From contig NC_083276.1 of NCBI RefSeq assembly GCF_963506605.1, positions 83,390,001 through 83,454,000 on the forward strand: DNA of 64,000 nt. Direction: 5' to 3'. Source of the DNA: Zootoca vivipara. Taxonomy: Eukaryota. Shown here in pieces: positions 1-64,000 of this stretch. The notes below the pieces were generated by a model. That model saw only the letters and a list, made by a program, of their open reading frames with translations, did not search any database and was not told the DNA's origin. The translations under genes were made by a program, and so were the position numbers. Position 1 is the first letter of the stretch; each line of letters begins with the position of its first letter.

Positions 1-185
1 CATTAAAGGTCAGATTCTAGGGAGAGACAATGAGCAGCAATCGCCCCTTAGGGATGTCTCAGGCCTCCAGCAAGGAAGCAAATCCAACTAGTAATCATGT
101 TTACTGGATGACTGTAATTTCAGCTGCTTTGGTCTTAACAGTGGAAAGTGGCAAGCGCAACTAAAATCAGAAGTAGGCCACAAAA

Positions 186-275
186 CATAGCTGCCAAGTT
201 TTCCCTTTTATCGCGAGGAAGCCTATTCAGCATAAGGGAAAATCCCTTAAAAAAAGGGATAACTTGGCAGCTATG
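186..275. mobile_element. 90-bp non-autonomous hAT MITE
   Basis: Perfect 15-bp TIRs CATAGCTGCCAAGTT (186-200) / AACTTGGCAGCTATG (261-275); exact 8-bp TSD CCACAAAA (178-185, 276-283). Confidence 0.85.
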
Positions 276-820
276 CCACAAAATCCAAGACTACATCCAC
301 ACAATATGTTTAAAGCAAATGACATCTCGGCAAAGAATCCTGAGAACTCTGATTTACCTCTCATGGAGCTACAATTCACAACACTTTTAACTACGGTTCA
401 CAGGATTATTTGGGGTAGCTCATGTGCCTTAAATGTATGGTGTGAATACAGCCTTGTACAGCACATCAAATGCATTCAGTTTCTAATACAAAGAACTATT
501 TTGCCAGCCACATATGCTTTGACTTTAGCAAATTTCTTTCCAGAACCTTAGGAAAGGCAGTTGGCTTCTCCTCAATTTCAGAGCTTCTCTCAAGGGTTGA
601 GTACTATTTGGAAGGGAAGGGTCAAACTTTACATAACTTCCTTTTGCTCAGCTTTGCAGCTGTAGAAACCATGACCATCAAGAAAAAGATGGTCAGACAC
701 TATCAGTTAAGCAAGATTTATAAATAATCATAATTTGTTCATTGTCCAGCCAGTTGAACTTCAAAGAATGAAGTATTTCCATGACTAACAGGACTTAATT
801 AAAACCAGTACTGTAGAAGG

Positions 821-1151
821 GGCAGAGGAACCAGAGACCAAATAGCAAACATGCGCTGGATTATGGAGAAACCTAGAGAGTTCCAGAAAAACGTCTACTT
901 CTGCTTCATTGACTATGCAAAAGCCTTTGACTGTGTCGACCACAGCAAACTATGGCAAGTTCTTAAAGAAATGGGAGTGCCTGATCACCTCACCTGTCTC
1001 CTGAGAAATCTCTATGTGGGACAAGAAGCTACAGTTAGAACTGGATATGGATCAACTGATTGGTTCAAAATTGGGAGACAGGAGTGCCTGGCATGCTATG
1101 GTCCATGGGGTCACGAAGAGTCGGACACGACTAAACGACTAAACAACAACA
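821..1151 (+). mobile_element. Bov-B (RTE clade) LINE fragment, 5'-truncated and internally deleted
   Basis: ORF 851-1171 encodes RT motif CFIDYAKAFDCVDH...GVPDHL. It is followed by the Bov-B 3' end (GGGGTCACGAAGAGTCGGACACGACT) and a (CAA)n tail. TSD ACTGTAGAAGG at 810-820 and 1152-1162. Confidence 0.9.
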
Positions 1152-2898
1152 ACTGTAGAAGGATAATTTAAATCTTATAAACTCTAGGATAGTCATTTCC
1201 ATGATTTAACTGGAAATGATTTACTGTGTAATTCTTTTACACAACCAAGCAAACCAAAGGAAGTGCTCTACTCAGCTGTGTCTATCTAACACTACTTATC
1301 CATTTATGCTCTGATTTTACACAAGTTTGTTAAATCTCAGTCTTCTATAGCCTGTCTTCCTCGGCCAAAAAGCTCAATTCTTATGAAGGGGCATACCTGG
1401 CCACGCCCATCCAACTTTTGCACAATTAAAAAACACAATGTCAGAAATATGAATGAAAATGTTTGTTATGGTAAAAGAGACAGGCTTTAACCTAATGGAG
1501 TTAACATAACAAGTGGTTTGAGACTTGCAGCTTTGGAATACTTTTAACTGTCCTGTTTATCAGTGGACTTGGTGAATATTGTGAGCTGAATACTACATAA
1601 AACATATGCAACAAGGTGGTGTACAACATAAGAACATAAAAATATACTGGATTACTACCATTTTGCTATCTATATGTCTGAGGGAAAGTATATGCAGGTC
1701 TTACCACACAATCACCATAGGAAGCAGGTCTACCAATACCTATCACATTTCCCACTTAAAAATATGTGTCACCTTACACAAAGTCAGATGACCGTCCAAC
1801 CAGCATTGAAGAACAGTCAGCCCAAATGCAGGTAGAGGCCTTTCCTCTCACTGATTAATTCCAGAAACTGAGAAGAACTTGGATATGCCCTACTAACTAA
1901 AGCTCAACCCCCTTTATCCCCTCCTGGCCAATAATTAAGATGTCTTCCACAGAGAACAAACCACAGGATATAATCACTGAATTACAGAGACCTTTCAGCA
2001 GGTAACTTGAATGCTTAAAATATATCAGTAAATTGATCCACACGTTTCACTAACACAACAAAATTGTGATGTGATTGAAAGGACGCCTTTGATTGATTCC
2101 ACAGGGGTAGCCATGTTTGTTGGTGAATCAGCTATGTTTGTTGCTTGACCGTTCTTAAACACAGTTCCTCAATATAATACCACAGCAGCAGCATACATAG
2201 AACAAAACTGCTGAGTGTTTCACTATATATTGAGAAAGATGTAGCCTTACATTTAGTTGTGTTTAAAAACACACCCACCATATTATGGAGCCTTGTAACT
2301 TGCTGATCACCAGAATCCTCTCTGAGTCCTGATAGTTTATTGCAGCTCTTCTGCCCCCAACCTCTGAATTCCAAGCCTATGCCCTTGTTCCTGTGAGTTC
2401 AAGCCTTTTATCTCTTCACCTCTTGTTGTCCGTGAGCACTCAAAACATGTACATCAGGATGATGCCTTCCCATCATCTGCTGTTTTAGAAGCATCATCCT
2501 CCACAGAGTACCAACTTTTCAAAGGTCACATAGTTCTATGGCTACCTTCCCCCTGAACATTGCAAACAATGCTCCGTAATCAAACCTAACAGTCAGACGG
2601 CTCAGGAACTGCTTACTTGCAAATTTCAAACAGGTTTTATAAAGGCATAAAGTTACTAAGCGTCACAGTAATTAGGCACTGGCAGGAATAAATGCTTAAT
2701 CACTAAGGTTTATAATATTGATGTAGTATAAAATACCCACTTCTCTGTCTGAATTGTTAAAGGAATACTGTAGATAGAAAAGCTTGGGAAGCACTATATT
2801 AGTATTCTAGTCCTTTTATCTCCAAAGATGTTAAAAGCTTTGCCTGGTTCCAAATGTATCAGTCCTCACAACTTTTTTGTTTAAGGTTATGGAAGCAA

Positions 2899-3017
2899 TG
2901 TCCTCCTACACAGTTCGGTGTTCCAGTACCTAAATTTAGAAATTCAGTGTTCTTCACTACCACTGAATTTCTAAATTGAAGTACCGGTACTGGAAGACCC
3001 AACTGTGTAGGAGGACA
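2899..3017. repeat. Long imperfect inverted repeat (hairpin) in FNTB intron 1
   Basis: Three nested perfectly complementary arm pairs: 2899-2915/3001-3017, 2921-2930/2986-2995, 2933-2949/2961-2977. Confidence 0.85.
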
Positions 3018-4016
3018 GAGACAGGCACATCATTGTCACTGTGCACCCCTCAATTCAGTCTCTGACCTTACGTAAGAAAGAACCACATAGGGATTCTACT
3101 TGTGATTACTTGATCTGTCTGCACGATTGGCGAACCTGATAAAAGTGACCATGACAAAACTGGGTGAGAAGGATGGTGAGAGATAGCAGCTAGTGGAAAG
3201 GGAACTGGTGTGGGATGGAACCCCTTATCATTTGAACCCAACACTTTGTATAACCATTGTTACCTTGCTTGTATTTTTTTAAAAAATAGATACAGTAATA
3301 CATTTTTCTAAGACCACTTCTGTTAGCATACAAATAGGCAGACTTGAAAGTTGCAGGGATATAGTAAGCTCTGGATATGAATAGGATGTGTGCCTGTAAC
3401 TACAAATAGGTGTGAGCTGGAAGTGGGAAAGTTTGGCTGATGGATATGGGGAAGCACCACTATTAAAACCACCCTGAATCTCCATTTGTCCCAATCTATA
3501 GATTCCCCAAAGGTAGGGCGAGTTTTGAAGTGGGGTCCAAATTCACAAAATGCGAGGAACACCAGCAGCACACCACGTTTTTCTCCTGTTTCCCCACAAA
3601 CAGTTCTTCTCTAACAAAATTTCAAACAAGAAAAGAGGAGATGCAAAGCGGTTCTCCAAGGTGTGCCGACAAGGAACTCCATCGTGTGAGATGGGAAGCG
3701 GACAGCTCTGGAGACAAATGGCAAAAAACATAGGAGCGGAGGACTAGGCGAGCCTCCAGAAGCGACTTAAGCATATTAATGCATCAGCTTCCATGGGCAA
3801 TGGACTACCTGAAACGGACTTAAGACGGCACATGGAGAAGTAGAAGCTAAACCAAATCTTAACAAGATAATATACCTCAAAAAAGCCCCACCCCACAACC
3901 CTGGAGATTCCCACTGTACTGAACACAATGGATCTACAGAGCGGCCACGGGGCATCGCTCTCTCTCCGCCCGTGCACAGAAACAGACCGGACCCCTGAAA
4001 CCGCACGTCCGCGAAA

Positions 4017-4038
4017 TGCACCCTGGGAGTTGTAGTCC
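4017..4038 (-). promoter_or_regulatory. ZNF143/THAP11-type ACTACA-SBS motif just inside FNTB intron 1
   Basis: Minus strand reads GGACTACAACTCCCAGGGTGCA, inside the CpG island and without flanking MITE arms. Confidence 0.55.
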
Positions 4039-4074
4039 CTGTCCCTGGAAAGAGGGGGCGGCTCCCAGCCCCAC

Positions 4075-4197
4075 CTGCTCAGCTGAAGTGAGGGTCCGAA
4101 CTCCGTCGTCCTCCAGCCTCTCCCGGCCCGCTTCCGTGCTGCCCCGCCGGTAGCGTCTCCTGTCAGCGACGGGCTGGGTAGAAGCGGCGGCCGCCAT
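4075..4197 (-). CDS. FNTB: Protein farnesyltransferase subunit beta, coding exon 1 (remaining exons not recognised, probably left of the window)
   Basis: MAAAASTQPVADRRRYRRGSTEAGRERLEDDGVRTLTSAEQ resembles the FNTB exon-1 end (RERLQDDSVETVTSIEQ in human, recalled). Phase-0 donor CAG|GTGGG, CpG island, and synteny with RAB15/GPX2/CHURC1. Confidence 0.85.
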
Positions 4198-5051
4198 GAT
4201 CCCACAAAACCGCTCAGCCCGCGCGACTGAGGCTGGCAGCCCGAGAGGCAGTGTGCTCTAGCCCGGCTACGGCGGCTCGCTGAAGGCAAGAAAGGTCCGA
4301 GCGCGCTGCTCTATTATACTGTAGCAGCTTCGCCCAAACGCGCTGGGAAGCGCCGGCGGCACAGTCGGTAACTCACTGCCGCCCCCACGTGGCGCCTATT
4401 TTAACCCGCCAGTTTCAGTTTATAATCTTAAAATGTGGCCTCTGATGCGGCAAGCGACTGCTAGGCGCTGTGATCCCAGGCGGGAATCCTCTCTCTCTGA
4501 CGCAATGCGCCCTGCTTAAGGGCTGGGAAAAGCACAGGAGGGATCCCTCAAACCAGTTTACCGGTAACTACAGGTACTGGAGCTTTCCATGCGGCATGAA
4601 AAGGGAGTTCTCCTCCCTCTTCACAGACCAGTTTATTTAAAGGGGAAGTGGGTTCCCAAGTTACTTGCCCTGCTTTTTAGCCCGCTTTTGCTTGCGTTAG
4701 CGCGTGAGTGAGCTGAGCAGACAACAGCTCCTGGAAATCTCTAGGCAGGCTGCTTGTTGTAAGGCAATTCTCCCTTTCCAGCGTGGACAGGTGGTGTGTG
4801 GGAAGAGTTGCTCTCCAGATGGAAAACTGAACTCCTACTTACAATGACTGTGCTTTGTTCCCAGTCTCCTTGCCGGTTTAAGAGTGCTGCATTGCTCGCG
4901 ACTTCAATAGGCCTAGGGAACCTGTGGCCTCCCAGTTTTTTTCACTCCTGTTATCCCTGACCATTGGCCACGCTGGCTGGGGCTGATGGGAATAGGAGCC
5001 TAACAATACCTGGTCACAGGTTACCCCATCCTTGCTGTAGTGGCTTCAAAA

Positions 5052-5185
5052 NNNNNNNNNNNNNNNNNNNNNNNNNNNNNNNNNNNNNNNNNNNNNNNNN
5101 NNNNNNNNNNNNNNNNNNNNNNNNNNNNNNNNNNNNNNNNNNNNNNNNNNNNNNNNNNNNNNNNNNNNNNNNNNNNNNNNNNNNN
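5052..5185. other. Assembly gap (N run)
   Basis: Run of N bases. Confidence 0.99.
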
Positions 5186-5215
5186 GAGCAATGCTGCAGA
5201 GATCAGCAGGTACTG

Positions 5216-5258
<43 letters not shown>

Positions 5259-5307
5259 GTTTATACCCCGCCCATCTGGCAGGGTTTCCCCAGCCACTCT
5301 GGGCAGC
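5216..5307 (-). mobile_element. L2 LINE 3'-terminal fragment with (TAA)n tail
   Basis: (TAA)n followed by TTTATACCCCGCCCATCTGG...CCCCAGCCACTCTGGGC, same as the 3' end of the L2 copy at 17.7 kb. Confidence 0.75.
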
Positions 5308-8300
5308 TCAGTATTAGTTGTGGATCCAGCTGCTAGAGGGCTAAATAATCCCTTTTCAGGGGTGAAACTAGGCTCATTTTCACCCAGGTCAAAGACCCAG
5401 TTTGGCATACACACACCCCACGTGCATCTGCGTACACACATCACAAGCTGGGAGCCTCAATGGCGCCCCTCTGGAGGTTTCACCCGGGACAAAAAACCTG
5501 GCTAGCCCCCCCTATAGCTATGGCTCTGCCCCTTTTATGCCTATCTTGCATTTCCCGTATTTAAAACTAGCTATGATCATTCAAATGTGAGGAGGGGAGA
5601 TTTTGCTCAACAAAGGGGAATTATTGTGCGCTTGGAGAGAAATAGATTGATAAAAACTGAGGCGGACAAGGGAGTAGGGTTCTAACCTGAGTTCATTGCA
5701 GTGGAGCCTAGGGTCCTGAGTGGTTCTCTTCAGGCTAGTTCTTGGTTTATTTCTCTCTCTTTTTGCCCTCCCCCCCCAAAAAAAATAGGCATTGTGTGTG
5801 GGCTGACATTCATCTCTCGTTTAAGAAAATCTGCCTCCCAATTTTTCCTCTCCTGAAAATGAAGGGACTAAAATCAGGCCAGCTTGTGTGATAGCATTAG
5901 CTTTAAAATAGCTGCATTTTCCTTTTTCTATGAACAGGAAAGCTTTACAACTGCAGTGCCCCATCTGCCCTAATGAACCAGTCTTCATGGGATGCGCATA
6001 AAGGTCTTCATTTGAGACACCAAATCAAGCTCTCAGTTCAGAAAACCTGGGAGGAGAACCTATGCAACAAACCAAAGAAACAAAGAGGTGGAGAAATTTA
6101 AAAATTGCTTCAAAATACCGTAAGTTTAACCCATCTTCTCCAAGATTCAGATGGAAACTGCAACTTAGGGTAACACTTACACATATCTCATGAAGTGTTC
6201 TCTAGTGACACGTGCTTTTTTTCTTAAAAAAATATGTATGTCCTTTTCCTACTTATATTGAAATACTGCCCCTCAATGAGGACAAACTTAGATTCACAAA
6301 ATGTTTAGGGGTATGCGTACCCCTGTGTCCCCCCCAGAAAAAAGCACTGCTACCGTAGTGACTATTCCACAAAAGCTTGTGTTATAATGCAAATGTGAGT
6401 TTTAAGGTGCCACAAGGCTCTTGGCTGTTATTGAAGAAGATGCTAAAGACCACAGACATGGTTGCTGCAAAACAAACAAGGAGGGCTATTTGATTATCCC
6501 CTCAGAACAATTTGAAGCCTTTTGTAGAACTGTAATCCAACAGGCAGAGCAAATAGCTGCAGACATGTGAGAAACTGATTGATGTACAGCACAAGGATTT
6601 CAAGGCAGAATAGTAGAAATGGAAAAGCAGGTGGTGCATTTAAATCAACATATTTTCTTTCTCTTTTAATGTTTGAATTAGTGTGCTTTTTAAACATACA
6701 ACACAAACTACTACAACAAAATCCCTAATCCACCCCTCCCAACATATGACTGATTAGTGGTATTAGAGTAAGAATTATCTTTTCAATGTAATGTATAAGC
6801 ACAGTCCAGGAAAATCTTATGGTGCTCCAGTTTGTTCATACAGATGGTGAGGAGTACACTTAAGATACATTAAATCATGAAGATCATATTTAAATCAACA
6901 TTTTTGTTTATGTTCTACCCAACTATAAATTGTTTGTCTTTAAATTCCTCCAATAAAACGCTGTGTTGAGGATGAAATAGCCGTATTTATTAGAAATGTG
7001 TTCTTTAAGTGTTGCTGTCTGCATTAAAGTAGGTAGACATTTTAGTCTCCTGTACTTGCTCAAGCCATGTTTACAACAAAAATACAAATCAATATTTTAA
7101 TTTCCTTTATATCTGCATGCCCCTACCATGTTGCAATAAACCCAATGGTACAGGAAATTATTCACTTGACCGCTGCCTCAGAGACAACAGCTCCCAAAAG
7201 AAGCACAGGCATAATCTAGACTTGTAATGAGCTAACTCTCACAGAATGGGACACAGGAAGTACAATTCAATCAATAGGAAGTGTGTAGTAGTGGACACAA
7301 CTGGACCAAATATTGTTTTGAAAGGCTCAGAGGATAAATCCATAGACCTGCAATCCAAAAGGATCTTATTTATGTGTTGTGGATCCAAATTGCTGAGCAA
7401 GTTAAAGGTGTCCATATTCAGGCTGCTGTCATGCAATTCAAGAAAAACAAAAGAGGTTTTGTTCTGTTTATGAAGCTTTTGCTCCACAGTTCAAAGAAGA
7501 GGTGGGAAACATTTTCTGGCTGGCAGGCCAGATTCTTATCTTCCCACTCCTGAAGGGCCAAATTTGACAGATTATTGGGGCCACCTACCTGTCAGTGACT
7601 TCTGCACTTTGGAGCAGCAGGACAGGAGGAAATTCTAAAATTTATTGGAAAGTGTAGACTAAGGTAAAATCATTTATTTTGAAATCTGTAAGAGATGGTG
7701 TTCTATTTTTAGACTGATAACACAAACTTTGGAGAATATAAAGATCCTTAAGCAAGAGCAGAAGGATGGGACAGACCAGGTGCAATAATCTTGCCAAACT
7801 CATTGCTTTAACATGGAGAACAAGAAGCTTAGAAATGCCATGAATGTTGTTCAGTTGAAAGGTATTCACTGTTTTATGTAAAAATGGGTGGTGTAACTAA
7901 CATTATTGGTATTCAAAACAAAATAAAAATCTTCCTTCCACTAGTACCTTAGATACCAACTACCGGTAAGTTTGTCATTGTTATGAGCTTTTGTGTGCAT
8001 GTGTGTGTGGGGAGCACCCTGTTGCAACAGCTTTAATAAAGATCAGGCTTACTAGCTGCTTTGCTTCTCAATATTCTCTGGTTGGCCTCTGTTATCTTCT
8101 CCTACCAATGGAGAACCTACAAAGGACTCTGTAAGGGCTCTTGTGTACCCCATAAGGGAATAAGGGCAAATTTTGTTTACATTTACAACATGAGTGACAC
8201 TGATAGCCTTCGCTGCCCTATGGTAAGTGAATATGAAGTAATTATAGAAATTCCTCTGGCTGAGATTATTCAGCAGTTACAGATTTTCTCATCTTGACAC

Positions 8301-10343
8301 AATTTATCAGCGATAGTGAAATTCCACTTTTAAAAAAGCTTATGAAATGTACAGTAGCTTAAAGTAGTGGTAAAAAAGAGCCTAAGTAGCTGTGACAGAT
8401 TTATTTGTTTATACACAATTGCCCCGTTTTAAAATAAAATTAAGAAATCCGCCCCCAACACTAATGTGTATTGGACAGACATGTTTGTTCTTCACAGCAT
8501 AGCATAAAATTTGACCAACCCATTTAGCAATTCAGTGTTAAAATAAGACGCTTCCTTTCATGCTATCCTTAATGTTGATGTTTTGTGTCATATTGCATGA
8601 GAAGCGCCTATTACATGAGAGGGATGTCGAATGCAGGTGCAGACTGTGAGCACGCAGCCAGGTTTGTTATTACATGCCTACAAACTGAATGATAGTGTAG
8701 AAAGCAAAGCAGTAATCATAATCATGACTACTTTAGTGTTTCTATGCAAGTTTATTTAGCATTTTCATTTAGGAGCCTTGATGTTCTCTATTTCTATAGT
8801 CTCCATTTCTAGAGCAGGTGACTAAGATGAACCAAGTGTTCTAGATGCGGTAAGTAAAGTGAATAGATTACATTCAAGTTTGGTGGCATAATCTGAAATA
8901 AACCCATTAATAGTTTTCTCAAGAGTGGCTGGAACTTTCCCAATTATGTAATGTTTGAGATAAAAGTGTATCCTTGGCCTGCTAGTCTCCTTAAGCATTA
9001 CAGGTATTGTCATGCAGTCTCCATCTGCTTTGTTTCCTCCCCTGTCAACAATCTGAAAGGATTCATTCATTCAAAATAGAACAGCAATGTAAGGAAGGTG
9101 TCACTTGTTCTCATACACCTTGTTAGTCACATGAAGCTGATCCTCTGTATATTTTCTGAGGGCTCATGCATATGCAATATTGCTTGAACTACAGAAATAA
9201 AAGTCTTCCTGTGTACATTGAGCAGCTCAGAGAACACTCCTGCTTTTGGCAGAAGTGAGGTCACTGTCATAGTGATCTGCCATAGCAACCGACGTGGGTA
9301 CTGACAGATTCAAAGAAGGAACACTCATGTCAGTCATTATGGAGCTTAAGATGCCAAAGAGAGATGTATTTGCACTAGTGAAATCCTAAACATACTTATT
9401 CTAAAGTAAGCTCCATTGTTTGCAATAGGTCTTACTCCCAGCTATGTGTGCATAGAGTTTCAGCCAATTCAATGACTCCATGCTCATAATTTTCAACGAC
9501 TCCATGCTCATAATTTTGCCGATATATAACCCTATCTTCTTAAGGCGTAAGCCAATACTTGCTTGCATCATGTAATGCAATGATGTCATTTTGAGTTTGC
9601 TTGCCTTTTAATCTTCTTACAAATATGTACTGAGAAAGGCGGGCCTTGTTGCCTTGAAGTTGATCTATGACAAACAGAGAAATGTGTTTATCAGGCTATG
9701 TATTGTGCAGCCTTGATAAAATATTGCACCTTTTCTCTGCCTCTGCTCTCCATCTGTAACTTGTAGATTAGCAGCTCTGATCCTCTGCTTTAGGATGCTG
9801 TTTTGGGAGTAACACCACGAGCAGCTCAGGATGGGAAGAACTTGTCAAGGGGAGAAAATATGTTGATTATCACACACTTATTCCGAATCCTCTTGAAATC
9901 AGCAATCATTCACTGCTGCTAACTTCATGCTTGGCTAGCAGAGCACATACCTAGCGGATTACATATGTAGCAAAATCCTGTTAACTCAGAAGAAAACCCC
10001 ACTTCTTTCAACTGAATTTGGCCACAATTCTGTTCACACTTTCTGGGAGCAAGCCCCACTGAACTCAATGTGACCTACTTTTGTGTAGTCCTGCATATGA
10101 CATGACCCGGAAAGCTGCCTGTCAAACGCCGGCTCCCTCGACCTGAAAAGCGAGGTGAGCAGTGCATCCCATAGTCGCCTTTGACTGGACTTAACCATCC
10201 AGGGTCCCTTTGGCTTTACCTGTGTTGTAAAACCCTCCCTCCCATCCAGACTGTTCATTCCACTTTTCCACATTTTAAGTCATTATCTATTTTTTCTATT
10301 GCCACAGTGCCCAATTCTCTCCCCACTCCTTGATGTTCTATGC

Positions 10344-10789
10344 CAGGGGTCCCCAGACTACAGCCCCCGGGCCGGATGCGGCCCAATTGGCCTCCCAATC
10401 TGGCCCGCGACGACCACTGCCGCCGCCCGCTTTTGCGGCACGCTGCGCGGCGGCGCACTTCCAGATTGGAAAAAAATTGCCGAAAATCGTTTCTGCGCAT
10501 GTGTATGGGCCTCTCCCGACCCAGAAGAGGTCATTTCCGGTGCACTTCCGGGTCGGGGGAGGTGCACTTCCGGGTCGGGGGAGGCCATATGCATGCGCAC
10601 AAACAATTTTCGGCGATTTTTCCGGCCTGGAAGCGCGCCACCGCGCCAGTAAATGGGTGTGCGCATGCGCACTGGCGCGCACTCCCCCACCCTCAGGCCC
10701 ACTGCGCGCGCACTCTCCCGCCCTCTGGCCCGCCACGTGATCGGTGCGGCGGGCACCGGCCCGAAGGCGGGTAAGTCTGGGGACCCCTG
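10344..10789. mobile_element. CpG-rich non-autonomous hAT element
   Basis: TIRs CAGGGGTCCCCAGACT / AGTCTGGGGACCCCTG; exact 8-bp TSD TTCTATGC (10336-10343, 10790-10797); internal inverted and tandem repeats. Confidence 0.9.
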
Positions 10790-10796
10790 TTCTATG

Positions 10797-11043
10797 CAGT
10801 GGTGTCCAAACTTTTTTCAAAGAGGGCCAGATTTGATGAAGTGGAGGGCCGTGAGGGCCAACCAAAGGACCAACCTGTTAACATTTTTTTTAGGATTGAA
10901 GTTGTTGAGCTTTTTTATGATTTTACCCCAAAGTTCTTGAGCTTTTTTTGGATTTTACCCCAGGAAATAAACTGTCACAGGGGCCGAATTAAATCGACCG
11001 GCAAGCCGGATTAGGCCCCCAAAATGGTCTTTGGACATGCCTG
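10797..11043. mobile_element. hAT (Charlie-like) MITE abutting the previous element
   Basis: Ends CAGTGGTGTCCAAA / TTTGGACATGCCTG with GGGCC subterminal motifs; TSD not clean. Confidence 0.65.
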
Positions 11044-11923
11044 TTGTATGGCATATTTCGTGAAGACCCCATCCTGCTTAGAATACACGCAGGGTGTATT
11101 CACCACCTCTAGGCCAAAAAATAAAAATAATCAGTACTTTTAAGGGAAAGTACTTCAATACTCAGTGCTTTTAACAGAAAAATAATCACAGGCACAGAGA
11201 TCAATCAGGAAGCAAAAGGAATAAAATTCAAGCAGAATGTTGGCTTAGAATGGGTTACATTCACATGCATTGCCTGGGAATTATAATTTACATACACCCC
11301 TAGTCAAACAGGCTACAGCACTTTAGCCACATACAGAAAAGTTTCTTTCTCCTTTTGTCCTAAGAAGGCGGCTTGCATAGAATTAAGATACTGAAAAACC
11401 AGATCTGTCAGTTCAAGGACCTGGGGCAAACCTAAGAGAAGAAAAGAAGGAAACAAAAGCAAAGGTGCAAAATGGGTGACATCAGTTCTAACCAATCTCA
11501 GACCTTCGTCTCAAGGTGCTCAATGTACATAAAATATTTACATTTCCTAAAGCATGAAATGTCAACTAGTTCCCTTGACATTCACAAGCTACAGGATTGC
11601 ACAGATTTTAAGGCTGCTGTCTTGCTGATCGTAAATGTTTCAGTAAGTGTGAAATTAAGTTGGATTTCACATCTCTTCTAGCAAGAGCTTTGGGTAACTG
11701 CTTATATAATTGATTGGCCATTGATTTGGGCAGGGAAATCAATCGTTCAGGAAAGACACCATTTAACATTTGACAATCCATAGGGTTTTAATAAATGATT
11801 TCTGAATTATAGTCTTGGCATAACAAACTGCTTATGCTTCCTTCTCCCCACTCCCTTGCAAGTTACCTTTCATTTAAATGGGTATGTATGTGGTTTATAT
11901 GCTACTCATTATATAGTGCGCGT

Positions 11924-11924
<1 letters not shown>

Positions 11925-11955
<31 letters not shown>

Positions 11956-12132
11956 CAGCCCTGTTTAGGGAAGCTTTTAATGTCTGATGTTTTATTGTAT
12001 TTTTAATATTTTGTTGGAAGCCACCCAGAGTGGCTGGAGAAACCTAGCCAGATGGGCAGGGTATGTATGTATGTATGTATGTATGTATGTATGTATGTAT
12101 GTATGTATGTATAAACAAACAAACAAACAAAC
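11925..12132 (+). repeat. (CA)n, L2 3'-end fragment, then (TATG)n(AAAC)n microsatellites
   Basis: Repeats seen directly; the middle segment is the reverse complement of the L2 3' end at 17.75-17.88 kb. Confidence 0.8.
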
Positions 12133-12301
12133 ATCACCATCATCATTGCCAACACTCATATTTCTATGGCAATCATAATTTTACAAGTGTGGAGTGCTGC
12201 TGTTCAGGTTCCAGTCAGCTAGCCATGCTCTCTTCCAAAATCTTCCATTCCATCTACCTGTTTTTCCACCCCACCCCCTAAACTGCCAGCATCCCATAGC
12301 C

Positions 12302-12483
12302 CAGGGGTCAGCAAACTTTTTCAGCAGGGGGCCAGTCCACTGTCCCTCAGACCTTGGAGGGGGGGGGCGGACTATATTTTGAAGGGAAAAAAATGAACGA
12401 ATTCCTATGCCCCACAAATAACCCAGAGATGCATTTTAAATAAAAGGACACATTCTATTTTAAATAAAAGGACACATTCTACT
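12302..12483 (+). mobile_element. 5' part of an OposCharlie1/OC1-like hAT MITE
   Basis: CAGGGGTCAGCAAACTTTTTCAGCAGGGGGCCAGTCCACTGTCCCTCAGACC...GGACTATA...AATTCCTATGC resembles OC1-type MITE termini (recalled, not searched). It ends in a 24-bp tandem duplication. Confidence 0.6.
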
Positions 12484-12619
12484 GAGAAGTTACAGAGCTC
12501 TCTAACCTTAATTTCATGCAAACAATGTGTATCCTGAGCAGATAACCACAGAGAAATTTAGTCCCTCGTTTATCCCCGATACCTGCAAACTGGATTTCTC
12601 TTTAGTTTTCCATGGCAAC

Positions 12620-13094
12620 CAGGGCCGGATTTATCAGTAGGTTTGATGAAGTCCTAAGCTACTGAAGGTAATGGGGCCCTTTATATGTCCAGCTGTCCTT
12701 TGTCAACAACAAATTGTCACCTTTTAGTGTTGAATATATGCTATATGGTAATTTATGGACCTAATAGGGATTTGAAGGCATTTGCACATAACAAAATATG
12801 TATTCTATCAAAGTAATTGTTGAACTGAAATACAATTAAGAAGAAGTATATTAATGGTGAAATACAATTAAGAAGTATGTTAATAGTGAAATAATTACTG
12901 GTACCAGTGGAGCAGGCCAGCAGGTGGGGCCCATTACTTACATCATAGGAGCCTACACAACACAAAACACTGTTGCTGTATGTAGGTTTTATTTTATTTG
13001 TTTTTTATCTTATATTTTGGAAATGTACATCCAGGTTTTTTCCTTTAATTTTTTTCCCTTTAACTTGTTTAGCTTCAACGTAAATCCGGCACTG
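12620..13094. mobile_element. AT-rich non-autonomous hAT (Tip100-like) element at the edge of the RAB15 promoter
   Basis: TIRs CAGGGCCGGATTTA / TAAATCCGGCACTG; degenerate 8-bp TSD ATGGCAAC / ATGGCGAT. Confidence 0.7.
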
Positions 13095-13179
13095 ATGGCG
13101 ATGGAAACTTGTGATTCTGCGCCCGCTCCCGAGCTTTTCATCCCATCTTACTCGGCATACCGTATGTTCCAGGGTCACA

Positions 13180-14160
13180 ACCCGGCTTTGCCAACAGGCG
13201 CCGCAGCTTGGCCTGCTCGCCTTCATTTGAGCTGGCCGCCTTCCCTTCTTCTCCGCCCCTTCTGTTAGTTGTTAGGCACGTGGTTCAAAGCGAGCACGCC
13301 GGCTGGCTGGCGAGCGCAAATGAGCCCGAAAAGCGCCGGCCGCTGCGTCCTGACTTTGCGCGTCCGAGGAGCCCGCCTTGCGCGTCCCTGTTTCCCCTGC
13401 GCTCTCCAATAGGGAGCAGTAGGAGCACCTTTGCAGACCTCCCCGCTTGTCGCTCCGTGAGCGGGGAAGTGATTCCCTCCCCGGCGCCAGCGCCTCGGCA
13501 GCCTTCAATTTCTCCCGCTCTTCTGGAGATCCACCCCCGGCGGATCTCAGCAGCCGAGGCGTCGGCGTCGGTTCTCCCTCCTTCCCACCGTTCTTTCCTT
13601 CCTTCCACCTCGCTTCGCCCGCCGGGTCTTGCAGCTGAGGCTGCCTCTCCCCAGACGCGCACGGACGCCGCGGGCGGAGGAGAGCGCGCTTAGCTGGGAT
13701 GGCAGCGGATGCCGCGCGGGGCTGAAGCCGGAGCGGCGCCCGCCATGGCCAAGCAGTACGACGTGCTCTTTCGCCTGCTGCTCATCGGGGACTCGGGCGT
13801 GGGCAAGACCTGCTTGCTGTGCCGCTTCACCGACAACGAGTTCCACCCTTCGCACATCTCCACCATCGGTACGCCGGGGCTGGTAGGGTGGGGAAGGAAG
13901 AGAAGTCGCGGGGGGGGGGATCTGCCAGCCCGGCCTCTTCCACCGTCTCCACCGGGAGCGGGGACAAAGGCTGAGGAGGGCCGACGAGATTCGCCCTCGA
14001 ACAAGAGGAAGCCGCGGCGACTCCTTCATAGGGCATCCTCTGGGGCCCGGCTCGAGAGAGGCGGGAGACCCCGTGGGACACACTTGCGGCCTTGGGGGCT
14101 TCGCTGCTGGACTGGGGAGGAGGGGAGGGGTGGCTGAGTTGCATCGCGCGTAAAGACACT
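13180..14160 (+). promoter_or_regulatory. RAB15 CpG-island promoter and first exon region
   Basis: High GC and CpG density, GC boxes and a CCAAT near 13406, surrounding the RAB15 start codon. Confidence 0.8.
13745..13868 (+). CDS. RAB15: Ras-related protein Rab-15, coding exon 1
   Basis: gccATGG Kozak; [41 protein letters not shown] with P-loop GDSGVGKT; GT donor at 13869 (phase 1). Confidence 0.97.
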
Positions 14161-14474
14161 GCGTCTTTGGCACGGATTAACATGAGAGTGTACCTGCACA
14201 GTTGCCCATAGCAAGCCCCGAGAGGGAACCGGGGGAGCGGGCGATTCAGATCTGAGGCTCAGGCTCCCTGAAGCAAAGCTGACACCCTATACTAAGGCAG
14301 GGGTCGCTAAAAGCACCCCCTTCTCCCTGAAATCCCGCCCCCCTTTCAGTGCCTTAGCTTCCAGTTACCTGTTGTTAGATGCTGCACCAATACCGGGCCT
14401 TGGCTCCTGCGTTGCCTGTGTGTTGGGAGCCAGTTTTTGTTCAATAACCGCCCGGCTCTCCGGTCCACTGTACA

Positions 14475-14477
<3 letters not shown>

Positions 14478-14507
<30 letters not shown>
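14478..14507. repeat. (TGC)10 trinucleotide repeat in RAB15 intron 1
   Basis: Seen directly. Confidence 0.9.
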
Positions 14508-14508
<1 letters not shown>

Positions 14509-17500
14509 AAATGCAGTAATGCCAGCTCACCTCAAAGGTGAAAATAAATGTGACGTCATTGTTCGAAAATATGAGGTAGGCATAGCACCATGAGTCATAT
14601 GGAGGTGGGGGGGGCGGATGGAAGAGAGAAAGCCAGAGGGAAGGCAGACCTGCTTTGCTTTGCTTTCTGAAATCCTCAGTAGTGGCTATGCTGGTCCCAG
14701 GGAATAATGTCAGCTCCTCATGGGCTCTTAAAAAAACAGCCCTCTGATAAGTCCGACCTGAGCCTAAACCCATTACTTGGAATATGCCTGCTTCTTTGGA
14801 GCATCTGCTTTTTTGTGGGTGTTAGCAGCCACATATGTGTGCTGAGAATCTGGAAGCAGCTACTGTATGAGCCCATTCTATTTTTAGACACAGGAGTGAC
14901 TTGTGGGAGCATGCTGGTGAGCTCAGAACATAACACGCAAAGCATCCTTAAGAGAGACTAAACATTGGATGTGCCCCGTTTTTCTGAGTGATGTGCAGGG
15001 CATATCTGAAGTGGCCAAGAGCAGGTGTTTTAGCTGTTTGTAGTACCAGGCCTTTATATTTTGCATTTATATTCCACCTTTTCTCCAATGAGCTCAAGGC
15101 AGTAGAGATTTTTGGGTGGTTTCTCTTTGCTTTTGCAAGGGGGTTTAGTTGGTTGGGAAAGACATTGCCTGCTCCCCCCCCTCTCGACCCGCCCTCATTT
15201 TATTTATTGGGAGTGTAGGTGTTTGGCCAGTTGAGGGGCAGTTCTGAGCATCACCAGTTTTTCTTCTGTGAAATGGGTACTTTATGGTGCGTTTGACAGT
15301 TTCTTAGATTTCCAGAATACACCCTGGCGCCCCACAAGGTTGGGGACCCCTGCCACAACAGCTGCACCACACTAGCTCCAATGGCTTGCCTTCACTGTGG
15401 GATGCAGTGTGCCTCTGGATACCAGTTGCCAGAAACTGCAGGTGCAAATGCTCTTGCACCCGGGTCCTGCTTGTTGGCTTCCTATGGTGATCTGGTTGTC
15501 CACTGTGAAAACAGAGTGCTGGACTAAATGGGCCTTGGCCTGATCCAGCAGAGCTCTTCTTCTGTTAGCTCTCTTGGTCATGAAACACATTAAATAAAAA
15601 AAAGGGACCGTTTAAAACATGAATGGAGGTTCCCAGAGCATGACCTCAGTCAGGCCCCACAGTTCTGAAATTAGGCACAAAGCTTTCATCTCAGAAGGTG
15701 TGACTACTAGCATGCCTTTCATTTTAAGAAATGTAGCGAACGTCCAAAAATAACTTGCAGATTGTGCAGGATTTTTTGGGTGGTGGTGAGATAATGAAGT
15801 GTTGCTTGAAATGTGGTAAAAGAAGGCTGTGGCTGAGCTTCCCCACCTGCCTCTGACTTTGCCTGCCGAGGGCAACATGTTGATGTTTTCCTGTTGAAAC
15901 CATTCGTTTCTACCATTTTGCTAGCCATGCATAACCTATAGCAGGGGTTGGGAACATTTTTTTTTCAGTCCAAGGGCCACATTCCCTTCTGGGCAACTGT
16001 CCAGGCGACACATGGCAGTGGGTGGGGCCAAGGTGGGTGGAGCAACGAATGCAAATTTTACATCTATACAATAAGTTAGTTTGTCACACTCATGCACACA
16101 CTTCTCTATCCTCCATCCAGGCAAGCAAAAGGCAATGCAGGTTTTCAAGGACACATTCCAGGCAGTCAAAAGTATTCAAGGAAAGTGTGAAGCTGGGAGG
16201 GTTAGGGGTGTGGCCTGGGGAGAGATGGTGCCATATAGAGAGGTGTGATTGGCTGCATTTGACCTCTGGGCCTGAAACTCCCCAGCTATGGCTTGATTCC
16301 TCAGGCTTGCATTCAGCGGCTGGCAGCTTGAGAAGAAAGCTGCTTTGGGGCATGTCCATATTGACACTGCTCCATCTGAAAGAGCTCTGTAGCCCTAATC
16401 AGGCACAGGACTTGCAAGTAAGGCCAACACACATGTGGGGGGTTGGGCATTAGTGCTATTAGTGGAGTGTATTGAAGCTGTTATTTTCAGATTTGAGTAT
16501 TTGCAAACTTATGATGGAATCCATCTGGAAAGTGAGAAGTTCCCAACTTCCTCCGTCATCCCATTTGTTTGGGACTGATGGGTGTTGAAGTTCAGTAGCA
16601 TTGGGGTGGAGGTTCATTTGCTCTAGAGAGTGGTCTAATTTAGCAAGTTTATATTTCTTATATTTAGTAAACCAACCTAAAATCATTGACACTGCCAAGC
16701 TTGCATAATATTTGTTTGCAGTTGGCACCCATTGTTACTAGCAAACTTATGCAAAGGAAAATTGTCCATACAGAAATAAAGCTGTGATTTTCAAAAGCTT
16801 TCTTGGAACTTCTGGTACTAAGAAAGCAAGGTTTTCTGCTTAGCCCCATGATTTCTTGTAAATCATGCTTTTCCAAATTTCACCCGATTCATCACTCGTG
16901 ATATGTATTTGCATCCATATGCTACAGAGTCTCTCCTCTCTTCTACCCCTCCAGTTGTTTAATATCCTCCAATAAGTCACTGATTCTTCCAGTAACTTAT
17001 CTGGCCAGTGAACAGGCTTTAAGCTTTATTACAATTTGTAGAATCTGAGGGTCACCAACTGAAGCCAAGTGTAAAATAGTGCTTCAGGAAGGCAGACACA
17101 CATTAAGAATCAAGCACATATTCAGTCCAGGGCAAAAATCCATTCCTGGTTTCTCCACAAGGTTTCTTTGTTCAAGCCCTTTAATTTAGTGAGGGAAGCC
17201 TTTTAGTTGTTGCTATCATCAAACAATTGAGAAACACTTATGATCTACTGCAAAACACCCAGAGATCTACCAAGTAGATCGTGGCCTACCTTCTGGCTAA
17301 TGCTGCTGCCTTCCAATGTACCAAGGGAACAATGGTAGTAAACAAAGAATGGCTGAGCCACTTCCACTTCCAGTGTGTGCCCTAACTACCCCATTTGTAG
17401 GCTTGTAGCAAAATATACTACTCACAATGGTGGTTACACAAGGAGATTACCTCCTTTTAGCAGGGGTGGATCCACCAGATATTTGTAGGACGCCAACTCC

Positions 17501-17728
17501 CATCAGTCCCAGCCAACATGGCCAATGGTAAGGAATGATAGGAGTTGTAGTCCATCAACATCTGGAGGACCACAGGCCCCCACTCTGCTTTATAGGGGGA
17601 AAATCAGGTATTAAATGGTCTTCATTCAGGTGAGTATGCAGTGAAGACTATCACTAGGTTGGGTTTTCAGCCCCCACTTCCCTATTCTCCTGAGATGGGA
17701 CATTAGGAAGGTTGTGGAAGAGTGGAGT

Positions 17729-18246
17729 TATAATAATAATAATAATAATAATTTATTATTTATACCCCGCCCATCTGGCCGGGTTCCCCCAGCCACTCTG
17801 GGCGGCTTCCAAAAAAAAAACAGAAATTCTAAAATACAGAAATCCATCAAACATTAAAAGCTTCCCTAAACAGGGCTGCCTTGAGATGCCTTCTAAAGGT
17901 CTGGTAATTGTTCTCTTTGACCTCTAGTGGGAGGGCATTCCACAGGGTGGGTGCCACTACCGAGAAGGCCCTCTGCCTGGTTCCCTGTAACTTGGCTTCT
18001 CGTAATGAGGGAACCGCCAGAAGGCCCTCGGAGCTGGACCTCAGTGTCCGGGCAGAACGATGGGGGTGGAGACGCTCCTTCAGGTATACCGGACCGAGGC
18101 CGTTTAGGGCTTTAAAGGTCAACACCAACACTTTGAATTGTGCTCGGAAACGTACTGGGAGCCAATGTAGGTCTTTTAGGACCGGTGTTATGTGATCTCG
18201 GCGGCCGCTCCCAGTCACCAGTCTAGCTGCCGCATTCTGGATTAGT
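17729..18246 (-). mobile_element. L2 LINE 3' fragment
   Basis: ORF 17847-18218 (HITPVLKDLHWLPV...RAFSVVAPTLWNALP) is a typical L2 ORF2 C-terminus, followed by a 3'UTR and (TAA)n tail. Confidence 0.9.
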
Positions 18247-20485
18247 TAACAGAAGTGCCACCTCTCTTGAACAGCTTCTTCTTCGTGTGACCTGCTGCAT
18301 AGATCTGCTTGAACGTAAACCCACTCAGGTTGACCATAGCCGGTTTTAGCCAGGTAGCTTGTATGTATGAATAGCTATGTAATGGGATATGTTCCTCCTA
18401 GAGTTTATATTTTCTCCAGCAGTGGACCATTTCCAAAACGGTCCTGTTCTCCCACACGGTGACGCAAGCACACAGTCCTCATCTGCGTTAAGTTAATGAA
18501 GTTCTCATTGTGACCACAGAGCGAGTAGAAAATGCCTTGCGGAGTACAAAGGATCACTTTCAACTTGTTCCTGCTTGGTGAATCGTGCACGATATGTGAG
18601 TCACCCTCAGAAAGCTACACAATTTTCTGAGGAGAAAATAAACTTAATCTTGGATCAGGGAGCTTTTTGTGCAGGATGCAAGGCTTTGTTTTGCTGGATC
18701 AGGCCAAGTGTCCATCTAGTTCAGCAATCTGTCTCCCAACAGAAGCTAGCTGGGTTCCTGGAGGAAATTCATAAGCAAGGCATGACGGTCACCATCCCTT
18801 TTGGTTTGCAATCAGTTTCTGATAATTGGAACTATACTGCCTCTTAACCTTTATTTCTCATAGTTAACAACCACTGGTAGATGTAGGAACCTGTCTCACA
18901 CCAAGGCGGACCACTGGTCCACCTACCTTGGTCTTGCCTTCTCTACCCTGATAGGCAGCACCTTTCCAGGCTGGGGACCTGGGGCCTTTTCCATGCAAAG
19001 CACCTGCTTTCCCACTGCCTGTTTTGTAGCCTCTAACCTGCCCAATCATGGATCTAAAAACTGTTGTCTTATGGATTCACTTCTGGGTTTGATTGCCACA
19101 GTTTCGTAAGCTATGGCTGACATGAGGAAGGCCTCATGCAAGGCTTATAAAGCTGGTACACTCAAGCAGCTCTACCCTGCCCTGCAACAAGAAGAAGGGC
19201 AAACTCAGAAGAGAAATACTGCAAGGCAGCAGGTAGGTGCTGCTTGGTTTGCGTATAAGCGTTACTGCTGAGGTGTCTTGTCAGCCAAGCTTTATCGCGC
19301 TGTGGCACACCACCTTGGAAAGACAGGTTGCGTAGGAAGCTGTGTGCCGCTTTGGTGGCATTTATCTTGCAGTCCCCCGTGTTGCTGAAAGGTACCTGCT
19401 TCTTCAGCGGTGTGGGCAAGCAGCTGCAGTAGAAGCTTCAAAGAAACACAGAGTCTTTGGTCTTTTCTGCTTTTGCTGGCTCTCCTGCAGAGAACTGGGG
19501 AGTTGGGCTGTTGTTCTTATATGAGGAGAACAGGCTTCAAAAGAATCTAGACCGGATCACAGATAAGTTGAAGCTGCACAGCCTACCAAGGTCAGATCTC
19601 CCTCTGACAAAATTAAGGTGAATTCACTAGTACTTTCCCATGGTTCCTTTCATGGTATGTTCCCTACTCCAGTAAGATTTTCTTGTCCTGTTTTTATACT
19701 ATTTAATCTCTCTCTTTCTCTCTCCACACACACACACACACCATGGCTGAGCATGCAAAGGCAACGTATGTTAGATCGTATAGTAAACTATTCCTTTATG
19801 ACCCACATTGGCCTAGACCAGAGGTGGACAGCCAGCATCCCTCCATTTGTTGTTGGACTCCCAACTGTCATCAACCCCACCAATGGCCAGGCCCAGCTCT
19901 GGGATGGAAATAGCCTTGGTCACCCTGGTGGATGATGTGCTCTGGAGGAAGGATAGAAGGAGTGCTACCCTGTTAGTATTGAAAGCCACTGAGAAGTCCA
20001 GGAAATCTGTCAACCATAATATCCTTCTGGGTCAACTATTGGGTATTGGACTTAGTGGACACTTTTTTACATTTGTTCTTGTTGTTCCATGATGGAAGTT
20101 CTTGGGTGATAATGTTGGGCAAGTCTTGCCCTGTGCCCTATGACTTTCAGGGTGCCCCAGGGCTCTGTTTTGTCTTCCGTGCATTTTAAGAGCTGCATGA
20201 AGCTACTGGGGGAAGTCATCCAAAGGTTGATGACATGGAACTCTATGTCTTTCTTTTCCATCTTCTGATATCAGGTTTTAGAAACTCTAAACTGGTGCCT
20301 TGAGGCCATTCTGAGATGGATGAGAGCGAACAAGCAGAGGTTAAATCCAGGCAAGGTGGAGGTGCTGTGAGCTGGGATATCTGCCAGATGAGGTTCCACT
20401 TCCCCTAAAAAACCCAAGTCTGCATTGCAAATGCTGCTGGCTTGGGTGCTGAATAGTGAAGCCCAAGTAGTGTCGGTAGCTAGGG

Positions 20486-20617
20486 TAAGGTTACCAGATG
20501 TCCCCGTTTCTGGGGACAGTCCCCAGATTTACAAATCAGTCCCCTGACAAAATCCATCTATTTAGTAGGAAGTTGAAAAGTGTCCCCGGATTCATTGGAA
20601 AAAATCTGGTAACCTTA
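20486..20617. mobile_element. hAT MITE nested in L2
   Basis: TIRs TAAGGTTACCAGAT / ATCTGGTAACCTTA; exact TSD AGCTAGGG (20478-20485, 20618-20625). Confidence 0.85.
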
Positions 20618-20701
20618 AGCTAGGGGTGTGTTTCATCCATTTCAGCTGGTATGCCAATGGTGACCATTTCTGCACAGGACAAAATTTGCCGCAGTGATCT
20701 A

Positions 20702-20860
20702 TCCTGTTTCTCCAAAAAATAAGACGTAGCCATAAAATAAGCCGTAGCAGGATTTTTAAGCATTCAAAGAATATAAGCCATACCCCGAAAATAAGACATA
20801 GTGTGTTCTTTTGAGAAAAAATAAATATAAGATGGTGTCTTATTTTTGGAGAAACACAGG
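20702..20860. mobile_element. Tc1/mariner (Tigger-like) MITE nested in L2
   Basis: TIRs TGTTTCTCCAAAAA(A)TAAGAC / GTCTTATTTTTGGAGAAACA; flanking TA dinucleotides. Confidence 0.75.
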
Positions 20861-20923
20861 TATTTCCAGACTAGACACAGATAAGGCACTCTGCACGGGG
20901 CTGCCTTTAAATAGTGTCTAGAA

Positions 20924-21059
20924 CAGGCATCTCCAAACTGCGGCCCTCCAGATGTTTTGGCCTACAACTCCCATGATCCCTAGCTAACAGGACCAGTGGT
21001 CGGGGAAGATGGGAATTGTAGTCCAAAACATCTGGAGGGCTGAAGTCTGGGGATGCCTG
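20924..21059. mobile_element. Palindromic hAT (Charlie-like) MITE
   Basis: CAGGCATCTCCAAACT...AGTCTGGGGATGCCTG with a CCTCCAGATGTTTTGG-CTACAA fold-back core. Confidence 0.85.
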
Positions 21060-21899
21060 CTCTAAAAGGTTTAGGCTATGAGCTGTCTGGCAGCACCTGT
21101 GATATCTTGCCCACACACTGAGACCTCAACCAGAGGCCTGCTTGGTGTGTTCACCCCGTAGTTCTGTGAGATTGGTGACCATCAGAGTGAGAGCACTAGC
21201 TTGAGTTGATTAAAATGAGCTCTTCCTAGCTACTGACTCAACTGCTGTAGTGTTACGGAGTTTGTATGAATATGTCAACTGCTCAGAAGTTCAGAAGCGC
21301 TGTATAGCAAGGCCAGAGACAGGTTGGGCTGCTGGTGAGGAGTTCAGCAGAGAAGGGAGGATCCAGCTCCTTAACAATGGTGATGTACTATTAGATTGTG
21401 TGTGTGTGTGAGAGAGAGAATATGTTGTTTGCTTATTCACATAGTTGGGTGGTTGTGCAGTAGATTGAAGAGGAGATAGATATTGGGGAAGAAATTCAAT
21501 GTAGCACCATGACATTTGTTCCATCAGTGCAAGCATTTCAACTTGCAGCCAATTTTTGGATGGGGAGAAGAAGTGTTGCGCTAGTGGAAGGACTTGCACA
21601 ATCTTCTGCTAGCAGGACTCCCAAGGAACAGGGCTGTCTTAAGTATATCTAGCACCGTGGTGCGACGGATCCCTCTGCCCCCCCCCCCGTTTCCGCCCCC
21701 CCTGGCGGCCCGGCGCCACCCAGCCTGGCCGTAGGGCCGGCCCTGCCAAGGAACATGCTGCACATGAGAAACGCGTACATGGATATTTGTGGGTCTATAT
21801 ATATATGTTCTAAACATCACATTATCTAATAGCACTCAGCAGAATCTACTGGGTAGGGATGGCGTTGCCCTTCTAATCTTTTGCTTTTGTTATTCACAG

Positions 21900-21960
21900 G
21901 AGTCGATTTTAAAATGAAGACTATAGAAGTAGATGGCATTAAGGTCCGAATACAGATCTG
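21900..21960 (+). CDS. RAB15: RAB15 coding exon 2
   Basis: cag|(G)VDFKMKTIEVDGIKVRIQI(W)|gtaagt; 61 nt. Confidence 0.97.
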
Positions 21961-22574
21961 GTAAGTGATTTTAGCTATTGCAATATAGATCTTCGGACAG
22001 AGAGCTGAACTCTGGATCTGGGAGACCAGATACTGTAAGAGTTCCTTGTTGTGAATACATTGTGAGAACTTTGGCGAATTGCCCATTCTCAGCCTCAGTT
22101 CTTTTATCTGTAAAATGGGAATGGCAAGTAACTCAGCCATAAAGTGAATGGCAAGATTGCCATAAAGTGAAGCATGCAGAGACACTATAAAGCACTCTCC
22201 AAATGAAGTGCTTGGTAAATTATCAAAAGTAGCAGGGAATCAATAAGTGGTTATTGAACATCATCTGCAAAGAGGTCCAGTAGGACTGAGAGGGAGAGGC
22301 CATTTGGGTTCCTGGGCAGTAATGTAACAAGCTGTTATATACCATGTGTGTAGTGTAGCCTTCCTGTGGTTGCCTGAATAGGGACTGGGGCTGTTTTTCA
22401 GGGTGTGGATTAAAGCTCCAGGCCATTTCAAACTATTATTGTTATTTAGAAAAACATGCTTCTCTCTTTTAGGTAGTGTTAGTACCTACCCAGCACCACT
22501 GGTGCTTTATTCTGTTTTCATGCAATAGGAGTGGCTTTGACCCAATAAGTTTTCCACTTTATTGTGTTGGTTTC

Positions 22575-24981
22575 TAATAATAATAATAATAATAATAATT
22601 TTTATTTATACCCCGCCCTTCCCAGTCAAGACCGGGCTCAGGGCGGCTAACAACAAATAATATCAACACAAATATAAAAGAAACAATTCAGTTAAAACAA
22701 CAGAATAATACAATGTTAAAATTCAATTTTAAAATTAAAAATCTACGAATAAGATAAAACCATTATAGATAAAACCTTAGGGGAGGGTAACCGTGGGGTC
22801 AGACTGCGTCAGTCCGAAGGCCAAACAAAACAGCTCTGTCTTGCAGGCCCTACGAAAAGATGGGACAGAGCGTTCCACCAGGTCGGGGCCAGTACTGAGA
22901 AGGCCCTGGTCCTGGTCGAGGCCAGCCTAGCCACCTTGTGACTCGGGATCTCCAATATGTTATTATTTGTGGACCGCAATGTCCTCTGTGGGTCATACCG
23001 GGAGAGGCGGTCCCGTAGGTACGAGGGTCCTAAGCCGCATAAGGCTTTAAAGGTCAAAACCAGCACCTTGAACCTGATCCTGTACTCCACCGGGAGCCAG
23101 TGCAGTTGGTAAAGCACTGGATGAATATGATCCCGCAGCCGGGACCCCGTAAGGAGCCTCGCCGCGGCATTCTGCACCCGCTGGAGTTTCTGGGTCAGTT
23201 TCAAGGGCAGCCCCGCGTAGAGCGAATTACAATAATCAAGCCTAGAGGTGACCATCGCATGGATCACTGTGGCTAGATCAGGTTGAGAGAGATAGGGGAC
23301 CAACTGCTTAATGCGGCGGAGATGGAAAAAATGCCACCTTGGCTGTGGTTGCAACCTGTGCCTCCATGGAAAGGGAGGCATCCAAGGTTACCCCCAAGCT
23401 CTTGACAGAAGGGGCTGACACTAATTGGGCCCCAGCGAAAGATGGAAGTTGGCCCCCCCGCCCCATGTCATCCCGACCCAGCCAGAGGACCTCTGTCTTC
23501 GAAGGATTTAGCTTCAGCCGACTCCCACGTAGCCATCCAGCCACAGCTTCCAGGCACTTGGTCAATGTGTCCGGGGCCGAGGCAGGACGGTCATCCATCA
23601 ACAGATAAATCTGGGTGTCATCAGCATATTGATGACAACCCAGTCCAAAACTCCGGACAATCTGGGCAAGGGGGCGCATGAAGATATTAAAAAGCATTGG
23701 GGAAAGGATTGCACCTTGCGGGACTCCACACACCAAGGAGTGCCGCGGTGACAACCCCCTCCCTAGCGCCACCCTCTGTCCCCGACCTGAGATAAAGGAA
23801 CGCAGCCATTGTTGGACTGTACCCTGAATCCCCACGTCGGCAAGGCGGTGGTCTAAAAGCTCATAATCGACCATGTCGAAGGCGGCTGACAGATCTAGAA
23901 GAATCAGCAGCCCCGACCCGCCTTGATCCAGCTGTTTACAGAGGTCAAAATTGGCAGAAAGGTCACGGCGAAGTGTCAAAGTGTCAAGACTTTCTCCGCA
24001 AAAAAGCTCGCAAATGCCTCACAGCTATGGGTCGAATTTGTGCTTAAATTTGACTGATCCTCAAGGGTTGTTAGAGACCTGATTGTTCGAAAAAGTTGTG
24101 CCGGGCGAGAGCTAGCGGATGCGATGGAAGCTGAGAAGTAAGACTTCTTTGTGGCTTTCACCGCCATCTCGTAGGTTTTCATAAGCGACCTATAAGATGT
24201 TCTTGAGGCTCCGTCGCGAGTATGCCGCCATACTCGCTCAAGCCGTCTGAGGTCCCGCTTCATTTTCCGAAGTTCCTCGGTGAACCAAGGGGCCCGGTTT
24301 CGGCGGGGTTGCAGAGGGCGCTTAGGTGCGATCTCATCAATGGCCGCCAAGAGCCGGTTATTCCAGTTCTCGACCAGCTCATTTAACGAGCCACCAGGGG
24401 GAGCAGGGTCCCGTAAAGCCTGACGGAATCTATCAGGATCCATCAGCCTTCGCGGACGAGCCCAAATCGGCTCACCACCCAAGCGGGGCAGAGGCGGTAA
24501 GTCAATCCTGGCTTTCAGAGCGTAGTGATCAGACCATGGCACTTCCATAATTGGGGACATGATCACATCTATACCTGCACCAAAAATCAAATCCAGCGTG
24601 TGGCCTGCTTGGTGTGTGGGACCCAAAACAAACTGGGAGAGCCCTAATGTCGCCATGGAAGACACCAGGTCCGGAACCCGTGAGGAGGGGGTGGCATCGG
24701 CATGGATGTTGAAGTCCCCCAAAACCAATAAGTTAGGGAACTCCAAGGCCCAGCCGGCCACCACCTCCAACAGGTCCGACAGGGTGGCTGCTGGTGCGCT
24801 GGGTGGTCGGTACACCAGCCAGACAGCCAAGCCCTCCTTGGTGCCCCACACTAGGCCAACACATTCAATGCCGGTGATTGATGGTGATGGCAGAGCCCTG
24901 AAAGAGCAATCCTCCCGGATTAACAACGCCACCCCTCCCCCCCGACCCACAGTCCGTGACTGGTGGAGGACTGGTGGAGGA
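22575..24981 (-). mobile_element. L2 LINE, 5'-truncated, with broken ORF2 (APE endonuclease + RT), antisense in RAB15 intron 2
   Basis: APE motifs GGGVALL, VYRPP, LGDFNIH, GHTLDL, SDH (23976-24950); RT motifs LDLSAAFD, GVPQG, YADD (23308-23979); C-terminal LHWLPV (22809-23381); frameshifts between the pieces; (TTA)n tail. Confidence 0.93.
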
Positions 24982-26165
24982 CGGAGGTATAATGGGGTGT
25001 GTGTGTGTGAAATACTGGGGTGGGGGTATTAGATAGCATTCTAAGAACTAATTAAAAACAAAAAATAAGTCTTTTAAAAATAGGACATGGATGCTTGTAT
25101 GTCAGCATGAGAATAATGATATATCTTTTCTGGGAAGACCCTAGATGCGATTGCCTTCACAGGAGTAGATTTAAAACAGCCCAGCAGGGAGCAGTCAAAT
25201 TGCATAAACCTCCATAGCTGAAGTGATCCTGTGTGTTCCTGTACTGTGACAATATTAGTGACGATGACCATTTGTGGATTAAAGAGCAAGTCGGTCATAA
25301 GATGATACTGCAGAGCAACAATTAATCATGCTTTATGACGACGTGACTGCAGTTTAGCACAAATCTACAGTTTGGGTTCATCTTCTGACGTGGCAGAAAG
25401 TCAAGGCTGCATGTTAGGAAGTGTGTTTGGCAGCTACGTTAGCAGGGGTGAGGAGGAGGAATTTGTGTAATGATGATGAGAACTGCTCCTGGCTATCCAA
25501 TCGCTCACTTTGCATAATGCAGAGGGCGATCTGGAATAACGGGGCCCAGTCCATTACATCAGCTGAGGCCAGTTACCATTTGGCTCCTTTTCTCCCTGAA
25601 CTATTTCTGTTCCAGCTAGTCACTCTAAGAACTACCATGTAACTCTTAAAGAACTGATGCCCAACTTTTCCTTTTCCCTCTTGCATCATGGATCTTAGTT
25701 TGTAAGTCTGTGGGTAGTGGCTCTTTTGTTCTTTAATCTCTGGACAGTGCTTTAGTAAATTCTAAGCACTTTGTAAACGATTAGCAGAATCCCAACACTG
25801 CACAAGGAGACCTCAGCTTGCACAACAGGATTTCACCTTCCTCTCCTTGCAGCCCCTTCTCCCCCCCCCCATTCCCCATGCCAAAATCTGCTCTGGAGCT
25901 TATCCCAACGCTCCAGTGCTGATTTTGAGGGGCTGCAGCAGGTAGGAGAGGATGGTGAAGTCCTGTTTCATAAGCAGAAGTCTCTTCCACTCGCTCATGG
26001 GCAGCGCTGGATACAGTCCAATAGCTGATGATAATAATTCCCTTGTCCATGTGAGCGCCAACTCTGCTGCAGTCCAGATGGATCATGTGGATAAAAATTG
26101 CAGTGCATGGCCCTCAGTCTGTGTGTAACTTGGAGCAACTCTAAAGACGTCTGCTTTTGTTCCAG

Positions 26166-26226
26166 GGACACTGCAGGTCAGGAGCGATACCAGACCATCA
26201 CGAAGCAGTACTACAGGCGAGCCCAG
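26166..26226 (+). CDS. RAB15: RAB15 coding exon 3
   Basis: cag|(W)DTAGQERYQTITKQYYRRAQ|gtaaa; G3 motif DTAGQ; 61 nt. Confidence 0.97.
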
Positions 26227-28286
26227 GTAAAACTGTTTTCTCCTAGACTTAGTACAAAAAGCATGGAGAGACCAGGAAAGGACTAGCTGGCTTTTGCAGG
26301 AATTGTCCCAGCATTTGCCTCGGTGCTATTTCTCTGACATAATTCATTTGTTGCCAGAGATGTAAGCAGAGTGTAACCAAAATTCATGGAAGTGGCCTGA
26401 CAGAGGTGGACAGCTCTGGAATCTCTCCATTTTTTTTATATTGAGTAGAATTAAACATCGTGCTAAGGAGATCGTCCTGCTGAATTGAATCTCCCCTCTT
26501 TCACCCATTCTGGGGTTCTCCCTACCCTCCGAAGCAGATTTTTTTTGGGGGGGGGGGGGTTCACAGGGAGAGGAAGGGTAGTATTGTTGCACCAGTGGAT
26601 CTTGTTGCAGTAGCTTCCGCAAGTGCAGCAACTTAGTTGAATCCAGACCATAGGTTCCTACTTGGAGACAGACAGAGACACACACAACTTTGGGGCTAAC
26701 GCTGACAAAGGTTAGCACTGGAACACAGAAAGGGTCCCAACATTAAACCTCAGCTAAATTGAAAGGCAGCAAGCCAGCAGTCCAGCTGGCCTCAAGGGCT
26801 GAAGACAATCTGCATACTTTAGGAATTTAGTGTTACTGGTGCATAAAATGCAGTGGTGTTGGCCCATGAGAAAGCAATCCAAAAATCCACATTTGTGCAA
26901 TACCTTTCTTAGGACCTATCAGAATGTCACAAAACACTGGCAAGCTTTGAAATTCTCCAGAACTGTACACAAAGCAGGAGATGAGGAAAAATAAAAATAC
27001 GTTGGATGTTCTAGCCATCAGGTCAGATTTTGGCCCCGGCTTAAAGATGGGAGATTGCAGACTGAATAGGTCTCTGCTATATGCTGTAGCTATCAGCTTA
27101 CACACATAGGATACTGGAGCAAAGAGGCAATGATAGTTCTGCCTCCTACTAATCCATCTGGTCTAGCTGCAAGTCTGCATCTTGATAATTCCCCAGAACG
27201 TGTGGTTCCAAAGTAACAAGCGTGTTGATTCAGAGAGCCAGTCACTCACAGACCTGTTCGGCAAAAGTAATTTCGGGAAAGGCGCGGAGGGGAGAGATAT
27301 CTTCTATTGCTGCGGCCAACTGGAGAGGCAGCGCCTTTCCCACAGGACATTCTCAGTCTGCTTGCCTCCTCCCACTCTGCCCGCCCTACAGGCAGTGGCT
27401 GCATGTGTGATCTGTTTTTTCTGTGTGGCGTCTTCGCACGGCTCCATTTGTGTGCGGGTGGCGCAAGGTTGCACAGGAGGAGTGCAAGGTGCGATGTTTC
27501 ACTGATGTTAAAGGCGCAGGAGGTGGGATATTATTTCAATTGCCGAGCTCCTCCTGTGTAATGTTGCACCGCAGTACAGTGTCTTTGCGCAGCTCCATTT
27601 GTGCATATATTCTGTGCTATATTCTGTGAATAAGAAGACCCACGTTTTTAGACCTAAAAAATTGGGTAAAAAACCTTGTCTTATAGACGGAAAAATACGG
27701 TAAATGTTTTGCCCCGACTGCTGCCTGGAGATCACCTGTTGCCTGCCACTTGATGCCCTGAGCCATAGTGGTGCTAGATCTCTGAGACATGAAGCCTAGC
27801 GTATAAGGAGCGTTCAGTAAAACTGCAGCCAAAGAAGCCTGCTGTATTTCTGCAGGGAATGCAGACTGATTAGCCAGGTCCCCAGGGGGAAAGACTGACA
27901 TATTCATTAAACAGTTGTCTGTTATCTAGCATGGTGGCAGCCTGCTCTGTAACAATCTTGTAGGAACAACTGTCAAAACACGAATGCTTTTGGTTTATCG
28001 GTCGTAGTTAAAGGCCACATCTGCCATGAAGGTTTCACAGTGAGTTTGGCCTACATGCAGATGCATGCAGAATCTAACAGGACAGAAGAAAGAATAATCC
28101 CCAAATGTCTAGTTCCTCTTCTTCAACCCTCCAGCATAATTCTTGGGCAGAGGGTGCATAGGGAATGTCCTATTAAATTAACAATTACACACACCTACCT
28201 TCCCTTTAAGTAGAAGTCATTTCACCTTTGGGTTTATGTTGCACGTTATACTCCATCCTGTTTTCTTGACCTGGTTCTCTCCCCAG

Positions 28287-28364
28287 GGGATATTCTTGGT
28301 GTACGACATCAGCAGTGAGCGCTCATACCAGCACATCATGAAATGGGCCAGTGATGTAGATGAG
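28287..28364 (+). CDS. RAB15: RAB15 coding exon 4
   Basis: cag|GIFLVYDISSERSYQHIMKWASDVDE|gtaagc; 78 nt. Confidence 0.97.
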
Positions 28365-29635
28365 GTAAGCAAGGGGGCCTCCCTTCTTCTTCCCCCTATT
28401 GTTGGGGACTGTTGGCCCCAGTGTGGGAGAAGTTGCCATGGCAAAATCGGATGAACTGCTCCTGCTCAAGGTCTGTGTGTATATATATATATACATGCAC
28501 TCTCTTGTCTTGAGAAGCCTTGTTCAAACAGAGAAATAGCACGTTTGGCTTAGGTGCTTGGTTTATCTAGAGATTGTAGGATTAAAATAGCCTTGGGAAT
28601 TCAACAGACAATCCGGATGTCCTTGAAAAAGGCATAACACTATTGGGGTGTCCTTATTTCCTGTGAAAGGGCTTCTACCTTGTGTAAGCTCCTCAGTATT
28701 TAGCAAGTGCTAACTAGAAGATTATGCAGGAACTAGAGGAACATCTAATAAACCTTAACCGTGTTTTAAATCTGAGCTGTATTATGCCATCTCTGCTGCC
28801 ACAAAAGGCTGCTGTTTATTTTTTTGATAATAACTATTATATTGTTTTGCATGTAAAACATCCAGTGAATATTTATTGATAAGTGGCTATATAAATGTAA
28901 TAATAAATAAAATACACTGCTGTTGAATAACTGATGGAGGCATCTTGGATACTGCCAGAGTGCTAACTTTGTGTCCTTGTGCACATACTTTCTGCCTTTA
29001 CACTGTTAGGGAATTTTTTATAGATTAGCCTTTGCCAGGTTGGTGCCCTCCAAATGTGTTGAGACTACAACTCCCATCAGCTTTAGCCAGTCCTGGGGCT
29101 GATGAGAGTTGTGGTCCAGAACACCTGGAGGCACTGGGCTGGTGAAGGTGTTGCATATTTTTACATGGTGACTCTTAACACTCTGCCACAACTGGCACTG
29201 AAGTAATCTGCTTTTGCAGTGAACTTAACAGCGAGATGAACAGGTTTGGACTGAAGAAGATGCTGTTGGGCATGTGCAATCAACTCTGTTGGCCCCTGGG
29301 TTTGGGGGGATTTTCTAGCTGCCCTTTTTCTTTGATTGGCTTTGGTCTGTGGAAGCTCTGTTTTCTGTAAGACCATCCTGTGATTCTTTTAATTGCTTTG
29401 TTAAGATCAGAAATGTGTTGGGCGGTGCCATTTTCCAGATGTTTGTGTTGCAGTGGGGGAAGAAGCCAATTGCTATGAAAATTCTCTGCCCTGTGCAACA
29501 GTTAAAAGGCAACAGGAATGGTACATTTGACAATCCCAAGTCTGAATAGTGCCGTACAGCTCAGTTTTTAACTACTGCATGCTGCTTCTAATCTATGCTG
29601 ATTGGGATGGGCTAAAGTCTCTCCCTTCTCTCCAG

Positions 29636-29725
29636 TATGCCCCAGATGGCGTCCAGAAGATCCTTATTGGGAATAAAGCAGACGAGGAGGAGAAGAGGCA
29701 AGTAGGCAAAGAGCAAGGCCTCCAG
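29636..29725 (+). CDS. RAB15: RAB15 coding exon 5
   Basis: cag|YAPDGVQKILIGNKADEEEKRQVGKEQGLQ|gtaagc; G4 motif NKAD; 90 nt. Confidence 0.97.
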
Positions 29726-30582
29726 GTAAGCATCTTGGGTAGCTGCTAGTTGTTCTCCTTTGAGACCTAAGCCTCACTCATAGCAGATGATATAGTAAAA
29801 CTGACAGTGCCAGGTGGGTCAGACCATCTACAAAGCAGGTGCTCTGCCACTGAGCTGATTCTGTTCACTCAGCCTTGTAAATAACAATGTGGTCTGGGCT
29901 TCTCCATTTTTTAAATCTGTTTTAACTTTGGCGGTGCAGTGAGTTCTGCTTTCATTGTGCTTGGATCTTGGCCCATACACCTCCACAACCGAATTCCTCT
30001 ATATAAGACAATGGCATTGTCGGGAACCCTTCTTGCTATATGATAGGTTCCGCTGTTGTTGTTGTTCAGAAACACATGCAGTTGTGTGAGCCCCCCCACA
30101 TAGTCTGGTATAGACAGGAACAGGTTGATTGCCTCATCTGCTGTGGGTGTGAACCAGGGCAGAGTCTGATCTAGAAAACTAGATGGTAGGAGCAGTTAAA
30201 TTTTGTCAAGGTCCAGGAACTTGTGGAAATGGGTTCTGGGAGCTGGTTTCCTTCTGGCACAGACAAGCTTTGTTTTGCAGTGTTCCTGGGTTTATATTAG
30301 AGGTGGCACTGGGGTATGGAGCTGGACTTCATTCTACTAGTTTTTCCAGCCCTGGTTAATCAGAGAGACACGCTATGCCTGTAACAGTGCTCTTTTTCCC
30401 AATTCAGAAACTTCAAATGTTACCTAGCCTGTTTTTAAAATAATAATAATAATACAAGTTATCTTCTCAGTCTTTGAGGTGGTGATGTAAGAATGTTCTA
30501 GTTTCTTCAGATCTATCTGTACAATCTGTTGACAGTCACTATTATACCTGTATGTAAAGCTGTCGGAACTTCTGTCTTCCAG

Positions 30583-30648
30583 CTGGCCAAGGAGTATGGC
30601 ATGGATTTCTATGAAACAAGTGCTTGCACCAACTTAAACATCAAAGAG
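30583..30648 (+). CDS. RAB15: RAB15 coding exon 6
   Basis: cag|LAKEYGMDFYETSACTNLNIKE|gtaaga; G5 motif ETSA; 66 nt. Confidence 0.97.
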
Positions 30649-31407
30649 GTAAGAACTTTGCATATGGAACATCCAGGTGTCTGGTGCTTTGCAGCCAGTG
30701 TATCACCTTTGCAGAGCAAGTGGAGATACAGAACAAAAGAGAGACCATGGTGGAAAATCCTTGGTCTCACCTGTAGTTTTTGACCATAGCAGCCAGTAGG
30801 CACCTCACCTTTGGGAGAGAAAACAATGTTGCACTATATATTGTTGCAAATGTAGCATATATATTTTATTTAATCTCAGAAGTACTCACACTTACGTACG
30901 GTGGTGTATCTGGATTCACACACACCCATCTACTGTAGCCTTTCTTGCCATATCCCATACCTGTTCTGGATGGTCTCTATACCCTCAAGAGTGGCTTTGC
31001 AGTGGACTACAGTGGGCAGCAGAATTGGCGAAAATAGAGTCCGTTGGATACGCCCCTATGTGTTATAATGTTAGCAGTTAGTGTCAAAACTCACACATAG
31101 ATGGAGCAGGAGCCCACTGTTGATCTCAGTGGGGCATATTTAAGCATGCATGTAACTCTCCTGCTTAAAACTGGATTGTAAATTGACACATGCATGTAGC
31201 AAATAAAAATTGCAAACTGAAAGTTTGAGAAGTAGTCTTTTTTTAAAAAAAGTACCTTAAATGTCTTAAACATTTAGACATGTGCACCCAAGCACTCTAG
31301 TAAATACGTTGTGGACTAGTAACTTGTGTGGACTTGTTTGCTGATCTGAAGCTATGTACTAAACCCCACTTTTTTTAAAAAAAAAACCCAACCCTCATCT
31401 CTTTCAG

Positions 31408-31566
31408 TCTTTCACTCGTCTGACAGAGCTGGTCCTGCAGGCCCACAAGAAGGAGCTGGATGGACTCCGCACGTATGCGACTGATGAACTGAACCTGGTT
31501 GAGCTGGAGGAAGAGGCAAGCAAGCCAGAGGGCACAGAGCACTCCCCCAAGACCTGCTGGTGCTGA
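31408..31566 (+). CDS. RAB15: RAB15 coding exon 7 (terminal)
   Basis: cag|SFTRLTELVLQAHKKELDGL...PKTCWC*; CXC prenylation motif. Exons total 639 nt = 212 aa + stop. Confidence 0.97.
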   Translation, partial: SFTRLTELVLQAHKKELDGLRTYATDELNLVELEEEASKPEGTEHSPKTCWC

Positions 31567-34500
31567 AAGCCTCCCAGTGCTCTTCCTTTTCTTCTGTCCC
31601 CCAGTGCAGGCAGAGAGGCTGCCACCTAGAGAGGGCTCCATCTCTTTGGTCTCTGGTTGCCTGCCTGCCTGCCCACTCTCTGCCCTGCTGGATCCTCTAT
31701 GGATTTCCTGGTGTTTCTCCTTGATTGGTGATTTCTGTTGTTCCCCCAAACTCCCTGGATCCAAATCTCTCTTTGGGGGGGGCTCACAATACGCAGAACA
31801 TCACCCCGCCACCTTTGCGGAAGAGCTGTGGTTGGCGATCGCAGCAGCCGAGGCCTATTCAGCAGCCTCTCAACCTCCAGGTGCTCTGCAGCCTTGCCCT
31901 TTTCCAGGGGGCAGCTGAGCCGGTTGGGTTCTGTGCCTGGCTGCAACTAGGCCTGTCCTCTGAGAACAGGGCGCTCAAGGAGGGAGGAATGTCCCGCTTC
32001 CTTCACTCTCCTCCAGACAGACCGTTTGCTTGCACACCCTCAATAGCAGGCCTGCTGAAGGCTTGTCCGTTTGTATCTGCCCGCCACCCCCCCTCCACCC
32101 ATACATTGCCTTGCCATTTCAGCATCTGCCCCAATTCCTGCACAGCTTTGTGCAGGGTTGGGGCTTTGCGGCTGTGTTGGATACAGTGTCTTGTACATAC
32201 CTGGCTGCCTGGAGGTTGTTGTTTTGAAAAAACAACCTCTCATCACGGCACCTCGCCAAATTGGGGCTTGTTCCAAAGTGCGCAGCGGCATCTCTTGCCC
32301 TGCTAAGTGTAAGCTGCTGGGAGCAGCAAGAGTCTAGCCCTGCTGGGAAAGGGGTAAGATGATGGAAATTTGGGGCTTTAAATTCAGACTCGCCTTACCA
32401 GTTGCAAAGAATGTTTGCTTCTTCCTGGGCCAAACTAGTCTCCTGTTTTGTAACTTCTTGGAGCCTTGTGTTGCACACCAAGCAAAATCCTTGCCTTCTA
32501 CATTTACTCGAAAATTTTGTAGGGCATCTTCGCTTGGCTCCCCTTGGGTATCTTTGGTGGTGCAGGTACATCAGGCACCCGCTTAGCTTATATCCCTGCA
32601 CCAATGGAGGCAGAGAGCCCACCCTATCTGTGTGTCACCTGTGTAGAACTTGGAATGACTTTCCCAACTATTCACCAAAGCGCTGATACGGAAACACACT
32701 GTAATCTGTGCATAGAGCCTCCCCTCATTTGTTTCTTCTCACTCTTGAGGTCCAACCTGTAAGAGGTTGCTCAAGACCCTTTCGTGGGCTCTTTTTAGAA
32801 GTTCCTCCACAGAAGGAATTTCCTTGGAAGCTCAGCCTGGTAGATTCCAGGGTATCCAATTTATTTGGTTCTTTTGCCATGTGCTGCTTAACATGGCTTG
32901 ATCCGAGCAAACTGAAACCAGCCTGCCTGCCTGCATGTTGTACCAGCATCCCCCTCTCACCTTGACATGCTTGGTGGGGGAGGCCTAAAGACACTTGGCA
33001 GCATGCCATGGTAATTCTAATCTATATGCGCCTGCCTGCTCCAGAGTAGCTGCTCCCTGCGTGCCAACACCTTGGGGAGGCTAAGACTCCTTTCCCTTCC
33101 TATGTATGTGCCAGCAATGGGCTACATTTGCAGATCTAGAAAGGGTGGGTGTCAACCAGAGGCTTTCTGGGTGGGATGGTGGTGCATAAGTCCTCCTGCT
33201 GCCTAGAGAGGCTGCCTTTGGTGGAGGGGGTGGGGCTTAGGCACAATCCATTTGAGTGATAGAAAATGTGATGATCTGCCCTTCCCTAGCCAGGTCATAC
33301 CAGAGAGCAGACTGATTTACATTTCCCTGCTCATTTCCCCTCTTCCTCTTCCAGTTGGTTGTTGACTTTCTCTCTCGGAGCAGATGAAAAATCTTTTTAC
33401 CCGGTGAAGAAGAGGAAGGGGAGTAGCATGTAGCGGGAATGAAGTTGGCTGCACTGTGATGCTTGTTCTGAAAGCAAGGGTGCCTTGCTTTTCCAAAAAA
33501 AGTCTCCACTCTCAAAACCACCAGTTTTACCTCTTTCTTTGTGCTGGGTGGGTTTGAACAGGTATCAAGCCACTGGAAATGTAAGGGGGAAACAGTGAAG
33601 TTCTACACACAGTGCCTGCTGTTGGCAGGAGCAGCTCTCCTGTAGCCACAGTCCCCTGGGAAGACCCCAGTCCCAGGGTCTGGGAAGAAAGAGGCACGAA
33701 ACGGCTTGACCACAAGGGACCGCTTCCTGCAAGACCTAGTGTGAAGCTGGAGATATTGTAGACACTAATAAGAGACACACGTAGCTGGTAGCCTGTTTAG
33801 TTTTTGAACTACAACTCCCACCGTCCCTGACCTAAGGGCCGTGCTGGCTGTGATGGTGTGAGGGGAGCTGGAATCAAACAACACCTGGAGGACCAAAGCT
33901 TCCTCCCAGCCATGATGTAGTAGGACCCAAATTCTGTAAGAACAGGTGGAAATGCAATGAAATGAGGACTTGTGCAGGTGGGGAACTAGGCATCTTTGCC
34001 CTGAGAGAGAAGGCATGTAGAGACTGAGGGAAATGGGTCGGCCACAGCAAAGGAAGAGCTTTTTTGTAAGCCCAAACTCTGTTGTGCTGACTGGTTGAGG
34101 CCTTGTTGGCTTTCACTGGCTTTGGTCTGCCTAGCTTGTTAGGAGGTTGGAATGAAGACTGAGGGCCAATCCTTGCACAGAGAGTCTATGTGGCCTGTGT
34201 TGTCTTCTCTCCCCACCCCCACCACCCACTCTTGTTTTCTGACAGGATTGCACTGCACCCAAGGTGAATGGGCATGCTGTGAGTGCAGAAAGCAGGTTTG
34301 CACGACCACTTAAACTTACAGTGTGGAAGGCCTGTGGCAGCATGCAGAACTGCCATGCTAAGACATGTGTGTGATGAGAAACTTGGAATAACTCACTTGG
34401 CATGTTCTCAGTGCAACTGGGAAACAAAAAACAGTGGCTAGCTAGCTGCCTGCAGAGAGTGGTTGTCTTAGCTGGTACCTGGCTGTCTCTTGCACTCTGT

Positions 34501-35347
34501 TCTTTAAAGCTCTGTTGCTAGAGCTGCCCTCAAGGTGGTCTGTCTGGAAGGAATGTCATTCTGTTCCTGAAATGAGCACAGGAGGCTTCCCAGTATCTCT
34601 GGCTCTGCAAGCTAGGAGGGCTGAAAGAGATGTCCCCACTGTAGCTCTTCCTTGCCTGCTGCAATTCAGCATCACATCAGCGCCGCTTGCTCCAACTAGG
34701 ATCTAAGACCACATCCCACCAATATAATAGAAGCTGGGCTGCTGATGCTGTTAACTATAACGCACAAACTAGACTCCAATGTAATCTTCACAACACACAA
34801 GACCAGAAAGGGGAGCAGGTGAGAAGCTCTTTGCCCTGCTTATGGCATTAGCTGGAGTCCTTATTATGTAGAGTCAGCAATGGCCTCTTACTGGGTTGAA
34901 CTCACAAACAAGTGGTTGACGAAGCCTCTGGCTCCACAACACTGAGCAAAATGAGCCACGCTAATAGTGTGCATTCTGGGTCATTAAGACAACTCAGTGC
35001 AAGAAAAGCTCCCTAATCAATGCTGATTTTTCTCTGTGCAGATTGGAGTGGTGCTCTCAGGAGGCCACAAAGTGCTTCTTGGTTTCAGGCCAGTGCTTGG
35101 GGAAGGGAGGATGAGTCTGGGAATCTAGTACTCTTCAGTATTCTGAGGCTCCCTCCGTCCTGTTGAGTCACGGATCATTCTGTCTGTAGCGGAAACCGTT
35201 GCATATAAACTTGTCATGGGATCCAGCCAAACTTAGAACTTTCTGAATCCTCTGCTGTGTCTGTAATTTGTGGACTTTGCACTCTGACTGGGTTTCCTTG
35301 TATGACCTGTCATTGTAATGGTTTTAAACAAGAAAGATCTTTACAAA

Positions 35348-35353
35348 AATAAA
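35348..35353 (+). terminator. Probable RAB15 polyadenylation signal (3'UTR about 3.8 kb)
   Basis: First AATAAA I found after the stop codon; followed by a GT-rich tract (GTGGTTGGTGGTTG). Confidence 0.6.
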
Positions 35354-35817
35354 GATTCTCAAAGTGGTTGGTGGTTGCTTTAGTTCCTTGCTGGGTGGCT
35401 AACCCGGTCCTCTGCAACGAAGAAGCTGTGTTGCTGCTAAGAATCTCACTTGAAGTGAAATCCAGGAGGTCAAACAGCAAACGCTTCCCTATGTAGAGAA
35501 CACATTCAGAATAGAGGTATGTTTAATTCATGCTGCAAACCAGCTCAGTTGCACAAGAAAGGAGCCAAAGAAGCAAACCGGGGGTGGAACGGATGTAGCT
35601 TGGCACATGCACCAGTGCAACCAGCTTTTGTCCAGAAAAATTGTGACAAGCAAGGATTAGTTCTGCCCACATGGGACCACCTGGAATTGGCAGAGTCCTG
35701 GAGTTAACAATATATGTATTTGCAGCTATTTTTGTACTGTGGCGAGGAATATAAAATACCTCCTTCAAAAGGAGACTGAAAGAGCTCAAGCTACCTGCTA
35801 CTCTCTGCATCAATTTA

Positions 35818-36112
35818 CAGTGGTGCTTCGACTTACAAATTTAATCCGTTCCAAAGGCACCTTCGTAAGTTGAAAAATTCGTAAGCCGAAAAACACCATT
35901 GGAAACGCGATTTCCCATAGGAATGCATTGGAAAGGGAAAAATTCGTAAGTCGAAGCAACCCTATCTAAAAATTCATAAGTTGAAAAATCCCTATGTAAA
36001 ACCGCCGCGGTTTTTTGGGGATGTCAAGACATTCGTAAGCGTGTGGTTATTACCCCCATTTGTAAGTCGACAAATTCAGTTGTCGAGTCGTTCGTAAGTC
36101 AAGGTACCACTG
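35818..36112. mobile_element. Tc1/mariner-type MITE
   Basis: TA|CAGTGGTGCTTCGACTTAC ... GTAAGTCAAGGTACCACTG|TA; internal TTCGTAAGTCGA repeats. Confidence 0.85.
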
Positions 36113-38012
36113 TACTCGGGTGGGGAATCTAGTCTATATGTTTCTGAACACCTTTTGGGCCCTAGTCTGCATAGTCAGTCTCCAGGGGTGATGGAAGTTT
36201 TGGGTCCACAGGAGAACCACGGCTTAGATGTTTTCGAACAGATGGCGCAGCATAATGGCATGTTGTTAAACCCTATCTCTCTCTATCTTTAAATCCTGCA
36301 ACACTACAAATTTAGAGGAAGGAAGAGCAAACAAGTCATCATCCAGTTTTTCCTCCACACCCCATATTCTCTCAATAGAGTGAAAGCATGTTGTAGGTTT
36401 TCCTACAGTAGCTTCATCTGCTGTTGGACAGTGGATGTTCTACCTCCTCTGGTGGAGGCAATGTGCCTTTGAATACCAGCTGCAGGGAATCGCAAGTGGG
36501 AAGAATCCCATAACACTCAGGACCTGTGCATGGGCTTCCTATAGGCATCTGGTTGGCTAGTGTGAGAACAGGATGGGCCTTTGGCCTCACCCAGCCGGCT
36601 CTTAGGCTATGTTTTAGCTAGGTGTAGACAAGAATGTTGAGCTGGCCCTAAGCCTGTATTGCTGTCTGCCCTATTTGATGCATTCAATTCAGGCAGGGGG
36701 TATGTGAATCTGGTTTTGTAGTCTGTAGTATAGACAGATTTCACATGGTTGATGTAGCTGTTTGGAGTCAGACAAAACAGCTCTTTGTGCTTTTCATATC
36801 CTTAGCCTGCTTTGCTGAGGCACTGAGGTAACTTGCATTAAGATAGATCCTCCATCCTATATTCTTTTTTATTATTACTCTGCTATCAGCAAAATAGTAA
36901 TAATAAGCTCCCAGAGCGCATCTTGCAGATCCATAAAAACAAGACAATCCCTGCCCTCAAGCTTACACTCTAAAAGGCACAACACAAAATGAAAATTGAT
37001 CAGGAGGGAGAAGGAAATAAGCAAGCTCAAGTACCCGTTCTTCTAAGGGCCAGCTAGGATAGATACACTTTACTGGAAGGAGCCAAGAAGGAGCTGCTGG
37101 TGTCTGAGCTGTGCTGGTGGAGTGGCCCTGTATCCCTTCCCTCCTCTGCTACAGAAAATTATCTGATCTCTGTACTTTGGTTACATGCCCCAGCTTCCTC
37201 TACTTGAGCTTACAGGGAATCTGATCCAGCTGTTAATAATTCAGCCTGCTCCTCCTCGTGGCAGGAGAAGCAGGATTCTCATTAGAGGTTTTCATTATCA
37301 AGCTGTTTTTGGAAAGGGGACGTGCATTGCAGCAGTGGAAGTAATTTTTCTTTTTTCCTTTCAAAACACTGCTATAATTCTCAGAACAGACCTCAGCAGT
37401 CAATAAAAAAACTATTATGGGAAAGGTTTGCATCTATTCTAGGTTGACACAAGACGTGATAAATATTGTTATGCACACCCCTACTTCATTGAACCATGAG
37501 ACGTTTCAGGGGGGTTGTCCTTAACTGGGCCGGGCCTCATTTTGGGACGAGGGTACTGGAGGCATGCCATTGTTTTGTAATAATACTTGTTCTTATTTGC
37601 AAACATATGTGTTGAGCATAGATACAGAGTTAAACCACTCCAACAAATACTGAAGTTCACTGTACCCCAGCCATGTTTGTGGTGGGTGAAACTGCCCCTT
37701 CTGACACCGATGTTGCTGCTGCTTACCTGGTTGGGGCTGGGGCGGGACAATGGTGAGGCCAGAGCTATGGGCTGACCACCAGCCAATCTGATGTTCCCAG
37801 TGGTGCAACTGCATGGCCCCAAACGTCTTGTTCCCTCCCCATCCAGGTAAGCAAGTGACACCAGTGTCAAGCAATATTAATGCTGCACCCACATGGTGCC
37901 TACAGAGAGCCTGCAGCAGGTAGGGATACTATTTGCAGAGTCCAGGCTGAGCTCTCAGACTCTCCCAAGCTCTCTTGTCTTATTTGTTCCTGCATATATA
38001 GAGAACACCACA

Positions 38013-38370
38013 GCGGGTGGCGCTGTGGTCTAAACCACAAAGCCTAGGGCTTGCTGATCAGAAGGTTGGCGGTTCAAATCCCTGCAACAGGGTGAGCTCC
38101 AGTTTTTCGGTCCCAGCTCCTGCCCACCTAGCAGTTCGAAAGCACGTCAAAGTGCAAGTAGATAAATAGGTACCGCTCCGGCGGGAAGGTAAACGGTGTT
38201 TCTGTGCGCTGCTCTGGTTTGCCAGAAGCAGCTTAGTCATGCTGGCCACATGACCTGGAAAAACTGTGGACAAAATGCCAGCTCCCTCGGCCAGTAAAGC
38301 GAGATGAGCGCTGCAACCCCAGAGTCATCCACGACTGGACTTAATGGTCAGGGGTCCCTTTACCCTTTAC
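38013..38370 (+). mobile_element. Sauria SINE, near full length
   Basis: tRNA-like head (GGTGGCGCTGTGG, B-box GGTTCAAATCC), conserved body, CCCTTTACC tail; homologous copies at 40.5, 62.6 and 63.9 kb. Confidence 0.85.
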
Positions 38371-39253
38371 ATCGAGAAAGCTGGAAAAGGAAAGGAAAAG
38401 AGCAACCCATTTTGATCTCTGCCAACCATTAATGCAGACACCCATTAAGAGCCATTGGCTTGCAATTCACTAACTACTGTATGGGGATCTGCTAAACTGT
38501 ATCTACTCTGCCAGGTCTGAAGCACCCAATTAGCCTCTCTTTACAATCAAAGAATTGGAAACCACCCCCAGCCCAGCTCATTTATTCAATCCTGTAGCAA
38601 TACAAATTGCATATGGAATATATGTGGGGAAATGTTCTTTGCTCGCATAACAAGATAGCAAAGCTTGTTACTTCACAATATATTTTTTAATCCGTTATGC
38701 TTAGCTGAATGATATACCATACACTGTGTGTGTGCCCTCAGTATGTCCAAAGGGGCAGTTTGCACACCCTTTCAAATGCAGAGTTATTACTTTTGATAGA
38801 TAGTTATCCTGGTAATTATAAGCATCAAGGAAAAGGCTAGTAGTCCTTACCGAGTTGGGTCAATTCACTAGCCCAGTTGCCAGTCTGTTGCCTTGTGGGA
38901 GACCAATTTGCAGTCAACTTCAATGGCTCCTTTTTGCCATAAAGGCTCAGAAAGAATCTGCTGCTTCCTCCCCCAGTATTTGTTCTATCTGCAAAACGCA
39001 GGTTCTTCATCATCATTAGCGTTTGAATAGGGAGAGAGTGGTGATTAACTGTATCATCAGCTGCAGGAAGGCTGACAAATGTGACTGTTATCTGGGGCCC
39101 TTTCATAGACATCTTCAGCAGACTGTATCAAATGGACTATCTCAATAGTACACCTCAGAGAGGTGGTTCAGAAAGAAAAAGAAGACATGACACATGGCTT
39201 CCAATGCTAATTCCTGCTTGCTTCAGACACTCCGCATAGTGCTCCCTCTACCT

Positions 39254-39569
39254 ATTCAAATATATAAAAGGATGTCATATAGAGGAGGGAGAAAGGTTGT
39301 TTTCTGCTGCTTCAGAGAAGCAGACACGGAGCAATGGATTCAAACTACAAGAAAGAAGATTCCACCTAAACATTAGGAAGAACTTCCTGCCAGTAAGAGC
39401 TTTTCAACAGTGGAATTTGCTGCCAAGAAGTGTGGTGGAGTCTCCTTCTTTGGAGGTCTTTAAGCAGAGGCTTGACAGGCATATGTCAAGAATGCTTTGA
39501 TGGTGTTTCCTGCTTGGCAGGGGGTTGGACTGGATGGCCCTTGTGGTCTCTTCCAACTCTATGATTCTA
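39254..39569 (+). mobile_element. CR1 LINE 3' fragment
   Basis: Encodes TRSNGFKL...WNLLPRSVVESPSLEVFKQRLD; ends TTCCAACTCTATGATTCTA. Confidence 0.9.
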
Positions 39570-40452
39570 AGTCTTATAAAACTTACGTTTGGATGCAGCT
39601 TATTATTCCAAAAAGACTGGTTGATTTTCCTTTCTTTAAACAAGTGGTTACCAATTAGAGGTCCGGGGACCCCTGGGGGTCCGCAGAATGCACCCAGGGG
39701 GTCCATGGCCCCATCCCTTGCTCCCCCCCAATTATTTTTTGGTCATTTTTGCATGGTAATATCACAAATTTTATGGTCTGTTTTAGTGCCGTGTGATTTT
39801 TCAATATATTGGCCAAAACTGGTTTTTTTAAATTAAAAAAATATTTTAATTAAAGATTTTCTTGGTTTACAAAAGTACATGCCTTGTCTCTTTTTTTCAG
39901 GTTGTACAGTCTTTCTTACAAATCAGTTATATTGGTTTTGAAATCACACCATGATAACGATTTTGACCTGGCAATTCACAGCAATATATCGCTCCTAGCA
40001 TGATATTGCTACTGATTTGAGCTGCCTTCCCTCATGCTGAGGGAAAACAGGAAAGGTGATTGCCTTCGCTTCAAGGCACCATGGCACTACCTTCCCCTGG
40101 CACTGAGTGAGGCGGAACAGCTTTTTTAAGTCAGCAGGAAAGCAGCAGCCACAGTGGCAGCTTGATCCCCATCCCCTCCCCCTCCCACTCAACCCATGCA
40201 GTGGAGGTGACTCTGCTTCCTTTCCTCCCCCTACCCATTCGATCTCTGCAGCTGTTCTTCCCCTCATCCCCACGCCTGATCTGCACCCACCCCACCTGCC
40301 CAATCTCCATGAATGCTCTTTCCCTTATCCCCACGCCTGATCCCCAATTTCAGACCTTGTGATATTTCAGAATATCACCGTGTTTAGCTGCTGATATATC
40401 ACAATGTTGAAAATGAGATATTGCTCAGCCCAAGTTTGTTTTTTTAAGTATA

Positions 40453-40685
40453 CGAAAGCACGTCAAAATGCAAGTAGATAAATAGGAACCGCTACAGCGG
40501 GAAAGTAAACGGCGTTTCCATGTGCTGCTCTGGTTTGCCAGAAGCGGCTTTGTCATGCTGGCCACATGACCTGGATGCTGTACGCCGGCTCCCTCGGCCA
40601 ATAATACGAGATGAGCGCGCAACCCCAGAGTTGGTCACGACTGGACCTAATGGTCAGGGGTCCCTTTACCTTTACCTTTACCTTT
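40453..40685 (+). mobile_element. 5'-truncated Sauria SINE
   Basis: Homologous to 38137-38370; (CCTTTA)n tail. Confidence 0.85.
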
Positions 40686-40697
40686 AAAATCCTCTGC

Positions 40698-40777
40698 AGG
40701 AGGCAGTGGAAGACAGGAGTGCCTGGCATGCTGTGGTCCATGGGGTCACGAAGAGTCGGACATGACTAAACAACAAC
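40698..40777 (+). mobile_element. Bov-B 3'-end insertion
   Basis: Same 3' end as 1077-1151 with (CAA)n; TSD AATCCTCTGC (40688-40697, 40778-40787). Confidence 0.85.
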
Positions 40778-42119
40778 AATCCTCTGCTTACTAAGGGCTA
40801 CCACCCCATAATTGTTAAAAAAAAATTGCTTTGCAGAGGTCACTACCATAGAGTTAGCAGCGTAGCAAGCCCCCGGGGTGGGGCAAGTTGCCAGAACTGT
40901 GTCCCTCCCAGCGCCCTCCACGTGGAGGGCCGCTGAGTAGGATGCAGTGTGCATGCGCCAGCCAACCACTGCCTGCGAAAACAGGCAGCTCTGATACCCT
41001 GCAGTCACTCACAGTCACCCTCCTGCTGGAGGGCAGCTGAGGGGGAGGTGGCAGGCGGATGCCAGCCCCATGCTGCTTTTTCACTCCCAGGAGAGATGCC
41101 ATGGCTTGGGCACACTGCAGGCCCAGCCCCACTCCCGGTGCCAGTGCATGCCAGTTGCATCCTTCTCAGCTGCTATTTGGAGGCTGGGTGGGTGGGGGGA
41201 GATGCAGCAGCTCAGCGCACTAAGAGCCCAGCCCCAGGCTATGCTGCTTTCGGGAGCAGCGCACCGGGCTCTGGGGTGCCTGGACTTGCTCTTCACCTTA
41301 GGATCTGGCATGCCACCCCCAATGTAAGTGCCACCCGGGATTCCCGCCCCCCTGCTCCCTAGCTACACTACAAAATTTTCAAAAGGGTCCGTGGCTTGGC
41401 TTTTGAAAAAATAGGAGGTCCTCAGTAATTAGCTAATTGGGAACCACTGCTCTAAACGCAGACATTACTCAAAACACACACACTACACCTCAGTGGACAT
41501 GCTCATAGGCTGTTGGGGGTGGGGATGGAAAACTGTGGGAGAGATGGAGTGTCTGGAACCCAGAAGAGAAGCACTCCACGCAGCAACACTTTGTTGCAGA
41601 TTCAACAGGAAACAATTACGGTATCAGGCCCTGCTATAAATGGTTCAAAACAGCAGCAATTTCTTACAACACATCAATTTTTCACACTCTGATATTGTAC
41701 TGCAAATGTGCCTTCACTGGGCTCCACAGAGAACTCTGCATAATGAACTTATACAGCACCAAGCCTATATAGTTTTGCCCAGCCTAACTATGTCCTGACC
41801 TCTGTTAATGATCCCGAAGTGCTACTACAAAAGCAACAAGCCGCTGCATTTTCAATTCTTGCCCTCCCAGCCCAGGCTGCAATGCTAAGCACGTTTTCGA
41901 GGGAATAAGCTCCACTGAGCACACTGGGACTTACTCCTGAGGATCACACTGGCATTCTCCGAGGCAAACTCCTTTGTCTTAAGCAACATGAATTATTGAG
42001 AGCTGGCCTAAGTATCACCGTGGCTTGGATATCCTTCCTGAGCTACATGCTTGCAATGGAACACACCGTGGCCTGACCTGCGCCTTTTGTTCCGAATCAG
42101 TGAAGAGGTGGATCAATAA

Positions 42120-42205
42120 CAGGCATTGGCTCCACTTTCCGCCCATCCCAGCAGGACCTGGGTGCAGCCAATCGCGTGAACCCACAGAGGAGCATTTTAA
42201 GCAAG
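42120..42205 (+). promoter_or_regulatory. GPX2 proximal promoter candidate
   Basis: Reverse CCAAT 42125-42129, GC box 42139-42144 and CCAAT 42168-42172, within 130 bp of the ATG. Confidence 0.5.
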
Positions 42206-42251
42206 TCACTGTATCTGCAAGGGGCTCACTGCTACCCTGTTGCTTGCAGCC

Positions 42252-42476
42252 ATGATGACTCCCATAGCCAAATCTTTCTACGATCTCAACGCCACCGACC
42301 TCCAAGGGGAGAAGGTGGATTTCAACAACTTCAGAGGGAGGGTGGTCTTGATAGAAAACGTGGCCTCCCTCTGAGGCACAACGGTGAGGGATTACACCCA
42401 GATGAACCAGCTGCAGAGCAAATACCCTCGACGGTTGGTTGTGCTGGGTTTCCCTTGCAACCAGTTTGGCTACCAG
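42252..42476 (+). CDS. GPX2: Glutathione peroxidase 2, coding exon 1, with in-frame UGA = selenocysteine at 42372-42374
   Basis: [75 protein letters not shown]|gtaagt. GPX signatures NVASLUG and LGFPCNQF. The ORF track misses this exon because of the UGA. Confidence 0.97.
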
Positions 42477-42619
42477 GTAAGTGACCTGGTTCATTCTCTC
42501 TTTGGCCAGCCTTGACTGGCAAAAGATGGCTCCATCTCTCAGCCTTATACAAAGTCAGACCATCTGGCTCAGTATTGTTGACACTGACTGGTGGCATGGC
42601 GGCAGTCCAAATCTTTAGA

Positions 42620-42713
42620 CAGGTGTTTCCCAGCCCTACCTGGAGATGCCAGGGATTGAACCTGGGACCTTTTGCATGCAACGCAGATGCTCTTCTGCTG
42701 AGCTACAGCTCCT
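42620..42713 (-). mobile_element. tRNA-derived SINE head in the GPX2 intron
   Basis: Minus strand GGAGCTGTAGCTCAG...GGTTCAATCCCTGGCATCTCCAGG (A and B boxes) running on into a SINE body. Confidence 0.65.
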
Positions 42714-44674
42714 CCATCAAGTAAGCCCATTCTCTTCAATACACTATCATTATTTCTTTGTGGATCCTATACGCACTGGTTTGAGAAGTGAGGGATTGCA
42801 GCTCCTGTTAATTTAATGGGGCTTTGCTCCCAAGCAGATATTACACACAGGAGGGTCAAGATACATGTGTATTGCGTAGGAGGGATAATTTTACTTATCT
42901 GAAAGAGTTCTGGACTGTGACTTCTGAATAACTGTTCAATCCTGCAGGATTCTCAGGAGAAGAGAGCAGCAAAGTGCCAGGTGAATAAAATTCAAATTCA
43001 ATTCAAACAATTCAACTGCTATAAATTGAGACTTATTCTGGCTCTCCTGTTAAGAGATGCACATGTAATTTAGCATATTTATGACCCTATAATATTGTCA
43101 CTTTTAAAGGCATCACAAAGGCTTTATTTGGAGCAAAAATGTAGAAATTTATAAGAAAATGTCTGTGTACACATCATACATTTAAAGCACATGACTTCTC
43201 CCAAAGAATCATGGGAACTGTAGTTTGTTAAGGGTTTAGGGAAGTGTAGCTCTGCTAGAGGAAACTGGGTCACTCCATGATTCCAGAAAGCCATTATTAT
43301 CTATGCCAGTTACATTGTCTTTACTATTCCTATTATTATTTCATTTATGACACTCTACCCACCCTACAGTCTCAGGGTGGTGTTAAAAACAGTTTAAACT
43401 TACTATTACAAAAAATGCAATTATAAAAACTAATAAACAGTAACAAAAGCTCATACAATCACTTATGTTATATTTAGATTTCCAATCTTCTGCATTATAA
43501 ATATTAAAGGCCATTTTCCTTTTTAAAAAGGGGGGGGAATGCTTGATTCAAGAAGGTGTGTACCATCCGAAGATTGACTTATACTTTCTTCTGCTATCAA
43601 CTTAGATACACTGATTTATTTATTTTTACTTTTTCAGTTTTTTTTAGCTGCTTCATTGTAGGCATCTATTTTTTCATTAGGGATCAGTCAAGAGTTTAAT
43701 TCGGTCACCATTTGTCATCCTGGCACTTGCATCAGTTCCTGAGCTTGCCCTTAATCCATATGAAGATTTCTGTTGCCCATCATGCCAGGTGCCCAGGAAG
43801 GAAATTACTCATCGTCACTTGTTTGTACTGGGATAAACTTTGCTTTGCTTGCGCTAGCACACTAAACACGAGTCCCTTTCACTGCAGGCAGCAGAGAAGA
43901 TGGTAGAAGTAGCTCTCATCAGTCTAGCAGCCAGCTATGAGGATTTTGTAAGGATGTTTGCAGACATGGGAGCAATTTGCAACAGGACCGTTTGTCTCGC
44001 CAAGGCTGCTGCTACTTGAGTGTAAATCCCCCTGAACAAGGAATTCCTGCTGAGTAAACAGGCACAGGATTGCTCTATAAATTGCAAACCTAAAATAGGT
44101 AGCCCTGATTAGAATGACAGAACTGAGAAAGACCTAAGGTCATTGCCAATCAACACTCTCAAACTGTCTCTGTGCTGTCTCCAGCAGGCAGCTCCTTCCT
44201 CAGTGCCAAACACTGAACACAAAGGACCTGAATATAAAACAAATGCCATTGGCCAGCCTACCCAAGGAGAAAATATTCTTGGCACTGAACCACAAATGCA
44301 CCACACTTATTTCCAGTTGTGGAAACCTAACACCCTAGAATAGAGATAACTAGTTATCCCCCCCCCCCCGAGCCACAGTCACTCTTGGCCAATCATCTGG
44401 TGGCCTCATGCTGCAGAGGGGCAAGCCGCTCCTCTGCCACACATGCAACCCACACTCCTCGTCACCCCAGATAGGATCCATATAAGAAGGTTTGAAAACA
44501 AAAGACTTTTTTTTAAAAAAAAAGTTCACTGCACGTAGCACTTGACAGAATCCAGCCAACTTGAGAGTCAGTATTCTACAATTCCAGAAATACTTCTAGA
44601 GTCTAGTAGCATCTGTGGGAGGGGGATACTGCAATATGCTAAAAGAACAGGAAAATCATCTCACCGGTCAAAAT

Positions 44675-44858
44675 GAATCATAGAGTTGGAAGAGACCACA
44701 AGGGCCATCCAGTCCAACCCCCTGCCAAGCAGGAAACACCATCAAAGCATTCCTGACAGATGGCTGCCAAGCCTCTGCTTAAAGACCCCCAAAGAAGGAG
44801 ACTCCACCACACTCCTTGGCAGCAAATTCCACTGTCGAACAGCTCTTACTGTCAGTAA
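44675..44858 (-). mobile_element. CR1 LINE 3' fragment
   Basis: Reverse complement of about 39385-39568. Confidence 0.88.
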
Positions 44859-45181
44859 GATGATTTGAAACCAATTATTGCTTATAAACACATATATGAA
44901 ACTCTTGCCTTGAAAGCAACGAGAGTCCTTGTTTCTTACATCTGTTCTAGGGAGCCTGCCCCAGAATGTTGTGCAATATCCTCTTGTATGAGCTTCAGCC
45001 CCTGCAAGGAAGACCCTTTCACATAAGTCAAACCAGCCATGCATTTGAGCATAGCAGGAACCAAAGCAAGATTGCGTCCAAAGTGCTCTGCTGGTTCCGC
45101 TAAGTGCAGCAGGGAATAGACTGAGCTTGATCTGTACAGGGCATCCCAATGTTCATTGTGCTTCCCACTTCTCTCCATCAG

Positions 45182-45532
45182 GAGAACTGCACGAATGAAG
45201 AGATCCTCAACAGCCTGAAGTATGTGCGGCCTGGGTCCGGATTCGAACCCAACTTTACCCTTTGCCAGAAATGCGAGGTGAACGGCAAGAACACCCACTC
45301 CGTCTTTGCCTACTTGAAGGACAAACTTCCTTACCCAGATGACAACCCTTCCTGTTTCATGATGGAGCCTAAGTTCATCATTTGGAGCCCGGTGCACCGC
45401 CATGACATCTCCTGGAACTTTGAGAAGTTCCTGGTGGGGCCCGAAGGCGAGCCTTTCAAGCGCTACAGCCCCCGATTCCTCACCACCAACATCGAGCCTG
45501 ACATCCAGCGCCTCCTGAAGCTTGCCAAATAA
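45182..45532 (+). CDS. GPX2: GPX2 coding exon 2 (terminal)
   Basis: cag|[25 protein letters not shown]...[15 protein letters not shown]...IQRLLKLAK*; catalytic WNF motif. Protein total 191 aa. Confidence 0.97.
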
Positions 45533-45581
45533 GAGAACAAGCATTCCCAAGATTATTCCAGTGGAGACTGGTCCGTTAGGG

Positions 45582-45719
45582 CAGTGTTTCTCAACCAGTG
45601 TGCCTCCAGATGTTTTGGGACTACAACTCCCATCATTTCTGACCACTGGTCTTGCTAGCTAGGGATGATGGGAGTTGTAGTCCCAAAACATCTGGAGGCA
45701 CACTGGTTGAGAAACACTG
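45582..45719. mobile_element. Palindromic hAT MITE in the GPX2 3'UTR
   Basis: Perfect 55-bp inverted arms (45582-45636 / 45665-45719); exact 8-bp TSD CGTTAGGG (45574-45581, 45720-45727). Confidence 0.95.
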
Positions 45720-46125
45720 CGTTAGGGCAACCTCAGCCTGCCTTCACCTTATTTCTTACAAATGCCCCGAGAGGTGGCACGGCCCGTCAGCTTCCTCCTC
45801 TTCCTTCTCCGTTTTGCTCTTGTAGAACTCAGAAGGAAGGAGGCAAAACTAGAGTTAGTGGGCTCTGTCTGTCATTGGCCCTGGCCCCACTTAACTGTCG
45901 ATCTCCCCGCATTTGGCCCCAATGGGCACCAGACACCACTGGATTATTCTAAGTGTCTTGATGGAGCAAGGCGGGTCATAAGAATGGCTTGACGTTCACT
46001 GCGCTGTGATCATGGGTGTCTCCTCCCTGCCCACCTGTAGAAATACCCCCACGCCCCAACTCCCTCATCTTCTTTCTGGGTATATCAGGTGCTTCCTCCC
46101 AGCTCCTGACAGAGCCAACATCAGA

Positions 46126-46186
46126 CTTTTACTGAGTGACGGTGCCCTCCTAAAGCTCCATGGAGGGGGCCTGAAAGGTGTAAAGG
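46126..46186 (+). promoter_or_regulatory. SECIS element (form 1, GUGA_AA_GA core) of GPX2
   Basis: Helix I CUUUUAC/GUAAAGG; core G-UGAC (46136-46140) opposite UGAA (46172-46175); helix II GGUGCCCUCC/GGAGGGGGCC; apical AAA (46152-46154) 11 nt after the core. Confidence 0.88.
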
Positions 46187-46236
46187 TGCTGATCCCCTGG
46201 CCTTTGCTTGCTGGGCACTCCTTGTTTCATAAGTCC

Positions 46237-46242
46237 AATAAA
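46237..46242 (+). terminator. GPX2 polyadenylation signal
   Basis: AATAAA 50 nt after the SECIS, followed by a T-rich downstream element. Confidence 0.75.
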
Positions 46243-48176
46243 TGAGTTGAAGAATCCCTTGTTTTCTTATCACACACTTTTAAAATGGTTGCTTTTGCTT
46301 CCTAGGCTGAAAAAACCAAAAACCACAACTCTTTCCCATTTCTGGCCTTCGATGTCCTTTTTATTCCCATTTCCCATAAATCGTGGCATTAAACAAAGCA
46401 GTATGTGTACAATACCAGGCACTGGGGGCCATTTATTAGCTTAATATTTCTGTCCTTCCACATCCCCCAATGGCTCCAACCATTCAAATGAAAAATGACC
46501 CTAAACTCTGCTAGGTAAAAGCATTCCCTGCCACAATTCATGATTTCTCCCCGTGAGAGTATAGACTTAACAAATATGACTTGCAGTATTCTATCAGCCC
46601 CCTTTGTCTTAAGATACTGTATTGGGACTATACCTGGTTAGAAAATTTACATGCTGCCCCAGCTCCACGCAGGAAGTATTAAAATGCCCAGCTTTGTTAA
46701 CACATATTGCAAGAGCAGCACAAATAAATTGAGTTTTGCTCCTAACCAAAGTAAACCATAATACCAGTTGCTGGAAACCACAGGAGGAGAATGCTCTGAT
46801 GCTCAGCTCCTGCTTACAGGCTTTCCATAAGCATCTGTCGGCAATGTGAGATCAGAAGGCTAGACTCGATCCAGAAAGCTCTTATGTTCTCATTATCACT
46901 CAATGCAGGTGGCAGAAACTCTTCCTAATCCAGGGGAAAATCAGGCAATTATGATTCTAATTTTATAGAATCTACCACCTCTACTTCTGATTATATCGCT
47001 TTCAGCGGTACCAAACCTCCTGCTTCTGTCCTGCCGGCTGAACTCAGGTGAGCCATTTAAGTCACTGCTATTTCTCTTTATATGCTTTTCCTGTTCACAT
47101 CCAACTCATTAGAACCTGCTCTACTCTTTACCATACTCTTATGCACATCTCAGGAAACATCCATCAGCCTCTGCCATCTCATAAGAACATTCTTTATATC
47201 ATAATTTACTCTGTTTAACCTAGGGCAAATAAAATGCGAAGTGTCCCAATCTAGGATTTGGGTTTGAGGGGCATGCACCTGGGACCCACTGCAGAAACGC
47301 TGACCTGGTCTCATGAATTCTGCAGGCGGATGAAATGTCTGCAGTTCTGTTTATCATTCCTCCACCACCACCACCCTCCGCTTTCATCTGACAGTGGCAG
47401 ACTGCAGCACTCCCCATCGCTGGCACTCTGTCCAAACAGCCAGGGAGAGGTGGCCACACAGGTAAAGCAGAATTTTGGAGTGCAGAATCACTCCAAAAAC
47501 AGTCAAGGTAAATGAGAGGGCACGAAGCAGGTGCAAAAGGAGATGTCTGAGTTAGGAAATGGTAAACCTGAGTATGTCTTGACAAAATGCCTTTTGCTTA
47601 AGGAGAGTTAAGGAGAGGCTAGTCTGATGTATGCCAGACCTGCACAGGAGATTTAATTGCTGAGATTCATTATGATCATTTAAATAAGCCCTGCTTCCCT
47701 GCACCTGGGCTTGCCACAGCACAAACTATAAAGTAGAGATGCCCCCCCCCCCGTCACAATACAGCTTATCTTAATATGCTGTATGGAACAAGACCAGCTT
47801 TTGCAAACTGGGTCAGCTGTACAATGCAACATGACTTCCATTTAAAGCAAGGCCTGGTCTTAACAGGAGTCACAATGCCAGATGGATGAAGAGGGAGATT
47901 CAACGCTCGCCATGTCTTGCCGCTGTCCACCTGGATGACCCTAGGAGAGTCTATGCTCTTCAGGTATCGCATAATCATAAAAATCTATATATATTTTAAA
48001 ATGTAGAAGGTGCGTGTTTGTTATTCCACACCTTTCTCCACAACCGCTTGCCCAATCGGGCTCAACTTTGCCCACAAAAACCGAAGTCACATGTGGGGGT
48101 GTAACCACCCACTTACATTGACCAGATGACACACCAAGCACAGGTACCGTAGAAACCTGGATTTCTGTACAAAAAA

Positions 48177-48326
48177 GTGCTCCCTCCAGTGGATATCCGG
48201 GGAAGCTGGGAAATACAGTAGAAGGCAGAAGAGGTTGCAATACAGCGCCCTCTAGCGGTGGCTACACTGGTACTACAGCTAGAAAACCTTGGCCCTCTAT
48301 TGGAGGCTACACTCGTACTGCAGCTA
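48177..48326 (-). promoter_or_regulatory. Cluster of CTCF-like motifs
   Basis: Minus-strand cores CCACTGGAGGGAGC, CCGCTAGAGGGCGC and CCAATAGAGGGCCA compared with consensus CCASYAGRKGGCRS. Confidence 0.55.
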
Positions 48327-49962
48327 CTAGGCCAAATGGAGGTAGGGACTCGCCTGGGTGTGGGTTGGGGGCAGAAGGGGACGGGATAGGTCATGGATTG
48401 GGACAGAGTGGGGGGAACCACAGGGATGAGACACAGCAACGCATGGCCTGGCCAGCTAGTCAATAATAAAAGTATGCTGCGGACCACAAAGAAAGGATGG
48501 GCATTTTGCACATCAACACAGCCCCGGTTCTTTGCAGGGTCATTATTTCCAATGCATCCCTTGCGCTGTTGATTGAATGAGGTGGCTGCTGTAGTTTTCT
48601 TCGTGCACTTCAGAAAATCAAGGCCTGTTTACTGTATTTACAGCACCGCATTTCATGGCAAGTCCTTCAGCAGGAATGAGGAGACAGGGGCCTGCCACTA
48701 TCACATTTTTTACTGGTTGCACTTCCCCTGAAGTGCTTTAAGTGCAAGAGGAAAGAAACACAGACATCTAATGAGTCAGGGCCTGCTAGACCCCTCCCCC
48801 CTTTTAGTCTAAAATATAAATAAATCTATGAAGCGCATTACAGACTCCATTTAGCCAGGCCTTCCAGGAATGAAAATCAATACAGGTCCAAGAAACTAAC
48901 ACTAAGTGGCAAGAACAGAGGGTTTCCTTCAGAGCAGGGAGAGCAATGTGCAATTCTGCTCAAGGAAGTGCTGGCTAGTGTAACACTTTATTTAAAAATG
49001 GGGCACATTCTTTAAAAAGTTGCTTTTGCAGGAGCCAGCACAAGAAGTCCTGCTAACACAACAAGGCTTCTACACCTCCCTCCCCCAAAATCAGCACTGT
49101 GGGGTTGGGAGAACCACCAGAACAGTACACAGGGAAAGAAGAGAGGGGATTGTTCGATCTGGCAAGCAAAAAATTCTTGTGCTGATGGGATAATCCTAAT
49201 AGCGCAAGGTTGAATCCCACACAATGGGTGTAGCTCAGGCTCATTTGCCTCATTTATTTCAATGGGACAGAAGCATAAGCTGTATTGTACCTACTATGCT
49301 GTCCAACAAGATGGCTAAAATATGCTTTATTTTCGCCATGAAGCTTGTCAGTGTACCCTTGCAATTTTCTAGTGTGTCCGGTTAGCCATTTAGGAAAGAA
49401 ATAGTTCCATCACCATGGGTTTAAAGAAAGCTTTAATTCCGAATGCAGGAACTGTCTTGCTGGATCACACCAAAGACCCATCTCATCAAGCACTAGCAGC
49501 CTTTGTCCTCAGAGTTGCTTGCTTTGAAATCAGTGTTTAAAATCAGCAGAGTTTTGAAAGGCTCAGTCCACTATCGCGATTCAAAGTGGCATCCAATAGT
49601 TTTCAAACACAGATGAAAACCTGCTCCTTGATCTCAGAAACCACCATGCAAAATTTGATGTCAAAATGCATAGCGAACAAAACAACTTTCCAAAATATAT
49701 AGTACATTACACTTCCAAAATGGGCAATCCAGAGGCTGATACTCAAGAGTTATCAGAAGCAGTGGCTGAAAAGTTACAGCACTTGGCTTTGTTCTTGAAG
49801 GGCAACTTCACATTTTACTCAGCCTCACACCAGATCCTCCCCACCCCCCGCCTAATTTCACAACCCAACCAAAGCCAGGTAGAACTAGACAAGGACCACA
49901 GGCTGGTACTGAATCAGGACAGAACTGTGTTAACCTAAAACACTAACACACTTCAGGTGTTA

Positions 49963-49984
49963 AGTAGTAGTAGTAGTAGTAGTA

Positions 49985-50037
<53 letters not shown>

Positions 50038-50302
50038 TTTATTTATACCCCCGCCCTTCCCAGTCAAGACGGCTAACAACAAGAATATCAAAGCAAGCAT
50101 AAAAGAAACAATTCAATTAAAATGCAGATTAAATACAATGTTAAAATTCAATTTTAAAATTAGGAATCTACAAGTGCAACCTCATTTAAATATCTGTAGG
50201 ATAAAGCCTTAGGGGAGGGTAACACCGGGGTCAAACTGAGTCAGTCCAAAGGCCAAGCGGAACAGCTCCATCTTGCAGGCCCTACGAAAAGATGACAACT
50301 CC
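49963..50302 (-). mobile_element. L2 3' fragment with (TAG)n(TAA)n tail
   Basis: Homologous to the 3' end of the L2 at 22575-22862. Confidence 0.85.
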
Positions 50303-50588
50303 TGAGAGAGACTAGGGGAACCTTTGTGTGGGGAACCTTTGGCCCGTCAGATGTTGCTGAGCTACAACTCCCATCAGCCCCATCTAGCATGGCCAATGGC
50401 CAGAGATAATGGAAGTTGTAGTACAGCAACATCAGAAAGGCCAAAGGAACCCAACACCTGCCATACTTGAGCCAATTCACTAAATATATAACACTGATAA
50501 AGACTTTTCCTGACACAGAAAAGGAAATAATCTGGGCAGTTCCAAAATCGGACAAATGCTTCCACACTGGTGGCTAGCAGTTAACATC

Positions 50589-50594
50589 TTTATT
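50589..50594 (-). terminator. Candidate CHURC1 polyadenylation signal
   Basis: AATAAA on the minus strand about 450 nt after the stop; more distal candidates also exist (for example 49326-49331). Confidence 0.5.
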
Positions 50595-51045
50595 CATCTA
50601 GCAAAACACAGTTCAGCTCGTAGACAGAAATGGCGAAAACTCTGAACAGTTCTTGCCCATCAACTTTCTTTCCTGAAGATTTTCTATTATCCCTCAGATG
50701 CTGTTATCATTTCTGCATGAAGCCAACTGCAGAACACCCCCTCTCAGAATTATTATTTTTGTTTCTCCTACCAAAGCCAGCTGACAATGAGTCCTAAAAA
50801 TTAGGCCCTAAAGCCAGCACAGAGGAAATTGGCTTCTTTATCACCTACAAGTTTAGGAAGCAGTATGTACCTATCGTGGAGAGGAGGACAGGTAAGCAGC
50901 TTGTATTGTAACTTAAAAACATGGAGGGGGGTTATATCACTTGACTCTGCATGGGCTGAACAGGATCCCCCCTCCAAAAAAATTCCATATTTCATGACTT
51001 GCTGTTAAAAAATTAACATGATACAATCGGCTAAAAACAAGAGGC

Positions 51046-51138
51046 TCAGAACAATGGAGTCATCAGATGAGGATCGTCTGGCAAGACACTGATAGAATCT
51101 TCTGCCCTGCCACAGAGCATGCACAGCATGGTGTATTC
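51046..51138 (-). CDS. CHURC1: Churchill, coding exon 4 (terminal)
   Basis: tag|[30 protein letters not shown]. Exons total 339 nt = 112 aa + stop. Confidence 0.96.
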
Positions 51139-53050
51139 CTAGAACAAGAGACAAAACACACTTACGTTGGGAGAGTGAGAGAGAACACTTGCTGCCCATA
51201 ACACGGGCCAGGCCACATCAGGCTAATCTAGCATCTACCTAGTTGAAAACTACAATGGAAAGTCTCCAGGTCGTCAAAGAATGCTGCTGTTTTACAAACC
51301 AAGACCTTTAATGTGCAGTTTGCCCATGTCACATCATATTGAAGCCGTGTTTGTTAGAACTTGCTTCCACATGAGACAATACTTCTTTTTCTTTTTTATT
51401 GTGAAGACATGCCTGTACAATTCCAGCTGCTCAGAAACGGTGCGACACTATGAAAATGAAGTGAAGTACTGGGTGTAGACTTTAGCATCTGAAAAACCTC
51501 AAATCTCGTTTTTTTTAAAAAAAAAACCTGTTGAGTTTCTTCTCCATATGGTCACAAATACAATCTTTAAAATTTGCAGGCAATGCCAGAATAGGGGGAG
51601 AGTAGACAAAAAAAAGCAGGCTTCTATATTTCCGTCCCTTCTCAGAATTATACCAGACCCAGGTATACAAAAAAGTAAGTATACGCATATTTGCTTGACT
51701 GTTGCAAGAACTAGAGTGCAGAATTCAACAGTTCTTGACCCACAGTTCTATTATTTGTTTTTTAACCATGGAGAGCACATAGGCATGGTAATGCAGAATA
51801 ACTGCAGAAACTGAACACAAGACTTTTCACTTAAAGCAAGGAGCCACAATGGAAGCCCTTATGAGTCACACCAGATCTTCCAAGACTCTTTATAATCAGT
51901 GCTCTTTAATCTGCATTCTCCCCACTATCCCCACCCTCACCACTTCTGATCGTATCTTTTTATCATCTGCTTTGGGTGACAGCATTTAAGAAAAAGAGAG
52001 AAATATGCCTATGTGAGAGGATTGTATTATAAAGGAAACTGTGGTGGCTGTTACTGGGAGGAGCATGTACAGGGAGCGACCCAGGAGTAGTAGTGGGTTG
52101 TGTAACCATCCAGTTGAAAATTTAATAAGCACTACCAGTTGTGCACGAGTCATAAGGACTAATGAATTATCTGAGAGAATGTTAACAAAGATCCAATATC
52201 CACCCAGCAGAGGGAGACAGAGATACAGCATTGTATTCAGTCTGGGAAGTTGCACTCAGGAACATACAGCTCAGAAGCTGACCAACTCTTCTAAAGTCTG
52301 GCTTTCAGTGTGGGTGAGTGGGTGCGGAGTGGGCCTGGGCCAACACAGGGGAAAAACCTACGACTTTACCCCCTTGCTTTTCTTTCAACTGGTTGAGGGC
52401 TAGAAACTTGCATGTCTGCATATACAATGAAAGCAGATATTCTAAAAAGCAACAGTCTGTACTAGATGCTAAATACTGCTATGCACATCATGCAGAATGT
52501 AAGCAATTATGCCATCTGCCATCGGCACACATTTTGAAAACACATTGTTTACATAAGCAAACAAAAGACCAAAAGGAAAAAAATACAGCTATAAGAGGGG
52601 ATGTGGACAGCGACAGCAATAGCACTTATCACCACTGAACATGATGTAAAACATGAAGAGCTATCTTTATATTAGAGGCTATCAGCAAAACATAACTGAC
52701 AAAGAAGTTTGGTAGTATCTGTTGGATAGTCTGTCATTTGATATGGACCTCATAGTGCCTTGACATATTTCTCAAATGAAAGACTGTTAAAACACACACA
52801 GAAAGAATGAATAACTCTAAGCAGTGTAGCAGCTGCAACATATTCTGCAGCTGGTACAAACCAGGAGCATGTCAGCCAAAGCACACATGGTCTTTAGATT
52901 CCTCCCCCCCACCCCAAAGAGATGGAAATTTTATATTAGAACTATACACAACACAATTTTGTGCTTATGTATTCAAAATACATCCTGGTATGTTCAATGA
53001 GGCATACTCCCAGATCTGTACGCACAGGACTGCAACCTTGGATCCCAATA

Positions 53051-53445
53051 CAGTGGTACCTCAGTTTAAGTACACAATTGGTTCCGGAAGTCTGTACTTC
53101 CCATTGAAAGTAATGGAAAGTGGATTAATCCGTCCCAGACAGTCCGCGGAGTACTTAAACTGAAGCGTACTTAACCTGGAGCGAACTTTCCCATTGAAAG
53201 TAATGGAAAGTGGATTAATCCGTTCCAGACGGGTCCACGGAGTACTCAACCTGAAGAGTACTTAACCCGAAGTATGAGTGTAATTGGTTCTGGAAGTCCG
53301 TACTTAACCTGAAGCGTACTTAATGTGAAGCGAACTTTCCCATTGAAAGTAATGGAAAGTGGATTAATCTGTTCCAGACGGGTCCGTGGCGTACTTAAAC
53401 TGAAAGTACTCAAACCGAGGCGTACTTAAAACTGAGGTATGACTG
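53051..53445. mobile_element. Tc1/mariner-type MITE with internal tandem repeats in CHURC1 intron 3
   Basis: TA|CAGTGGTACCTCAGTTTAAGTAC ... GTACTTAAAACTGAGGTATGACTG|TA; three copies of TTCCCATTGAAAGTAATGGAAAGTGGATTAATC. Confidence 0.85.
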
Positions 53446-53533
53446 TACTTCTTGCATCTTAGTGACACAGAAACATAAAACAAAAACAAGCAAACAAGTT
53501 ATAGGAGACTAATGAATGTCACAAGCGTTTTAC

Positions 53534-53604
53534 CTGGTAATCGTCCACTACACTGAAAGTATATTCGTGCCTGGCTATCACATGGTGACAGTTCTTACAT
53601 ACAT
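53534..53604 (-). CDS. CHURC1: Churchill, coding exon 3
   Basis: cag|(H)[23 protein letters not shown]|gtaaa; 71 nt, ends in phase 0. Confidence 0.96.
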
Positions 53605-54910
53605 CTGAAAGGAAAAACAACAGATTTAGAAAAGATCATTAGCTTGGCTAGCAGGACCACTTAGGCCCCAATCATGCTCATGCTCTGAATCAATCCCTCG
53701 TTTCAAAAATATATTCGCCCAGTTAGACAGGAATCCAAAGGAAGACATTTGTTAGTCCAGCCACACACATAAGGATGTGGGGGTGCACATCCATTATTTA
53801 TGCTTTCTCATACTGTGTTTACTTTGCTTTTTCTATCACTACCACTGTCCAAACTGACAGGAGAGAAGCTGCACATACGTAGCTACTATAACAACACCCA
53901 TCCAGCTAGAAGCAACCATTGTAGCAGCAGTAGCTACGAAAAAGGAGAGTAGGAACACAGAGGTATACAGAGAAGTTGGGAGGGGGAAACAGTGCAGTTT
54001 GACACTTGGTTGCTCATTTAAAATTGTTTAAATAGCCAAGTGGCAAAATCCAGAAAGATACATCTAATCTTAGAATGATGTTCCAAAAGAACAAGTTTCT
54101 TTTCACTGCCACGGCTGCTGAACACGGTTGCTTTTTACAGCCTTTGCAGTTAGGTAATTAATTTAATCACAACTTAAATCTTTCACTGCCATCACAATTT
54201 TATGACAAATTTATTTAGAAAATTTTACATCTCTACATGACTCGAAGATGGCTGATTTGGTTTCTATAGAGTGGCACTAGCCAGATAACACAAGAGAAAT
54301 ACTGGTTCATTCATTCAATCATCACCAAAAGATGCATGCATTACATTTCCAAGCAATTTCACTGAAGGGGGGGGGAGTTATTGGGTTGTTGTTGTTTTTA
54401 TTTTGATTATGTATTTTGTGGTTTTATATTTTGATTTCAGTCTGTGAATTGTCCTAAGACAGATTATATAGGGCAGTATATAAATTCAATAACAAAATAA
54501 AGAAACAAAATAAATAAGCAGCTTTCAAGCATGGTGAAAGAGATGGGGATAGAAACTATTCTAGGAAGCTAGAGGAAATAAATAAGAGGAGGGCTGGTAG
54601 CCAGAATGGCACTGCAAGAGACAGATTTCCCCCAAGAGCCAGATAGAAAGAAATGGGAACATAGGTTTTCTTTCAGCAGCAGCCACAATTCTGAGAGAAT
54701 CTGGTCATGTAGTTACGCTTACAACTGAGAATGACTACCTCCATCAGCTGCAAAATGTATCCTGGTGAGCACCATGTCACAGTGGATCACTACCACCTAT
54801 TTGAAAATGTAACCATCATAAAAAGTGCTTCTTCAACACACAGGCTTCTGGAATGGGCCTCTTAAGCCCTGAGCACGTCTGTACAGTTGATAAAAGTTCA
54901 GCCTCCTTAC

Positions 54911-55046
54911 GATCATAAGTGATAATTTCCTCTCCATCATCATCTTCTGCTACTTTGTTTGTTATCAACACGAAATCCTTTTTTTTACATTCAATGCAAC
55001 CCACGTAGTTCATCAAATAGGAACCATTCTCCAAGCAGGTGTTACC
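54911..55046 (-). CDS. CHURC1: Churchill, coding exon 2
   Basis: tag|[45 protein letters not shown]|gtaagg; 136 nt. Confidence 0.96.
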
Positions 55047-56019
55047 CTAAGGCATTCAGAAGAACAAAATTATTATTGTGAAACCAATGCTCTCTTCTTA
55101 TAACAGCTTCATTTAATCATCAAATTATGCAATACATGGGAGTTCTGCAACTAGAAAATGTGTTTTTTTCTTTTTTAAAAACCAGCAATGGGGTGATTTG
55201 ATTCAGGGCTACACAGTTTCCCATATATAAATCCCTTCATTAGCAATGAAGTTGGAACTTAACAGACACAATTTATATGCTAGGAGTAAAATCTAGTTTT
55301 GCTCTAACAGAGGATGTAAAAGTTGTTAATAGCATGACTGGGCCTCTCCAATTCTAGTTTTAGGCTAACCGCAAACATTTAGTGGTCTTAGGCAAGCCAC
55401 TGACTTTCAGTGCCAATGCCTGTCTGTTTCCCTCCAGCCATCCACATAGATCATATGGGGCTAGTAATACTGAATTACTTTGCACACATATTCTCAATTA
55501 TCCTAACATAATATATGTAAATATATTCATAAATTATAACCTAAAACCACTCTGTCACCTGTAAACCACAACCCTAGACACTTACTGGGTTCTGCGGTGA
55601 GGCTTTTCTGGAATTTCAAATGTTCTCAAACTGTCACTCTCCAGACATTTTGGACTACAATTTCCATCATCCATGACCACTGGCCCTGTGGCTGGGGTGA
55701 TGGCAAACAGCTGGAAAGGCTAACTTAGTTGTACCCTGCTGACAGGAAACTGGGGTGCAGCCACCACCCAAAATACCGCCATTCAGTATTCTGCACGAAT
55801 ATGATTACAGTAGTCATTCTCAACGCAATTCCACCCACCTACTCTGAATCTGACTTCCTGCAGCTGCCTGGGGCATCGGATGTCCCAATTAAAAGCGAAC
55901 AAATCATTACCAAGGTGAAGATATTGGGTGGGAACAGTATAGCACCGAGGAGGGGGCGCGGAACAGGCCTTACTTTGTAAAAAGTGGGTAGAGGTTAGGA
56001 CTGTCGGCTGCAAGTCACA

Positions 56020-56820
56020 CCTTTTGACCTGGAAGCCCCCGCTAAACCCCCGTGTGCGAGAGTGGGCTGTAGCTGCCCAGATCTAACGGAGCAGCACTTC
56101 CGACGGGCTCAAGAGGCGAGGCCCGCCTTATATTAAGCCAATAAAGGAAGAAAAGGGACACGATGGTTTCATGGCAGCCTGTAGAGGGGCGGGTGCCAAG
56201 CTGATCAGGAGCAAGCCGGGGGCGTGTCATTTTCGTGAACCTGTGGAGAGAGACGCCATTAAAGAGAGGGCGCCTGCTGCCCGCCCCTGCCTCCGCCCGC
56301 TCCTTACCCTCGACGGGTACTCGGTCTTCACGCAGCCCCCGCACATGTTGCCTCTGCAGCTGCTTCCTTGTTCCGCGCGTCCCCTGACGTCACAGTCCAC
56401 GCGAGAGACAAGAAGGAAACAAACGAGACTTCCTCGGCCCGACTGCGAACGTTCCTCTCTGGAGGAGTCTGGGCTGTGGGCGGGGCCTGTGGTTGAGAGG
56501 GGAGGCGGGGTTTGCAGGTGCGCGGAGCTGAGGAGGAGGTGAGGTCATCTTTCGGGCGCGGAACGTTGTGCGGTGCCTGGCGGCGGTGCGAAGGTGGCGT
56601 CTTAACAGCAGACCCTGATATCCCCAACCCCACCCTTGCGCCGCGCAGCCTTTTTGCGAACTATGTTTTCTTTACTACCCGCTCGTAACTCGAGTAAAAT
56701 ATATATAATGGAGCTTAAATGGGACCTAGGTGTATGTACTGCTGCAGATAAAATAACTGACTCGCCCAAGGGTTACGTACCGGTATTTCTTATAGGTAAC
56801 CACGGCGCGCGCCTCAGTGT
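56020..56820 (-). promoter_or_regulatory. CHURC1 CpG-island promoter
   Basis: CpG-rich; palindromic CRE TGACGTCA at 56385-56392, ETS-like ACTTCC near 56428, GC boxes near 56477-56510. Confidence 0.75.
56308..56346 (-). CDS. CHURC1: Churchill zinc-binding protein, coding exon 1
   Basis: MCGGCVKTEYPSR|gtaagg, matching the Churchill N-terminus MCGxCVxxEYPxR; lies in a CpG island. Confidence 0.95.
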
Positions 56821-59800
56821 TTTCCCTCTTTTGTAAAAAGGGAACTGTTGGAGGCTTTCAGTCACAAACCTGACATCAACAAATGGCAACATCTAGATAA
56901 CCAACATCCGATGGCGAGTCCGTTGCTGATACGTTTATTTTATTTTATTTTATTTTATTTAAGTCCCCATGTCTTAAAAAATATAAAAAGTCTTCAGAAA
57001 GTTGGTTCCAGTCCAGCACTAAACTGCTGAACGAGAATGTATCAGTTCATTAATTCTATCCAGTACAGACTTAACACGGACTGTGAGACAGCAATCCTAT
57101 GCATTTACCTCAGAAAAAGTCCCACTGAACTCTGTGATGAATAGAAGAGGATAGTTTTGTGATTCCCCCCCCCACACACACACAAAAAAAGGGATACAGT
57201 ACAACAGGGGTAGCCAACATAGCGCTCTTCAGATGTTGTTGAGACTACAGTTTCCATCGTCCCTGACCACTGGTTGCGATGGTCAGGGCTAGTGGGAATG
57301 GGAGTCCAACTAATCTGGTGTGTACCATGTTGGCTAATACTGCAGTACCATATGCAGTGCGGTCCCTATATAATATACACAACCTGCAATAAGACCCACA
57401 AAACATGTAAATATACTTCCAATGTACATACCGGTACTTCAAAGAACAAGCACATAAAAACAGGACAAATGGATAATAATACTTTGGGACTGTGCCAGTG
57501 ACACTACACATAGCCTATTCATTCACAGGGGTGGTGGTGGAGACATGCCCCCAGCACACACCCCAGCATCACAACACACAAGATGGTGCGACGCCACAGT
57601 ACCCCACTTTATCAACTCTGGTGGTGCACAGCCTTCAATGACCCTACAATTGACAGTCCCTAGGCATTCCTACACACAGGTTCAAATCCCCTTAATGCTC
57701 CTCACATGGCCACTGTTTTGCAAGCAAACCACAAAGAGGATATAGAAGAAGGTGCACAAAACAGCATCCACAGAGATTCCTGGATGGAATGCCTGCAAAG
57801 AGACCTCCCTGGGACAAGGATTCAAGTCCCACACAAGCAAAACACTCTTTGACATGCAGCCAATGGGAGAGGCCAGGATACACAATGGCAGCCGCAGCTG
57901 TGGGGTTTGCTCCATAGGATAGACCAGGAGTGGCTAACCTATGGTCCACAAGCTGTATCTGTCACACACACACACACACACACACAAACACCCAACTATG
58001 TACCAACTATGTACACCATAAATTTATAACTGGGTCAATGTGGCCCTGGCTCAAAAAGGATAAAGCACAGATCTGGGAAGTAGGATATAAAAGTTTAATC
58101 CCGACCAGAAGAATATGGGTAACATGCTCCCATTACCCTCTTCCACAGCCTCTTAAACAATGTAATGCCAAGACAAAAGAAGGGGTGCTCCCAGCACTCC
58201 AAATAATCATACAGTACTACAAGCATCAAAGGCTAGCTCCCTAACACTCCAACCACTGTAATCAGACACATTATGAGGCATTTGTCTCCATGCACACTCC
58301 AAATACCTAAGCAACATTACCAGGCTCAGAGGAGAAGCCATGGTGTGGCTTATCTTTTAAATCTTTTAAATACTTTCTATTTATCATATTTTTATCTCAA
58401 CTTTTAGACAATTATTGTCTCTCAAATTGGGTTTTATTAATTTAAAAGAGAGAACTAGAGAATGTGCTTGTCGTCATGCTTATAAACTAAAGTCGCTTCC
58501 AAATGATATATTTATTGAGGATTAATCCGGATTTATTTAGGGGTAGATTAGATTTATTGAGAAATCATTCCAATTTATTTATGGGAACTTAATATGAGGT
58601 TGCATCAAGCAAATGTTATCCCACAGAAAATTACCTCATGAGCCAAATTGGGACTTCTGGTGGGCCAAGTCTAGTCCTGGGCTGGAGGTTCCCCACCCCT
58701 GTGGTAGACCTACTGCACAGGTCTTACTTCCAGGGAAACATAATCCAGGCATAATAAAATTTAACACCTGCCTCTGTTAGCTTTTCATAGGAAATCAAAT
58801 GGTCTTATGGTGCATTCTGCTCAAGGTTTGTATTACAAAATGTCTGTTTCATAAATGCCAATACTGAAAAAAATGAAGGTGGTTAACTTTGTGCTCTTCT
58901 TCTGAAGACCTACCGGTACTAACTTATTCCCAGTTTTCCCCACCCCTGCTTTTAATTACCCTTCTCCCACACATTGTTTGAGTGTTAGTTTAAGTGGAGT
59001 TTCCTGGAGCAATTGCAGTGCTTCAGCCAGAGCTGTTGTCTGCTGATGAGTTTCACAGAGTTTGGCTAATAGACATTCACTGCCAGATGTTAATTAAGCA
59101 AAAACAAGTCAAGCAAATAAAAATGCTGAGATTTTAGGCTTCCAAATGCTTGCGTTTGAGGTTGGTTGGTCACAGTAGTTATTTCTTAGGGGCAATTCTA
59201 TCCTGTAGCTCACATTAAATTATTTTGATAATTATGTAGTAGCACATTAGTTTTCCTGAAGGATTTGCTATCTATGAGTGAATAATGCAGAAAGTGACAT
59301 GATAGAACAGAACAAGGCAGTCTAACATTCCCATCAGCACTGGGGCCCAGTTGTCAGATGTGCAACATATTGTGGACTAATCTGGTGGACATAGGGTCTC
59401 TGCACGTTACCTAAAGTTTGAGACTTTTATCTTCCACATCCACACCTCTTAAAATGGAAGGAAAGTATGCACTAATGTTAATCCATTTCAAATTGTGAAC
59501 TGGTCCCAAAACTGTGAGGATGGGGTGTGTGTGGCAAAACACTCGAGATTCCTGCAGTTAGATCTTGAATGCATGGATTCCTGTTCACATTCAAGTTAAA
59601 TAAAAATATATGGATTTAATGGTGATCTTGTTTGATTTAAATTAACACAGATATGGTTGGAGTGACATGCCATGACAACAGGCCTGTTTCTTCAAACTCA
59701 AAGGTTCAAGGTAAGCTATTTATTAATATTACAATAAATAAAAGCAACAGAAATTAAAGAGTAGGATCACAGCTAGAAGTACAAAAAAATTAATTACAGG

Positions 59801-60753
59801 AAATCAAAATAACTATTTCCCAAGCACATACGCACACCCAGAATCCTGGGAACTGTAATTTACCCTTCACAGAGCTACACTTCCCAGCAACTACAGGTCC
59901 CAAGAGGGGGGGGGGAGAAAGTGCTTTAAAGGTATGGTGCATACGCAGCCCTGGAATAAGCCAATTTAAGTCAGTGGGACTGTTGCTGAAGAAAATGTTT
60001 GATGATAGCATCTTGACTGACTTTAATATTGCCATATAAATCTGTTTAAATCAACATTGTTTTGTTTAACTTCATTGTGCATTGAGTTTTGGGTACTTAC
60101 TTTGAGTAGGTATCAGAAACTAGTGTACTAAGAGGGTCACTTTGAGGGCTATCAATTTAGGCACAATCCAATTCTATGCATGTTTACTAAGAACTAAGGC
60201 TGCAATCTTAATCCCATTTACCTGGAAGTAAATCCAGTTGAATTAAGTCCTACTTACTTCTTCTGAAGAGACATGATTCAGATTGCAGCTATTGTTTAAT
60301 GAGACTTCTCTCAAAGTAACAGTGCACAGAACTGCAGCCCTCTTTTCATTATAAAAGTGAAAGAAGTTTTGACAAAGTATAGCCTTCCCATTCTGTCCAT
60401 TATTTAATTGAAAATGTCTGTGCTTCCTTAGGGCTAGGCAAATTGTTTTTGAGTCATTCTGCAGTGCTGTTCTGAAATATATCTTCAAGGAAAAAAGCTA
60501 TACAGTACTAAATGTCATATTTGAAGCATTTCTGACATTTTGTGCTTTTGACTCCAGGCTATATAGAAGAGGACAGAGACATCAATATTAGCAAATAGCC
60601 TGTTTCCACCCCTTGTTACTGTGCAGCAGCAAATCATAAGTCATACAAGTTATATTTTTTATTAAAAACATCTGGAGCAACCTCTCAGCTCGCTACAGCT
60701 CCCATAGCACCTTCAGTTTACAGAGCAGCCAGAAGTACAATATAATCAGCTCC

Positions 60754-61341
60754 ACAACAAACCGGTAGATTCCTATATGCTGCAGCCTTCATCATTGCTG
60801 CAGCAATGATTCTTCAACATCAACTTCGTTGGAATGGTCATGTTGTGCGGATGCCTGATGATCATCTTCCAAAGCAACTACTCTATTCCAAACTTAAAAA
60901 TGGAAAGCGTAATGCTGATGGTCAACAAAAGAGGTTTAAAAACTGTCTCAAGGCAAATCTTTAAAAATGTAGTATAAACACTGACATCTGGGAAACCCTG
61001 GCCTGAGAGCGCTCCAGTTGGAGAACAGCCTTTATCAAAGGTGTCATGGGCTTTGAAGAAACTTGATCTCAGGACGCAATGGAGAAACGTGCTAAGAGGA
61101 AGGCACGCTTGGCAAATCCACACCATGATCAACTCCCGCCTGGAAACCAATGTCCCCACTGTGGAAGGATGTGTGGATCCAGAATTGGCCTCCACAGTCA
61201 CTTACGGACCCATTGTTAAAACCGTGTTTATGGAAGACAATCCTACTTGGCTACGAGTGATCGTAGAAGAAGAAGAAGAAGAAGAAGAAGAAGAAGAAGA
61301 AGAAGAAGAAGAAGAAGAAGAAGAAGAAGAAGAAGAAGAAG
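60754..61341 (+). mobile_element. RTE-clade LINE 3' fragment with a long (GAA)n tail
   Basis: Encodes QLRWxGHVVRMPD..LPKQLL and a C-terminal CPHC...HSHLRTH zinc finger; tail at 61265-61341; TSD ATAATCAGCTCC (60742-60753, 61342-61353). Confidence 0.88.
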
Positions 61342-61464
61342 ATAATCAGCTCCTTTGACAAAGTAAGGGTAGAGTACAAATATAACTAACTTAAGTACAT
61401 GTTACAAACTATCTCTAGCCTTACCATATTTGTTACCTTCAACCATCTGCTCGGGCCATTAACA

Positions 61465-61608
61465 AAAATAAAATTAAAAAACTCATTCCAGTAGCACACG
61501 AAAGCTCATACCAATGACAAACTTAGTTGGTCTCTAAGGTGCTACTGGAAGGAATTTTTAAATTTTGTTGAGACTGCGTCAGACCAACACGGCTACCTAC
61601 CTGTAACA
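61465..61608. mobile_element. Penelope-like terminal-repeat fragment in inverted arrangement
   Basis: TTCCAGTAGCAC...CGAAAGCTCATACC...GTTGGTCTCTAAGGTGCTACTGGAA; related fragments at about 7920-8000 and 62620-63050. Confidence 0.55.
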
Positions 61609-62639
61609 AAAATAAGTTCTACCTGAGAGCAAGTGCAGCTGTGCAACGGTTTTGTTCTTTTTTACTCTGAAGGAAAAAAAGTGAGAGTCTAGTAGTGCAA
61701 GCCTATAGTGTCTACTCAGAATTAAGACCTACTAAGTTTAGTGGGGTTTACTTCCAGTTAATGGAGTGCACCCGAAGGCTCAAACTGTCTTCCAACAAAT
61801 GGATCAACTGCCCTGGGAATTTGCTTGAAGGGGAGGAGAATATGCCTATAATAACAAATAAAACAGCCATAGATCTTGCTTCTCCTAATAAACAGGAACA
61901 CCCCCCAATTAAACATCAGATGTAAATGGCTGTCCCATTATGAAAGTCCTTGCTATACTGGAGTGGGCCTCATTCACCAAATAGCTCACACAGTTCTACA
62001 GGTCTGAAATAGCTAGCTAGCTAGCAAAAGCTCTTGCCACTATTTATCTTGGGGCAATCTATCCAACTTTTCATACTAAGTGGGCTGCTAGAGTACTTTG
62101 ACACGGAACCCACAGGCCACACACTGCCTTGTCATATGGTGAGGCTAAAAATGAACACCCCCACATAGCGCTGCCTTTCCAAAGTCAGCTAAGCCAGCCA
62201 GGCACCAGGCTTGGGGAAAGAGGCACAAGGCTCTGGCAGGGCCCCTAGAGCCCTCATACCTCCTTCCCAAAGTTGGAAAAGAGCCAATTAGGCTTTGGGA
62301 AGGAGGAGGGAGGACTCTGGGACCCTGTCAGAGGCCTCACACTTCCTTCCCAAAGCTCAGAGCCTCACTTAATCAGCTTTAGGAAGGCAGCCCAATGTTG
62401 CCAGAGTACTGCCAAAAAAGGTCTTGTGGGGTGCATGCATTGAACTGCCCTGATTTATCCTATCCACAAGCTTATTTGTCCATGATTTTGTATGTTTTCA
62501 ATTCTAGAATGCTAATAAAGGTAGCACTGGGTTTAGAATCAGTGCCTATAGACCACAACTACAAATATTCTGAAGAGGAGTATCTAATCATAGTTCAAAT
62601 AAATAAAAAAATTAATAAAAATTTGTCCTGTAGCACCTT

Positions 62640-62943
62640 AAAGGTAAAGGGACCCCTGACCATTAGGTCCAGTCATGACCGACTCTGGGGTTGTGGTGCT
62701 CATCTAGCATTATTGGCCAAGGGAGCCGGCGTACAGCTTCCAGGTCATGTTGCCAGCATGACAAAGCCGCTTCTGGTGAACCAGAGCAGTGCACGGAAAC
62801 GCCGTTTACCTTCCCGGTACCTATTTATCTACTTGCACTTTGACATGCTTTCGAACTGCCCCGTCGTGGGGATTTGAACCGCCGACCTTCTGATCGGCAA
62901 GCTCTAGGCTCTATAGTTTAACCTACAGCGCCATCTGCGTCCC
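62640..62943 (-). mobile_element. Sauria SINE inserted into a Penelope-like fragment
   Basis: Reverse complement of the 38013-38370 element, with small deletions. It interrupts GTAGCACCTT|AGAGACCAACT. Confidence 0.85.
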
Positions 62944-63919
62944 ATAGAGACCAACTAAGTTTGTTCTGGGTATAAGGTGCTACTGGACAATTTTTAAATT
63001 TTTAAATTTATTTTGACTGTGTCAGATCAACATGGCTACCTATCTGAATCTATTCATAGTTCCTTATCAAGATTTATTGTCTACTTATTGCAAATATATA
63101 GTGTATGACTTTTTTGCCTCAATCACACTGTTGTACTAATCTGAAAGAAAATATTTTGGTATTATGAGATTGCTGGTTGCTAGATAAAGATGTGCCTCTT
63201 CTTGATTGATCTTGTGGGGCAAGGCACTCACACAGTCCACAAGCTCATGTCCTGGATACTGGTGTAGATAGGAACACAAATGGGACTACTTTGGCTGCAG
63301 GATACTAAGATGCTGTCTATATGATCTTGACCAGTGGTGGCTGACTCCAGTCTTGGAAAGTCTATTTAAGTTCCTATAAAACTAAGAATGGAAAGACGGA
63401 CAGTCATCTGTGAATGAATGATTCTTTATGCTATGAGATAATCCTGCATTAAGATAGAACAATTGGACAATGTAACAAACAAAAATGAGACATTAGTAGA
63501 AACGAGACAAGTTTGAATCTGAATTGGGACAATATGAGCACTGTACACTTTTTCTTTTTGATGACCTAAATGACTGAAGCAAAGAAAATGCTGCAAAGGA
63601 TTTAATGAGGAAATTATGGAGTGATTACAAATAGTGTTAATGGAGTGAAGCTTGAGCTAAATGATCTCCTGGGGTTTCCCTTTCAACTCCATGGTTCTAT
63701 CATTGTAAGACTGAGGTCTTTTAAACTGATTAAACCAGTTGGACTGCTGGAGATTGTGTTAATGACCCAGGCAAGTAACTCCTTTCTTATAATGATGGCT
63801 GGTCAATAGCCCTAGCCTGTTCTGAGTCTGGAAAGAAGGAAGCCTCTTTTACACCTCACTCATGGGGGTGGGGTGTGATTGGTGTAAGCAAGGGGAAGGG
63901 TGGACAATAGATTTGGAGA

Positions 63920-64000
63920 GGTAAAGGTAAAGGGACCCCTGACCATTAGGCCCAGTCGTGGACGACTCTGGGGTTGCAGCGCTCATCTCGCTTTACTGGC
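63920..64000 (-). mobile_element. Sauria SINE 3' end, cut by the window edge
   Basis: GGTAAAGGTAAAGGGACCCCTGACCATTAGG, as in the other copies. Confidence 0.85.

Follow-up and report, generated by a model that had tools for sequence, protein, structure and literature searches.

A young palindromic hAT MITE in the 3'UTR of lizard GPX2 and the likely ADAR editing of its family

We analyzed a window of 64,000 nucleotides of Zootoca vivipara DNA (contig NC_083276.1, positions 83,390,001 to 83,454,000, forward strand) and found that a young, palindromic hAT MITE lies between the stop codon of a gene assigned by its sequence to GPX2 and a downstream SECIS-shaped stem. Chance alone would hardly produce such a sequence structure, yet it is typical for any copy of the MITE family, and the family as a whole is likely edited by ADAR. 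The reading that we favor, and consider probable, is that the element is a passenger, which contributes a dsRNA stem that ADAR edits upon expression of GPX2 and that has little effect on recoding. The more ambitious proposition, namely, that a lineage-specific burst of palindromic hAT MITEs endowed GPX2 with an edited stem immediately past its stop codon which alters mRNA decay or translation and thereby rewires the selenium response, appears distinctly improbable. All positions refer to the window unless a different locus is named.

A perfect 55-bp inverted repeat downstream of the GPX2 stop codon

The preliminary description of this locus reported a 138-bp hAT MITE with perfect 55-bp arms and an intact TSD, located 49 nt past the stop codon, and all these features were reproduced at 45582-45719 (Table 1). 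The claimed position of the element between the stop codon and the SECIS was likewise recovered, with the TAA stop at 45530-45532, 49 nt ahead of the MITE, and the SECIS-shaped stem at about 46120-46193, 416 nt beyond it. The inverted repeat accounts for 110 of the 138 bases, and the predicted uninterrupted helix extends to 60 bp when G-U pairs are counted. Folded as RNA, the MITE has a predicted energy of -133 kcal/mol (z = -16.3), and equal stability was reached in 0 of 200 shuffled sequences. When the entire 3'UTR is folded computationally, pairing of the two arms has a mean probability of 0.999, and the expected number of MITE bases pairing outside the element is 0.03.

Table 1. Coordinates of the GPX2 coding exons, the two transposable elements and the 3' end features in the window
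Feature	Position	Strand	Remarks
GPX2 exon 1, coding part	42255..42476	+	Start codon and donor deduced from the DNA
GPX2 exon 2, coding part, to stop TAA	45182..45532	+	
TSD of older element, left copy, 8 bp, GATTATTC	45551..45558	+	
Older non-autonomous element of hAT type, 237 bp after subtraction of the young insert	45559..45941	.	Imperfect terminal repeats
TSD of young MITE, left copy, 8 bp, CGTTAGGG	45574..45581	+	TA at positions 4-5
Young non-autonomous hAT MITE (Buster-type TSD), palindromic, 138 bp	45582..45719	.	
Left arm, 55 bp	45582..45636	+	0 mismatches vs right arm
Spacer, 28 nt	45637..45664	+	Predicted: 5 extra pairs and a small hairpin
Right arm, 55 bp	45665..45719	-	0 mismatches vs left arm
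TSD of young MITE, right copy, CGTTAGGG	45720..45727	+	
TSD of older element, right copy, GATTATTC	45942..45949	+	
SECIS-shaped stem-loop	~46120..46193	+	Core GUGA...UGA; upper helix of 10 bp; apical loop with AAA
First AATAAA past the stop	46237..46242	+	Likely poly(A) signal, from sequence

The young MITE interrupts an older element of hAT type, within the left of its two terminal repeats, a nesting that was overlooked in the preliminary description; the MITE had landed in sequence that was itself derived from a transposon. Sequence of the older element was found at 40 or more other places at 71-81% identity. Both ends could be seen in 7 of the 17 copies fetched (262-431 bp), one of which has a near-intact TSD, those of the others being decayed. 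Together, the older element and the MITE make up 391 of the 710 nt between the stop codon and the AATAAA. Given that the MITE is nested in the older element, the UTR had presumably tolerated an earlier insertion, and the young MITE would have broken no ancestral UTR sequence. The terminal repeats of the older element are also predicted to pair with each other, which would give a multi-branch structure closed 26 nt past the stop codon.

The host gene and its putative SECIS

The assignment of the host gene to the antioxidant gene GPX2, also known as GI-GPx (PMC3316567), follows from its coding sequence and its neighborhood. The match of exon 2 to human GPX2 reaches 196 bits, compared to 164-169 bits for GPX1 chains, and the two-exon frame comprises 190 codons with an in-frame TGA at 42372-42374 (codon 40, predicted to encode Sec). 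The gene is flanked upstream by a Ras-family first exon (13745-13867, plus strand), which we take to be that of RAB15, and downstream by Churchill-family exons (51055-55046, minus strand); this order, Ras-family, GPX2, Churchill, presumably matches that of mammals. In addition, a tRNA-Ala(TGC)-like sequence was identified in antisense orientation within intron 1 of GPX2 (42641-42712, minus strand; Rfam 51.7 bits; ARAGORN), which may be either the head of a tRNA-derived SINE or a tRNA gene.

A SECIS is recognized by its GA/GA quartet and by an apical loop with unpaired AA (PMC3316567), and both hallmarks were found at 46120-46193 in the sequence and in its predicted fold. Against the Rfam SECIS_1 model, this stem scored 19.4 bits (E 0.81), which is under the 35-bit gathering cut-off; we call it a putative SECIS on its motif, its position and the in-frame TGA.

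The UGA codon is separated from the SECIS by 1,056 nt, or by 910 nt without the insert, a difference of 146 nt. Mammalian UGA-SECIS distances span 207-5,207 nt, with a minimum put at 51-111 nt (PMC3316567). In the fold of the 3'UTR, the SECIS helices form with probabilities of 0.99-1.00, which are the same to two decimals with the hairpin folded or blocked, and on these grounds we rejected the idea that the hairpin disturbs the SECIS sterically or in its folding. Thus, with the SECIS fold unchanged and the spacing of 1,056 nt within the mammalian range of 207-5,207 nt, the calculations reveal no way in which structure or spacing would alter recoding, and the modulation of Sec recoding suggested in the preliminary description gained no support from them. 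The SECIS would fold and work independently of the hairpin.

Staufen-mediated decay is known to be triggered from sites just downstream of stop codons. This background, together with the geometry of the locus, in which the Sec codon precedes the exon junction by 102 nt and the stem follows closely upon the stop, speaks for a selenium-dependent switch, whereby the stem would recruit Staufen/UPF1 or ADAR and change either the low-selenium response or the recoding of the UGA. A further argument comes from SELENON, the expression of which is controlled by ADAR1 acting on an Alu, through splicing (PMC9076623). However, the SECIS fold is unchanged, a shift of 146 nt is trivial compared to the natural range of spacing, and no sequence feature separates the GPX2 copy from over 1,200 others. 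We consider such a switch to be very improbable, in favor of a passenger stem.

A recent burst of Buster-type hAT MITEs

The first 31 bases of the MITE yielded 1,229 forward and 1,239 reverse exact matches in the genome, 2,468 altogether, compared to 0 for the control. The family has at least about 1,230 copies, and 1,300-1,460 once mutated ends are allowed for. A tiny family had been suggested by the occurrence of 5 identical sequences among the 40 that were scored of 1,017 BLAST candidates, a view that was overturned by the 2,468 exact ends. For comparison of individual copies, we took the first 100 matches listed, which correspond to 54 elements; this sample comes from a single contig and is biased to intact copies. 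Fifty-three of the 54 were 138 bp long and ungapped; the remaining one, internally deleted, was dropped, leaving 53 full-length copies.

The majority sequence was matched exactly by 30 of these 53 copies. The 8-bp TSD was intact in 49/53, TA occupied positions 4-5 of the TSD in 50/53, and the mean divergence was 0.41% overall and 0.55% when calculated for the middle part alone, which was not conditioned on the search. The low divergence and the intact TSDs are in keeping with the recent insertion of a young hAT MITE that the preliminary description had proposed. An nnnTAnnn 8-bp TSD is the signature of Buster elements (PMC3517528). The lizard family is short and non-coding, has terminal inverted repeats and the nnnTAnnn TSD, and is present in a high number of copies of uniform length. 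The TSD consensus and the homogeneity of the copies thus identify the element, at the level of sequence, as a hAT MITE of the Buster type that spread in a recent burst; its class was assigned from the TSD, termini and copy number.

Perfect 55-bp arms were present in 35 of the 53 full-length copies (66%), and 55-64% would be expected from divergence alone. Selection and unusual youth were rejected as explanations of the perfect arms, and the absence of arm mismatches in the GPX2 copy, which had been presented as special, turned out to be ordinary. The GPX2 copy differs from the family majority by a single variant, which falls in the spacer (position 57 of the element). This variant was seen in 0/53 sampled copies; however, identical copies occupy three other insertion sites, and the variant is also present in an older, 136-bp subfamily. 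Judging from these shared occurrences, the GPX2 copy belongs to a minor sub-lineage of the family.

A search for the autonomous partner covered 15 of the 74 matches to PF05699 (hAT domain), and no element with matching termini and a TSD was found among those fetched. An apparent 8.4-kb element sharing the MITE ends was rejected, being two separate MITEs with different TSDs. In the scenario that we propose, a hAT transposase acting in trans, the source of which was not found, would have placed the MITE at an nnnTAnnn target that was offered by chance in the terminal repeat of the older element.

If 3'UTRs are assumed to constitute 0.5-2% of the genome, chance alone would place 6-25 of about 1,250 copies in a UTR. 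One sampled copy with perfect arms (L104:4694-4831, G000 C13) is located 520 nt past an unrelated 667-codon BED-zinc-finger/hAT ORF and precedes an AATAAA cluster; it is possibly a second 3'UTR insertion, which suggests that such placements recur. Two other copies (L002 and L003, G000 C10) are identical, have the same flanks and TSD and lie 1,173 bp apart, and are best described as one insertion that was duplicated along with its surroundings. Eight older relatives of the MITE core were identified in the window, at 4944-4991, 17472-17576, 20945-21038, 29047-29134, 33800-33891, 50348-50433, 55623-55703 and 57227-57307. In the seven of these that were folded, the longest helices measured 6-20 bp.

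Inclusion in the transcript and probable editing

In all three same-species RNA runs (about 6% of each), neither exon 2 of GPX2 nor the part of its 3'UTR outside repeats was covered by any read. Scanning of the sequence revealed no poly(A) hexamer between the stop codon and the SECIS and no consensus donor before the end of the MITE. Because the element lies upstream of the SECIS with neither signal present, we infer that it would be transcribed and carried in the GPX2 mRNA. These signals, or rather their lack between the stop codon and, respectively, the SECIS and the MITE end, also speak against the possibility that the MITE is spliced out or otherwise missing from the mature mRNA, or that the locus serves as a source of small RNA. 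Pointing toward a small-RNA source, the MITE core (45609-45692) resembles the Rfam family mir-5408 (RF04264) with a score of 58.3 bits, and MITE-derived miRNAs do exist, as exemplified by Made1/mir-548 (PMC1784062). However, 58.3 bits is below the 90-bit cut-off, and any copy of the family could yield small RNA. Taken as a whole, loss of the MITE from the message or a role as a small-RNA locus is very improbable. Membership of the MITE in mir-5408 was rejected, the scores on the two strands being 58.3 and 56.9 bits against a gathering score of 90; the resemblance suggests that the Rfam annotation itself derives from a related MITE.

The RNA reads that map to the MITE come from other copies. 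We pooled them over the three runs and considered the subfamily-specific ends of the element. On one strand, A>G changes were found in 56/112 reads at 45593, 46/113 at 45594 and 21/113 at 45597; on the opposite strand, the corresponding counts were 3/71, 3/72 and 1/72. At the mirror positions, which represent the same sites, T>C changes were seen in 40/131 reads at 45708, 31/132 at 45707 and 20/132 at 45704, with 0/84-0/86 on the opposite strand. The sites were taken from 14 rows chosen among 40 listed of 85 variant rows. In DNA contigs, which derive from another individual and are unmatched to the RNA, the changes at these positions amounted to 0.005-0.05%, and G occupied them in 0 of 106 sampled genomic arms. 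Across all changed places, A>G and T>C together accounted for 36/58, 30/62 and 33/65 in the three RNA runs and for 11/29 in DNA.

Strand skew alone is no proof of editing, because a genomic variant at 45591 is likewise skewed (20/71 vs 9/112, p = 6.5e-4), as expected when few loci supply the reads. Nevertheless, the A>G changes are strand-polarized in RNA and almost absent from DNA, and the MITE family is therefore likely A-to-I edited by ADAR. The long near-perfect duplex that characterizes an ADAR substrate is present in the predicted fold. Thus, the earlier claim that the stem is an ADAR substrate stands as likely at the level of the family, on evidence that comes from sister copies; for the GPX2 transcript, we propose that the MITE stem would fold on itself and be edited by ADAR. 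The wider MITE family is very abundant in RNA, with a core depth of about 500-1,600 per strand. Reads covering a short repeat fragment downstream of GPX2 (46760-46790) originate at a different locus, and one RNA run contributes most of them.

A cis effect of the stem on GPX2 is possible but unsupported. In its generic form, the insertion would be a cis-repressive allele, the perfect stem of which cuts GPX2 output independently of selenium, whether by way of dsRNA-binding proteins, by retention of the RNA in the nucleus, or by slowing transcription or lowering translation. The stem is predicted to form with a probability of 0.999 per pair in the full UTR. Alu-length duplexes measure about 300 bp, and the GPX2 stem measures 55-60 bp. 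In reporters, perfect inverted SINEs repress more strongly than natural or imperfect ones (PMC5080714), and in rice, translation of Ghd2 is repressed by a MITE in the 3'UTR, which acts via DCL3a (PMC5338036). However, these precedents involve duplexes of Alu length or a plant pathway, the sister copies appear to be edited, which would weaken the stem, and the insertion is found on at least two haplotypes. We regard cis-repression as unlikely, although it is the most credible of the alternatives to an edited passenger with little effect on recoding.

Comparison with known systems

Transposon-derived hairpins in 3'UTRs have already been well described in frog, primates and rice. In the literature searched, which included few subscription journals and no supplements, we found no description of the GPX2 locus, of a MITE near a SECIS or of mir-5408. 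Most similar among known cases are the palindromic Harbinger repeats of Xenopus tropicalis; such a repeat is a short, self-folding DNA transposon that is edited without a neighboring inverted copy and is the most edited family in Xenopus (PMC5625713). In contrast to the frog repeat, the lizard family is of the hAT type, and its editing signal is that of pooled sister copies with unmatched DNA. Among Buster-type hAT MITEs, Mar of Drosophila willistoni is similarly short and non-coding, with TIRs, an nnnTAnnn TSD and many homogeneous copies (PMC3517528). The lizard family differs from Mar-like elements in that the inverted repeat occupies 110 of 138 bases and in that no autonomous or relic partner was found at the 15 loci.

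Other parallels concern the transcript. The Stowaway-like MITE of rice Ghd2 also forms a hairpin in a 3'UTR (PMC5338036), but repression has been demonstrated in rice and needs the plant DCL3a, whereas GPX2 is a vertebrate selenoprotein gene, known here from sequence. Inverted pairs of Alu or other SINEs in 3'UTRs similarly produce repeat-derived, edited dsRNA with possible cis effects (PMC5080714), although the GPX2 stem is a single self-fold of 55-60 bp rather than a pair of long SINEs. At SELENON, a transposable element and ADAR1 likewise meet at a selenoprotein gene (PMC9076623), but control is exerted there through exonization of an intronic Alu, whereas GPX2 has a 3'UTR stem. Finally, Made1/mir-548 (PMC1784062) and Rfam mir-5408 are comparable as palindromic MITE hairpins, the resemblance of the lizard core to the latter being sub-threshold.

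Of general value beyond GPX2 are the perfect 55-bp stems that this young family has inserted into the genome, roughly 800 or more in number (35/53 of over 1,200 copies), and the apparent editing of sister-copy RNA. If the stem did affect GPX2, the two alleles of the locus would provide a simple test of the influence of a short, perfect duplex on the fate of a selenoprotein mRNA. Were the selenium response indeed rewired, filled and empty alleles would constitute a natural experiment on a transposon-derived structure in selenoprotein control.

Presence of the insertion in individuals

The filled allele is present in the assembly and in the one other DNA sample (1/1), in which contigs covering 45150-45604 and 45695-46786 cross both junctions. 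The flanks in this second sample differ from the assembly by 5 SNPs, and the filled allele thus resides on at least two haplotypes. No empty-site joint was found among the 15 joints listed of 24 for one DNA sample, in contigs that by their nature cannot show absence. In anoles, polymorphic hAT insertions are common (PMC7561263), so that polymorphism of the MITE insertion would, by analogy, be unsurprising. The MITE is probably neutral in GPX2, and the insertion would persist through drift. In sample X4, a contig from elsewhere carries two MITEs head to tail, separated by 10 bases (joint 45719 to 45582).
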